Counted from the first letter of the whole stretch, positions 1 through 63,026 are shown. The stretch is 63,026 nucleotides of DNA, filler included, from Octopus bimaculoides (GCF_001194135.2; 5 parts of 5 records of this genome joined end to end with filler, not necessarily neighbours in it); one strand, 5' to 3'. Program-made: numbers and translations. The notes: generated by a model not told the origin, from the letters alone.

Positions 1-110
1 CTACAAACATAAAAACATGTATTCATATACACACATACGTACGTACATACATACATACATACACACACATACATACACACATACATACATACATACATAC
101 ATACATACAT
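1..110. repeat. (TACA)n/(CA)n microsatellite, representative of dozens of simple repeats across the window (CA, TA, TACA, TATC, GA, CTGT, AAT, GAA)
   Basis: Directly visible tandem units. Confidence 0.95.
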
Positions 111-1232
111 GATTATATTGGGAGGGAAAGATTGTGGAAGAGCGGATGAGAAATGTTGTATAAGTTTCATACCACTTCAGAAACGTTAGAGCTGAATAGA
201 AAGCTAGAGGAAGGCGGAGGGGCAGAAGAAGAAAGAGGAGATGATGGCAGTTTAAGACGCTATTGTTTATAGTGTCGTCTGGTTCAGTGAAATTTCTTTT
301 CGAATTCTTTTTTGGTTATGTCGAAACGGAAGGGAGGAAAAGGTGTCGTAGGTGTTAGAATAACCATTAATTGGATATCATTGTAGAAAATAGGATATTT
401 GATTCCCTCAGAGGGTGGTTATATTATAGTGTAGTGTGATGGGGAGGGAAATAGTTGTGTTGGGTGGGGTGTAACTTTGAAAGGGGGTGAATGGTAAGGG
501 TTAGGGACTTGAACTATGTTATCCAACTATCCTATTTCAAGTGAATGATGATAACCAATTGGTATTTGGGATATAAAATAATAAATAATAAATAGATAAA
601 TAATTCATTCAACGGAAGAGTTTATTACGGGTGTCCGAATCTTCGTCTAATGAGAGAGAAAAGGAGAGAGAGAAAGAGATGTGAGTGTGTATGCACGTGT
701 GTTTATGTATGAGTGTGTTGAGCTGAATGTGTGTGGGTACGTGAGTGAGAAAGAGAATGAGAGGGAGAGAGAGGGACAAAAAGAAACAGTGAGTATGTAC
801 GTACGTGTGCTTGTGTACGAGTGTGTTGTGCTGAGTGTGTTGTGCTGTGCGTGTGCGTGTATGTGTACATGTGTGTGATTGAGTGATTGAGAGAAAGAGA
901 GAGAGAGAGAGAGAGAGGGGGGGAAGAGACAGTAAGAAAGATGTAGCTCTGGATATATAGATAGAAATACACATGCATTTATTAGTGTACATATGCATCC
1001 TATACTAATAATCTGAAACAACCTTCTACATCTAATACTTCTTGCTCATGTAAATGTTTTAATCCTGTAAATTTTTTCATTAAATGATTGATATCGTTCG
1101 AAATCAATAATTTATTGTGTAAAATTATGCATAGACGATAATTCAATATGCAATTATTCCGGGTTAACCGAAAATATTTTAACGGTTGATTTAATCAGCA
1201 CCGACATCCTTTCATAAACATGTTTATGAATA

Positions 1233-1388
1233 GGCGTGGCTGTGTGGTAAAAAGCTTGTTTCCCAACCACATGGTTTAGGATTCAGTCTCACTGCGTGGC
1301 ACTTCGAGCAGGTGTTTTCTACTATAGTCCCGTGCCAACCAAAGACTTGTGAGTGAATTTAGTAGACGGAAACTGAAAGAAGCCTGTC
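1233..1388 (+). mobile_element. tRNA-derived SINE, family A (octopus-type), 5' half
   Basis: GGCGTGGCTGTGTGGTAA A-box-like head, GGATTCAGTC B-box-like motif, then GTAGACGGAAACTGAAAGAAGCC. Same family as the copies at 21645-22068 and 29672-30029. Confidence 0.85.
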
Positions 1389-1414
1389 ATATATACATAT
1401 ATATATATATATTA

Positions 1415-1462
1415 GGTATTTATCACCCTTCTTATCATCTTTATCACTCTTCTTGTGAAGTA
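1415..1462 (-). mobile_element. Short RTE RT remnant, probable continuation of the inverted piece at 2840-3096
   Basis: Minus strand reads LLHKKSDKDD-KKGDK, matching the RTE 'ILLHKKGDK' motif where the 2840-3096 fragment stops (STILLH). Confidence 0.4.
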
Positions 1463-2839
1463 ATTTGGCCTCCAATAGATTAATACTGACAGGGATCGTA
1501 CACTCCTCCTGTGGATTGCATTTCCTCATTAGTAGAGACAAGATCAAACTAACTACAGAAGAATTGCACTTTCCAATATCTCACTCAAAGTCATCAACCG
1601 AATGATCCTCAACAAGATTCAACCAGTGCTTCATAGCCATCTGAGACCAAATCAAAATGTATTTAGACCAGGGAGATCCACCACATCTCAGGCGTGTCAC
1701 AGGAGGAGTTAAATCAAGACAGCTACCTGCCATTATAATCTTCGTGGATTTCAGCAAAGCATTTAACAGCATCTATCGTTACAAAACGTTGAAGATTCTT
1801 CGAGCATATGATATTCCAGAAGAAATAGTTCTTGCCATTGCAAAAATCCACGAGAAGACCAGAGCGCGTGTGTTGTAATCTGACGGAGAAACGGAATTCT
1901 TTCAAATAGTAGCTGGGATCCTATAAGGAGATACGCTTGCACCATATCTGTTTGCAACTGTATTGGATTATGCAATGCGGCAGGCTATAGACAACGATGA
2001 CGAAGACCTTGATTCATCATAAACCAGCAAAGATCGCTGAGAGCACCAGCAGTAACCATCATAGAGCTGGACCTCGCAGATGATACAGCACTCATATCTA
2101 ATGAAATCAAGCTCAACACCTGCTTAGCAGAGTAGAAACATCAGCTACTAAGATAGGACTGCATCAGCTACTAAAATAGGACTGCATACAAATGTCAAGA
2201 GAACAGAATACATGTCTTTCTATCGTTCAGGTGATACTGAACTGTTGCTTTGAGCAGTTCCAAATTGAATGTTACTGAAGGCTTTTAGTACTTAGGTGGT
2301 TGGGTGAGCAGTTCAGAAGCATACATCAAGATCAGGAAGGCACAAGCATGGACAGCCTGTAACAAACTAAAGAAAGTATGGAAATCCAAATTGCCCGGGC
2401 AAATCAAAATCAAGCTATTCATTGCAACTGTCGAATCAGCGCTATTATATGACAGTGGAACATGGACACTGACAAAGAAATTATTAAACGGGCTAAATGG
2501 ATGCTACGAATGGCTCTGTGAAATGGCAGCAACATATGACAAACAAGTGTCTTTATGGAGACCGGCTGGAATTTAGCGAGAAGATCAGGCAAAGACGACT
2601 GCGGCAATCTAGTCTTTGTGTGCACCACCCTGAGATGGAAGCATTTAAATTAGTCTAGTGGAATTCATTTCATGGTAATGTAAGAAGAGGAAAACGTCGT
2701 CACACTTACATTGACAACTTGATTGTAGACATTGACCTGAAATGTATCCAGGACATCGAAGCAGTGGTGATGGACCGAGAAGTATGGTGAGTAGACTTTG
2801 TTGCTGCGGCCCGGATTGGAACCCGGCAATAACAGATAA
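1463..2839 (+). mobile_element. 5'-truncated RTE/RTE-X-like LINE, decayed reverse transcriptase
   Basis: Frameshifted RT motifs: NYRRIAL..KVINRMILNKIQ, IFVDFSKAFNSI, GIL*GDTLAPYLF, DLADDTALI, ESALLYDSGTWTLT. Contains a 23-bp tandem duplication at 2139-2184. Confidence 0.85.
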
Positions 2840-3096
2840 TTATGAAGTAGGATGGTGCTTGACTCTTTCCACAATGAGGGCATTTTGCCTTCCTTCAGAG
2901 AGAGATTGGATCATAAAACGAGGATTCTCCACAGCTCTTCACCTCCGTATCTTAACATCTCAGTTGTGATGCCATCTTTCCCAGGAGCTTTGTTTGTTGT
3001 CATCAGTTTAAAGGCATTTTCAATTTCACTGATCAAAATAGGTGGCACTTCTTCCAACATTTGTAGCGGTGTGGGATCAATTATACATTCACTCTA
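2840..3096 (-). mobile_element. Inverted 5' segment of an RTE-1-like LINE
   Basis: Minus strand reads VPPILISEIENAFKLMTTNKAPGKDGITTEMLRYGGEELW...MPSLWKESSTILLH, the region just upstream of the RT core. Confidence 0.85.
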
Positions 3097-4506
3097 AAGC
3101 TAGTAAAACAAGCGAACGAATACAAGACTCCTCTGTGCATCGCTTTCATTGATTACGAAAGGGCCTTCAATAGCGTCGAGATGAACGCAGTGTCTAACTC
3201 TCTGGAAATGTAAAGTGTCAAAGTGCAATGAATCAAAGCGCTCAGATGAGATCTTCGGATACATAACAGATACAGCTTTGCTACCACCATCTGTAAGCGT
3301 CCCAACCAAGAAGGGTGTCAAGCAAGGAGATATCATATTTCCAAAGCTCTTTACTGCATGTCTAGAAATGGAATCAAGGATATCGACTGGACAGGTGGCA
3401 TGGGCATCAGTAGCGAAGAACTAACAGTCCTTCGATTCGCAGATGACATTGTACTCATCGCTGAAAGCACAGACCATTAAAACAAAATATATGCGGTTGA
3501 AAGATGTAGCACAAGGCCGAATAAAGGTGCAAAGCGATAAAATCGAGGAGGTAAGGGAGTACGTCTACACATACATTTTTCCTTCACCTTTTACATATTT
3601 CAGTCATTCGACTGTGGTCATGCTGAACACCACCTTGAAGGCGAACGAATAAACTACAGTATTAATGTCTTTTTAAGCCTGGTACATATTCTATCGATTC
3701 CTTTTACCGGTAAGTTATGGAGACGTAAACAAAACAACTCTGGCTGTTAAACGGTGGCGGGGGACAAATACAAACACATAGACACACACACACATAGACA
3801 CACACACACATAGACACACACACACACACATAGACACACACACACATAGACACATACACACATAGACACACACACACGTACATATATGTGTACTCACTAT
3901 ATGTGAGTACACATATAGTGAGTACAAGTGAGTACACAGTGAATACGCGCCGAGATATGGATGCTGAAATCTAAGAGAATAAAGACAGTTTGGAAGGCGT
4001 TTAACTCCATAAAGGATGTACTCCAAACAAACATAGACAATGCCATAGATGCCAAACTCTTTAATAGCACCGCCCTACCGGCTCTCTTATATGCAAGTGA
4101 GACGTGGGCTACTACGAAGAGGAAAGAACAATGATTGGCTACGACGCAAAGGGCCATGAAAAGGTCCATGCTAAGAATAACATTAAGAGAGCATATTTGA
4201 AATGAGATAATTCGAGAACGGAGTGGAATGAACGATGTGATCGCAGAGAATCGAAAGCACAAGTTCCGCTGGGCCGAACATGTCGCAAGTCTCACAGACA
4301 ATAGGTGATCCATGTAGTTGCCGAGTGGTATCCAAGAGATCGGAGAAGGCGATTTGCAAGGTCTCCACGATGACGTGAAGACGATTTAGTTGCCAAGCAA
4401 TTTGGGTGAAGATGGAAAAGACTGGCGCAGTCACGACAGATTGGAAGCGAATTGTGATCAGAAGTGTGTAACAGTATCTGATGGTCTGGTCAATACTGTG
4501 ATACTA
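3097..4506 (+). mobile_element. RTE-1-like LINE, RT core to 3' end, interrupted at ~3566-3930
   Basis: ANEYKTPLCIAFIDYERAFNSVE, KGVKQGDIIFPKLF, LRFADDIVLI, EEVREYVY | VNTRRDMDAEI, PALLYASETW, KFRWAEHV. Multiple stops and frameshifts. Confidence 0.9.
3566..3884 (-). mobile_element. SINE family A 3' half plus microsatellite, left arm of an inverted duplication
   Basis: Reverse complement of 4527-4859. SINE tail motif CAGCATGACCACAGTCGAATGACTGAAA on the minus strand. Confidence 0.85.
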
Positions 4507-4526
4507 TATAAAATATAAAATGTATG

Positions 4527-4859
4527 TATGTACGTGTGTGTGTGTCAATGTGTGTGTGTGTCTATGTGTGTGTGTGTCTATGTGTGTGTGTGTGTCTATG
4601 TGTGTGTGTGTCTATGTGTGTGTGTGTCTATGTGTGTGTGTGTCTATGTGTGTGTATTTGTCCCCCGCCACCGTTTAACAGCCAGAGTTGTTTTGTTTAC
4701 GTCTCCATAACTTACCGGTAAAAGGAATCGATAGAATATGTACCAGGCTTAAAAAGACATTAATACTGTAGTTTATTCGTTCGCCTTCAAGGTGGTGTTC
4801 AGCATGACCACAGTCGAATGACTGAAATATGTAAAAGGTGAAGGAAAAATGTATGTGTA
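4527..4859 (+). mobile_element. SINE family A 3' half plus microsatellite, right arm of an inverted duplication
   Basis: Same diverged SINE 3' half. The non-microsatellite part is identical to the left arm by eye. Confidence 0.85.
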
Positions 4860-5398
4860 TGTGTGTGTGTGTAAATACATGTACATACATGCATAATGCA
4901 TACATACATATATGGTCTCTGAGAAAGAACAATGCGGTACCAAACTTTAGAAACAGGGTACGGTGGGTTGGTTATTTATACCCTGAACAAACGTTCGAAA
5001 ATTGGCATTTTTATCGCCTCAAATCAAAACATTTTAAGAAATGTTTTGAAATACCTGACAGTCATGCAACTCAACAACCTACCTTTCAAATAAATAAAGA
5101 TAAACAAAAGTTAAAAAATAAAAATTTCTTCAGTCGCCGTGAACAAAAATTTGGCTACTTTTGTCATCATAAATAAAAGACAAGCAAGCTAGCGATAGCC
5201 TTGTAGAATAAGATCCCGGCTTCAAAAAGTTTTATATCATATTAACATGCCCATTCAGTGTTTTTTGTTATTTATCTTGTAAATACAAAATTGTCTCATT
5301 TATTTCATTGACTGCTGGCAAAATCGCTAAAACAGGAAACTAATAGTCGTAGTGTGTGTAATTTCAAACTAAAGTATAATGCATAACCCACTCTAGAT

Positions 5399-5434
<36 letters not shown>

Positions 5435-6100
5435 TGTGTATGTGTACTTTTTCACACACACACACACACACGCGCACGCACGCACGCACACACACACACA
5501 CACGTATACACACACACACACACACATGCATACATACTTGTACTCTAAAAGGAAAAGAAAAATGAAAGATTGCCTGTGTCATCGACTTACGTGTGTGGGG
5601 CAACTAAGAAATAAATAATATACAAAAAGAATAAAAGAACAAAGAAACAAGTACATGAATGTATAACTTGTCTCAGACAAAAGCAGAAAATATATGGATA
5701 GAAGGGTTGAAGGTTCGGTTTCCGCCCGAAGCCTGAACTGGCTTATAACATTTAAGTTTGGGTATGATAAAAGAACCTGGTTAACATAAAATATGGCTTC
5801 AATAGGTTTCGTGTCGGTACTGTATTGCTCTATCGGGAATTCTTCATGCATGTGTGTGTGGCCACACACACACACACACTTAAATACGATGTGAACATTT
5901 CCTTTTTTTCACCAATACTTTCATTTAATGATTACGTACAACAACTACCTTTATTTATTTAAAAAAATGTCTCTAACTTAAACAAGTTTCAAATTTTAAA
6001 GGTTTTCAGGTTTCGAAATTTCGTATATACATAATTAATTCGATACAAATAATCAATGAAAGACAAGATATTTATAATTAATTCCTCAATGCCTAATGCA

Positions 6101-6330
6101 TTAATCCTTTCATTACTATATTTCTTTCAAACTACACTGCTTTTGCTTTAATCAATTTCGAAAATAATGAAGAATTTAATCATATAGCCTTGTCAATATT
6201 AAGCTGGTATTTGGAACATAATCTGACATGAAATTTTGATAGGAGGTTATAAATTAGATCACTTTAAAACAGCAGGTTTGTACCATAAGAACCAGGGCAG
6301 TTTCTGGCAGATTGGTATTAAAAAGGTTAA
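6101..6330. mobile_element. MITE with TTAA-CCCTTT-type termini (piggyBac-like end signature)
   Basis: TTAATCCTTT...AAAAGGTTAA termini. Body is homologous to the reverse complement of 39278-39495. Confidence 0.65.
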
Positions 6331-6494
6331 ATAGATCAACTTCACTCTTTCATCTAACCAGGGTGAATAAAATAAAGCCCCAGTCATGTCCTGGAGTTGA
6401 TTTAGCAAGATAATTATAATAGATGAAGAGTATTTTAACAGTCAACTTACTCTAATTTCTAGATGTTTGTTCAGCTATCAAACGCACAGACACA

Positions 6495-6534
<40 letters not shown>

Positions 6535-6539
6535 TTGCA

Positions 6540-7240
6540 AGATTCTTGATGTGAAATCGTGTGTGGAAACAGACAATTGTTGTATTTGGGGATGGTCATG
6601 TTGCCAGTTTAGCCAATAAAAACACACGCACTATATATTTAGTGTTAATTTGCTTCAGCTTTATATTACAATAATCGTATTTCGGCCAGAGTTCTTTCGT
6701 CACACTTCTGTGATCTCATCAGTGGTCCTTTGCTTTCTTCTTTCTTATTTGTGTGTCCCTCCTTACTAACGATCAGCCATTTTGTATTTTGTATTCCTAT
6801 TGTATGTGTCTATATTTTCGCATGCGTATCCCTCTATGTGTGTCTATGTTTGTCTATGTTTAGTAAGTGCATGTGTATGTATGGGGAGTGCCTGTATTAT
6901 CTGTATCCCTTGTTTATACATGTTCGCTTAATTTGTTTTTATTTATTTGTTCATGTGTTTATACCTACTTTTTTGTATTCAATTTTAATTTAATTTTGTT
7001 AACGTATGTAGTTAATTCCATTTGTTTTTCTGTGTATTGTATTATATTTTGTTCATATTGTTATCAGTTTATGGGGATTTTATCGTCATATGTTGTGGTT
7101 TGTTGGGGGTTTGTGCTAGTGTTCCATTCCAGTTACCTATTCGGGCTAGGTTTATCTTCTATTATGTGTGTACCTTCTGTAATTTGTCTAAGCGCTGCGT
7201 CTGTTCTATGTGTGGACAAGATTTTAATTTCTATGCTGCT
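6540..7240 (-). mobile_element. Penelope-like element 3' fragment: GIY-YIG C-terminus, A-rich 3' region and hammerhead
   Basis: Minus strand ~7240-7120 reads SSIEIKILSTHRTDAALRQITEGTH...PNR*LEWN, resembling the PLE endonuclease C-terminal 'RQI.E...LNR..EW' motif. Hammerhead lies downstream. Confidence 0.65.
6684..6728 (-). ncRNA. Minimal type I hammerhead ribozyme
   Basis: GGACCA-CTGATGA-GATCACA gaag TGTGAC-GAA-AG aa CT-C-TGGCC. All core nucleotides present, stems I and II pair, predicted cleavage after CUC (6689/6688). Confidence 0.75.
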
Positions 7241-7322
7241 GAACCGCTAAATTATGGGGACGTATACACACCAACATCGGTTGTCAAGCGATGGTGTGGG
7301 GGCAAACACAGACACAACCCCC
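7241..7322 (-). mobile_element. SINE family A internal fragment
   Basis: GAACCGCTAAATTATGGGGACG...CATCGGTTGTCAAGCGATGG matches the family A body. Confidence 0.75.
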
Positions 7323-7363
<41 letters not shown>

Positions 7364-7367
7364 ATAC

Positions 7368-7416
<49 letters not shown>

Positions 7417-8115
7417 NNNNNNNNNNNNNNNNNNNNNNNNNNNNNNNNNNNNNNNNNNNNNNNNNNNNNNNNNNNNNNNNNNNNNNNNNNNNNNNNNNNN
7501 NNNNNNNNNNNNNNNNNNNNNNNNNNNNNNNNNNNNNNNNNNNNNNNNNNNNNNNNNNNNNNNNNNNNNNNNNNNNNNNNNNNNNNNNNNNNNNNNNNNN
7601 NNNNNNNNNNNNNNNNNNNNNNNNNNNNNNNNNNNNNNNNNNNNNNNNNNNNNNNNNNNNNNNNNNNNNNNNNNNNNNNNNNNNNNNNNNNNNNNNNNNN
7701 NNNNNNNNNNNNNNNNNNNNNNNNNNNNNNNNNNNNNNNNNNNNNNNNNNNNNNNNNNNNNNNNNNNNNNNNNNNNNNNNNNNNNNNNNNNNNNNNNNNN
7801 NNNNNNNNNNNNNNNNNNNNNNNNNNNNNNNNNNNNNNNNNNNNNNNNNNNNNNNNNNNNNNNNNNNNNNNNNNNNNNNNNNNNNNNNNNNNNNNNNNNN
7901 NNNNNNNNNNNNNNNNNNNNNNNNNNNNNNNNNNNNNNNNNNNNNNNNNNNNNNNNNNNNNNNNNNNNNNNNNNNNNNNNNNNNNNNNNNNNNNNNNNNN
8001 NNNNNNNNNNNNNNNNNNNNNNNNNNNNNNNNNNNNNNNNNNNNNNNNNNNNNNNNNNNNNNNNNNNNNNNNNNNNNNNNNNNNNNNNNNNNNNNNNNNN
8101 NNNNNNNNNNNNNNN

Positions 8116-8180
<65 letters not shown>

Positions 8181-9091
8181 CCTGACGCATGTTTCGTAAA
8201 TGAGTAAAAGAAAGACAGAGGAAGAAAGTAGAAAATACAGAACGATAATGAAAACTATTATGAGGATGGAAAGAAAGAGACATAAATGTACACCAAAGTA
8301 TAAAACAGCGTGTGGGTGGGTGTTGAGGGGGAGAGGTTAATAACAATCACCCTGGTGTCTAATTAAGCGTGTACTCAAATTTTACCACACTTCGTAGCAC
8401 GTGTGTGCTGGATCGTAAGTGAGCCGGTGCCATCCTGCCACACACGTCAAGCCAACATCATCAGCCAACTGTCACAAATGACCACCATCATTGCTTGTCC
8501 ACCATCAACTATTCTTGTTTTTGATTTCCCTTTTCAGACCAGTTTAGGTCAAACTGATCTGCACTGACACTTTGGTTAACTTTACTGATTGTGTTGTACA
8601 CTTGGAGGAAGTTTACGCGATATCTACGTGTGCAAATCACCGCGTAGTTGCTTAAATAGATATATTAAAGACCCTACTATTAAAAGTACCTGTGCCATTT
8701 TGATGTCAGTGTGACTTGAATCCTTTTAAAAGGAGAATCTTCAATTGAAAAATAAATAAATAAATAAATAAATAAATAAATACCTGTGAAAAACAAAATA
8801 CAGAATCAAACTTTCGTTGCTTTTACCTGCTGGTTTTCAAATTTGAATCCACTTCTATCAGCATTTCGTTCAATTGAACCTTTTTGTTTTGTTAGCTTTT
8901 AAACACTCCGAAAAAAAAAAAAATTTTAGTCTACGAATTGCAAAGATAACATTGGACAACAATTAAAGAAAAATTTCTGTTGCATGAGATTTTTTTTTTT
9001 ACTGATTCTGTCTTTTTGTGTTAATTGCAAATCTGTAATCGGTTTTGCTCTCTATGTTCTAGTTTTCTTGCAATTTCAAGATTAACTTCTT

Positions 9092-9605
9092 ATATTCTTT
9101 TATTCTTTTCAGTCATTTGACTGTGGCCATGCTGGGGCATCACCTTTNNNNNNNNNNNNNNNNNNNNNNNNNNNNNNNNNNNNNNNNNNNNNNNNNNNNN
9201 NNNNNNNNNNNNNNNNNNNNNNNNNNNNNNNNNNNNNNNNNNNNNNNNNNNNNNNNNNNNNNNNNNNNNNNNNNNNNNNNNNNNNNNNNNNNNNNNNNNN
9301 NNNNNNNNNNNNNNNNNNNNNNNNNNNNNNNNNNNNNNNNNNNNNNNNNNNNNNNNNNNNNNNNNNNNNNNNNNNNNNNNNNNNNNNNNNNNNNNNNNNN
9401 NNNNNNNNNNNNNNNNNNATATATATATATATATATATATATATATACGACGGGCTTCTTTCAGTTTCTGTCTACCAAATCCACTCACAAGGCTTTGGTC
9501 AACCTGAGGCTATAGAAGAAAATGTTTGCCCAAGGTGCCATGCAGCGGAACTGAACCCGGAACCATGTGGTTGGAAAGCAAGCTTCTTACCACACAGCTA
9601 CGCCT
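9092..9605 (-). mobile_element. SINE family A, near full length with an internal N gap
   Basis: Tail TTTCAGTCATTTGACTGTGGCCATGCTGG and head ACCACACAGCTACGCC on the plus strand. Confidence 0.85.
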
Positions 9606-9793
9606 TCTAAAAGGACTCAAGTAACACAGACATCAAGATGGCACAGGTACTTTTAATAGTAGGGTCTTTAATGTATCAATTTAAGCAACTGCGCGGTGAT
9701 TTACACGTGTGGGTATCACGTAAAAGTTGACATATTGAGTTACATATATCCTAGTTACAAGGAAGTGACAATTGTTTTTTTTCAGATCTGATC

Positions 9794-11480
9794 ATGGCGT
9801 CTTCAAGTAGACATAGATGTGTGACTAATCCTGATGGCTTCTGTTATGTCTGTGGCTCCTTCACACTTATTCGTCAAAGGTGCAATATCACATTATTTGT
9901 GAGACGGGCATATAAAGCCTATTTTGAAATTCCACCAGGCGACCAAGATAAAAAAAAATTGACCTCTCATGTTGTGTGTCGTATCTGTGAGGAAATGCTT
10001 TGTGACTGGACAAAAGAAAATGAAAGAGCCGGCCGTTTAGAGGTTCTATGGTTTGGCGAGAGCCCAGGGACCAGACAAATGACATTTATGTGTGGTCAAC
10101 ACAAAAGGCATCGGCAAGAAAATTAAGCGTAAAATATTCTATCCCAATATTCCTTCAACAATTAGACCTATTATGCACTCTGAGACACTCCAGATTCCAG
10201 TTTTCCTTGGGTTTACCTCTTCGGAAGGCGAAGTTAGCGAACAAGAGATCAAGGATGATAACGAAGATCAAGAAGTTACATCAGAATTCCAAGACATCTC
10301 TTGTGGTACAGAAAAATCAATTCCTCAACAGTTTAGCCAAGCAGGACTGAATGATTAATGTGTGATTTGGGAATCTCCAAGACTGTAGCTGAAGTTCTAG
10401 CAATCCAGGCTGCAAGAAAAACATTTACTTGACCAAACTACAAAAGTTTCTTAATTTTGAAAACGAGACCAGATTTTGTGTCATATTTTTCAGAAGAGAA
10501 ACACTTTGTTTACTGCCACGACATTTCCGGTCTCCTCTAGGAATTAGGAATCCCCGCGCACAGTTCAACTGACTGATAACTATTTCTAAATAGTTCTAAG
10601 CTTAGTCTAAAGTGTGTTCTCCTACACAATGGCAATGTTTATGGAGCTGCCCCAGTCGGTTTACTCAGTGCGTTTGCAAGAAGAATGCAATGGCATAAAA
10701 ATGGTTATTGACCAAGTGAAATATCACGAGCATAACTGGACCATTTGTGTATATTTGAAAATGGTCAGTTTCTTCCTCGGACAACAGAAAGATTTCACAA
10801 AGTATCCTTGCTATCTCTGCATTTGGGAGATCCGAGCTCGAGAAAAAATTTGAATTCAGAAGTGAGACTCTGGAAGTCGCGTCCCAAATATTGTGAATAA
10901 TCCAATTGTCATCCGAAAAAAGAATATTTTCCCACCACTCCGTATAAAGCTGGGTTTAATAAAGCAATTCACTACGACATTGAATACTGATAGTGAATGT
11001 TTTCAACACATAGCCTCTGCATTTCCTGGTTTGTCATTCAAGAAGATCAAAGCAGGTGTGTTGACGGACCTCAGATTTGTGCACTTGTACGTGATGAGGA
11101 ATTAGTCGGAAAGATGAATGACAAGGAAAGAGCAGCTGGCTTGTCATTCGTAAAAGTCATAAAAAATTTTCTTGGAAACAGAAAAGCAGATGACAATGAA
11201 ATTCTTGTAAATAATGTTTTCGGCTTTCCATGATCTTGGGTGTAACTCGAGCGTTAAACTCCATTTCATGCATAGTCACCTCGATTAATTCCCTGAAAAT
11301 CTTGGAGATGTAAGTGATGAACAAGGAGAGCGCTTCCACTAAGATCTCAGGACCATGGAAGTGCATTACCAAGGACCATGGGACAAAAACATGATGGCAG
11401 ACTACTGCTGGAGCATTAAACAACATTTCCCTGAGAAAGTCTACAAACGAAAGAGCTCCAAGCGCAAATTCTTGCCTGAA
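9794..11480 (+). pseudogene. Chapaev3-like transposase pseudogene
   Basis: C-X7-C-X2-C (CVTNPDGFCYVC), HVVCRIC, MVWREP, CVYLKMV, FPPLRIKLGL, DGPQI, SDEQGERFHQ-like and DYCWS motifs across frameshifted ORFs. Family assignment comes from recall of the Chapa zinc-finger pattern. Confidence 0.8.
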
Positions 11481-12299
11481 TACGATCTATTTGTGTTTTA
11501 TCTTCCACCTTAATCAGTTTCTTAACGATGTACACCTATCATTTGTATATAATATATATTTCCAACTGAAAAGCAGATGGTGGAAAGAACTGGCACATGG
11601 TAACATTTACTTTTCTCAGCATCGGAATAAGAAATACTATTTTTGTAGCCTAATTCTTATTGTGTTGTACTAACTCGTATATATGAATGAAGTTAGAATC
11701 TCAATGCATAAATATTTGTCTTTTTCCACCTAGTTTGAAGATAGTATAACTAGAAAATTATCAGATGGATTACATCACATCTCGAGAAATATTCGAAATT
11801 TGGAAAATATATAAAAAAAACCTTAATCGCAAAAAATCTAGAGCTTACAGAGAAAAACTAACTTCATATTTGAATGCAGCATACTCAAATTAGGTAAATG
11901 TTGGTATCAATGCAACAAAAATTTTGTTGGTCAGTGTAAGCTCAGTTAATCGGAATACATTTTACCACATCATATCTGTATTGAGTGTGTAGAACACCTC
12001 TATGAGGTATGTTCTCGCAACACAATTGCTGATATAAATATATAAAGATGATTAAGTTGAGAGCTAGACAAACAGATATAGGAAGAGAGGATATTTGTTA
12101 TCTCTATTAAATTAGCAATTTTTGCATGTATTTTGTGGTGTGTGTTTTTCCTGGGTGGTTTTAATTCTGCTTTTTTTTTTTCACACAAACATCTCTTCTC
12201 TAAACACGATTTTAGGTTTTAATGCAGAGTTCATTTGTGAAAAGAGTACAGCTCAGATGCTAAACCTAGTGAGAATCTATTATGATTAACTGGAATGAG

Positions 12300-12439
12300 G
12301 TCTTCATGCCTGTTTGAAAATGGAAAATAATGAAAAGCGTGAAATGTTTTGTTCAGGACAACAACGCGCCACCCGGTCTGGGAATCGAATCCACGATCTA
12401 GCAATCGTGAGTGCAATACCCTAATCACTAGGCTACGCA

Positions 12440-12440
<1 letters not shown>
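12300..12440 (-). mobile_element. tRNA-derived SINE head, second family (here family D)
   Basis: Minus strand GTGCGTAGCCTAGTGATTAGGG (A-box) and GGATTCGATTCC (B-box). No tRNA acceptor stem. Confidence 0.65.
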
Positions 12441-12507
<67 letters not shown>

Positions 12508-12688
12508 GCGTGCGTTTATGTGACACAGTATATAAGTGTGTGTAAGTGCATGTTTGCGTACACATGGATGTGTACATATATGTATGTGTACCTGTGTTTG
12601 CATGAGCGTATGAGTACATGAATGTGCATACGTGTATCACTTACGATCAGAAACCATGAGAGTCAGTACCTGGTATTGCATCAGGACA

Positions 12689-12974
12689 TTTATTATTATT
12701 ATTGAGTGAGAGAGCAGTGCATGCCATCAAAGTGACACTGGGCTTAAATATACGAAGCCCATTATACCCATCGTGACTACCCGTCTGATAAGGGTACACT
12801 AGGCACATGCATCACAACCATATGTGCGCGATATGGTGATCTCATATCAAGATAAACAGCGCATGACCTCGCGGGTGGGGCCCAGTTAGAATTTTCTTCA
12901 GGTCGAGTAGCCCATTCTGCTCAAAAGTTCCCTTAATAAGGGTTGTTTAAGGATGTTGAATGAAACACCCATGT
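12689..12974 (-). mobile_element. 3' end of an interspersed retroelement with a (TAA)n tail
   Basis: Begins at a TTATTATTA tract. I recall this sequence as an abundant octopus repeat. Runs into an N gap and no ORF is visible. Confidence 0.55.
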
Positions 12975-14051
12975 NNNNNNNNNNNNNNNNNNNNNNNNNN
13001 NNNNNNNNNNNNNNNNNNNNNNNNNNNNNNNNNNNNNNNNNNNNNNNNNNNNNNNNNNNNNNNNNNNNNNNNNNNNNNNNNNNNNNNNNNNNNNNNNNNN
13101 NNNNNNNNNNNNNNNNNNNNNNNNNNNNNNNNNNNNNNNNNNNNNNNNNNNNNNNNNNNNNNNNNNNNNNNNNNNNNNNNNNNNNNNNNNNNNNNNNNNN
13201 NNNNNNNNNNNNNNNNNNNNNNNNNNNNNNNNNNNNNNNNNNNNNNNNNNNNNNNNNNNNNNNNNNNNNNNNNNNNNNNNNNNNNNNNNNNNNNNNNNNN
13301 NNNNNNNNNNNNNNNNNNNNNNNNNNNNNNNNNNNNNNNNNNNNNNNNNNNNNNNNNNNNNNNNNNNNNNNNNNNNNNNNNNNNNNNNNNNNNNNNNNNN
13401 NNNNNNNNNNNNNNNNNNNNNNNNNNNNNNNNNNNNNNNNNNNNNNNNNNNNNNNNNNNNNNNNNNNNNNNNNNNNNNNNNNNNNNNNNNNNNNNNNNNN
13501 NNNNNNNNNNNNNNNNNNNNNNNNNNNNNNNNNNNNNNNNNNNNNNNNNNNNNNNNNNNNNNNNNNNNNNNNNNNNNNNNNNNNNNNNNNNNNNNNNNNN
13601 NNNNNNNNNNNNNNNNNNNNNNNNNNNNNNNNNNNNNNNNNNNNNNNNNNNNNNNNNNNNNNNNNNNNNNNNNNNNNNNNNNNNNNNNNNNNNNNNNNNN
13701 NNNNNNNNNNNNNNNNNNNNNNNNNNNNNNNNNNNNNNNNNNNNNNNNNNNNNNNNNNNNNNNNNNNNNNNNNNNNNNNNNNNNNNNNNNNNNNNNNNNN
13801 NNNNNNNNNNNNNNNNNNNNNNNNNNNNNNNNNNNNNNNNNNNNNNNNNNNNNNNNNNNNNNNNNNNNNNNNNNNNNNNNNNNNNNNNNNNNNNNNNNNN
13901 NNNNNNNNNNNNNNNNNNNNNATTCCATTATGCAGCTGAGGAGTACATTTTCATTGTACATTCTGTCGTGTTCTCACTACATGAATAAATGGAGCTTGTA
14001 CGAAACGTACGTACTGCTATAACCTATTGAATTTTTGTTGCTTATCTTCAA

Positions 14052-14085
<34 letters not shown>

Positions 14086-14771
14086 GCATATATGTATGTA
14101 TGTACGCGCGCGCGCGTGTATTCTCTCAGCCCGACCTTTAAACTTGTCTTTTTCCTTCTCATTGCAAAAACATACTTTCCAATATATTTTTAGATGCTAC
14201 TAAAAATACGAAAACGGTCACGGCTTAAATGATTTTTATCATGGATCTAGTCCCAGGGCTGAACTGGAACACCTCCCACAACTACCATTTGTTGACAATA
14301 CTACTATTTCTTCTCTCTACTTTTTTCTTAAAGTCATCTGCAATCTCCGTTCTTCCGGACCTAGATAATTACATACTCTTTCCACTCATGCTTCGACACT
14401 CCTCCTCATTTTTCCGTCACCCTAATCATACTGACGGGCATTAAATAATTTGTTCGTCTAAACTTCCCTACTCAAGACAGCGACTCACTGTAAGTTCAGA
14501 CTCACACGTCTTCCTACGAACGTTGATATTTTCTATCGTTTTATCAATGAAGGAAGATCAGCATCCAGGATTCTTTATGGTTTGAAAGTTTCATGGACAA
14601 GTTGTAGAAAGAAAGATATTCCTCCCGAAAGGATTACACGATTGTGAGTGATCTGGCGACCAAGTACTCAAAACAAAAAGACCCAGAACAAACAATATAA
14701 GGTATTTAAGATATTTAGTTTGACCCTCTGACAATTCTTCCAATCAACTGCTGGAAGAATAAACTGACTTC

Positions 14772-14883
14772 GCCGAAAGTCCGACCCGGCCGAAAGTCCG
14801 ACCCGGCCGGAAGTCCGGTCTGGCCGAAAGTCCGAAAGTTCGATTTGGGCGGAAAGTCCAATTTGGGCCGAAAGTTCGTCTAC
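14772..14883. repeat. GC-rich ~17-18 bp tandem array (GCCGAAAGTCCGACCCG), possibly subterminal repeats of a foldback/MULE-like element
   Basis: About 6-7 progressively diverging units, ending in GAAAGTTCGTCTAC just before an N gap. Confidence 0.6.
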
Positions 14884-15567
14884 TTCAATATNNNNNNNNN
14901 NNNNNNNNNNNNNNNNNNNNNNNNNNNNNNNNNNNNNNNNNNNNNNNNNNNNNNNNNNNNNNNNNNNNNNNNNNNNNNNNNNNNNNNNNNNNNNNNNNNN
15001 NNNNNNNNNNNNNNNNNNNNNNNNNNNNNNNNNNNNNNNNNNNNNNNNNNNNNNNNNNNNNNNNNNNNNNNNNNNNNNNNNNNNNNNNNNNNNNNNNNNN
15101 NNNNNNNNNNNNNNNNNNNNNNNNNNNNNNNNNNNNNNNNNNNNNNNNNNNNNNNNNNNNNNNNNNNNNNNNNNNNNNNNNNNNNNNNNNNNNNNNNNNN
15201 NNNNNNNNNNNNNNNNNNNNNNNNNNNNNNNNNNNNNNNNNNNNNNNNNNNNNNNNNNNNNNNNNNNNNNNNNNNNNNNNNNNNNNNNNNNNNNNNNNNN
15301 NNNNNNNNNNNNNNNNNNNNNNNNNNNNNNNNNNNNNNNNNNNNNNNNNNNNNNNNNNNNNNNNNNNNNNNNNNNNNNNNNNNNNNNNNNNNNNNNNNNN
15401 NNNNNNNNNNNNNNNNNNNNNNNNNNNNNNNNNNNNNNNNNNNNNNNNNNNNNNNNNNNNNNNNNNNNNNNNNNNNNNNNNNNNNNNNNNNNNNNNNNNN
15501 NNNNNNNNNNNNNNNNNNNNNNNNNNNNNNNNNNNNNNNNNNNNNNNNNNNNNNNNNNNNNNNNNNN

Positions 15568-15609
<42 letters not shown>

Positions 15610-15610
15610 G

Positions 15611-15671
<61 letters not shown>

Positions 15672-15676
<5 letters not shown>

Positions 15677-15890
15677 TGTGCCTGTGTTTGTCCCCACTAC
15701 CGCTCGACAACCGGTGTTGGTGTGTTTACGTCCCCGTAACCTAGTAGTTCGGCAAAAGAGGCTGATAGAATAAGTAGCAGGCTTTAAAAAATATTGGGGT
15801 CGATTTATTCGACTAAAAGTTCTTCAAGGCGGCGCCCCAGCATAACTGCTGTCTAATGATTGAAACAAGTAAAAAAAAGACAGAAGATAG
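15672..15890 (+). mobile_element. SINE family A 3' half
   Basis: GTTTACGTCCCCGTAACC...GATAGAATAAG...CTTCAAGGCGGCGCCCCAGCAT...GAAACAAGTAAA. Confidence 0.85.
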
Positions 15891-16276
15891 TTACACACAT
15901 ATGAACGCATCTAAATGTATAAGAGGATGTGAAGAAGCACTTTTGAACTCAATGACTATGTGCATGCGCGTGCGCGATGTGTGTGACTGTGTACACAGAT
16001 ATGTGTTGTATTTATGCATGTACGAACCCATTTACATAAACACATGCGCCCACGCATATACACATAGGGTCACGCACGCACACATTCATACGTGTGTACA
16101 TGTACGGCTATCAGTTCATTATAACGTACGACTTCGTATCATACTCGATATATGGTTGCACATTTTCATGTATATGTGTATGTATGTATGTATGTACAGT
16201 GTACATACATATATGCATACACACATACACAACACATATATGTATACATACATGCACACAATACATACACATAATG

Positions 16277-16341
<65 letters not shown>

Positions 16342-16928
16342 CATTTATAACCATTTGTATATATTATATACAGAAGCACAAACTAAACACACACCTATAT
16401 ACATACATGCATACATGCATACACACATACAAACACACACACACACATATATATATATAGATTTACACGTATACATGTGTGTGTATCTATATTACATAGA
16501 TGCATGCATAACTATATATGTGTGTGTGTATGTATGTATATATATGTGTGTGTATGCATGTATGTATGTATGCATGAGTATATATATAATTTATATAAAG
16601 CAAATCTGTCGTTAAGTCCTCCATCCAACCATACCCTCACCGACACTTCCCCTCCACCCCAACATCCGCTCAATAAGACATGATGTTTGTTTGTTCTACC
16701 TGCTGCAGTGGATTGTGAAGGAATAGATCTCGGTTTCACAGGCCTCATCTGGTGGGAGAGGGAGGAAGGTCGACTCTCCTCTGGGACGCACTTACACTGC
16801 TGAGCTTTCTTAACGACTGACACCTGCGGGTGGCATATTCTTCTTTTATCGCCTGTCTGTCGGTTTGCCTGCCTGTCTGTGTGTCTGTGTGTCGATGTGT
16901 CTGTCAGTCTGTCTGTCTGTACGTCTGC

Positions 16929-16960
<32 letters not shown>

Positions 16961-18520
16961 TTGTCTGCCTGTCTGCCTGCCTGCCTATCTGTCTGTCTAC
17001 TTGCCAGCCTGCCTGCCTGCCTGCCTGCCTGTCTNNNNNNNNNNNNNNNNNNNNNNNNNNNNNNNNNNNNNNNNNNNNNNNNNNNNNNNNNNNNNNNNNN
17101 NNNNNNNNNNNNNNNNNNNNNNNNNNNNNNNNNNNNNNNNNNNNNNNNNNNNNNNNNNNNNNNNNNNNNNNNNNNNNNNNNNNNNNNNNNNNNNNNNNNN
17201 NNNNNNNNNNNNNNNNNNNNNNNNNNNNNNNNNNNNNNNNNNNNNNNNNNNNNNNNNNNNNNNNNNNNNNNNNNNNNNNNNNNNNNNNNNNNNNNNNNNN
17301 NNNNNNNNNNNNNNNNNNNNNNNNNNNNNNNNNNNNNNNNNNNNNNNNNNNNNNNNNNNNNNNNNNNNNNNNNNNNNNNNNNNNNNNNNNNNNNNNNNNN
17401 NNNNNNNNNNNNNNNNNNNNNNNNNNNNNNNNNNNNNNNNNNNNNNNNNNNNNNNNNNNNNNNNNNNNNNNNNNNNNNNNNNNNNNNNNNNNNNNNNNNN
17501 NNNNNNNNNNNNNNNNNNNNNNNNNNNNNNNNNNNNNNNNNNNNNNNNNNNNNNNNNNNNNNNNNNNNNNAAAAAAAAAAATACCGAAGCATGACAGATT
17601 AGATAATGTCGTTTATGGTATTCTGTACTTAATAAAGAAAACAAAAATGGGAAGGACAAAGCTGGAACGTCTTTCATCTTAGCTTTGCTTTTGATTTTTA
17701 GCTTTTTCAGTGACTCCAGCGGTCTGAAACGTTTATTTTGAATTCAGTCAATTTGTCTGATAACATACTACATTAGTGTGGTTCCAGCCCGCAACAATTC
17801 TCATGTAAAGATTTTGTACTACAAATTCAGAAGTGGTGGTATTTTGCCGCCGCCCACGTGCATGTACAACGACTATCGCAACAAAAGGTCCGCCATTTGT
17901 TTACGGGTTGAACAAGTTCGCGCTGAGCTTGGTTTATACTTAGGCAAGGCTTCACCAGACAACCAGCCTCGCTTTCTCGTCTCTGTTTTCTTGGACCAGT
18001 AACAAGGCAATCAAGACGATTGCAGGGTATGCCAGAGATGCAGTGGGACGACTTGGGTATCTGTAACTCATTATTCTCTGAAGTACGCACCTCACATCGA
18101 TATTGCTACGTCGCCCATCTCCTTGTTGAAACTTGACTAGTGATGGTTGGGTTTCCTTTGTGCAATCGACCGGAAATAACTCTTAGCAAGCATCTTAGAT
18201 AGACAGACAGATACACACACGTGCATATGCATGTATGTATATGTGTACACTGGTTAACTAATGTGTACACACTCACACCATTAATTGTTATACGATCTTT
18301 GATAAGTGTTTGCTCCAAACCCCCCTTTGTCTAAAAAATAAAAATAAAATAAACTCCACCTCACCAAGGAAGCTTGATGTGGTTACCCGTTTTGTGTGCG
18401 ACTAGGGCCATGTGTTGAAAGAAAGTTGATCAATAGGGAACTGTGAGTCGTCTGTCGTAAAACTATAAATATACTCCTCAGCTGCATAATGGAATTTCAT
18501 TTTAGAAAGTCATTTTGAAG

Positions 18521-19656
18521 ATGTTTGCAAAAAACAAGAGTAAGAGAAGAAAACATACAATCTCGACTATGCTGCTGTTCCAACAACAACAACCACAGCA
18601 ACAGCAGCAACAGTTGCAACTACAACAGCAACAACAAGAACAACAAAAACAGCAACAACAGGTACAACAGCAACTACAACAACAACAGCAAAATCAACAG
18701 CTGTTAGAATTATTGTTGCAGTCCAAAAACCCTTCAGGTTCATTTTTGGCAGATGGATTGCTAATTCAATTGAAGAATATTCTTATAATCCAGAAGAAGG
18801 GTTTACGTTTTCTGCATACTTCAGAAGGTATGAAGTAATGTAGAAACTGGACGGACGAAAAGAATGTACGACTTCTTTTAAGGAAATTTCACACGCAGAA
18901 CATGAAAAGTATTGCAATTACACTCCGCCGAGAAAACCACCTGAAATTTGTTTCGAGAAAATAATCAAACTGCTATCTAAAATATTTAGTGAAAGAAGTT
19001 CACTATTTGATATTCGTTGGGAGTACATGACTTTGGAAAAAACAAAAAAGAACAAAAAACAAGAAACTGAAGATTTCGTCACGTATGCCGGAATCGTAAA
19101 CAGAGAATGTGAAAAATTTAAACTAAACGAATTAACCCCGGACATGTTCAAATGTCTAATCTTTGTACAAGGATTAACTGCAAGCAAAGATGCAGATATA
19201 CGGACTCGGATATTGACAAAACTAGAACAGGATTCGAAACTAACTCTACAGGCAGTGACTGAAAAATGCCAAAAGATTATAAATTTACGACAGGACGCAG
19301 AAAAAATTGAAAACGGTTATTCAAATATGCATACATGTCGACTTATAACAGATAAGGAAAAAGAAAAACAACAGTCAAGGCCCAAACTATGCTATGGATG
19401 TGAAGAAATACATTTAAAAAGAAACTGTCCTTTTAAAAATCTGAAATGTTTTGGATGTGGAAAAGTCAGGCATAAGAATTCACATTGTTGTGTGAAAAAA
19501 AAAAGGTCGAATGATAAAAAATTCGAGAAAAAAGTATTGTCAACACAAATGCAAAGCGGGGCACAAAAAAGAAAATTTGTCTCCATAAAAATAATTAATG
19601 TAAAAACGAGACTACAGTTGGACACAGGTAGTGATATCACGATAATTAACGAATAA
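18521..19656 (+). pseudogene. gag: gag-protease pseudogene of the Mag-like element
   Basis: ORFs 18515-18838 and 19027-19656, linked by frameshifts and stops. Confidence 0.85.
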
Positions 19657-20152
19657 CACCTAACCCCAACACCACTTCGGGTATGTCACCGGCTGAACTA
19701 ATGTTCGCCAGGAAAGTCAGACCAGTGTTTGACAAATTACTACCGGGAAGAAAAGAGAAAATGGAGAGAAACTCTGAAACTAAAATAAAATACTTCAAAA
19801 TCGGTGACAACATGTTTCTTAAAATATACAGAAATGGAAAGTTGGGAAGAAGGTATAATAAGTAAACGTTTAGGAAGAATAACGTACATGGTAAAAGGTC
19901 ATACGTGGGAACACAAAAGACATTTAAACCAACTGAAAAAAATGGTTTACGGAAGACAGAATAAGACATGAAAAACCAATGGAATTTCTTTATGACATTT
20001 TTGATGTCTCGGTACCTCAAGGAATAGTCAAACCAACGAGTACATCGATTAGGAAAATAAAACAAACAGAATTTTTGCAAGTAGAGCCAAAACGAAAAAA
20101 ATATTCCAATTTCTTCCCGGGAATAAGGTAAAAAAAGAGGTGGGGAGAGAGG
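18521..20152 (+). mobile_element. Internally deleted Mag-like Ty3/Gypsy retrotransposon: gag, protease start, integrase C-terminus and PPT
   Basis: PolyQ N-terminus; FTFSAYFRRYE; FKCLIFVQGL; zinc knuckles CYGCEEIHLKRNC and CFGCGKVRHKNSHC; protease LQLDTGSDITII; integrase tail TPNPNTTSGMSPAELMFARK; purine tract at ~20130-20152. Confidence 0.9.
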
Positions 20153-20943
20153 TGGTAATAAATATATAATAAATAAATGAAAAATATTAACTTCTAAGGA
20201 AAGTCAAGCTCAAAAAGGGGAGACGTGGTGAAATCCTGACACACCTGTGGGATATCAAGTGAACTCTCCCAAACCTTATAAAGTCGCATGCGTACTGACA
20301 GTGCGAGGCACAGTGTGGTGTGTGCAGTCGCATTTGTGAAGGCAGTCGTAGAAGTCGTTGGGAAGAGATATCTATCGGTGATAATACACTCACTCTTTGT
20401 ATGTATGTATGTATGTATGTATGTATGTATGTATGTATGTATGTATGTATGTGTGCGTGTGTGTATGTATGTATGCATGCATGCATGTATGTATGTATGT
20501 GTGTGTGTGAATGTGTGTGTGTATGTATGTATTTATGTCTGTCTGTCTGTCTGTATGTATGTATGTATGTATGTATGTGTACTCGCAAACATACTGTCTC
20601 TTATCTCTCACCACCCATGGATATTTCGCTTCCTTATAACTTTATGATCTTGTGCGCGCGCATACATGTATACGTGAATGTAACCGCCTTTTCGTTTGTG
20701 TGTGCTCGTGTTTGTGCGCGAGTGCAATGTTTGTGATTGTGAGTGTCTGCCCATGAATGTATGCATGTTATGTTTCTGTCAATCTGTATATCTTCAAGCT
20801 ATACATATTACCTCACCGTCAACGCTGCCGTACACCCCACCCACCTTCAGTTTAATTAGACATCAACATTGAACAATTTTATTAGACAGTTGTCTACCAT
20901 CTCCGAGCTGACACCGATAATGAGACATCGTATAGTTGTTACA

Positions 20944-20982
<39 letters not shown>

Positions 20983-21644
20983 ATGTATGCATATGTGTGT
21001 GTATATGTGTGTATATATGTAACTGTGTGTTTGTATGTGTGTGTATATTTGTTTGTTTGTCTGTGTGTGTGCGCGCGTGTGTATGTATGCGTGTGTATGT
21101 TTAGATAGATATATTGTAAACAAGTCTATATGTAATAAATATGTGTATATATCCCATCCCTGTGAGTTGCTTTCCATCCATCAATATAAGAAACAACCAA
21201 CAAAAATACACACACACACGCACGCACGCGCACTCACACACACACACAGAACCCACATACCCACACACGCACCCCACCACATGTAAGTATATGTGTGCAT
21301 GCTTATATGTATGAGCATGTATGTGTGTAATGTATATATATGTGCGTAAACACGTGCATACACACACACATATACACTTTAACTTAGCGCTAACACGCTA
21401 ACTTAAATGTACCCTTTCACAGTGACATACTAATTTTGTATAATGAAGATATAGAATATATACAGTTACATGGAAGTAAGGGGATAAGTCGCGAAAGCTA
21501 TGCAGTCAAGTGGGTAAATGAAATAGAAAGGGTTGGAGTATACCTATGATGAAAGGCTCCCGGTCGTGATCATCTCATTTTTATGGAATTATCAAACTTT
21601 CTAATGTGTATGTATGTATGTATGTATGTATGTATGTATGTATG

Positions 21645-22068
21645 TACTCTTTTACTTGTTTCAGTAATTTGACTGTGGCTATGCTGGAGTATCGCCTTTA
21701 GTCGAGCAAATCCACCCCAGGACTTATTCTTTGTAAGCCTAGTACTTATTCTATCGGTCTCTTTTGCCGAACCGCTAAGTTACGGGGACGTGAACACACC
21801 AGCATTGGTTGTCAAGCGATGCTGGGGTGACACACACACACACACACACATACACACACACACACGCACACACACACACACTCACACACATACATAAATA
21901 TACATATATACGACGGGCTTCTTTCAGTTTCCGTCTACCAAATCTACTCACAAGGCTTTGGTCGGCCCGAGGCCATAGTAGAAGACACTTTCTCAAGATG
22001 CCACGCAGTGGGACTGAACCCGGAACCAAGTGGTTGGTAAGCGAGCTATTTACCACACAGCCACTCCT
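21645..22068 (-). mobile_element. SINE family A, full length with a central CA microsatellite
   Basis: Complete head-to-tail match to the other family A copies. Confidence 0.92.
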
Positions 22069-22478
22069 ATTACTGTAGTTTACTCCGAGGGAACATCAAT
22101 AAGTTAATTAACCAAAGAATCAATAATGATGTTCTATTTTCCATTACAAAATTTGAAACAATTTTGTAAAGATAACTGGAACTTTACAACTCCAATCATG
22201 ATAGTAGCATTAGTTACGTATAGCATGAGATAAATAAATGTAATAAAATTATAAGACTGGACGATAGCAGTACAGTCTTTGCTACATATGTTTCAAGGTA
22301 TTTTATTGATTATGCGTTCATTACGTAATTGTAAAATACCTGTCATAACTTAAGGCATCCAGGTGCCAAGATGATAGAAGTCAGTTGTTTACTTTCGAAC
22401 AGTCAAAATCGGAAAGCATGGATTGAACCGCTATCTTCCATTCTTATAATTCTACTCTGTGTGTGTGTGTGTACGTGT

Positions 22479-22509
<31 letters not shown>

Positions 22510-22921
22510 NNNNNNNNNNNNNNNNNNNNNNNNNNNNNNNNNNNNNNNNNNNNNNNNNNNNNNNNNNNNNNNNNNNNNNNNNNNNNNNNNNNNNNNNNNN
22601 NNNNNNNNNNNNNNNNNNNNNNNNNNNNNNNNNNNNNNNNNNNNNNNNNNNNNNNNNNNNNNNNNNNNNNNNNNNNNNNNNNNNNNNNNNNNNNNNNNNN
22701 NNNNNNNNNNNNNNNNNNNNNNNNNNNNNNNNNNNNNNNNNNNNNNNNNNNNNNNNNNNNNNNNNNNNNNNNNNNNNNNNNNNNNNNNNNNNNNNNNNNN
22801 NNNNNNNNNNNNNNNNNNNNNNNNNNNNNNNNNNNNNNNNNNNNNNNNNNNNNNNNNNNNNNNNNNNNNNNNNNNNNNNNNNNNNNNNNNNNNNNNNNNN
22901 NNNNNNNNNNNNNNNNNNNNN

Positions 22922-22958
<37 letters not shown>

Positions 22959-23146
22959 TTTAATATATACAATTACAAAAGAGCTACTAATAGTTTCATG
23001 CTTCAAAATACATTAAACTGGCAAATTTATTTCACATGCTATGCATCTTCTAGCAATCTTTCAGGATCAGTTCATAACGTTAAATGTATTTAAAAGCCAG
23101 GACGCTGGTCTATGAGAAAACATGAGAAACAACGAGAAGGAAAAGC

Positions 23147-23732
23147 GTGAAGAAGATTTTTAAAAGACCCTCGATACAAATTTCGTACACCTACTGCCCC
23201 AAAGACATTATTACTCGTGAGTCACACCAACATCCCATTTCCAGCTGTATTTGTCAAGACTCTGAAGCTTGCCCACGTGAACAGGCGTGTTTGGTAAACA
23301 CAGTTTTTATGAATCCGAAGTTACACTAGTGCTCCAAGACAACATTATTCAGAAGAAAAATTACATCGGTTTATGGGAAGGCAATTTTAAAAGCCGCAGT
23401 GCAAACCAACTGTCTTCTTTCCGACACATTGATAAAAATAAGGCCACTAAATGGATAGCCATATATAGGATCTGGAGACCAAATGCACACCACATACAAT
23501 CAAATCGTAGATTTGACTGTAGATAAATCTACAAAGAATCGTAGATAAATCTACGCCATAAATAAACGGATCAAAGAGATGCATTAAAGGCGTAACTGAA
23601 AGACCACACATTCTTTTTAGGTCTAAGAATTTCACCACCCTACTTAATTCCAAATCCAAAATTTTTAGCGAACGCAAGCACACGGTCAAGTTTCTTTCAT
23701 GCAACTGGAAGACACCACCTGCTCCGGATTGA
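23147..23732 (+). mobile_element. Penelope-like element: linker and GIY-YIG endonuclease pseudogene fragment
   Basis: IQISY; CICQDSEACP..ACLVNTV; FYESEVT; KNYIGLWEGNFKSR; SSFRH; INGSKRC; LLNSKSKIFSERKH. Same architecture as 43090-44020. Confidence 0.75.
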
Positions 23733-23801
23733 GTGACTGTCTCACAGACTTTAGTCTCCTTCCTGTTACATTATTCTACCTCAGCTACATTAATTATGGT
23801 T

Positions 23802-24030
23802 TCTTATTTCTTTATTGCCTACAAGGGGCTAAAGATAGAGGGGACAAACAAAGGGATCAAGTCGATTACATCGACCCCAGTGCGTAACTGGTACTTAATT
23901 TATCGATCCCGAAAGGATGAAAGGCAAAGTCGACCTCGGCGAAATTTGAACTCAGAACGTAGTGGCAGACGAAATACCGTTAAGCATTTCGCCCGGCGTG
24001 CTAACGTTTCTGCCAACTTGCCACCTTCGA
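23802..24030 (-). mobile_element. tRNA-derived SINE family B with a 17-bp target-site duplication
   Basis: TSD CTACATTAATTATGGTT at 23785-23801 and 24031-24047. Core CCTTTCATCCTTTCGGGATCGATAAATTAAGTACCAG. Confidence 0.92.
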
Positions 24031-24770
24031 CTACATTAATTATGGTTCCTACAGACAAAGAGGACGAAGATCTTAGTCTTGTTACTTCTTTCTTCTCATA
24101 TCACTTTTTGCACCAGCCTTCTTCACGTTTTTTTCTTGTCCTTTTTTTCTCATGTTTCTCATAGACCCGCCTCCTGGTTTTTAAATACATCCCCGTTATG
24201 AACTGAATTTCAAAGATTACTTGGAGACACTTGGCATGTTANNNNNNNNNNNNNNNNNNNNNNNNNNNNNNNNNNNNNNNNNNNNNNNNNNNNNNNNNNN
24301 NNNNNNNNNNNNNNNNNNNNNNNNNNNNNNNNNNNNNNNNNNNNNNNNNNNNNNNNNNNNNNNNNNNNNNNNNNNNNNNNNNNNNNNNNNNNNNNNNNNN
24401 NNNNNNNNNNNNNNNNNNNNNNNNNNNNNNNNNNNNNNNNNNNNNNNNNNNNNNNNNNNNNNNNNNNNNNNNNNNNNNNNNNNNNNNNNNNNNNNNNNNN
24501 NNNNNNNNNNNNNNNNNNNNNNNNNNNNNNNNNNNNNNNNNNNNNNNNNNNNNNNNNNNNNNNNNNNNNNNNNNNNNNNNNNNNNNNNNNNNNNNNNNNN
24601 NNNNNNNNNNNNNNNNNNNNNNNNNNNNNNNNNNNNNNNNNNNNNNNNNNNNNNNNNNNNNNNNNNNNNNNNNNNNNNNNNNNNNNNNNNNNNNNNNNNN
24701 NNNNNNNNNNNNNNNNNNNNNNNNNNNNNNNNNNNNNNNNNNNNNNNNNNNNNNNNNNNNNNNNNNNNNN

Positions 24771-24805
<35 letters not shown>

Positions 24806-26383
24806 CATATGCATACGCACGCGTGTGCGCGCACACACACGCGCACGCAGACACAGACACACACACACAGAGACGTATTAACAGAAAAGACGTGTAGATA
24901 AAACTTGGCGTAAGGAATGTATTTATATGGAAAGGAAAATTTCGTATACAAATAAATGTTGCATTCAATTCTTATCTTTACAGCTGCTTTGGATAGTGAT
25001 TGATGCCATAATCATGTATACTAATTATGTCATGAAATCTAATAATATTGTAGGTATGTGGGCTAGCACGGATTTTGAGACACCCGTGAAATGAAATGAT
25101 ATTATCATAATTCGCATCATGGGTCTCTCATACGTCCATATACCTATAAAATTATTGAACCTCATTACATAATATGCAGTTATAGCACCAGTCATTATAT
25201 ATCCGAAACAGCTGTAAAGCTAAGCTTTGATTATATCTTTTATCTGTATAAGCAACTTCATATATGAAAACATTCCTTACACCTACAATCACACGTCTGT
25301 TTTTTCTGTTTCCAAACCCGGTCGACGAAGATCGTTCTTATTGCCGACTGCCGACTCTCTACCTTAGCGCTACATGCTTTGAATGAAGGCGATGGAGCTT
25401 AAGTTTTGGATATAGCTGAGCACTACTTGGTGACTATACTACGCTTATAAATGATGATATATATATATATATATATATATATANNNNNNNNNNNNNNNNN
25501 NNNNNNNNNNNNNNNNNNNNNNNNNNNNNNNNNNNNNNNNNNNNNNNNNNNNNNNNNNNNNNNNNNNNNNNNNNNNNNNNNNNNNNNNNNNNNNNNNNNN
25601 NNNNNNNNNNNNNNNNNNNNNNNNNNNNNNNNNNNNNNNNNNNNNNNNNNNNNNNNNNNNNNNNNNNNNNNNNNNNNNNNNNNNNNNNNNNNNNNNNNNN
25701 NNNNNNNNNNNNNNNNNNNNNNNNNNNNNNNNNNNNNNNNNNNNNNNNNNNNNNNNNNNNNNNNNNNNNNNNNNNNNNNNNNNNNNNNNNNNNNNNNNNN
25801 NNNNNNNNNNNNNNNNNNNNNNNNNNNNNNNNNNNNNNNNNNNNNNNNNNNNNNNNNNNNNNNNNNNNNNNNNNNNNNNNNNNNNNNNNNNNNNNNNNNN
25901 NNNNNNNNNNNNNNNNNNNNNNNNNNNNNNNNNNNNNNNNNNNNNNNNNNNNNNNNNNNNNNNNNNNNNNNNNNNNNNNNNNNNNNNNNNNNNNNNNNNN
26001 NNNNNNNNNNNNNNNNNNNNNNNNNNNNNNNNNNNNNNNNNNNNNNNNNNNNNNNNNNNNNNNNNNNNNNNNNNNNNNNNNNNNNNNNNNNNNNNNNNNN
26101 NNNNNNNNNNNNNNNNNNNNNNNNNNNNNNNNNNNNNNNNNNNNNNNNNNNNNNNNNNNNNNNNNNNNNNNNNNNNNNNNNNNNNNNNNNNNNNNNNNNN
26201 NNNNNNNNNNNNNNNNNNNNNNNNNNNNNNNNNNNNNNNNNNNNNNNNNNNNNNNNNNNNNNNNNNNNNNNNNNNNNNNNNNNNNNNNNNNNNNNNNNNN
26301 NNNNNNNNNNNNNNNNNNNNNNNNNNNNNNNNNNNNNNNNNNNNNNNNNNNNNNNNNNNNNNNNNNNNNNNNNNNNNNNNNNN

Positions 26384-26423
<40 letters not shown>

Positions 26424-26972
26424 CTAGATAGATAGATATGTATATATATTCTGCGACGTTTCCCTTCCGCATATTTGTATATGTATTAGGAATCATTTTC
26501 TTTTATATATGAGTATGTGCGTATGTGTACAGATGTGTGTTGATGTATTTATACGTATATACATGTGTATGTGTGAGTACACGTAGAAAATAAACAAAAG
26601 TGTTTAAAAATATATACATACACATCCACACATGCATAAATGTACATATATTATATATGTATATATATATATGTACAGATATACACACTCACACAGCACA
26701 AATGCTCACACCCATATATGTATTTATATATATACATTTATACATACATGCATACATACATACATACATACATACATGTATATATATATGTGTACGTATA
26801 TATATACATATATATATATATATATACGTATACACACATGCATATATACACACACACATACATACATACATCCATAGGTATAAATATTTATTCGTATACC
26901 GAATATCATACTACAATGTTGTCTGGCTTTTGATATACTTATATTTGTGTTGTTCATATACATGCTTACTGG

Positions 26973-27012
<40 letters not shown>

Positions 27013-27239
27013 NNNNNNNNNNNNNNNNNNNNNNNNNNNNNNNNNNNNNNNNNNNNNNNNNNNNNNNNNNNNNNNNNNNNNNNNNNNNNNNNNNNNNNNN
27101 NNNNNNNNNNNNNNNNNNNNNNNNNNNNNNNCTGGGGATGCGAAATGACATTTGAGGGAAAGTATTTAGTTTATGAAAATCGCTTTGGAAAATAAAATCA
27201 TTAATTTATCCTTAAAAATAATTTTGTTCTTATTAAGTA

Positions 27240-27650
27240 CGAGGTCTGATCAATAAGTATCCGGACTGTTGCCATAGTAACGAAGATAAAACACGCAGAG
27301 TAAAGCCGCCTGGTACAGATTGAGCTTGAACTGCGTTGTACAAGCGCACTAAGTTTTAACGTATTAGCTCACTTCCGCTATTTACAGCAGTGCTTGGAAG
27401 GAAGGTGTGTAGCGTGTGATCGTCGCATTGACCATGACAGAAGAAGTTGTCATGGCGATATCTGCTCAGAGGCCTATAAAAGTTGCTGAAAATGTATGGA
27501 GAGGAGTGTATGAGCCGTAGAAGTGAGCTAGATTGTTAAATCTTAGTTTTAACGTTCTAGCAGCGTTCAAGGCCAACCTGTGTGCTTCACCCTGCGTGCT
27601 TTAGGCTCGTTACTATGGCAACAATCCAGATACTTATTGATCGGACTACG
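27240..27650. mobile_element. Non-autonomous mariner derivative (MITE), TA target site, long TIRs
   Basis: TA|CGAGGTCTGATCAATAAGTATCCGGACTGTTGCCATAGTAACGA ... TCGTTACTATGGCAACAATCCAGATACTTATTGATCGGACTACG|TA. Confidence 0.88.
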
Positions 27651-29062
27651 TATACCCAAAACGTTATTATTCCATAGTGCTTTATGTGGCTGAAATTTTA
27701 AGAGGAACACTTATTAGAAAATTGACATTTTTATCTTTAAATGACGTATTACTTTTGCAGGGAAGGAGTGAAAATTAATCAAGATTTTTCTAGGGGTGAG
27801 GACAAAGAAATGGTTGGGAAATTCTGATCTAGAACAAGTCATGATTTCCAAATAATGATCGTTTTGCGAAAGTCTCTCCAATTACAAACATCATTTTGGA
27901 ATCATGTCTGGCGCCGTCCACTCCTTGTCTCGGTATCTGTCACTCTCTCTCTCTCTTTCCCTCTCTCTTTCCCTCTATTCCTCTCTCATGGTCTCTCTTT
28001 ATCTGTTCCTTCTTCCATCTCTCTTTCCTGTTTTTTTTTGTTTTTACATCATCTCCCTTCATATTACTTTCGTTTATTCTTTCTCAGTCTCTCGCTATCC
28101 TTCCTCTCACTCATTCGTCTCTTTTTCCTTCTCTCAATTCCTTACCCCTTCTCTCTCACAGTTACTCTCCTGTTCTCTTGTTTCAGTCTTCGTTGACAGA
28201 TCGCAGGTGCTGTTGACAGCGGATCACTTACCTTATTCTAAAAAATCCTGTCATTTCCACAGGAATCGGTTTAGATGTTTCCAAAGATAACGAAATACGG
28301 CCGTGCTTCCTTCTTTCACACTGTTCCCCCGCAAAGACACTCATCCTTACTGATTGCCGATACTAAGCTGATTTTTCGTCTAAATTAGGCAGCAACCAAA
28401 AGTATACACAGTGTTGCTACTCATTTTTTTTTCGCGTCTATCAAGACAAACATTCACCCCGAAATATTATGTAAAGTAATATGTAAATGAGTGTCCGTCA
28501 GTTTCGACGGTGAGCAGTCAGTCGTTCAATCGACCTAACTACCTGTTAATTGAAGACACTGGTGGAACCAGTGTGACACAGTATGACAAGGATGGAACTT
28601 TAAATTACAGGTACATTCTGCCCAATGAGTTTTCGAACAATTTCTGTCAACTCAATTTCACTCCCTAGATGAGGCTGTGACAAAAGACTCTGGCTCAAGA
28701 TGCCGCACAATGGTAAAATACATCATAGAACTGGTATTCACTTTATTCCCTTGATGAATGGCCAGAGCTCCACTTCACGTTCCTTTCCTTGTGATACCGA
28801 GTTTCTTCAATTTACCCCATTTTGATTTGTCATCTGGTTTTGTTTTCACTATTATACTTTTAACGGTTGAGTACCATATTTAGCAGTACATGGAGACAAT
28901 ACTTATAAACAATTACTAAAGACTTACGTAAATCGGAGAGACAGATCCGATGATGACGATGATGATGATGATCATCATCGTCGTCTTCGTCGTCGTCGTC
29001 ATCATTATCATCATCATTATTACCACCGTCTTGTGTAAATTGGTCCCTTCGATGAACTTAAG

Positions 29063-29327
29063 TGTTATATGGACTGTTAGATATGTAATTCGTCTGACGT
29101 TCCGTGTGTCATGTGGTTCGTCTGAGTTCATTGTTTCATTGTTGTTGTCTTGTGGGACTGTCGTAGTAAAATGTCATTGATATATATATGGCGGACATGA
29201 CTTTTGTTTATTCATAACGAACATTGGGTGAGTGCGTTCTTTGTATGTAATTGAACAATAAATGTAATAATTAAATTGTATAACTCGTTATGTTATCTCT
29301 GCGAGTCAGTCCGAGGGAAACATAACA
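29063..29327 (+). mobile_element. Solo LTR, 265 bp
   Basis: TGTTAT...ATAACA termini, identical 5-bp TSD TTAAG at 29058-29062 and 29328-29332, internal TATA-like tract followed by AATAAA. Confidence 0.75.
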
Positions 29328-29432
29328 TTAAGNNNNNNNNNNNNNNNNNNNNNNNNNNNNNNNNNNNNNNNNNNNNTTAATTAATTAANNNNNNNNNNNN
29401 NNNNNNNNNNNNNNNNNNNNNNNNNNNNNNNN

Positions 29433-29497
<65 letters not shown>

Positions 29498-29671
29498 GTG
29501 TATATATCTATATATATGTATATATATAAATAATATATCTGTATATATATATGTGTATATATTTATGTATGTATATATAAATATACTTATATATATATAA
29601 ATATGTATACATATGTATGTATATATATATATGTATATATGCATATATCTGTATACATATGTATATGTATA

Positions 29672-30029
29672 TACTCTTTTACTTGTTTCAGTCATTTTGA
29701 CTGCGGCCATGCTGGAGCACCGCCTTTAGTCGAGCAAATCGACCCCAGGACTTATTCTTTGGAAGCCTAGTACTTATTCTATCGGTCTCTTTTGCCGAAC
29801 CGCTAAGTTACGGGGACGTGAACACACCACCATCGGTTGTCAAGCGATGGTGGGGGTGGGAGGGCAAACACAGACACACAAACACATACGACAGGCTTCT
29901 TTCAGTTTCCGTCTACCAAATCCATTCACAAGGCTTTTGTCGGCCCGAGGCTATAGTAGAAGGCGCCACGCTGTGGGACTGAACCCGGAACCATGTGGTT
30001 GGTAAGCAAGCTACTTACCACACAGCCAC
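29672..30029 (-). mobile_element. SINE family A, full length, CpG-retaining
   Basis: TACTCTTTTACTTGTTTCAGTC...GCGGCCATGCTGGAGCACCGCC...ACCACACAGCCAC. Confidence 0.92.
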
Positions 30030-30714
30030 ATATATATGTGTATGTATATATGTATATATNNNNNNNNNNNNNNNNNNNNNNNNNNNNNNNNNNNNNNNNN
30101 NNNNNNNNNNNNNNNNNNNNNNNNNNNNNNNNNNNNNNNNNNNNNNNNNNNNNNNNNNNNNNNNNNNNNNNNNNNNNNNNNNNNNNNNNNNNNNNNNNNN
30201 NNNNNNNNNNNNNNNNNNNNNNNNNNNNNNNNNNNNNNNNNNNNNNNNNNNNNNNNNNNNNNNNNNNNNNNNNNNNNNNNNNNNNNNNNNNNNNNNNNNN
30301 NNNNNNNNNNNNNNNNNNNNNNNNNNNNNNNNNNNNNNNNNNNNNNNNNNNNNNNNNNNNNNNNNNNNNNNNNNNNNNNNNNNNNNNNNNNNNNNNNNNN
30401 NNNNNNNNNNNNNNNNNNNNNNNNNNNNNNNNNNNNNNNNNNNNNNNNNNNNNNNNNNNNNNNNNNNNNNNNNNNNNNNNNNNNNNNNNNNNNNNNNNNN
30501 NNNNNNNNNNNNNNNNNNNNNNNNNNNNNNNNNNNNNNNNNNNNNNNNNNNNNNNNNNNNNNNNNNNNNNNNNNNNNNNNNNNNNNNNNNNNNNNNNNNN
30601 NNNNNNNNNNNNNNNNNNNNNNNNNNNNNNNNNNNNNNNNNNNNNNNNNNNNNNNNNNNNNNNNNNNNNNNNNNNNNNNNNNNNNNNNNNNNNNNNNNNN
30701 NNNNNNNNNNNNNN

Positions 30715-30749
<35 letters not shown>

Positions 30750-31544
30750 AAAATTCTGAATCGGGATCCGAAACCCAATCGGACTTGATTCGCCAGGAGT
30801 TTTACATCATACTCCCCACAACAACCACCTAAAGAAAGTAGGAACAAATAAATGGAATACAGAAAACAACGGAAAAAATTGGGACGTGTGGTGGAAAAAT
30901 ATTATATAAATATGTGTCTACGTTTGCGTTGTCATCTTAAATTTCTAAGTTTTCTGTAATATTTAAATTTCATCACATGGTATTCCTCTCTAAAATTTGA
31001 ACTGTGGAATTTACTCTTAAAGCTTTGATAATTGAGATAAACAATCAAAAGAAATTCCTCGCGTACATGCTTCTCTGTATATACGGGAATGTGTATGTGT
31101 GTGTGTGAATATATATGCACATGAATGGACGTAGGCTGGGAATTTCAACATTTACATAAACGCCCTCATGTCGTTTAGTTCTTTTTCGTTGTACACCATT
31201 ATTATATACAGGTTGTATTTTCATCAGTGATGTAATCTAGCAATTCCTACAGAAAGGACTCTTGTATTTTCTGACGGTTATATTCGATCGTTTTCTTTCA
31301 TTTATATAATTAATCTTTTTTCACCAATCGGCCTAATTCTTTCCTTTGTTTCCAGAATTCCATTTATTGTACCTACTTTATTTAGATTAAAAGTAGGAGG
31401 TAAAACACCCGGCGAAAGGAAGTTGATTAGGTTTCAAATCCCGGTTGGAGAATTTTCGCTGTTCCTATATTAATAATTCTCTCTCAGGAAACGCTTCCAG
31501 TTTCCAATTTGAACTCAAAAGTAATTGGTTTCTTTTCATATCCC

Positions 31545-31720
31545 ATCTCTATCTATTGTCTTCAGATCAAAGACGGCGCTGAAATCGCCACCATCCAGTC
31601 TTTAGGTGCGTCTTAGATTACATTGTCCAGTGTGTGTGTTTGTTTTGTAAGAAAATAACGCGTACGTCAACTGTGATTTAGCTGCTGTTTCTAGTAGGTC
31701 AAGCGACCATACAGAGGCTT
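31545..31720 (-). mobile_element. Old SINE-like family C remnant, with a second remnant at ~32200-32380
   Basis: GATTTAGCTGCTGTTTCTAGTAGGTC is the reverse complement of the CTGCTAGAAATAGCAG motif seen at 40620-41308. Confidence 0.5.
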
Positions 31721-32815
31721 CTTATTTGGTACATTTACCGTCAGTCATAATTACAGCTGATTCTTATCGATTCCTTTCGACTAGGCGCTAGGCTAGATTT
31801 TGTCCTAATAACGTACAATTCTTCCCCGATCAACTAATTATATGGGTTTATCTCGTGCACAAAAGGTTCTCTGGAATTCGGTACAAGTGAGAAGAAAAGT
31901 TTTAAGTTCTGTTAATATATTGAGGATGTTATCCTACTGAATCGGTCAAATTTTGTTACATTTCCTTTTTTTTTTTATTTATTTGAATTAAAAATCATAT
32001 TAACGTGTCTACCAACTACTTTTGAAATCTGTCGTCTGGTCGTTGCTCTCTATTCGCTTGATTTCGGTTGGAATGAAAGAAAGAAAAAAAGAACATTTGG
32101 TTATGAAGATAGTTGAGAAATATATTCTAGTCGTCAATGCATGTGGTGTGCGTAGACGTTATACCATGTTGTGATAATTTCACATGTTGAAACCTGATAG
32201 TTTCTGCTTAGTCCCTGGTTAGCCCGATCAAAGACGTTCCGAGTGGTGACCATCCCGTTATTTTTTTATTTTCATATAATGTATTGAAGACCGCGCTATC
32301 TATGATACTTACAACAGTAGGATGTGTTTAAAGCGATATTTGGCTGTTAGTTTTAGCAGATCTAGAAGTTCCCCTCTCTCGAAGTTTGATTGTTATAATT
32401 TGGTCGACAGTTCAACGCAACAGTAGTTCAGTTTTCTTTCATTCCAAGTAAACATTTAACACGTTTTCATTAGTGTCAAGTCTCTTCTCCTCTCTCTCCT
32501 TTTCCCTCTTTCTTATATCATACATCACATTCATGTATAATATCTATATTATATGGTTCTGGAGGTGAATGGCAGGTCAGTAGAATGCCGCTTGGACACG
32601 AGGCTTGGGTTGATCAACCAAGGCCGGGTCGCGTAGATCAATCAATCAAGGTTTACGTTGGAGAACCCAAAACACTGAATGACCTCAGGATACAACACTG
32701 ACAATATGCCCAAATACTGCATCTGTAAGAGCATGTTGTTGGACTTAAACGTGTGTGTGTGTGTCTGCTGTAGTGAATTACATGCCATTTCAAAATCTAT
32801 TTTTTCCAAATAATA

Positions 32816-32882
<67 letters not shown>

Positions 32883-33671
32883 NNNNNNNNNNNNNNNNNN
32901 NNNNNNNNNNNNNNNNNNNNNNNNNNNNNNNNNNNNNNNNNNNNNNNNNNNNNNNNNNNNNNNNNNNNNNNNNNNNNNNNNNNNNNNNNNNNNNNNNNNN
33001 NNNNNNNNNNNNNNNNNNNNNNNNNNNNNNNNNNNNNNNNNNNNNNNNNNNNNNNNNNNNNNNNNNNNNNNNNNNNNNNNNNNNNNNNNNNNNNNNNNNN
33101 NNNNNNNNNNNNNNNNNNNNNNNNNNNNNNNNNCACACATATTATTTCGTAAATGAAATAAAATCTTTTTTGGCAAGAGAGAGAGAGAAAAAAAAACGCT
33201 TTTTGTTTAGATTTATCGCTGATACATGAAGAAAGCAACGAAAGATGAAAATGATAGTGATGTTGACGATAATGTTGTTAATAATAATAAAAAGAATCGT
33301 AATAATAATAATTCTGCGTGCATTTCTTTTTATTTTCTCACAACATTCATTACCGATGTGACCTACTGACATATTGCTCCTACGTAATCCCGCCGCCCCC
33401 ATCATACTAACTACTAGACTGATGAATGAATAAAATTCATTCATCATACTGCGGTGAATTCTTATTCAATAGTAAAAATAATGATAATAAAAATCTTTAG
33501 TTATGTTGCATAATTTTATACAGAAGTTTTATTTAACTTCTGTGCATGTTTGTAAACTGACTGTCTGCCGGCATAGTTAAATCTGAATAGTTGTGCGTGT
33601 GTGAGTCGTGTATGTATGAAAATATATGTGTTTGAGCGTATGCCGACGGATCTCACTCTCTTTCTAGATAG

Positions 33672-33745
<74 letters not shown>

Positions 33746-34149
33746 CATCCATCCATCCATCCACACACGCACACACGTGTTTGCTGTGTGTGGGGGAGTG
33801 ATTTTTCTTTTATACGTTTCATTAAAATACACGACCATGTTTCAGTTTTATCTTTTTATTATAGATTTTTCGTATGAATTTTTATAGTTAGCTCGAAACA
33901 ATGAAGGGTTTCTATCGATTTCGACGTTGAGAATTATGCTGATAGACTGAATTTACGATATGTGCTCCCTTAACCTTCATATTCAGGCACAGTCATCATG
34001 ACTCTCTATGACAAGGCTGCATTTTTGAATAACAAGTACTATCTACCCAATGGGCTTCTTTACGGTTTCAGAGAATTTCATTGAACTCGCACGGTATGGT
34101 TTGATCTGAAACTGTTAAAAAAAAAAAAAGCAAGCAAGAAAGAAAAAGA

Positions 34150-34230
34150 CGTTCGTCCAAGATTCTGTGTATTGGGATTGAACGCATGACCTCACGGTTG
34201 CAAGGCAAACTTCTTGACCATTCGGTCATA
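34150..34230 (-). mobile_element. tRNA-derived SINE head fragment
   Basis: Minus strand TGACCGAATGGTCAAG (A-box) and GCGTTCAATCCC (B-box). Confidence 0.6.
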
Positions 34231-34334
34231 TCTTCATCATCATCGGTTTGACAGAATTTACTGAGAGAGATTTTCTGTGGCTAGATACTATCACCAGTTT
34301 CTAAACAAGGTATACATACATGTGTATATATACA

Positions 34335-35060
34335 TTAAGTTGTTAGATAGATTTCTTCATTTTTTAAAATCATTTATTTCAGCCCTTGTTTAGCAATTTT
34401 AGATCACTCAATAGTTGTATTCTCCTTCATCATTCACAACTTCTTGCCAATGTTCCACTAATTTGTCGATGCCTTGACGGTTGGAATCATCTTGACTTGA
34501 AGAATTCATTGAGCCACATTTTCAACGGGGAGAAATAAAAAAAATAATGGCGATAATCTGAAGACGCTATACCAGGAAAATGCAGAGGATGCAGTAGAGC
34601 TTCCAAACCAAGCTCTTGAATAGCATTTTTGGTCAAATTAGCAACATGGGCATAAGGAAGAAACATGAAGTGTTGCCAGTCATATCATTTGGACATTACC
34701 CAATGGTGTGACAGTGATGGGTAATGATATCATAAGAGCATCCCATCTGCTGGGTCAGTTCCCTTGTAAATTAATATGGATCCTCATGGATGAGATTATT
34801 CAATCAATCTTCATTGAACTGAACATGATTGCTGGAATGTGGAGAGTTTGTGAGATTGAATTTCCTCCTTGAAGCATGAAAAAACCCCCACTTCTGTGCA
34901 GTTTTTTTAATAATAGCACCTTCTCCATACATAGTACAAATGCTTCCAGTGGCCTGGGAAAATTTAGAACATTGACTGAAAGCAAAAAGAAGCGGGTGTC
35001 AAAAATGTTCATTGTTTTTCTACTTGGCACTCCATTGCTGTATGTCTGAAAAGAGGTAAA
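34335..35060 (-). mobile_element. Mariner transposon, internally deleted and CpG-decayed
   Basis: ATG at 35035: MECQVEK...MYGEGAI..TAQKW...FNED.LNNLIHEDP; then HVANLTKNAIQELG...SSDY; WLNEFF; GIDKLVEHWQEVVNDEGEY. TIR-like end near 34335. Confidence 0.85.
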
Positions 35061-35472
35061 ATTTGTTTCAAATTTAAAAAATGATGAAGTTGCAGAGGAA
35101 GAATAGAGCTACAAAAAAAATAAAATAAATCAATAAAACTCTGATAAAAATATTTTGCATATTAATTCAAATATCATTACAAAGAAATGAATGAATTTCT
35201 CTGACAACCCAAAACATATCTATATGTGTGTATATATACATATTTGTATATGTGTATATATACATGTATAATATAATATAGGATAAAATCTTTATAAGAA
35301 TTTATCAAGTAGTCAGCGTGAAAAAAACCTCATAATGAAATATATATATATATATATATAATATAATATAGGATAAAATCTTTATAAGAATTTATCAAGT
35401 AGTCAGCGTGAAAAAAACCTCATAATGAAAAAAAATTCATCAATTTTTTCCATAAATATATATGCCCTTTAT

Positions 35473-35509
<37 letters not shown>

Positions 35510-35512
35510 ATA

Positions 35513-35895
35513 ATGGGTCACTTGCATTTGATGATGCTGCAAAGAGAGAGACTTGGAGATGTCACTATGCAAGGTTGCTAAATGAAGAGAATGAATAGGA
35601 GAAAGAGAGTCTGCCAAATGTCAACCCAACAGAGGGACCAGCTATCCGAATTGACAGTACCTTGGTAGATAAAGCAATTAAGGGTATGAAGACAGGGAAA
35701 GCCCTTGGCCCATCAGGAATCACTGCTGAGACGCTTAAAATATCTGGCGGTGTAGGCTATAGTCTAGTCACCCATATAGTTAACCAGGTGATACACGGAG
35801 TCATACCCAATGACTGGTGTAGCGGCACCATAGTCAACTGCTACAAAGGTAAAGGTGATGCCTTAGATAGAAATAATTACAGAGGTATCAAATTG
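35513..35895 (+). mobile_element. RTE-clade LINE fragment (pre-RT region), cut by a gap
   Basis: KAIKGMKTGKALGPSGITAE...PNDWCSGTIVNCYKGKGDALDRNNYRGIKL, with few disablements. Confidence 0.9.
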
Positions 35896-36799
35896 NNNNN
35901 NNNNNNNNNNNNNNNNNNNNNNNNNNNNNNNNNNNNNNNNNNNNNNNNNNNNNNNNNNNNNNNNNNNNNNNNNNNNNNNNNNNNNNNNNNNNNNNNNNNN
36001 NNNAGAGAGAGAGAGAGAGAGAGAGAGAAATGGAGAAGGCAGACAAATGTACAAGATGTTATTTAAATCATTTATATCACCAACATATATGTTTCAGTAG
36101 ACAGATTAAAATTAATCTGGGAGCAAAAATTCAGAAACAAAATGTAGGTCAATCAACAAATTCCCAGATGCAAAATTTTTAACGTATTTTAAAAAATACA
36201 CATACATCAATACATTATAATATAGATCAATATATTTATATATATAAAAGTACCACATATAAATATATAGATAAAAGTATAGATTAAAAGAATGTAAAAA
36301 TATTTGAGGTGTAAATAAGATAAAAAAGTACTTTTATATATTATAGTTCTATTGGTCTGTATTAAAATGGTGTGTATTTTTTAAAATATGTTTAAAATTT
36401 TGTGTCAGGGAATTTGTTGATTGACTTTGAAAACATGAGGTAATCGCAACAAGGGCTTTAGGTCATAGAAAATCTGCTCCAATAAATTTCATCTGACCCA
36501 TACAAGCAAAGAAAAGTGGACGTTAAAATGACGATGATGACTACTATAATGGTTTTATTCTTACACTCTCAGGAGTGCATGAGTTAGGCAAACTAGAATC
36601 AGCAGAGTTATCTGCCTTGCTTATGGGCACAATACAGTGCTTGGTGTAAACTTTGTACCTTTGTCAAGCACTTTAACCTCACAGCTAGTGTGACTCTTTC
36701 ACAAAATACAACCTAAAATTAGTGATAACCTTCTACCAATATTCCATGTTAATTTATGTTTTAAACTCCAGCTGAATAAAGATAAATTTATGTTTTTAA

Positions 36800-37178
36800 C
36801 AGGCACAGGTGTATGGTTATGAAGCTCACTTTGTAACCATATGGTTTTGGGTTCAGTTCCACAACGTGGCGCTATGGGCAAGTGTCTTCTATTGTAGCTC
36901 TCTGGGCTGATCAGTGCTTTGTGAATGAATTCCATTGATGCAAGCTGTGTGGAAACCCATCATGCATATATATGTGAGTGTATGTGTTGATTGCCCATCA
37001 CTGCTTGACAACCAGTGTTGGTTTGATTATGTCCTTGTGGTTTGGCAAGAGAAACTGATAGAATAAGTACTAAACTTTAAAAAACATGTTATAAGTACTC
37101 GAGCCAGTTTGTTTGATTAAACCCTTCAAGGCAGTGCCCCAGCATGGTCACAGTCCAATAACTGAAACCAGTAAAAGA
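36800..37178 (+). mobile_element. SINE family A, old and CpG-decayed copy
   Basis: Head GGGTTCAGTTCC and tail CTTCAAGGCAGTGCCCCAGCATGGTCACAGTC. Confidence 0.75.
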
Positions 37179-37182
37179 TTAT

Positions 37183-37388
37183 TTAACTCTTTAGCATTTA
37201 AACCGGCTATATCCAACCAAAATATTCTACCAAAACATTCAAAATATTCTATGTTCAAAGTGGCCAGATGTGGTCTCTCACACCAACCCTACAATCTTAA
37301 AGCTACAAGATAATGCATGATTAATTCAAATCAATGTGAACAAAAAATCATTGCTTTCAACAGAATAATGTGAATGCTAAAGGGTTCA
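37183..37388. mobile_element. MITE with TTAACYCTTTAGCATT termini
   Basis: TTAACTCTTTAGCATT ... AATGCTAAAGGGTT. Confidence 0.7.
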
Positions 37389-37903
37389 AAATTAATTGGG
37401 TCAAACAGTATATTTCAACAGAAATATGGTGGCAAAAAGGTTGACTTGCACAAAAGGTAGAACACAGATTAACTGTGACAGTGGCTGGGTAAAGAAGATG
37501 AACTACAGTGATATAGTGTAGTATAATGTAGTTAGTATGGTTTTGTGATACCAATAGGTGATAAAGGCTATAAAAAAGACATGAACTGTTTGTAGTGGAA
37601 GCTCTCTTAGATACAAAAAAACTGACAATACTAAACTTAAATTATTCCAATAATTGATGTGAGAATATTGTCAAAATATTTGTTCTCATCAATGGAGTTG
37701 ATTAAAAAAAAACTCCGGAAAGGTGTTTGTATGTCTGAATAATGTCTATTATATACTTTTGTATCTTTTATCAGATATATATTCTATAAACAATATATGT
37801 ATATAATTGGAAAGCTAATTTATCAAATGTAGGTTATGCGACTGAACATCAATCTAATTTGGTAACATCTGGTGAAAAACTGTTAAAATGGTTTATAATT
37901 TCT

Positions 37904-38225
37904 TTAACCCTTTAGCATTTAAACCAGCCATATCTACCTGGTTTATGTTCAAACTGGCCAGATCTAGCCTTTCACACCTATTCTACAATGTTATTCTAAA
38001 AATATACAATCACACCATCAAAATGAAAAACAGTGTATTTTATTTATAAGAGAAACCAGTGAGATAGAATACCATCAGGTGAATTTTAGTTGTAATTTAA
38101 AGGTCTGGCCTAGCCATATACTGTTTTACACTGACTGAACTATGAAATAATGTATGACTAATTCCAAACAATGTGAATAAATAAGCATTATATTTGATAG
38201 AGTAATCTGAATGTGAACGTGTTAA
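37904..38225. mobile_element. MITE of the same family as 37183-37388
   Basis: TTAACCCTTTAGCATTT ... CTGAATGTGAACGTGTTAA. Confidence 0.6.
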
Positions 38226-38235
38226 TGTATTAGAT

Positions 38236-38679
38236 GCAGAAGTGGATGTGTGGTTAAGAAGCTTACTTGCCAACCATGTGGTTTCAGGTTCAGATCCACT
38301 GTGCAGTACTTGAGGTAAGTGTCTACTACTACAGTCCCAGGCCAACTTAAGGCACTGTGAATGGATTTACTACATAGAAATCGCAAGAAGCCCAATGTTT
38401 ATATATCTGTGTGTGTGTGTGTGTGTGTACTCACGTGTGTGTTGTTTTTGTCCTGACATCATGTGATGGTTGTTGTAAATGAGCATCACCATCAAACAAG
38501 CGATGTTGTTCATTTCTAATCTTCTGGGAAAAACATATCTGGCTATGGAGAAATACAACCTTGCTTGAAAACAGATGGGGTCAGTGACAGGAAGGGCATC
38601 CAGCTGTAAAAAATCTACCTCAACAAATTCCATTTGATCCATGCAAGCCTGGAAAAGTAGATGTTAAAACGATAATGAT
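38236..38679 (+). mobile_element. SINE with a family A head and a different, RTE-type 3' tail
   Basis: Head as in family A. Tail GACAGGAAGGGCATCCAGCTGTAAAA...CATGCAAGCCTGGAAAAGTAGATGTTAAA(ATG)n. An isolated copy of this tail lies at ~36480-36540. Confidence 0.65.
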
Positions 38680-39277
38680 ATTTTGATTAGTCACCATATA
38701 ATCATTAATTATGTTTGATTGACAGTTATATTTTTATCAATCAACTTTAAATTATTTCTATACTTTGAAAAAAAACTCATCATTTAGTCATTTTGATTGA
38801 ATTTGTGATAGTTGTATTAGAAAATTTCCAGGGGAGTCTTCTGGATGAAAAACGTTCAGTTAAGTGCAGACTAATATAATTATTGTAGCGAAGCAAAAAT
38901 AATTTTTAATGAGCTGAAATTACACCTGTTGTGGGAAGAAAAGTCATTCATTGTAATAGCTATTTTTGTCAATAAATCCTAAAATTTCCATTGATGAAAA
39001 ATTATTTGGTATAATAATATTTGTAGTCTTAATTAATTCTCATTTTCTCATTCATGTTTTTATGATGTCATTAATAATTTACTTTTATGACTTCAGTCAA
39101 GTAAGTAGACACTGACAATGTGTGTAGTATACTATTAATTTGCATTGCTGGGACTTGCACTGTTATGCATATTAGGCAAACCGTCTTAGTTTTATTTGCT
39201 AAATAGCTATAATTTACTATTCATTAATAGACAAAAAATGGATAAGCAATCTCTATTGAAATTTAATGCTTATGATA

Positions 39278-39495
39278 TTAATCTGTGTGTGATTGCTCCT
39301 GATTCTATGATACAAACTTCCTGTTTAAAGTGTTCTAAATAAAGAAAAAATTTTCCTTAGAAATTTTATGTTAATCTATGTTCTAAAAAGTAGCTTAATA
39401 ATGATAAAGTCATTTTACTAAGTTTGCGTTATTATAAAAATTAATAAAAACAAAAGCAGTGTATTTCAAAAGAAATATGATAACAAAAGGGTTAA
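39278..39495. mobile_element. MITE of the 6101-6330 family, with a further copy at 39603-39808
   Basis: Ends in AAAAGGGTTAA. The 39603-39808 copy runs TTCAACCCTTT...AAAATGGTTAA. Confidence 0.65.
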
Positions 39496-40619
39496 GAAAA
39501 CAGGAAATTAATCAGATTGGTCCCTTTGATCTTTAGATGTTTGTTTTGTACTCTATTGATTAGGATATTTGATCTTTCCAAAATTGAAAATGTCCTGTAA
39601 TCTTCAACCCTTTCGATTTCAGTCTGCCAGAGACCATTCCTGGTTCTTTGATGCAAAATCCAGTGTTAAAGTGATATTAAGTTAAACCTTCCATCAAAAT
39701 TTCATGTTACTTTGTTTCAAACATCAGCACTAAATTCTTTATTATCTTCTAAATTAATTGAAACAAAGACAATGTGTTTCAACAGAAATATGGTAACAAA
39801 ATGGTTAATGAATTGTTGAACTATCACAGACAGTATAGTTTTGTTTTTGTTTAACCCCAGGCTAACTCTGATTAAGTGGACCCCTAATACATTCCAGATA
39901 TAACTATCCCTTCCTTTTTTGCATTTAGAATTACACGGTCTTGTGTGTCTTTCATCCTTCTTTCTTTTAATACAGGAGAGGTGCAATTTGATGTAAATCT
40001 AACTCTTATTCCTAGCAAGCCAAGTCACTCTATTCAGAGTCTCCCATTGGTTTGTCTTCATGTTGTGAGATGGTTATCTCTCTCCCTAACAGAGCCAACC
40101 CTGCTAGAAATCATACACACATGGAATAGCAAAAGAGTCCTATAACTTTACTGCTCTCTTAGGTTGCAAGGAATATGGTGGCTGTACCATGTAAATACCT
40201 TTTTTTTCACCCATTTAATACAAACCTGCCTGAGACTACTCTTAGTTTTATAAGTCATGTAAATTTGTTCCAGACTCCAGCTTAATGATGATAAAGTAAT
40301 TTTACTAAATTCTTCAGTATTTTCAAAATTAATTGAATCAAAGGTGGTGTATTTCAGGAGAAATCTGGAGACAAAAGGAGTTACAGCTTCCTCACATATT
40401 CTACCATATTCTCTATCATTTCTGTCCTCTGAGTCACAAGCCTTTCAAATTCCAGTGCTTAACTTTTCTACAGTTTTTCTTCCAAGAACCAATAATCTCA
40501 TGTAGTCATTTTCTCTCTACATGAATTAATTATTCTTCTCTAAACCATATTGTCTTCATTCCTTAACTCTTCAGCATTTGGATTACTATGTCAAATATAA
40601 GACTTATTCATTTACATTG

Positions 40620-41308
40620 TTTTGAATTCTTCTTATCCCTTGACCATGTGGTCATTTAAAAAAAAAAGGACATGTTGGACAATGTGATCATGGGTTTCAT
40701 CAGAAATTAGATGAAATGGTCATAGCTGCAATGCCTTTGACCATAAATCCACTTGACCAAGGCCTAACCAAAGTTAAACAACAGCAAAACAAGAAAATCT
40801 TTACATGGCTGTTTGGCCTGCAAGAGATAGCAGTCAACTACCCCTTAAATTACATTATGTGATATCTTGATCTGCTAGAAACAGCAACCAAACCTCCTCC
40901 AAATCACACATATCCTTTAGAAAAAAAGGACATGGTTGTTTGGTCTGCAAGAAATAGCAGTTAACTACTCCTTAAATCACACTGTTGTCTTTAAAGAACT
41001 AAAGGAGGCACATTGAATAGTGTAGTCCTAGATAGCCCTAAAAAGATAGAAAGGTTATGACTGAATTGCTTTTGATCATAAATTTGCTCAGAGTCAACCT
41101 GGGGTTAAACAAAATCAACAATTTCATGTGGAAGCCTCTTGTTCTGCTAGAAATAGCAGTCAACTATCCCTCAAATCATACTACTATCTTTTAAAAAAAT
41201 GAAACATACTGGGTAACATAGTCCTAGATACTTGTGAATGAATTATTTTTGATCAAAGCTCTCTGCTCAAATCAGAGTTTACTTTGGATTAAACAACAAC
41301 AACAACAT
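40620..41308 (+). mobile_element. Cluster of co-oriented family C SINE-like fragments with (ACA)n tails
   Basis: CTGCWAGAAATAGCAG-YAACTA recurs about 4 times and TAAACAACA-like tails occur 3 times. Confidence 0.6.
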
Positions 41309-41344
41309 GCATCTGTCTCATGAAGCTTTGATATATTAGCTTAT

Positions 41345-41470
41345 TGAGGTCGACTTTGCCTTTCATCCTTTCGGGGTCGATAAATTAAGTACCAGTTGCA
41401 TACTGGTGTTGATCTAATCGACTGGCCCCATCCCCAAAAATTTCAGGCCTTGTGCCTAGAGCAGAAAAGA
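41345..41470 (+). mobile_element. 5'-truncated SINE family B with a 14-bp TSD
   Basis: ATATATTAGCTTAT at 41331-41344 and 41471-41484. Core CCTTTCGGGGTCGATAAATTAAGTACCAG. Confidence 0.9.
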
Positions 41471-42276
41471 ATATATTAGCTTATCTCTTTGATCGGATAA
41501 CAAGATTTCTTCTGAATGTGTTCTGGAATGTCAATAAAAGGTGATATGTCATTCCAGATGAGAATATTATGGTACATAAATTGGAATGTATATGAATGAA
41601 CTTTGTATACAGTGAGCAGCTGCTTTGATCTATGTAAAATATTTATTGATTCCAAATTAAAAAAAAAACAAACAAAAAAACTGAGTCTCTTTGATGTTAA
41701 TATTGGCAAATGTTAAAGATGTGACATTTTATTTACTAAGAAGTTACTGAAGACACTAACTTCTTGAATCGTGGAAGTGAAAAATCTTAGGAGTTGCTCA
41801 TCAAAAATAGCCATGTGATGCAATAGTTCTTTATTGAAATGAGTAACATATTTTGGTAGTAATTGGTAAACATGGTTAACCAGGTTGTTGGATATTCAGA
41901 AGCGGACAGGGTAATTGTGTTTAGTTTGTTGATGTAGAAAAGCAGTAACTGTCAACAGCAGCAGTTAGTTTAACTCTTTAGCATTCAGATTACTCTGTCA
42001 AATGTAAGGCTTATTTATTCAGACTGTTTTGAGTTAATCATAAATAAGCTCATAGCTTCAAGGCTTTGATAATGTAATAGTTTACTTTTAGAATGACATT
42101 GTAGGGTAGGTGTGAGGGGCCAGATTTCTGGCAGTTTACTGTGCTTGAAAAAGACATGTCATCCACACATACAAGCATATCCTCTATGTCCCTGTCTCGG
42201 CTGAGAGGTCCTAGTCTTGCAGGCTCATGGGTGCTGGTGCCATGTAAAACGATCTGTGACAATGCTACTTCAGAGA

Positions 42277-42353
<77 letters not shown>

Positions 42354-42626
42354 AGAAATCGTTCGATCTAGAATTAGCCTTTAAAAAATTTTGCTAAATC
42401 TCTTTTTATTCATTATCTCACTTTCAGCCTGTGCTAATGGAGTGTTGATGTGGTGTTAGAGTCATTTGACATCTATTTTTAGCATGTTGGTGCTGTTTCT
42501 CAGTACCCTTAATTATAATTATATCTATATACTTATATATCTATATTAATTCTTACCTATACGGTTTTTGTTACATGCTGGCCACTGATAGTATTATTTT
42601 TATAATGATTTTATCCTTAATTATGT

Positions 42627-42959
42627 GTATTTAACACCCTCCTGAACAACCTACACCCATCCATCCAATTTACAAAGGAAATGAACAGTAGCAAATTACC
42701 ATTTCTAGATATAATGGTAATTAAAAAGAACACCGCCATTACCACAGATATATATTACAAACACACAGACACACCAATACTTGAATTTTAAATCGTGCCA
42801 TCCACCCCATACAAAATGCAACATACCATACTGCCTAGCCAGGAGAATATGTACTATTGTAGAGGATATAGAGACCAGAAATCAACGCCTGATGGAACTG
42901 AAAGAATTTCTGCTGAAGCAAAAATACCTATCACGACTCATAGAAAATGGTATTCAGCG
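42627..42959 (+). mobile_element. Penelope-like element RT C-terminal/thumb fragment
   Basis: LNNLHPSIQFTKE...LPFLDIMV...TDIYYKHTDTHQYLNFKSCHPPHTKCNIPYCLARRICTIV. Confidence 0.9.
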
Positions 42960-43111
42960 NNNNNNNNNNNNNNNNNNNNNNNNNNNNNNNNNNNNNNNNN
43001 NNNTTAATTAATTAANNNNNNNNNNNNNNNNNNNNNNNNNNNNNNNNNNNNNNNNNNNNTATATATATACATACATGAATACATTAAAAGCAGCAGAAAT
43101 ATAACAAAAAG

Positions 43112-43149
43112 CTGTTACTCAGAGTTTCACGTTCCCGTTCATCGGACAG
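43112..43149 (-). ncRNA. Minimal type I hammerhead-like motif, U4C variant
   Basis: CTGT-CCGATGA-ACG ggaa CGT-GAA-ACT ctg AGT-A-ACAG. All three stems pair, GUA cleavage triplet. Confidence 0.6.
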
Positions 43150-43291
43150 TTTTGTTAGAAATGGGAGAGGTTAGTTGCTTACTCCGGTATATATATATAT
43201 CGTTGATGTATCATATATCCGGAAAAGAAACACACTCTAAAGCATAGAGCAGTAATGTATTTATATGTAGTTAAGCCTATGTCCGGGCATA

Positions 43292-43357
43292 GAGTAACCA
43301 ATGGTTTCGCATCCACAAAGGCTTTAGCCTCGTCCTCGTGGACATCTCGTCTGATTC
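43292..43357 (-). ncRNA. Degenerate hammerhead-like motif with an extended stem II
   Basis: GAAT-CAGACGA-GATGTCCAC...GTGGATGC-GAA-ACC att GGT-T-ACTC. U4A change and one stem I mismatch. Confidence 0.4.
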
Positions 43358-44024
43358 GAAAGCCGAAGACAAGTGTATCTCTTCACCTCTCGGAAGCAGG
43401 AATCCGTTACGGTCATTTGGTCAGATGGTCATCAAAGATTAAATAGTCTGGGGTCAGTGAGGGCGGGTTTATGTCCCTTAGACCAGTTTTCTGTGGGCCA
43501 CAGGATGAGGAACAAGGCATTTATCCTTTGAGCTGCTTTTGGATCGTAAGGACTCCTCCGTGCTTAATCGGAGAACGTGGAATCCTATGCTTGCAGCAGA
43601 TAGTGCTTGAAATAGATGCAGGGACTGTAAATTTCCTGTTCAGTGATGCAAGTTTCAGAGAATCTTTGAGTATCGTTGCTCGCTTGGCTATGCAAAGCTT
43701 GCAGCAACCGCTCCCGTTGATGTAGGGTCCCGGCCGCTCTAAGAGCCTCCATTTGATATTGTTTGAAGTGCTTTCATCTTTTAGATGCCGCATGTGGCTG
43801 GCCAGGGATGTGACGAATCGTCTATCCGGAATCTTGAAAGAGGACCTGTGATTATACAGACGTCGCTTGAAGGCGTACCAGCTGACCTGACATATTTCCG
43901 GGCCTTGGTGTTGGTTGCGCTCACATTACAGGCGCATCTTCTGTTGGCTCCGGGCCAGGAGTTCTTGTTGTCTCGGCTGCCATCAGTGTTGTTATCATTA
44001 CAAGGCGTGGGTCCGGCAATATCC

Positions 44025-44070
44025 GTACGTGATAGAAGCGGTACGTGATAGAAACGGTACGTGATAGAAA
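44025..44070. repeat. 16-bp tandem repeat, 3 copies (GTACGTGATAGAAACG)
   Basis: Copies start at 44025, 44041 and 44057. Confidence 0.9.
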
Positions 44071-45085
44071 GCATCATGTCGGTTAGTTTACCTTACAAAA
44101 TTTATAAAATAAAATTTAATTTGCAATTAAAATTATTACTTTCGAAGGCGTTAAGTGGATTAGATATGTTTCTTTTTTGGAAAGAAAGCCAGTCAATCGC
44201 AAAAGTAACACTCTAGTTAACCACCAATTCTTAACTATCAAATCAAATGGGACAGCGCAGAGACTGGCATACACCTACCCAAAATCACACACGCGCGCGC
44301 ACACACAAACAAACAAACAAGCACACATGTAAACGCAAACACGCACACACACAAACACACAAAGAAAAATGAAAGGAGGAAGAACAGGGGAAAGAAAGAT
44401 AAAGAGGGGACAAGTAGGAGAATGACTGGCAGATAGAGTGAAGAGAAGGGTGCTAGGCAGACAGTGGGAGAGATATATGAAGAAATTGAAAATGAGAGAG
44501 ATTTGTAGAGAAGCAGGTAAAAGAAGAAGATGAAAGAAGAGAAATCGGAAAGAACTTGACAAAACTGCAAGAAGGAAAGAGTGAAAGAAAGAATGAAGAA
44601 ACATAGGAAATGTGATTGAATGAATGAATGAATGAATGAATGAATGAAAAAGCAGACAGGAAAAGGAGAAATAAAGGAAGGAAAGAATGAAAGAAAAAAT
44701 GAATAAAAGGAAGAAAGAAAGAATAAAGAAGTGTAGAGACACACAAAGAAAAGAAACGAGTGAGAAAGAAAAATATAAAAGAATCAAATAGAAAAAGTGA
44801 AGAAGAAGAATGGACGAATGAAATAAATAAAATCTATTTAGAAGTCGATACTCACAAAGAAAGTAAAAATTCAAAAGAAAAACAGAAATATTAAAATAAA
44901 AACAACCCAAATAAAGTACCACTAAAATAATTTTAAAAACACTTGTGAAGGAAAGAAATGGCTAACATATAAGTGTTTCATTTGGAAATAACGTACGGAG
45001 AGCGTTACTGAAAAGATATATATATACATACTTGAGTGTGAGTAGCTGTGAGCAAGTACGACTCGGTGTGTGTGTGTGTATGTGT

Positions 45086-45134
<49 letters not shown>

Positions 45135-46244
45135 CGCACGCATGCGTGTGTTTGTATATATTATGTATACATATATATTTATAATAATAAATGCGAAAGC
45201 GAATGTCAGTGTGTCAGTGTGTCACGCTTTTCAACTCTTCTCCTCCGACCCCCTCTCTCACTATTCAATGACAATCCCACTATTCTTCATGCTTACCCCC
45301 CTCTCTTACTATCCATTCTTGTTTTTTTCTTAATCCTAACATTTTGGAAAAAATATCTCTCTAAATATTATAACTATTTCCAAAAGTAATTTCCAAAATA
45401 AACATTAAAAAAAAATCTTTCTCTAAATAATTTAATCATATCAAGTAATTTAACCATAACACGTGCTTCATAGCGCTCGGAACTGAAATACATATTGATC
45501 TCACTCTCTCATATAATATTATCTCTCATAACTCTCTACCATAAAAATGTTGGAAACTTAGTATTTTTTCAGATATTAATAAAATTTGTCGGACCTATTT
45601 TCATGCTATCGGCCGTCAGAGCTATGGGAACTTAGCGCACTCCGACTGCAGGAAAATAGATTCGACTAATTTTGTTATTACCTTACAAAATGCTAAATTT
45701 CAAACATCTTTATGGTCAAATACGTTTAAAGTAATTCCAAACCATAAAAATCGCACTTAAAAATAGTGTTTAGCGACGGAGGTGTAATTTTCCTTCAAAC
45801 TACGAACAGGAGTTTAGATACGTACTAGCTACTACAAATAATTGTTTGAACAAAAAGTAAGGCCCTACGTACATCAAATTGTCTTTAAATTAAGTGGCGG
45901 CAGAAGAAATATCGACGGCCAGTTACATGATGGTTGTTCAAGGGTAGGAAATGGAAACAAGCTATTTGTACTGACACCGAATGGGGAGACAAAAAATGTT
46001 TATCATGCAGCTTTGCAATAAGTTCCAAGTCGACAAATTATATCATTGTTCTGATGAAAATTGTTCATTGCTTGAAAAATATTGTTCAAGTTTAATAAAA
46101 TTTAATATGCTCTCAATGCATGAAGTGTCATTGTTGGGCCCAAGGCCCATTGAAGAGCCCTCTACAGGAGCTAGCTTAAAAGCCACCCTAAGCTAGTATT
46201 TATATGTATGTATGTGTGTATTTATGTGCATATACATACATACA

Positions 46245-46295
<51 letters not shown>

Positions 46296-49200
46296 NNNNN
46301 NNNNNNNNNNNNNNNNNNNNNNNNNNNNNNNNNNNNNNNNNNNNNNNNNNNNNNNNNNNNNNNNNNNNNNNNNNNNNNNNNNNNNNNNNNNNNNNNNNNN
46401 NNNNNNNNNNNNNNNNNNNNNNNNNNNNNNNNNNNNNNNNNNNNNNNNNNNNNNNNNNNNNNNNNNNNNNNNNNNNNNNNNNNNNNNNNNNNNNNNNNNN
46501 NNNNNNNNNNNNNNNNNNNNNNNNNNNNNNNNNNNNNNNNNNNNNNNNNNNNNNNNNNNNNNNNNNNNNNNNNNNNNNNNNNNNNNNNNNNNNNNNNNNN
46601 NNNNNNNNNNNNNNNNNNNNNNNNNNNNNNNNNNNNNNNNNNNNNNNNNNNNNNNNNNNNNNNNNNNNNNNNNNNNNNNNNNNNNNNNNNNNNNNNNNNN
46701 NNNNNNNNNNNNNNNNNNNNNNNNNNNNNNNNNNNNNNNNNNNNNNNNNNNNNNNNNNNNNNNNNNNNNNNNNNNNNNNNNNNNNNNNNNNNNNNNNNNN
46801 NNNNNNNNNNNNNNNNNNNNNNNNNNNNNNNNNNNNNNNNNNNNNNNNNNNNNNNNNNNNNNNNNNNNNNNNNNNNNNNNNNNNNNNNNNNNNNNNNNNN
46901 NNNNNNNNNNNNNNNNNNNNNNNNNNNNNNNNNNNNNNNNNNNNNNNNNNNNNNNNNNNNNNNNNNNNNNNNNNNNNNNNNNNNNNNNNNNNNNNNNNNN
47001 NNNNNNNNNNNNNNNNNNNNNNNNNNNNNNNNNNNNNNNNNNNNNNNNNNNNNNNNNNNNNNNNNNNNNNNNNNNNNNNNNNNNNNNNNNNNNNNNNNNN
47101 NNNNNNNNNNNNNNNNNNNNNNNNNNNNNNNNNNNNNNNNNNNNNNNNNNNNNNNNNNNNNNNNNNNNNNNNNNNNNNNNNNNNNNNNNNNNNNNNNNNN
47201 NNNNNNNNNNNNNNNNNNNNNNNNNNNNNNNNNNNNNNNNNNNNNNNNNNNNNNNNNNNNNNNNNNNNNNNNNNNNNNNNNNNNNNNNNNNNNNAAAAGA
47301 ATAAAAGAATAAAAGAATTTGCTTTGAGGTCAATTTCTCGCAGGTTACCGACCGTATATAAGCACCTCTGTATTGTTGTTTATCCCATACTTTGGTGCCT
47401 GTTTTTTATTTGGTCGATAATCCATGATACTCAACTCTTTTATTGTTGTAAGAAAGTCAAACTGGATATCATGAGGTATTTGTTTCGGCTTTTTTGCGTC
47501 ATATATTGGATTGTTTCTTTCCAAACAAATTTCATCCCCCAAGTAAAAAAGAAAGAATAATATAAGAATCTAACAGTTTCAACGCCTGAACTCAGATTTG
47601 CGTCACTTAGGAGTGTCAACAATCATTGAAATCTATAGGTGACAGACAGACAAAGACAAAGAAGGAGAAGAGAGAGAGAGAGTGGGAGAGAAAGAGCTGC
47701 AGTATCACTAATCTTGTTAGCTCCAAACACAGCTAAATGGAACATTACCAGCAATAAGATTGAGAGAGACATCAGCTGCGAGCAAGGACTATGAAATTTT
47801 TTCCCGTCTTCACTGTGGTCAATACCTATAATTAAGGATGTTTCAGGGTACGTGTGATAATAAGCCAGTCATCATCACAAAGCGAACTTCTTAAACATTC
47901 GATCATACTTACTCTTCAAAAAATAATACTTGTACTGACCGTAAAGGGAAGCTAGCTGTTTAATCTACCTCTTCCTGAATAACAGGCAGCCATAAGGTCG
48001 GTGAAACACCTCCTTGTAATTTTAGTGTCGAGCGAATAAAAACTAAATCTATACTGGAATAGGGTAATGTCGTAACCCAGTTAGTTTGGTTGTTTATGCA
48101 ATGGAGTAATTGAATTCAGCATTTCACGTTAATGAAATATACATGAATTTAACAAATCTATCGTTGCATTTTGTTAATCGCTAAATCAAGAACAAGGAAG
48201 AGTGCACCGAAGGTGTTTTTTTCTTTCTTTAGGACCTACGAGACTAATTAAAAAAGTTTATCCTCAGGCTTGAGACTTGGCCTGAATTCCACAAATGGCT
48301 ACCGAAGATCATCTGGCGAGAATAAACCGTAAAATAGATTAAGAAATCATGATACAAATGGGATGGAATAAAATGCTGCTAGATATTTCGTCAAGTGATG
48401 AACTTGCAGAATTTAACAATTCCTCCAGTTCACCATTATCGATTAGTAATTTTAATTTCTTCTTGGTCGTGCTACTTAAGCGGATTCCTATGGCTCTCTG
48501 TCGCCATCCGATCCTATTATTATGAATTTGAATTGGGAGCTTGGGTCATACTGAATTTTTCATTAGCTAATTACATAGCCATGGACGCCACTCCTAGGGA
48601 TACATTGCAGTTACCCTTTTGATAGAGCTTGGTGATCCTGGTCGTTGATCTCCTAGAATTCCTCCACTCAGCATCAATAGTAAGAAGCACTGTTGTCTCA
48701 GTTCAGTTCTTCCACTACCGCTTCACAACCTGTTATACTGCAACCCTATAACTTCACAATATACCTGGCAGGATAGTTGAACGGGTGCTATGCCTTGCCA
48801 AAGGGCAACGCGTAACTATGCATAACACGGGCGTCACCCTGTGAGGTATTTGCAAAATACCTGCAAATACTCGTGTTTTATCAACCCCTTAATGATAAAA
48901 GACCAAGATTACCTCGGTGGGACTGGACGTCAGGCGGCAGAGAACCGGAGCAAGAAGCACAAAGCATTTTGTCCGATGCTCTAACGATTCTGCAGTGTTA
49001 TGTTACTATGTGTCTCTATTTTGTTTTAGATTGTCTAAGTTACTGAGAGTTAAGCATCTTATTTTTCCTACGGATTTAATTCTTTTTCTTTTCCCCTTCC
49101 CCACCCTCCCATGCTCTCACTTTATCCCNNNNNNNNNNNNNNNNNNNNNNNNNNNNNNNNNNNNNNNNNNNNNNNNNNNNNNNNNNNNNNNNNNNNNNNN

Positions 49201-49874
49201 NNNNNNNNNNNNNNNNNNNNNNNNNNNNNNNNNNNNNNNNNNNNNNNNNNNNNNNNNNNNNNNNNNNNNNNNNNNNNNNNNNNNNNNNNNNNNNNNNNNN
49301 NNNNNNNNNNNNNNNNNNNNNNNNNNNNNNNNNNNNNNNNNNNNNNNNNNNNNNNNNNNNNNNNNNNNNNNNNNNNNNNNNNNNNNNNNNNNNNNNNNNN
49401 NNNNNNNNNNNNNNNNNNNNNNNNNNNNNNNNNNNNNNNNNNNNNNNNNNNNNNNNNNNNNNNNNNNNNNNNNNNNNNNNNNNNNNNNNNNNNNNNNNNN
49501 NNNNNNNNNNNNNNNNNNNNNNNNNNNNNNNNNNNNNNNNNNNNNNNNNNNNNNNNNNNNNNNNNNNNNNNNNNNNNNNNNNNNNNNNNNNNNNNNNNNN
49601 NNNNNNNNNNNNNNNNNNNNNNNNNNNNNNNNNNNNNNNNNNNNNNNNNNNNNNNNNNNNNNNNNNNNNNNNNNNNNNNNNNNNNNNNNNNNNNNNNNNN
49701 NNNNNNNNNNNNNNNNNNNNNNNNNNNNNNNNNNNNNNNNNNNNNNNNNNNNNNNNNNNNNNNNNNNNNNNNNNNNNNNNNNNNNNNNNNNNNNNNNNNN
49801 NNNNNNNNNNNNNNNNNNNNNNNNNNNNNNNNNNNNNNNNNNNNNNNNNNNNNNNNNNNNNNNNNNNNNNNNNN

Positions 49875-52110
49875 TCTATCAATATCTATGTATCTCTTGT
49901 CTCTGTCGCTTTCTCCCTATCACACATGTTTCTTCTTCACTTACCCACACACCCCCATTTTTTCTCTTTTTGTCCTCGTTCATAACCCTTACCACCACAC
50001 ACCAAACACTACCATCATCACTACCATAGCCAAAACCATCGCCAGCACCCTCTCTACTAATACCAACACCGCAACACAACCACCACCAGTAACACCACCC
50101 CTTCCACAACCAACATCGCAACCGCTACCACCAGCAAGAACCCCTACCACGTATGCCAGCCCCACCACCACCATCCATACCATCACCATCATTTTCACAC
50201 CCCTCCTTAATACCTCCACACTTCATCCCCACCACCACCACCCCTACTATCACCGCCACCACGTATAATAGCACCACTGCCACCCGCACTACCACATCGT
50301 GACATCTCTTTCCCACCACTAACTCTACCAACACCACAATCAGTAACCATCGCCATTATAACTACCGCTGTTCCTATCATGGCCACCACCACCAACAATA
50401 CCATCACTAACGACAAGAGCATTCCTAGAACAAATATCATCCCCGTTGTGGTCCCTACGACTTCCATTTCTACAGCCACCCCTACATCTCTCACTTCATT
50501 CACCACCACCACCACCACCGCTACTACTGCGAGCTTCGCCATCACGCCACCACTAAAAGCAGCATCACCACCGCCATCACTTCCCTTTCACCACCACTGC
50601 CTATACCAACACTACAACTTTTGCCTTCGCCACTACCATCACCAACACAACTAACACCGCAACCTATATTAACACAAACAACACCACAATCACCACCACA
50701 ACCACCACCACCACTGTCACAACCAACACTACTACCAATACCACCACAACCACCACCTTCAACGCTACCACAAACTAGACTGCCACACCAAACACTACCA
50801 CCATCACCACCACCATCACCACCACCACCACAACTACCATCACCACCACCACCACCGCAACCAACACACCCAAACGACCAACACTACTACCATCACCACC
50901 ACAATCATAGNNNNNNNNNNNNNNNNNNNNNNNNNNNNNNNNNNNNNNNNNNNNNNNNTCATAACCATCGCCTTCAACACCATCATCACCACCACCACAA
51001 CCACAACCAACACACTCAAACAACTAATACCACTACCACCATCACCACCACCACCGCAACCACCATCACCACCACCACCGCAACCAACACACCCAAACGA
51101 CCAACACTACTACCATCACCACCACAATCATAGCCATCGCCTTCAACACCACCACAACCAACACCACAACCACCTTCATTACCACCAATACAAGTTTCCA
51201 TCACTACCACCACTACCATCACCACCACTACCATCACCACCACCACCACCATCAGTTATTGTCGTCGTTATCGTTACCGTTGTCATCTGTTTACACTGCT
51301 GTAGTTTGGCGTGCTATGCAAATCTTCTCCGTGAGTGTACAATTAAATTGACATTACCGTCACTAGTTTCATCTCTGAGCCTGCACTGGTTGGCGAACCA
51401 TGATCTTGTGGGACTTCCCACCAAATTGGATGCTGTCTGTTGGCAGCAATGACGCTGTCTGCCTGTCTGTCCGCCAGTTTGTCCGCCTCACAGTCTGTCT
51501 GTCTCTCAGTTCGTCTGTCTGACTGCCTATTTGATCAATATTTGGTTTATATAGCTGATATAGAACTTTACCGTTAACTATCAACAGCGCCAACATCAGT
51601 ATCACGTTCATCCCACCAATGCCCCCACCATCAACACCTCCATCATCAATCCCACCACCACCGACCACACCGCCATCAACGCATCCACCATCAACACCCC
51701 AACAATCAACGCCTTCGCCATCAATACCTCCACCATCAACACACCTACATCACAACCACTTTTACCAATACCATTACAGTCACTTATGTTATCACCAATT
51801 GCAGCACCACTCGCTACCACCACCACTTTAGCACCGTCGTCATCAACACCGACATCATCATCAACACTGACATCATCTCCACTACTGTCATCACCATCAG
51901 TATCAACACTAGCACCACTACTTTCACCGCCCATCACAACCACTAATACTACACCTACAGGTACCAACGCCAACAATTACAGCACCATCAACAACAGTAC
52001 CACTTTCAATATCCTCATGAGCACTGTCTCTATCACAACCGCCACGACAGCCACCAATGCCACCGCCAACACCACCACAGCTGCGACCAGACTATTTTCT
52101 ATTGCTATCT
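49875..52110. repeat. (ACC/CAC/CAT)-rich low-complexity tract
   Basis: Degenerate trinucleotide repeats giving Thr/Pro/His-rich ORFs in several frames. Confidence 0.85.
51305..51330 (+). other. Candidate 26-nt micro-exon of an unknown gene
   Basis: TTTACACTGCTGTAG | TTTGGCGTGCTATGCAAATCTTCTCC | GTGAGT. Confidence 0.2.
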
Positions 52111-52142
52111 ATTCTATATTTTGTTTTCTATGTGTATTCTAT

Positions 52143-52611
52143 TTATGCCTCCTCCTTGATATGAGTGTGTCAATCGATATAAATGTATCTGTCAAAACCT
52201 ACCAAAAACTGAGCAAGTATAAAGATCTTGAAATAGAAATTGGCGAAATGTGGAACCTCAAAACTAAAACAATACCTGTTGTCATAGATGCTCTCTGAAT
52301 GATAGCAAAAGGGGCTGATTCCCATCTAGCTCAGTTACCAGGAAACCCCAAAATGGCAGAAATTCAAAATATAGTGCTCATGGAAACAGTCTATATCTTA
52401 CGTAAAATACTGTCTATGTAATCTCAAATTTTAAAACAAACTCTTAATTTTCTCATGTTTTCTTAAACATCCTCTAGAACAATACTATGTGCAAAACCAA
52501 ATATATGACATCCTAAGCATAACACCAACGTGGACTTCTAACTTGTTGTCTCTTGAGGTCTCTGGGTGAGACTTGGAGCCAACTTGTACAAATACAAAGC
52601 AAAAGTCAAAC

Positions 52612-52692
<81 letters not shown>

Positions 52693-52699
52693 TAATAAA

Positions 52700-52750
<51 letters not shown>
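52143..52750 (+). mobile_element. Dong/R4-clade non-LTR retrotransposon 3' end: restriction-like endonuclease C-terminus and (AAT)n tail
   Basis: LLLDMSV..KTYQKLSKYKDLEIEIGEMWNLKTKTIPVVIDAL...ILRKILSM* (stop 52419-52421). (AAT)n at ~52614-52750. Confidence 0.85.
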
Positions 52751-53424
52751 TTCTTAAGTAACCAGAAGATTGATTTGGTATTAATCTTTATTTTGTACAA
52801 CGGTCGTTTCGGCCCACGCTGCTAATGTTCCTTATGGGCGGGACTCCGTTCAACATGTATTGTATCCATTTTACTGTCTGGGTCGCTTCAGGTATATCCA
52901 TACATAAAGTTGTGTCCCGCTAAAGATCCTGAATTTTGGCTGTCATGCTGTTATATGCCCGTCTGGTTAGGGAATGAAACACTGCTACAATTTTCGATTA
53001 CTATTATCTTTCCATAATAAGAGTTGCAAACATTTGTAAATATACATACGAATTTCCATATTCAGTCACAATTTTTCAACACCTTTTCATTCTAACATAC
53101 TTTCTTACCCACCAATATTCTTTACATAATTCTTTCGATCTTTCTTCCTGATTGACTTCTGCCGAACCCCTGGATTATCTCACTTTGTCAAACACACACA
53201 CACACACACACATACACACACAAGCACATGCATTATAATCGTTTCTAAAACTGACAGAATGCCACGAATTTGGTGTGAGGAATTATTTAATTAAATCACC
53301 CCGGTACTTTGTAGATCCATGAAGGATGAAAATTACAGTTAACCTGGGTAAAATTTGATCTCAAATCTTTAAGGGGCGCATTTTGTCCGGCATTGCAATG
53401 ATTCCCCCAATTCATCGTCTCTAG

Positions 53425-53498
<74 letters not shown>

Positions 53499-53899
53499 CG
53501 CATTTGCATCTGTATGTGAAGACGGACAGACAGACAGACAGACAGAAATGATTCTTAAGATGGCGTGTACTCAACATAACTCGTACTGAAAGTGCAATCT
53601 CAGGAGAGAATACCTTTGAAAGTTATACTCTTTGTTATAAACTTTTCTCTTTCTAGCTTCTAAGTTGAGAATTGTTATCTGTTAGCTTTATGTTTACATC
53701 AATGCTAACCACGCAGCATCTGCATACGTATATGGAGGAGTGAGCAAGTTCTATTGAAGAAGGCTGGCAATTGTTCATCCATGTAAGTTACTTCTCTATA
53801 CGATATCGATGCTTATACAACAGAAAGAGCATTGAGTTCGACCAGTACAGTAAGGCACCTGTGTCGTCACAGACGTCGCTGTCAAAGTGCAAAGAGCTT

Positions 53900-53992
53900 A
53901 GGCTAATACCACAGGGCTAAGGCTAATACCACAGGGCTAAGGCTAATACCACAGGGCTAAGGCTAATACCACAGGGCTAAGGCTAATACCAC
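53900..53992. repeat. Perfect 20-bp minisatellite, ~4.6 copies (AGGCTAATACCACAGGGCTA)
   Basis: Exact period of 20 bp with no variant units. Confidence 0.97.
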
Positions 53993-54129
53993 TCGAAGCC
54001 CGAAAGAATGGAAAGAAATGTTGACCTTTGCAATATTTATAATCAGAGTCCAATCGAATACTGTGAGACATTTTATCCAACTCCCTAGTACCTGTTCAAT
54101 TCGCTAGGTTCAGATGAGGGTAGCCAACA

Positions 54130-54650
54130 TGTATGCAACTCTTACTGAATTAGGGCTTGCCTACTTATGCATGTGAAGACTAGACCCAGCAGACTCTGCG
54201 GAAGAAATCTTCATGGCTCAAAGGAGAAGACGGCGGCTACAATAACCCATTGTGGAATGCAGGGAGTAAGAAGCAGCAAGACATCTTGGTCATCTGCTGC
54301 ATCAGTCAGCGTCCCCGGTCATCTTGAATTGGTCTTCTCACTGACTTGAAGATGGTCATGGACGAGAGAGTAAAGTCGACAGTGCGCATCTCTTCTTCAC
54401 TTTAACCTTTGAACGGTGGACATCATCAACTGATGTTTCAAACATTCTACAGGATACAGCCATCATCAATTGATGCCCAAAAGTCTGCTTTGTCAAATGC
54501 GCCTAAGCGTAGGAAGAAATCAAGCCGAAAATGGAATATTTATGCAGCTATGAGGAAGATTTTTTTTCTGACTTTCCTTTCATCACCAGATGAGATTATG
54601 TTGATGATGATGATCTAGATAGAGCAGAAGAAAGTGATGCTTCAACTACC
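54130..54650 (+). mobile_element. Possible highly decayed DNA-transposase C-terminal remnant (Academ-like?)
   Basis: Frameshifted CLLMHVK, HG..GEDGG..PLW...QDIL and an acidic tail. Resemblance is from memory only. Confidence 0.3.
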
Positions 54651-55800
54651 TCTAGATAGAAAAAATGCACCGATTTTTCTCCATTTGTATATTCGTTTAG
54701 CAACAACAATGCGGAAATCCCAAATCATTTAATTGCCCTTTTGTCTTTATTATTATAATCTAAGAGAGTTAAAATATCATTTTCATAGTTGTTGTACTTA
54801 TTTAAAGTGAAAACATATATAAAACTTACTCTTAAGAAAATTTTTTTTTTTCTTTTTGATTTTTGCCAGTTTTGCACACACTGTCATATCAACATTTTCC
54901 CCGCCGTTTAAGGTTCAAATCAAATCACCACGCATGTCATCAGTCATCCTTCACCCAAAGTAATTAGATAGTATTCGTCGTTCCGACGGATTAACATGCA
55001 TACCTAAATAAAAATTATGATGGTTATAACAAGAATACTTTTACTCATAAATCTATTGCATGATGGCTTATCTGATGCTAAATAACAAATACGGCACTAC
55101 ATTTTCGAAGGTATTCGTAGGCCTATTTCATATCTAAAAAGCTGGCCATTTTCTTTTTTAAAAACGGAGTGGGTTAGGATTTCATACAACATCACTTTAA
55201 ACTTATTCCAAGCTGATTTCCGCCATATTGATTATTAAAAGTAAACGCACGCATAAATATTCAAAACAAATACACAGTTCCGCAAAAAATCCTAATAACC
55301 AATAGAAGTATACATATATTTTTAAATTAAAGTTAAATAAAACTTTATTAAAATAAATTAATGTATAATAAGTGTTGAGTTATAAAAGAACTAAAGCAAC
55401 AGCCTAATCTTCATAATATCAAAGATCGGCGATGCTAGCCATATAAAATTTTGTAAATATTAACCTCATGTATAATGTGACTTGGAAAACTTTGATCTTT
55501 AATTCAAGTATAAAATGTTTCGTATTATATACGCGTAAATACGATATAATATTTATGTCCTCGAGAAAAAAAAATATGGATACGGCAGCATGGTGGATGG
55601 TATATAATACGTATATACTTTGATATTTTCGTCTTGCTTAGAGTTCAGACATTAAATAGAGGAAAATTGAAAGAAAATGCTGGAAAGCATTAAATAGGTT
55701 ACAGAATATAGAGCGTTAAGTATATTACATATGTGTGTGCATGTGTATGCGCGTGTTTATATGTTGATAGATAGATAGATAGATACATGTATGTATGAAC

Positions 55801-55834
<34 letters not shown>

Positions 55835-55929
55835 CTGTATACATACATANNNNNNNNNNGTGTGTGTGTGTGTGTGTGTGTGTATGTATGCATGTATGTA
55901 TATATGTACTTCGTTTTTCTATTTGGTAT

Positions 55930-56419
55930 GCATGATTCTTTATGTGAATTCGTGTGTTGAAGCATATTTTATTGTCTGGGGAGAGTCATTCTCTTTTAGT
56001 ACCTTATTACTTAACACATTCATCGGTTCGATTTCCATTAATTTACTTATTTATTTTGTCTAATTTTTTCGTTGCGTCTTGCAACCACTTCAGTTGTTGT
56101 TGACTATTGAAAAGGTTGCAAGACGCAACGAAAATTTTAGAAAAACTGAGCGGAAATATTTTCTACTGTAAGCACAGAGCCCGAGATTTTTGATGAAGGG
56201 CCCAGTCGATTAGATCTACCCCAGTACACAATTGGTACTTGATTTGTCGACACTCGAAAGGATAAAAGGTAAAATCGACCTCGGTGGAATTTGAACCCAG
56301 AACGTAAAGACAGACAAAATACCGCTAAACATTTCGCCCGCCGTCCTAACGTTTCTGCCTGATGCCACCTTTTAAATGAATGGAAATCGAACTGGTGAGT
56401 GTATTAAATAATAAGGCAC
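55930..56419. mobile_element. Inverted pair of PLE-like termini, right arm interrupted by a SINE
   Basis: Perfect 21-bp arms at 56066-56086 and 56114-56134. Outer arms 55999-56046 and 56373-56419 are ~85% complementary. Confidence 0.6.
56150..56372 (-). mobile_element. SINE family B, diverged
   Basis: GTCGACACTCGAAAGGATAAAAGGTAAAATCGACCTCGG...GAATTTGAACCC, homologous to 23802-24030. Confidence 0.8.
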
Positions 56420-56529
56420 NNNNNNNNNNNNNNNNNNNNNNNNNNNNNNNNNNNNNNNNNNNNTTAATTAATTAANNNNNNNNNNNNNNNNNNNNNNNNN
56501 NNNNNNNNNNNNNNNNNNNAACTGGCCAG

Positions 56530-56760
56530 GAGAAAATTGTATAGTAGCTCCTCAAGTGGATTGTACCCGTAATTCAAAGGGTACAGGTACAGTTTTGTTA
56601 TACACGCTGTCTCACGTTGATTCTACCAGAGAATTTCGTCAAGAGAAACACGTGTCTGTGGAGTACTCAGCCGCTTAGATAGACGTTTATACAACGTTTA
56701 TTAACTTGAGTCGAACAGCTGAACTGGATTGTTCATCGTCGAAAGGGACTGAGACCCACC
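56530..56760 (+). mobile_element. SINE family D body remnant
   Basis: GTAATTCAAAGGG...ACACGTGTCTGTGGAGTACTCAGCC. A related antisense remnant lies at ~28490-28620. Family link is from recall. Confidence 0.45.
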
Positions 56761-58264
56761 ACCATAATATAACTGGTGCGAGTCAATTATTCACTGATTA
56801 AGAAAATTAGACAATTGTTAAAGGAATGGAGGGGGGGGGGGTAAATTACTCAGGACTGACTTCTGCTTCAAGAATTCATAGCTAAGTGCAGACCAAGTAG
56901 TGGGCCAGAAAATAAAACAAAAATAGAAAGAAAGAAAGAAAGAAAGAAAGGACTATAGCAGATTAATTGAATATTATGATGGCATTCTCGTAGAATGTTG
57001 TGGAATCCAGTTGAACGAGGAATTGCAAGATTGTGGAACATTCATTGGCGAACTGAAGCGACAAACAGTCACACTTTAAAATATATCTTTCGTTCTCTTT
57101 CTCTCTCTTTCTGTCCTTCTCTCTCTCTCTTTCTCTCTCTCTCTCTTTGTTGCTATTCCATAATCTGTTTCCCTTCCCTCCTCTACTTCCATTGTCAATT
57201 ATATGTGCGTGTGTGAGAGCAAGAGAGTGAAAGTGAGAGAGAGAGAGAGAGAGAGAGTTCGTGCGTGTTTGTACGCGAGAATATGCATGTATAAGCGTAT
57301 GTTTTTCACTCTTCAATTATTATTTACAATATGTATACCGTTTATGTTTATATATATGTATATCTATATATATATGTGTGTGCATGTGTGAATGTCTGTT
57401 TATATGTATATTTGTAACTACTTGTATGTTCGTGTATGTGTATGTCTGTGTGTGTATGCGTATGTGTGCGCATGTGCATATTCTATTAGACAAATACACA
57501 GATATATATATATATAAGCTTATATACATATACATCCGTACATACATAAATATACACATAAAAGTATATGTGCTTTTGCATTCATACAGACTTCGCCACA
57601 TACGCTTGTCTACCTACATCCCAACCTACATACTTACCTACTTACTTACACACATGCATACATTGCATACATAGCATAACATTACAGTATATACATATTT
57701 ACATAGATGTAGGGTAGACAGAGAAGTGAGAAAAACCTGCATACACACGCGCATACGATCACTGAAGGACTCTGTTGCGATGAAAATGTCAACGAGATGA
57801 CATTTGGAAAGCTTACATCGCTATTTCAGTCCCAAAGCCAACCTACTTGAGCTTTAAATAAATTATAATGAACCCCCGTTGATAAATATATATATGTATA
57901 TATATATATATATGTATATANNNNNNNNNNATATATATATATATATATACGCGCGCACACAAACACGCACACATACAAAGATATATGTAATGTATGTATG
58001 TATATATATATGTATGTATGTATGTATGTATGCGTGTTATAACACATGTATATATAGAAATGCATACGTACATATAACACATGTATGTATAAATATGAAT
58101 ATGTGTATGTATGTATGGATATATAAGTGCATATTTGTATATGTTTGTATATGCATATTACTCGTGTCTGTATATATGTATGCATGCGTATGTGTGTTAT
58201 ACCATACAGACACTCGCACACACGCATATGTGTGTGTTTGTGTGTATCTATGTATCTATATCCA

Positions 58265-58308
<44 letters not shown>

Positions 58309-58432
58309 TTGCATTTATTCATTTATGTATGTATGTGTATTTATGTATGAGCATACGTACATATAGGTTATGTACGATCTCCATATATTTATATATATCG
58401 ATGGACACATACACACACATTTCCACTTCCAG

Positions 58433-58504
58433 CGGTGGAATAGTGACTGGCTGACAGGCTGGCCGGTGTGCTACCTGGCAGGATCTTCTGTTGGCCGGAT
58501 GTTG
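58433..58504 (+). other. Candidate 72-nt coding exon (RWNSDWLTGWPVCYLAGSSVGRML), unknown gene
   Basis: CATTTCCACTTCCAG acceptor and TTG|GTAAGG donor. Phase 0-0, with only one stop-free frame. Confidence 0.3.
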
Positions 58505-59375
58505 GTAAGGGTCTGTGATTGCTGCCTGCAACATACGAAGAACTATAACCCAATTGGTTCCAGATCAATGCTTTTATTGGAACTTTGTACACACAGAGAA
58601 TAGACAATTGTGGCGGATGGCATGGTTGGGAAGTCGCAGAGGAAATTAATGGGTTGTTTCTAGTTAGGTACAGAAAAAAAAAATCGCAATTTAAAAAAAA
58701 AAAGGGAAATAAATAAAATATAAAAATAGTTTTTTTTCTTCTTGAAGCAGATTGACTGTTTGTGGTAGTGTTGGTGGTGGTGGTGGTGGTGGTGTTGCAT
58801 TTAGTGGTGGCGATGTTGATGAACACGGTGTTGGTGCCGATGGGGATGTCGGTGGTGATGATTGTTGTGGTAATGTGGTAGTTGTTGTGGTGGTGGTGGT
58901 GGTGGTGGTGGTGGTGATAGTTGTTATGGTAGCGTTGTTGTTGTTGTTGTTGTTGGTGGTAGTTGTGGCGGTGACGGCGGTTGTGGCACTGGTCGTTGGA
59001 ACGCGTACACGTCATGTGTATCGATTAGCAGCCTGTGTATATTGGAATGGTTCTAGAACGAGACTAGAAGAAATTAAGGAAGGAAGGAAGGAAGGAAGGA
59101 AGGAAGGAAGGAAGGAAAGAATACAGAAACGAATGAAAATGAATGAAAGAAAGAAAAGAAACGTAAAGAAAGAAAGCAAAAATAAAATGAAGAAAAAAAC
59201 TGAAAGAAAGAGAGGAAGAAGAAGAACGAGGAGGAAAGATGAAAACGGATGGAGAAGAAGAAGAAGAAGAAGAAGAAGAAGAAGAAGAAGAAACAGTATC
59301 AATGAGACAAATCGTCGATGAAATGAACGAACGTAAACGTCATTATGAAACTATTGCTATTTACGTTCGGGAATT

Positions 59376-59469
59376 GGTTTCATTTGCTGTTGGGATATGA
59401 GGTATCCTAATTAATGATGGTATAACAATAGGTGCACCATCGAGACCACTACTTGCTAATGTTTATGGA
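59376..59469 (+). mobile_element. Tiny PLE-type RT remnant
   Basis: NDGITIGAPSRPLLANVY resembles the RT motif 'DGVAMGSPLGPLLAN'. Confidence 0.45.
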
Positions 59470-59912
59470 TAAGCTACTTTTTGGACAAATTAGGTCTTGA
59501 AGAGTGTAATACTATAAACTCACATACACACTATATATATATATATATATATATGTAGATATATGTGTGTGTGTGTGCGTATTTATATATGAATGCATGT
59601 ATGTTTGTATATATATATATATATATGTATCCATGTATATATATATATATATATGTATGTACATATATTACATATATNNNNNNNNNNNNNNNNNNNNNNN
59701 NNNNNNNNNNNNNNNNNNNNNTTAATTAATTAANNNNNNNNNNNNNNNNNNNNNNNNNNNNNNNNNNNNNNNNNNNNCTAAAAGATTTTAGACAAAAACG
59801 TTTATTTAAAAGAAGTCTAGTGAAAATATTGCGTAAAAAAAGGATAGAATAAATAGATATAAAAGCATGAATGAAAATTTTATTATTAATGAAGGATTAA
59901 ACTTTATATAAC

Positions 59913-59953
<41 letters not shown>

Positions 59954-60034
59954 GAACATGGGCGCGCGCGTGTTTAAGTGTTTGTTTGTGTGTGGAACAT
60001 TGGATATGACCTATTTTGGCCGTTGTAATCTGGT

Positions 60035-60212
60035 AGGCCTTATGTTCAGTCTGAGGCTGTATCGGGAGAAGATTGGAGGTATAACATCGCCATCACTACT
60101 GATCAATCCAAACACCATGATGTTGACTGGATGTTTGATTTTTATTACTGTCAGTACAAGTTTTGAGGACACGACAAGCCTATACTTGTTCTGTGTGTTC
60201 ACCATCTGTTCG
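60035..60212 (-). mobile_element. Tc1/mariner transposase fragment
   Basis: QMVNTQN...IKHPVNIMVFGLISSDGDVIPP....LRLN. Confidence 0.8.
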
Positions 60213-60692
60213 TATTGAAGCCTCCGGCGCGAATACCAAGCAGTGCAGCATGTCGTTTCTAAACTTCTGGCAGAGTAAATTGAGTCATGGTACCGTTTCC
60301 TTATTACAATCGGCGCCCAACTGACCCTGCCGAAATCAAAAACAATGTACATGCGCACAATTTAAAATTAAAAAAATGAAGACAATATACCAATCGCATC
60401 CTGCATATATATGTATATATGTGTGTGTGTTTGTGCGTGTATGTGTGCATGTTTGTGTGTATGTATACACACACAGACGTAAACATGTATTTATATATAT
60501 GCATATATTTACATATATATATTTCCATATATATACATATATATACATACATACGCACATACGCACACACATATATATTTTATTATCTCTCTCTCTCTCT
60601 CTCTTTATATATATATATATACAGAGAGAGAGAAAGAGAGACAGACAGCCAGACAGACAGACATACAGGCTGACAGATAGATATATAGATAA

Positions 60693-60743
<51 letters not shown>

Positions 60744-61514
60744 TATGTGAGTACATTCAGATTGATAGAGAAATGATGTGTTAAGGAGGCAGACAAAGAC
60801 TGATTTAGGGTGTGGGATTTTATTTGATTCCATTTATATCAGCAAAAGATTAAGTTAATTAGCTCGATCTTTGTTGAATTGCATATTTCACAAAATTCAA
60901 TTATGCTTAAGCAGATTTATTCCCTAGGTTTCCCAAATGTATGAACGAAAACCAATATATGAATATGAAGAATCGAAATATATATTCATATTTTGCATGG
61001 AAAATAACAGGAAAACTTTATTATATTTTTTTCCATCTTATCTTTACTTGGAAAAATACACAAGGAAATTTAGTAATAACTTGTTTGAATATATTTTGGA
61101 AAAGAAAAATGTAATCAGTTTTCTAAAGTAGATTTTAATCATGTTATAATTCTTTTACCATGATATTAAGTACATTCACCCAGAAACCTGTAGAACATAA
61201 TTACTGCAAACTTTCAGAGGATTTTTTTCTTTCCTTCAAAATGTTATTCTCTGCAGCGATAAACTAGAAATGTTATATCAATGTTCATAATTGCAGATGT
61301 GTAGCTCTTTGGTACATAATATTATTACTACCCATAGCTAAATATACGCATACATAAATGCAATACATACATTACATGCATATACACAAACACACACATA
61401 CACACAAACACACACAAACACACATAAAGCACACATACATACACACAAACACAAAGAAACAAACATAAAGCACACATACATACACACACATATCTACATA
61501 TATCTTTATTTTTA

Positions 61515-61870
61515 AGCACTAGGTTTACTCTAGAGTTTTTTTGCAATTTTCACTGATGATTTTGGCAACTTGTATCACCATGTTATCGCATTAATTTGAT
61601 GCAACTTGTCCAGTCGTTGCTGAATTATTTATAATTTATTTTCATGTATAGCAAATAAGCATAATTTTTTATTCCTTGTTTTACATCTTTGACTATGTGT
61701 GGTGAAAAAAATTGCAATTAAAACTACTTCACGCTAACAATGGAAAAATGCCTGAATCGAAGAGCAGAGGCAAAAGAAATTAATGGTGTGTAAGGCTCAG
61801 AATCTGACAACGAACATGTGACACAAAACTGGTTTAGACGTTTCAAGGAAGGTTACAATTTGGGGAATGT
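61515..61870 (+). mobile_element. Mariner 5' fragment with a decayed HTH region
   Basis: AEAKEINGV*GSE...VTQNWFRRFKEG matches the mariner N-terminal 'WFRRFK.G' motif. Confidence 0.6.
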
Positions 61871-62679
61871 CTATCTTATATAAATTCTTACACACATGGG
61901 TTAATTCTAATTTTCCTAACTCGAAATTTTTCCATTTCATTTAAAATAACTGGCTAACGTCTCAGGCTCGATCACTTCAATGTTGTCTATGTGTTTCGTA
62001 ACAAAAATATAATTATGTGTTTGTGTGTCTGTGTGTGTGTTTACGTGTGTGCACGTGTCTATGTATGCGTATGTGTGTATGTATAGGTATCACCCCCTAT
62101 CATTTTCTCTCTCATTCTTTCTCTACTTCCCTTATTTCTCCCTTTCACCGTTTTCCATCTGTCTCTCTCCTCCTCTTTCTCCTTTAATCTCTCTCGTTGA
62201 TCACCCGTGTCCATCGTCCATCTTTCTTTTCCACATATGGTCATCTTTCCTTTCTTTGAGGGCTGTCTTAATGACACGACAGATCCCATGTTTCTCTTCT
62301 ATCTTTTCTATCGTCAAAGAAAACATTTCTCCAGCGTTCGGTATTTTAACCTCGTTCTGGTTTCCGTGTTTGTTTTCGTTCGGTTTCCTTGCATGTCTCC
62401 AGTATCCTGTTTTTCTTCCCAATTTTGATCCACCAAAAAATCCCAAATATTATTTTGGTACTTATGGGAACAACTGTTTTCGAAGATTTATATTGTCGTT
62501 CAATGCTCGAAATGAGGAGTAGATAGACAGTCACCAACTGATGAGGGGTCGTTCATTATGTTTCTTGTCCTGTTTTCCATTTGTTCCTCTCGTTGACTGC
62601 GTATCGAAGTCACTTGTTTTCGCATTTCATGTTGCTTACTGTTGGTGACGTCTTGTAGTCTGTTAAAGTCTGTCATACC

Positions 62680-62719
62680 GGCCATGACGAAGGGAAATAG
62701 CCCTGAAACTCGAGTCGCC
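62680..62719 (+). ncRNA. Minimal hammerhead-like motif with a 1-nt core insertion, in a PLE-like 3' region (~62520-62760)
   Basis: GGC-C(a)TGACGA-AGGG aaatag CCCT-GAA-AC tcga GT-C-GCC. Palindromic stem III ACTCGAGT, GUC cleavage triplet. Confidence 0.55.
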
Positions 62720-63026
62720 TTTATATATTTATATTTATATATTTGATCCTTTATATTGAACACTCAATATTTCATCTACATTCAATACTTTATTTCATGG
62801 TGCCATCCCTTTTTATTTTATTTTATTTTATTTTATATTATATATTGTATATTATATATTGTATATTCCATATTCTATACCCCACATTGGTTCTGCAGGA
62901 ATATAAATAAAACATAAAAAACAGACAGTGTTGGAACTCTTTTAAACAAAATAATATATTCCTCTATACACAATCATACAAAAAAAACACCTTTTTTGTA
63001 TTTATTTTTACTCGCATATATATATA

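Follow-up and report, generated by a model that had tools for sequence, protein, structure and literature searches.

Template switches of the 1-4-3-2 type create inverted repeats and account for 31% of the confident human-chimp events (PMC5453318), and template switches that create hairpins have also been described (PMC8794818; bioRxiv 10.1101/2023.04.19.537475). In this four-point class of mutation, a sequence is replaced in one step by the reverse complement of a nearby sequence, so that a perfect inverted repeat, potentially an RNA hairpin, results; the tracts are tens of bases long and lie within a replication fork (PMC5453318). Snap-back extension, iterated starts and small deletions form the signature of polymerase-theta-type or synthesis-dependent end joining (PMC4912351, PMC2943611, PMC5728401, PMC5068794), and the templated insertions made by end joining are usually a few to a few tens of bases long, with a median of 7 bp (PMC4912351). 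Inverted pairs of Alu-type SINEs, which are substrates of ADAR, usually consist of independent insertions that are 10-30% diverged.

We analyzed an inverted repeat in a window of Octopus bimaculoides DNA (the whole stretch of 63,026 nucleotides under analysis, in which several pieces are joined; positions are counted from its first letter). The locus has in common with the four-point class an apparent one-step replacement by a nearby reverse complement, leaving a perfect inverted repeat that could form an RNA hairpin, and in common with synthesis-dependent end joining an inverted insertion from the same molecule, a small deletion, repeated abortive copies of a flanking motif at one junction and a likely short microhomology at the other. 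In contrast to the tens of bases that characterize short-tract, short-range templated insertions, ~320 bases appear to have been copied here from 0.6-1.3 kb away, and stutter filler is present in addition. Because both the tract and the jump far exceed those of the described classes, we treat the event as a large relative of the template-switch and templated-insertion classes rather than as a typical member. As in the inverted Alu-type pairs, two opposed SINE copies lie within ~1.3 kb, and a long, near-perfect duplex between them is predicted, whereas in this case one arm was apparently copied from the other and 207 bp are perfect.

The inverted repeat and the elements around it

The repeat finder revealed two arms of 311 nt (3566-3876 and 4549-4859) with an ungapped complementarity of 96%. 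Upon gapped global alignment, 3566-3884 was found to be the reverse complement of 4527-4859, and the spacer between them (3885-4526) measured 642 bases; the original prediction of a ~320-bp inverted duplication at these positions around a ~640-bp loop was therefore borne out. The non-microsatellite part, which had been read by eye as ~200 identical bp, proved to be identical at all 207 positions (3566-3772 against 4653-4859, 100% identity), and a perfect match of this length is far beyond what would be expected by chance. Mismatches between the arms were confined to a compound (TG)n/TCTA microsatellite composed of ~16-base units, GTGTGTGTGTGTCTAT. In particular, substitutions were present at 3773/4652, 3855/4556 and 3864/4547, and the sole length difference was a 14-base unit (4596-4609 of the right arm) that was missing from the microsatellite of the left arm. 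All other direct or inverted repeat pairs in the same piece showed an identity of at most 88.5%. The features of the locus are as follows.

1232-1413, plus strand: 5' head of the old SINE to which the right arm belongs; its (TA)n end marks where the internal microsatellite of the family begins
1414-2835, plus strand: LINE A, a 5'-truncated and decayed non-LTR reverse transcriptase (Pfam RVT_1, E=1.7e-8 on the conceptual translation)
2842-3069, minus strand: RTE copy B, 5' segment in inverted orientation (residues 54-129 of the homolog P0001; tblastn, 57% identity, E=1e-23)
3076-3565, plus strand: RTE copy B, direct part 1 (P0001 residues 183-370, from tblastn and translation; RVT_1, E=2e-12)
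3566-3884, minus strand: left arm, secondary copy (3566-3772, unique SINE body with 10 tail bases; 3773-3884, compound microsatellite)
3885-3938, plus strand: junction filler, in which GTGAGTAC(A) occurs three to four times in degenerate direct form and once inverted; repeat family D4
3939-4526, plus strand: RTE copy B, direct part 2, which forms the hairpin loop (VNTRRDMDAEI... to the C-terminus and 3' end)
4527-4859, plus strand: right arm, source (microsatellite 4527-4652 and native 3' SINE body 4653-4859, in SINE sense orientation)
4860-4915, plus strand: rest of the degenerate SINE tail, (ACAT)n/(TG)n, absent from the left arm (sequence read; compared with the (ACAT)13 tail of the SINE copy at 21640)

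Three further inverted pairs of 120-140 bases elsewhere in the window may be the ends of DNA transposons. One of these (8612-8733 and 9603-9724, 88.5% identity) flanks a SINE copy and an assembly gap, and the other two lie at 23034-23155 and 24118-24239 (79%) and at 27238-27375 and 27520-27652 (73%).

Both arms are 3' SINE halves, and a full-length copy of this SINE is located at 21640-22067 on the minus strand. In that copy, a head (~175 bases) is joined through an internal (TA)n(TG)n microsatellite to a body (~190 bases), and the tail is (ACAT)n. Additional copies or pieces of copies were found at 15610-15874, at 9425-9605 with 9093-9147 (across a gap) and at 7237-7316, in addition to the head at 1232-1413, which gives a density of ~6 copies per 24 kb of known sequence. 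The gap at 9148-9418, and probably also that at 14892-15567, interrupts a SINE copy within its internal microsatellite. In the body region, the arms showed 66-73% identity to every other copy with which they were compared (in the piece and in loci L003 and L004, with one copy taken from an Octopus bimaculoides chromosome, L003), whereas the other copies were 68-81% identical among themselves; the strong divergence of the arms from the rest of the family had been correctly predicted. At ~21 non-microsatellite columns in which at least two other copies agree, both arms share one differing state, and these common derived states include a 5-base deletion (TTA-----CCGG compared with TTAGCGGTTCGG). 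Because of these ~21 common derived states and the low identity to all other copies, the arms are judged to be one old, privately mutated SINE copy that is present twice. ARAGORN found no tRNA in the SINE heads, which we nevertheless presume to be of tRNA-type origin. The conserved 26-base core pattern of the SINE had no matches in JGI metagenome contigs, and the 20-kb octopus loci L003 and L004, from Octopus sinensis and O. bimaculoides chromosomes, contained only one partial copy.

The surroundings of the right arm show a single, old and interrupted SINE. The head at 1232-1413 is 82-83% identical to the heads of the 21640-22067 and 9425-9605 copies, it has the same plus orientation as the right arm, and only LINE sequence lies between the two (1414-2835 and 2842-4526). 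LINE A, in which the reading frames contain many stops and weak tblastn matches lie at 1711-2498, sits inside the internal microsatellite of the SINE. One old SINE has thus been split in its microsatellite by two LINE insertions, with the right arm as its 3' half. The presence of two separate dead LINEs in the microsatellite of one SINE also suggests a tendency of LINEs in this region to insert into microsatellites.

The second of these LINEs, RTE copy B, is a truncated copy without the endonuclease part. In a protein search, its nearest homologs were retroelement reverse transcriptases from other animals, with 45-54% identity, and one of them is a protein named after C. elegans F52C9.6, which we take to be assigned to RTE-1; by its reverse transcriptase domain, RTE copy B is accordingly placed among the RTE-clade LINEs. 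Its second direct part was aligned with six homologs and matched P0001 residues 386-497 at 3970-4305 (tblastn, 65% identity, E=2e-41). RTE copy B also shows a 5' inversion of the kind seen with twin priming: the direct part starts 6 bases away from the inverted segment, at residue 183, and residues 130-182 are missing.

Another retroelement remnant was observed at 19027-19656 on the plus strand, where an open frame of 209 residues resembles the Gag of LTR retroelements; it includes a CCHC knuckle, and a DTGS protease begins within it. In a partial alignment this frame is 63-64% identical to O. sinensis LOC115224914 and LOC115216253, and it is 43% identical to O. bimaculoides LOC106873898; it had no Pfam match.

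Junctions, copy direction and a proposed template switch

The first direct part of RTE copy B terminates in ...KIEEVREYVY at 3565, and the left arm begins directly after GAG TAC GTC TAC, in agreement with the earlier claim that this arm splits the RTE reverse transcriptase at EYVY. Whereas the six homologs read EYVY-LGQE-VNMRRD without interruption, the frame of RTE copy B stops at 3565 and resumes at 3939, so that 12 RTE bases (LGQE) are replaced at the left arm. The expected uninterrupted layout is ...GAGTACGTCTAC-12 bases-GTGAATACG..., and loci L001 and L002, which are only 65-71% alike at the DNA level and contain no SINE, were used to deduce the empty site at the protein level. No target-site duplication was found at the left arm, and no direct repeat flanks it.

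At the outer junction, the sequence reads ...GGGAGTACGTC|TACACATACATTTTTCC..., and the donor reads ...CACACACACA|TACACATACATTTTTCC.... The end of the arm and the Y codon expected after GTC likely share a 3-base TAC microhomology, the DNA before the insertion being deduced from the proteins of other species. At the inner junction, the common sequence ends in ...CACACGTACATA and is followed by 54 bases of filler and then by GTGAATACGCG of the RTE. The filler reads TATGTGTACTCAC TATAT GTGAGTACAC ATATA GTGAGTACAA GTGAGTACACA, and TRF reported a period of 15 with 3.1 copies at 3880-3926. The exact sequence GTGAGTACA occurs four times (once inverted) within 48 bases of this region (3889-3936) and once in the other ~24 kb of the piece. 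Since the filler motif GTGAGTAC closely matches the RTE sequence GTGAATACG found at the point where the element resumes, the filler looks like the product of repeated, slipping and partly snapped-back priming from the resumed RTE end. The switch point at the inner junction is masked by this stutter.

The two arms differ in how they fit their surroundings, and the direction of copying can be read from this difference. The right arm is native, as it lies in SINE sense orientation, has the head at 1232-1413 upstream and has a SINE tail that extends ~55 bases past the common part, to about 4915. The left arm is the secondary copy, as it interrupts the RTE frame, replaces only ~12 bases and lacks a target-site duplication. 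On this evidence, the right arm is the source and the left arm the copy.

The age of the copy was assessed from the same alignments. RTE copy B contains at least nine in-frame stops, at least three frame changes and a ~70-base deletion between AESTDH and KTKYMR, and such decay would imply a divergence of the order of 10% if the element was intact on arrival. Zero differences at 207 sites correspond to a divergence since copying of less than about 0.7% per lineage (Poisson, 95%). Arms as old as RTE copy B should differ at tens of these sites, so the copy, or its last homogenization, is much younger than its surroundings. The local and recent copying that had been claimed is thus well supported by arms without a single difference inside a long-dead RTE copy and only 642 bases apart.

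We consider that a single DNA-level template-switch event, either snap-back templated insertion during break repair or switching at a stalled fork, is the probable origin of the left arm. Before the event, the old SINE (head 1232-1413 and 3' half 4527-4915) would have long been split by the two LINEs, with all three elements decayed. A break or a stalled nascent strand would then have occurred in RTE copy B between EYVY and VNT. The right-hand 3' end (the bottom strand, ending in the complement of GTGAATAC) would have folded back ~590 bases on its own strand and, after abortive slipping starts that left the GTGAGTAC stutter at 3885-3938, would have begun primed synthesis at the inner margin of the SINE microsatellite (~4527). 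From there, ~320 bases would have been copied rightwards to 4859, which would append the top-strand sequence 4527 to 4859 to the bottom strand. Finally, this end would have been rejoined to the left-hand end through the TAC microhomology, with the loss of the 12 bases that encode LGQE. The switch points would follow the order 1-4-3-2, with point 1 at 3565, point 4 at 12 bases further on, point 3 at 4527 and point 2 at 4859. The enzyme, the choice between a break and a fork, and the microhomology are the parts of this mechanism that we infer.

The outer end of the arm lies far from the resumed RTE and its inner end lies beside it; this order agrees with a snap-back from the right-hand end, which would place the stutter on the side of initiation and the microhomology join on the other. 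A template switch had already been proposed in the original prediction, and the anatomy of the junctions (a reverse complement, a 12-base replacement, no target-site duplication and a stutter) makes it the best-supported origin without proving it. One observation against it is slightly odd: three substitutions are present in ~112 microsatellite bases, compared with 0/207 in the unique part. This excess of differences in the microsatellite needs error-prone copying, fast microsatellite mutation or assembly noise.

Alternative origins of the left arm

The original prediction held that two independent SINE insertions could not explain the shared private mutations. Independent insertions of family members would indeed not share them; however, gene conversion from arm to arm was overlooked. 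Under that explanation, an old, 5'-truncated SINE was inserted in reverse orientation into RTE copy B, and conversion between the arms later kept or made them identical. In its favor, the local density of SINE copies is high (the ~6 per 24 kb noted above), the left arm ends with 10 bases of tail-like sequence, and conversion between the arms of inverted repeats yields exactly such common private mutations, as is established for palindrome arms; template switching between imperfect inverted repeats is also known to homogenize their arms (PMC8604942). Nevertheless, this history takes two events instead of one, and its first step, an independent insertion, would have left no target-site duplication and would have removed 12 bases. 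The truncation of the left copy would additionally have to fall within a few bases of the boundary between RTE copy B and the right copy, the private microsatellite with its 16-base period would have to be converted too, and arms of 320 bases are short for sustained conversion. We therefore regard insertion followed by conversion as unlikely.

An RNA-mediated origin could take two forms: an active RTE reverse-transcribed a transcript that ran through the right arm and inserted it nearby, or the reverse transcriptase snapped back onto the target-site strand while RTE copy B was being inserted. Either form seems quite unlikely to us. A template close by is expected for switching at the DNA level and not for retroposition, and in a genome of ~2-3 Gb a landing 640 bases from the source is very unlikely for the latter. 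The left arm does resemble 5'-truncated retrocopies in having a tail end on one side and a messy 5' junction on the other, although it lacks a target-site duplication and its tail is only 10 bases long. The inverted segment at 2842-3069 indicates that RTE copy B already carries a rearrangement of the retrotransposition type, and recent activity of RTE and SINE families has been reported in Octopus (PMC13282606, PMC9115989). However, a snap-back during insertion would make the copy as old as RTE copy B, which conflicts with 0/207 differences in the arms compared with at least nine stops in the element, unless conversion is added.

An assembly artefact, in which a short repeat contig or gap closing placed a second, inverted SINE fragment inside RTE copy B, has to be weighed against the state of the scaffold. 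Nine N-runs of 119-947 bases are present (at 7417, 9148, 12975, 14892, 17035, 22510, 24242, 25484 and 27013), most of them in microsatellites, as with (CTAT)12 at 7368-7416; gaps of this kind are typical of a short-read scaffold, and a perfect inverted repeat of 207 bases is hard for short reads to resolve. Yet none of these runs lies within 2.5 kb of the repeat, the nearest being that at 7417. Both junctions are free of gaps, and the inner one has 54 bases of unique filler that reads must support. Moreover, the unique RTE sequence offered the assembler no reason to break, and the microsatellites of the two arms differ, which argues that the arms were not built from one consensus. An artefact is thus rather improbable.

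That a young SINE subfamily with this sequence was inserted twice independently is extremely improbable: hundreds of SINE families with recent insertions have been reported in O. vulgaris (PMC13282606) and our comparison spans only ~85 kb of octopus DNA, but the right arm is no fresh insertion, being the 3' portion of a SINE that two dead LINEs have split, none of the copies from the piece and from loci L003 and L004 is more than 73% like the arms, and the left arm has neither a head nor a target-site duplication.

Independent retroposition of a SINE as the left arm does not agree with the missing target-site duplication, the 12-base loss, the 10-base tail and the 66-73% identity to the copies compared. 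Three other readings were considered and rejected. Twin priming, a model developed for L1, inverts part of an element's own upstream sequence without duplicating it. RTE copy B shares with twin-priming inversions an inverted segment inside a LINE copy, and only this segment (2842-3069) shows such an inversion, whereas the left arm duplicates SINE DNA from the flank and is placed between two direct and nearly contiguous RTE parts. A TIR transposon or MITE was rejected since there is no target-site duplication, the arms are SINE and the interior is RTE, and the flanks GGAGTACGTC and TGTGTGTGTG do not match. A fold-back (palindromic) inversion was rejected since only a non-adjacent block of 320 bases was copied, and not everything outward from the break.

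The predicted hairpin and its meaning

An RNA of 3540-4885 (1346 nt) was predicted to fold into a stem of ~310 bp, of which 207 bp are perfect, with a minimum free energy of -781.9 kcal/mol. The predicted fold thus contains the long, nearly perfect intramolecular duplex that characterizes ADAR-edited inverted repeats. In O. bimaculoides, the proportion of loci that could give rise to long, near-perfect dsRNA is exceptionally high, and the hyper-editing signal is very strong (PMC5625713). Because inverted repeats close to each other are the main origin of this signal (PMC5625713), the ~310-bp stem would be an expected target of ADAR, or of Dicer, if the locus is transcribed; the dsRNA and editing suggested in the original prediction are plausible in this sense. 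Elsewhere in the window, a (TG)21 run is directly followed by (CA)37 at 5403-5526, and this back-to-back inverted microsatellite would also form a hairpin.

No gene or exon was recognized around the locus, and ten reading frames over both junctions, the loop and the flanks had no exact match in a collection of 15 billion proteins. A separate open frame of 110 residues with a cysteine-rich start (CVTNPDGFCYVCG...) was observed at 9794-10126 on the plus strand; it had no Pfam match and no record in the same collection.

We propose that the left arm is a neutral scar; the mutation behind it is of an ordinary type and stands out chiefly by its size and its legible junctions. It is very unlikely that one step created a transcribed long-hairpin locus with a perfect 207-bp stem that could now give rise to new small RNAs or bind ADAR strongly as a substrate. 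If this were true, the locus would be a large-scale analogue of the de novo births of hairpins and miRNAs by template switching in primates, and it would indicate that copying from a reverse-complement template can extend over hundreds of bases in the germline of cephalopods.

The biological weight of the locus itself is small: it is a single neutral-looking scar in a repeat-rich stretch and, if edited, would be one more member of a well-known class. It nonetheless offers a clean and datable case in which a perfect long inverted repeat arose from old, dead repeats in what appears to be one mutational step, and one can read at a single place which sequence was the source, which is the copy, in what direction synthesis ran and what scars the junctions bear. 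If such events are common, local templated copying would add to the octopus dsRNA pool beside the chance pairs formed by independent insertions.
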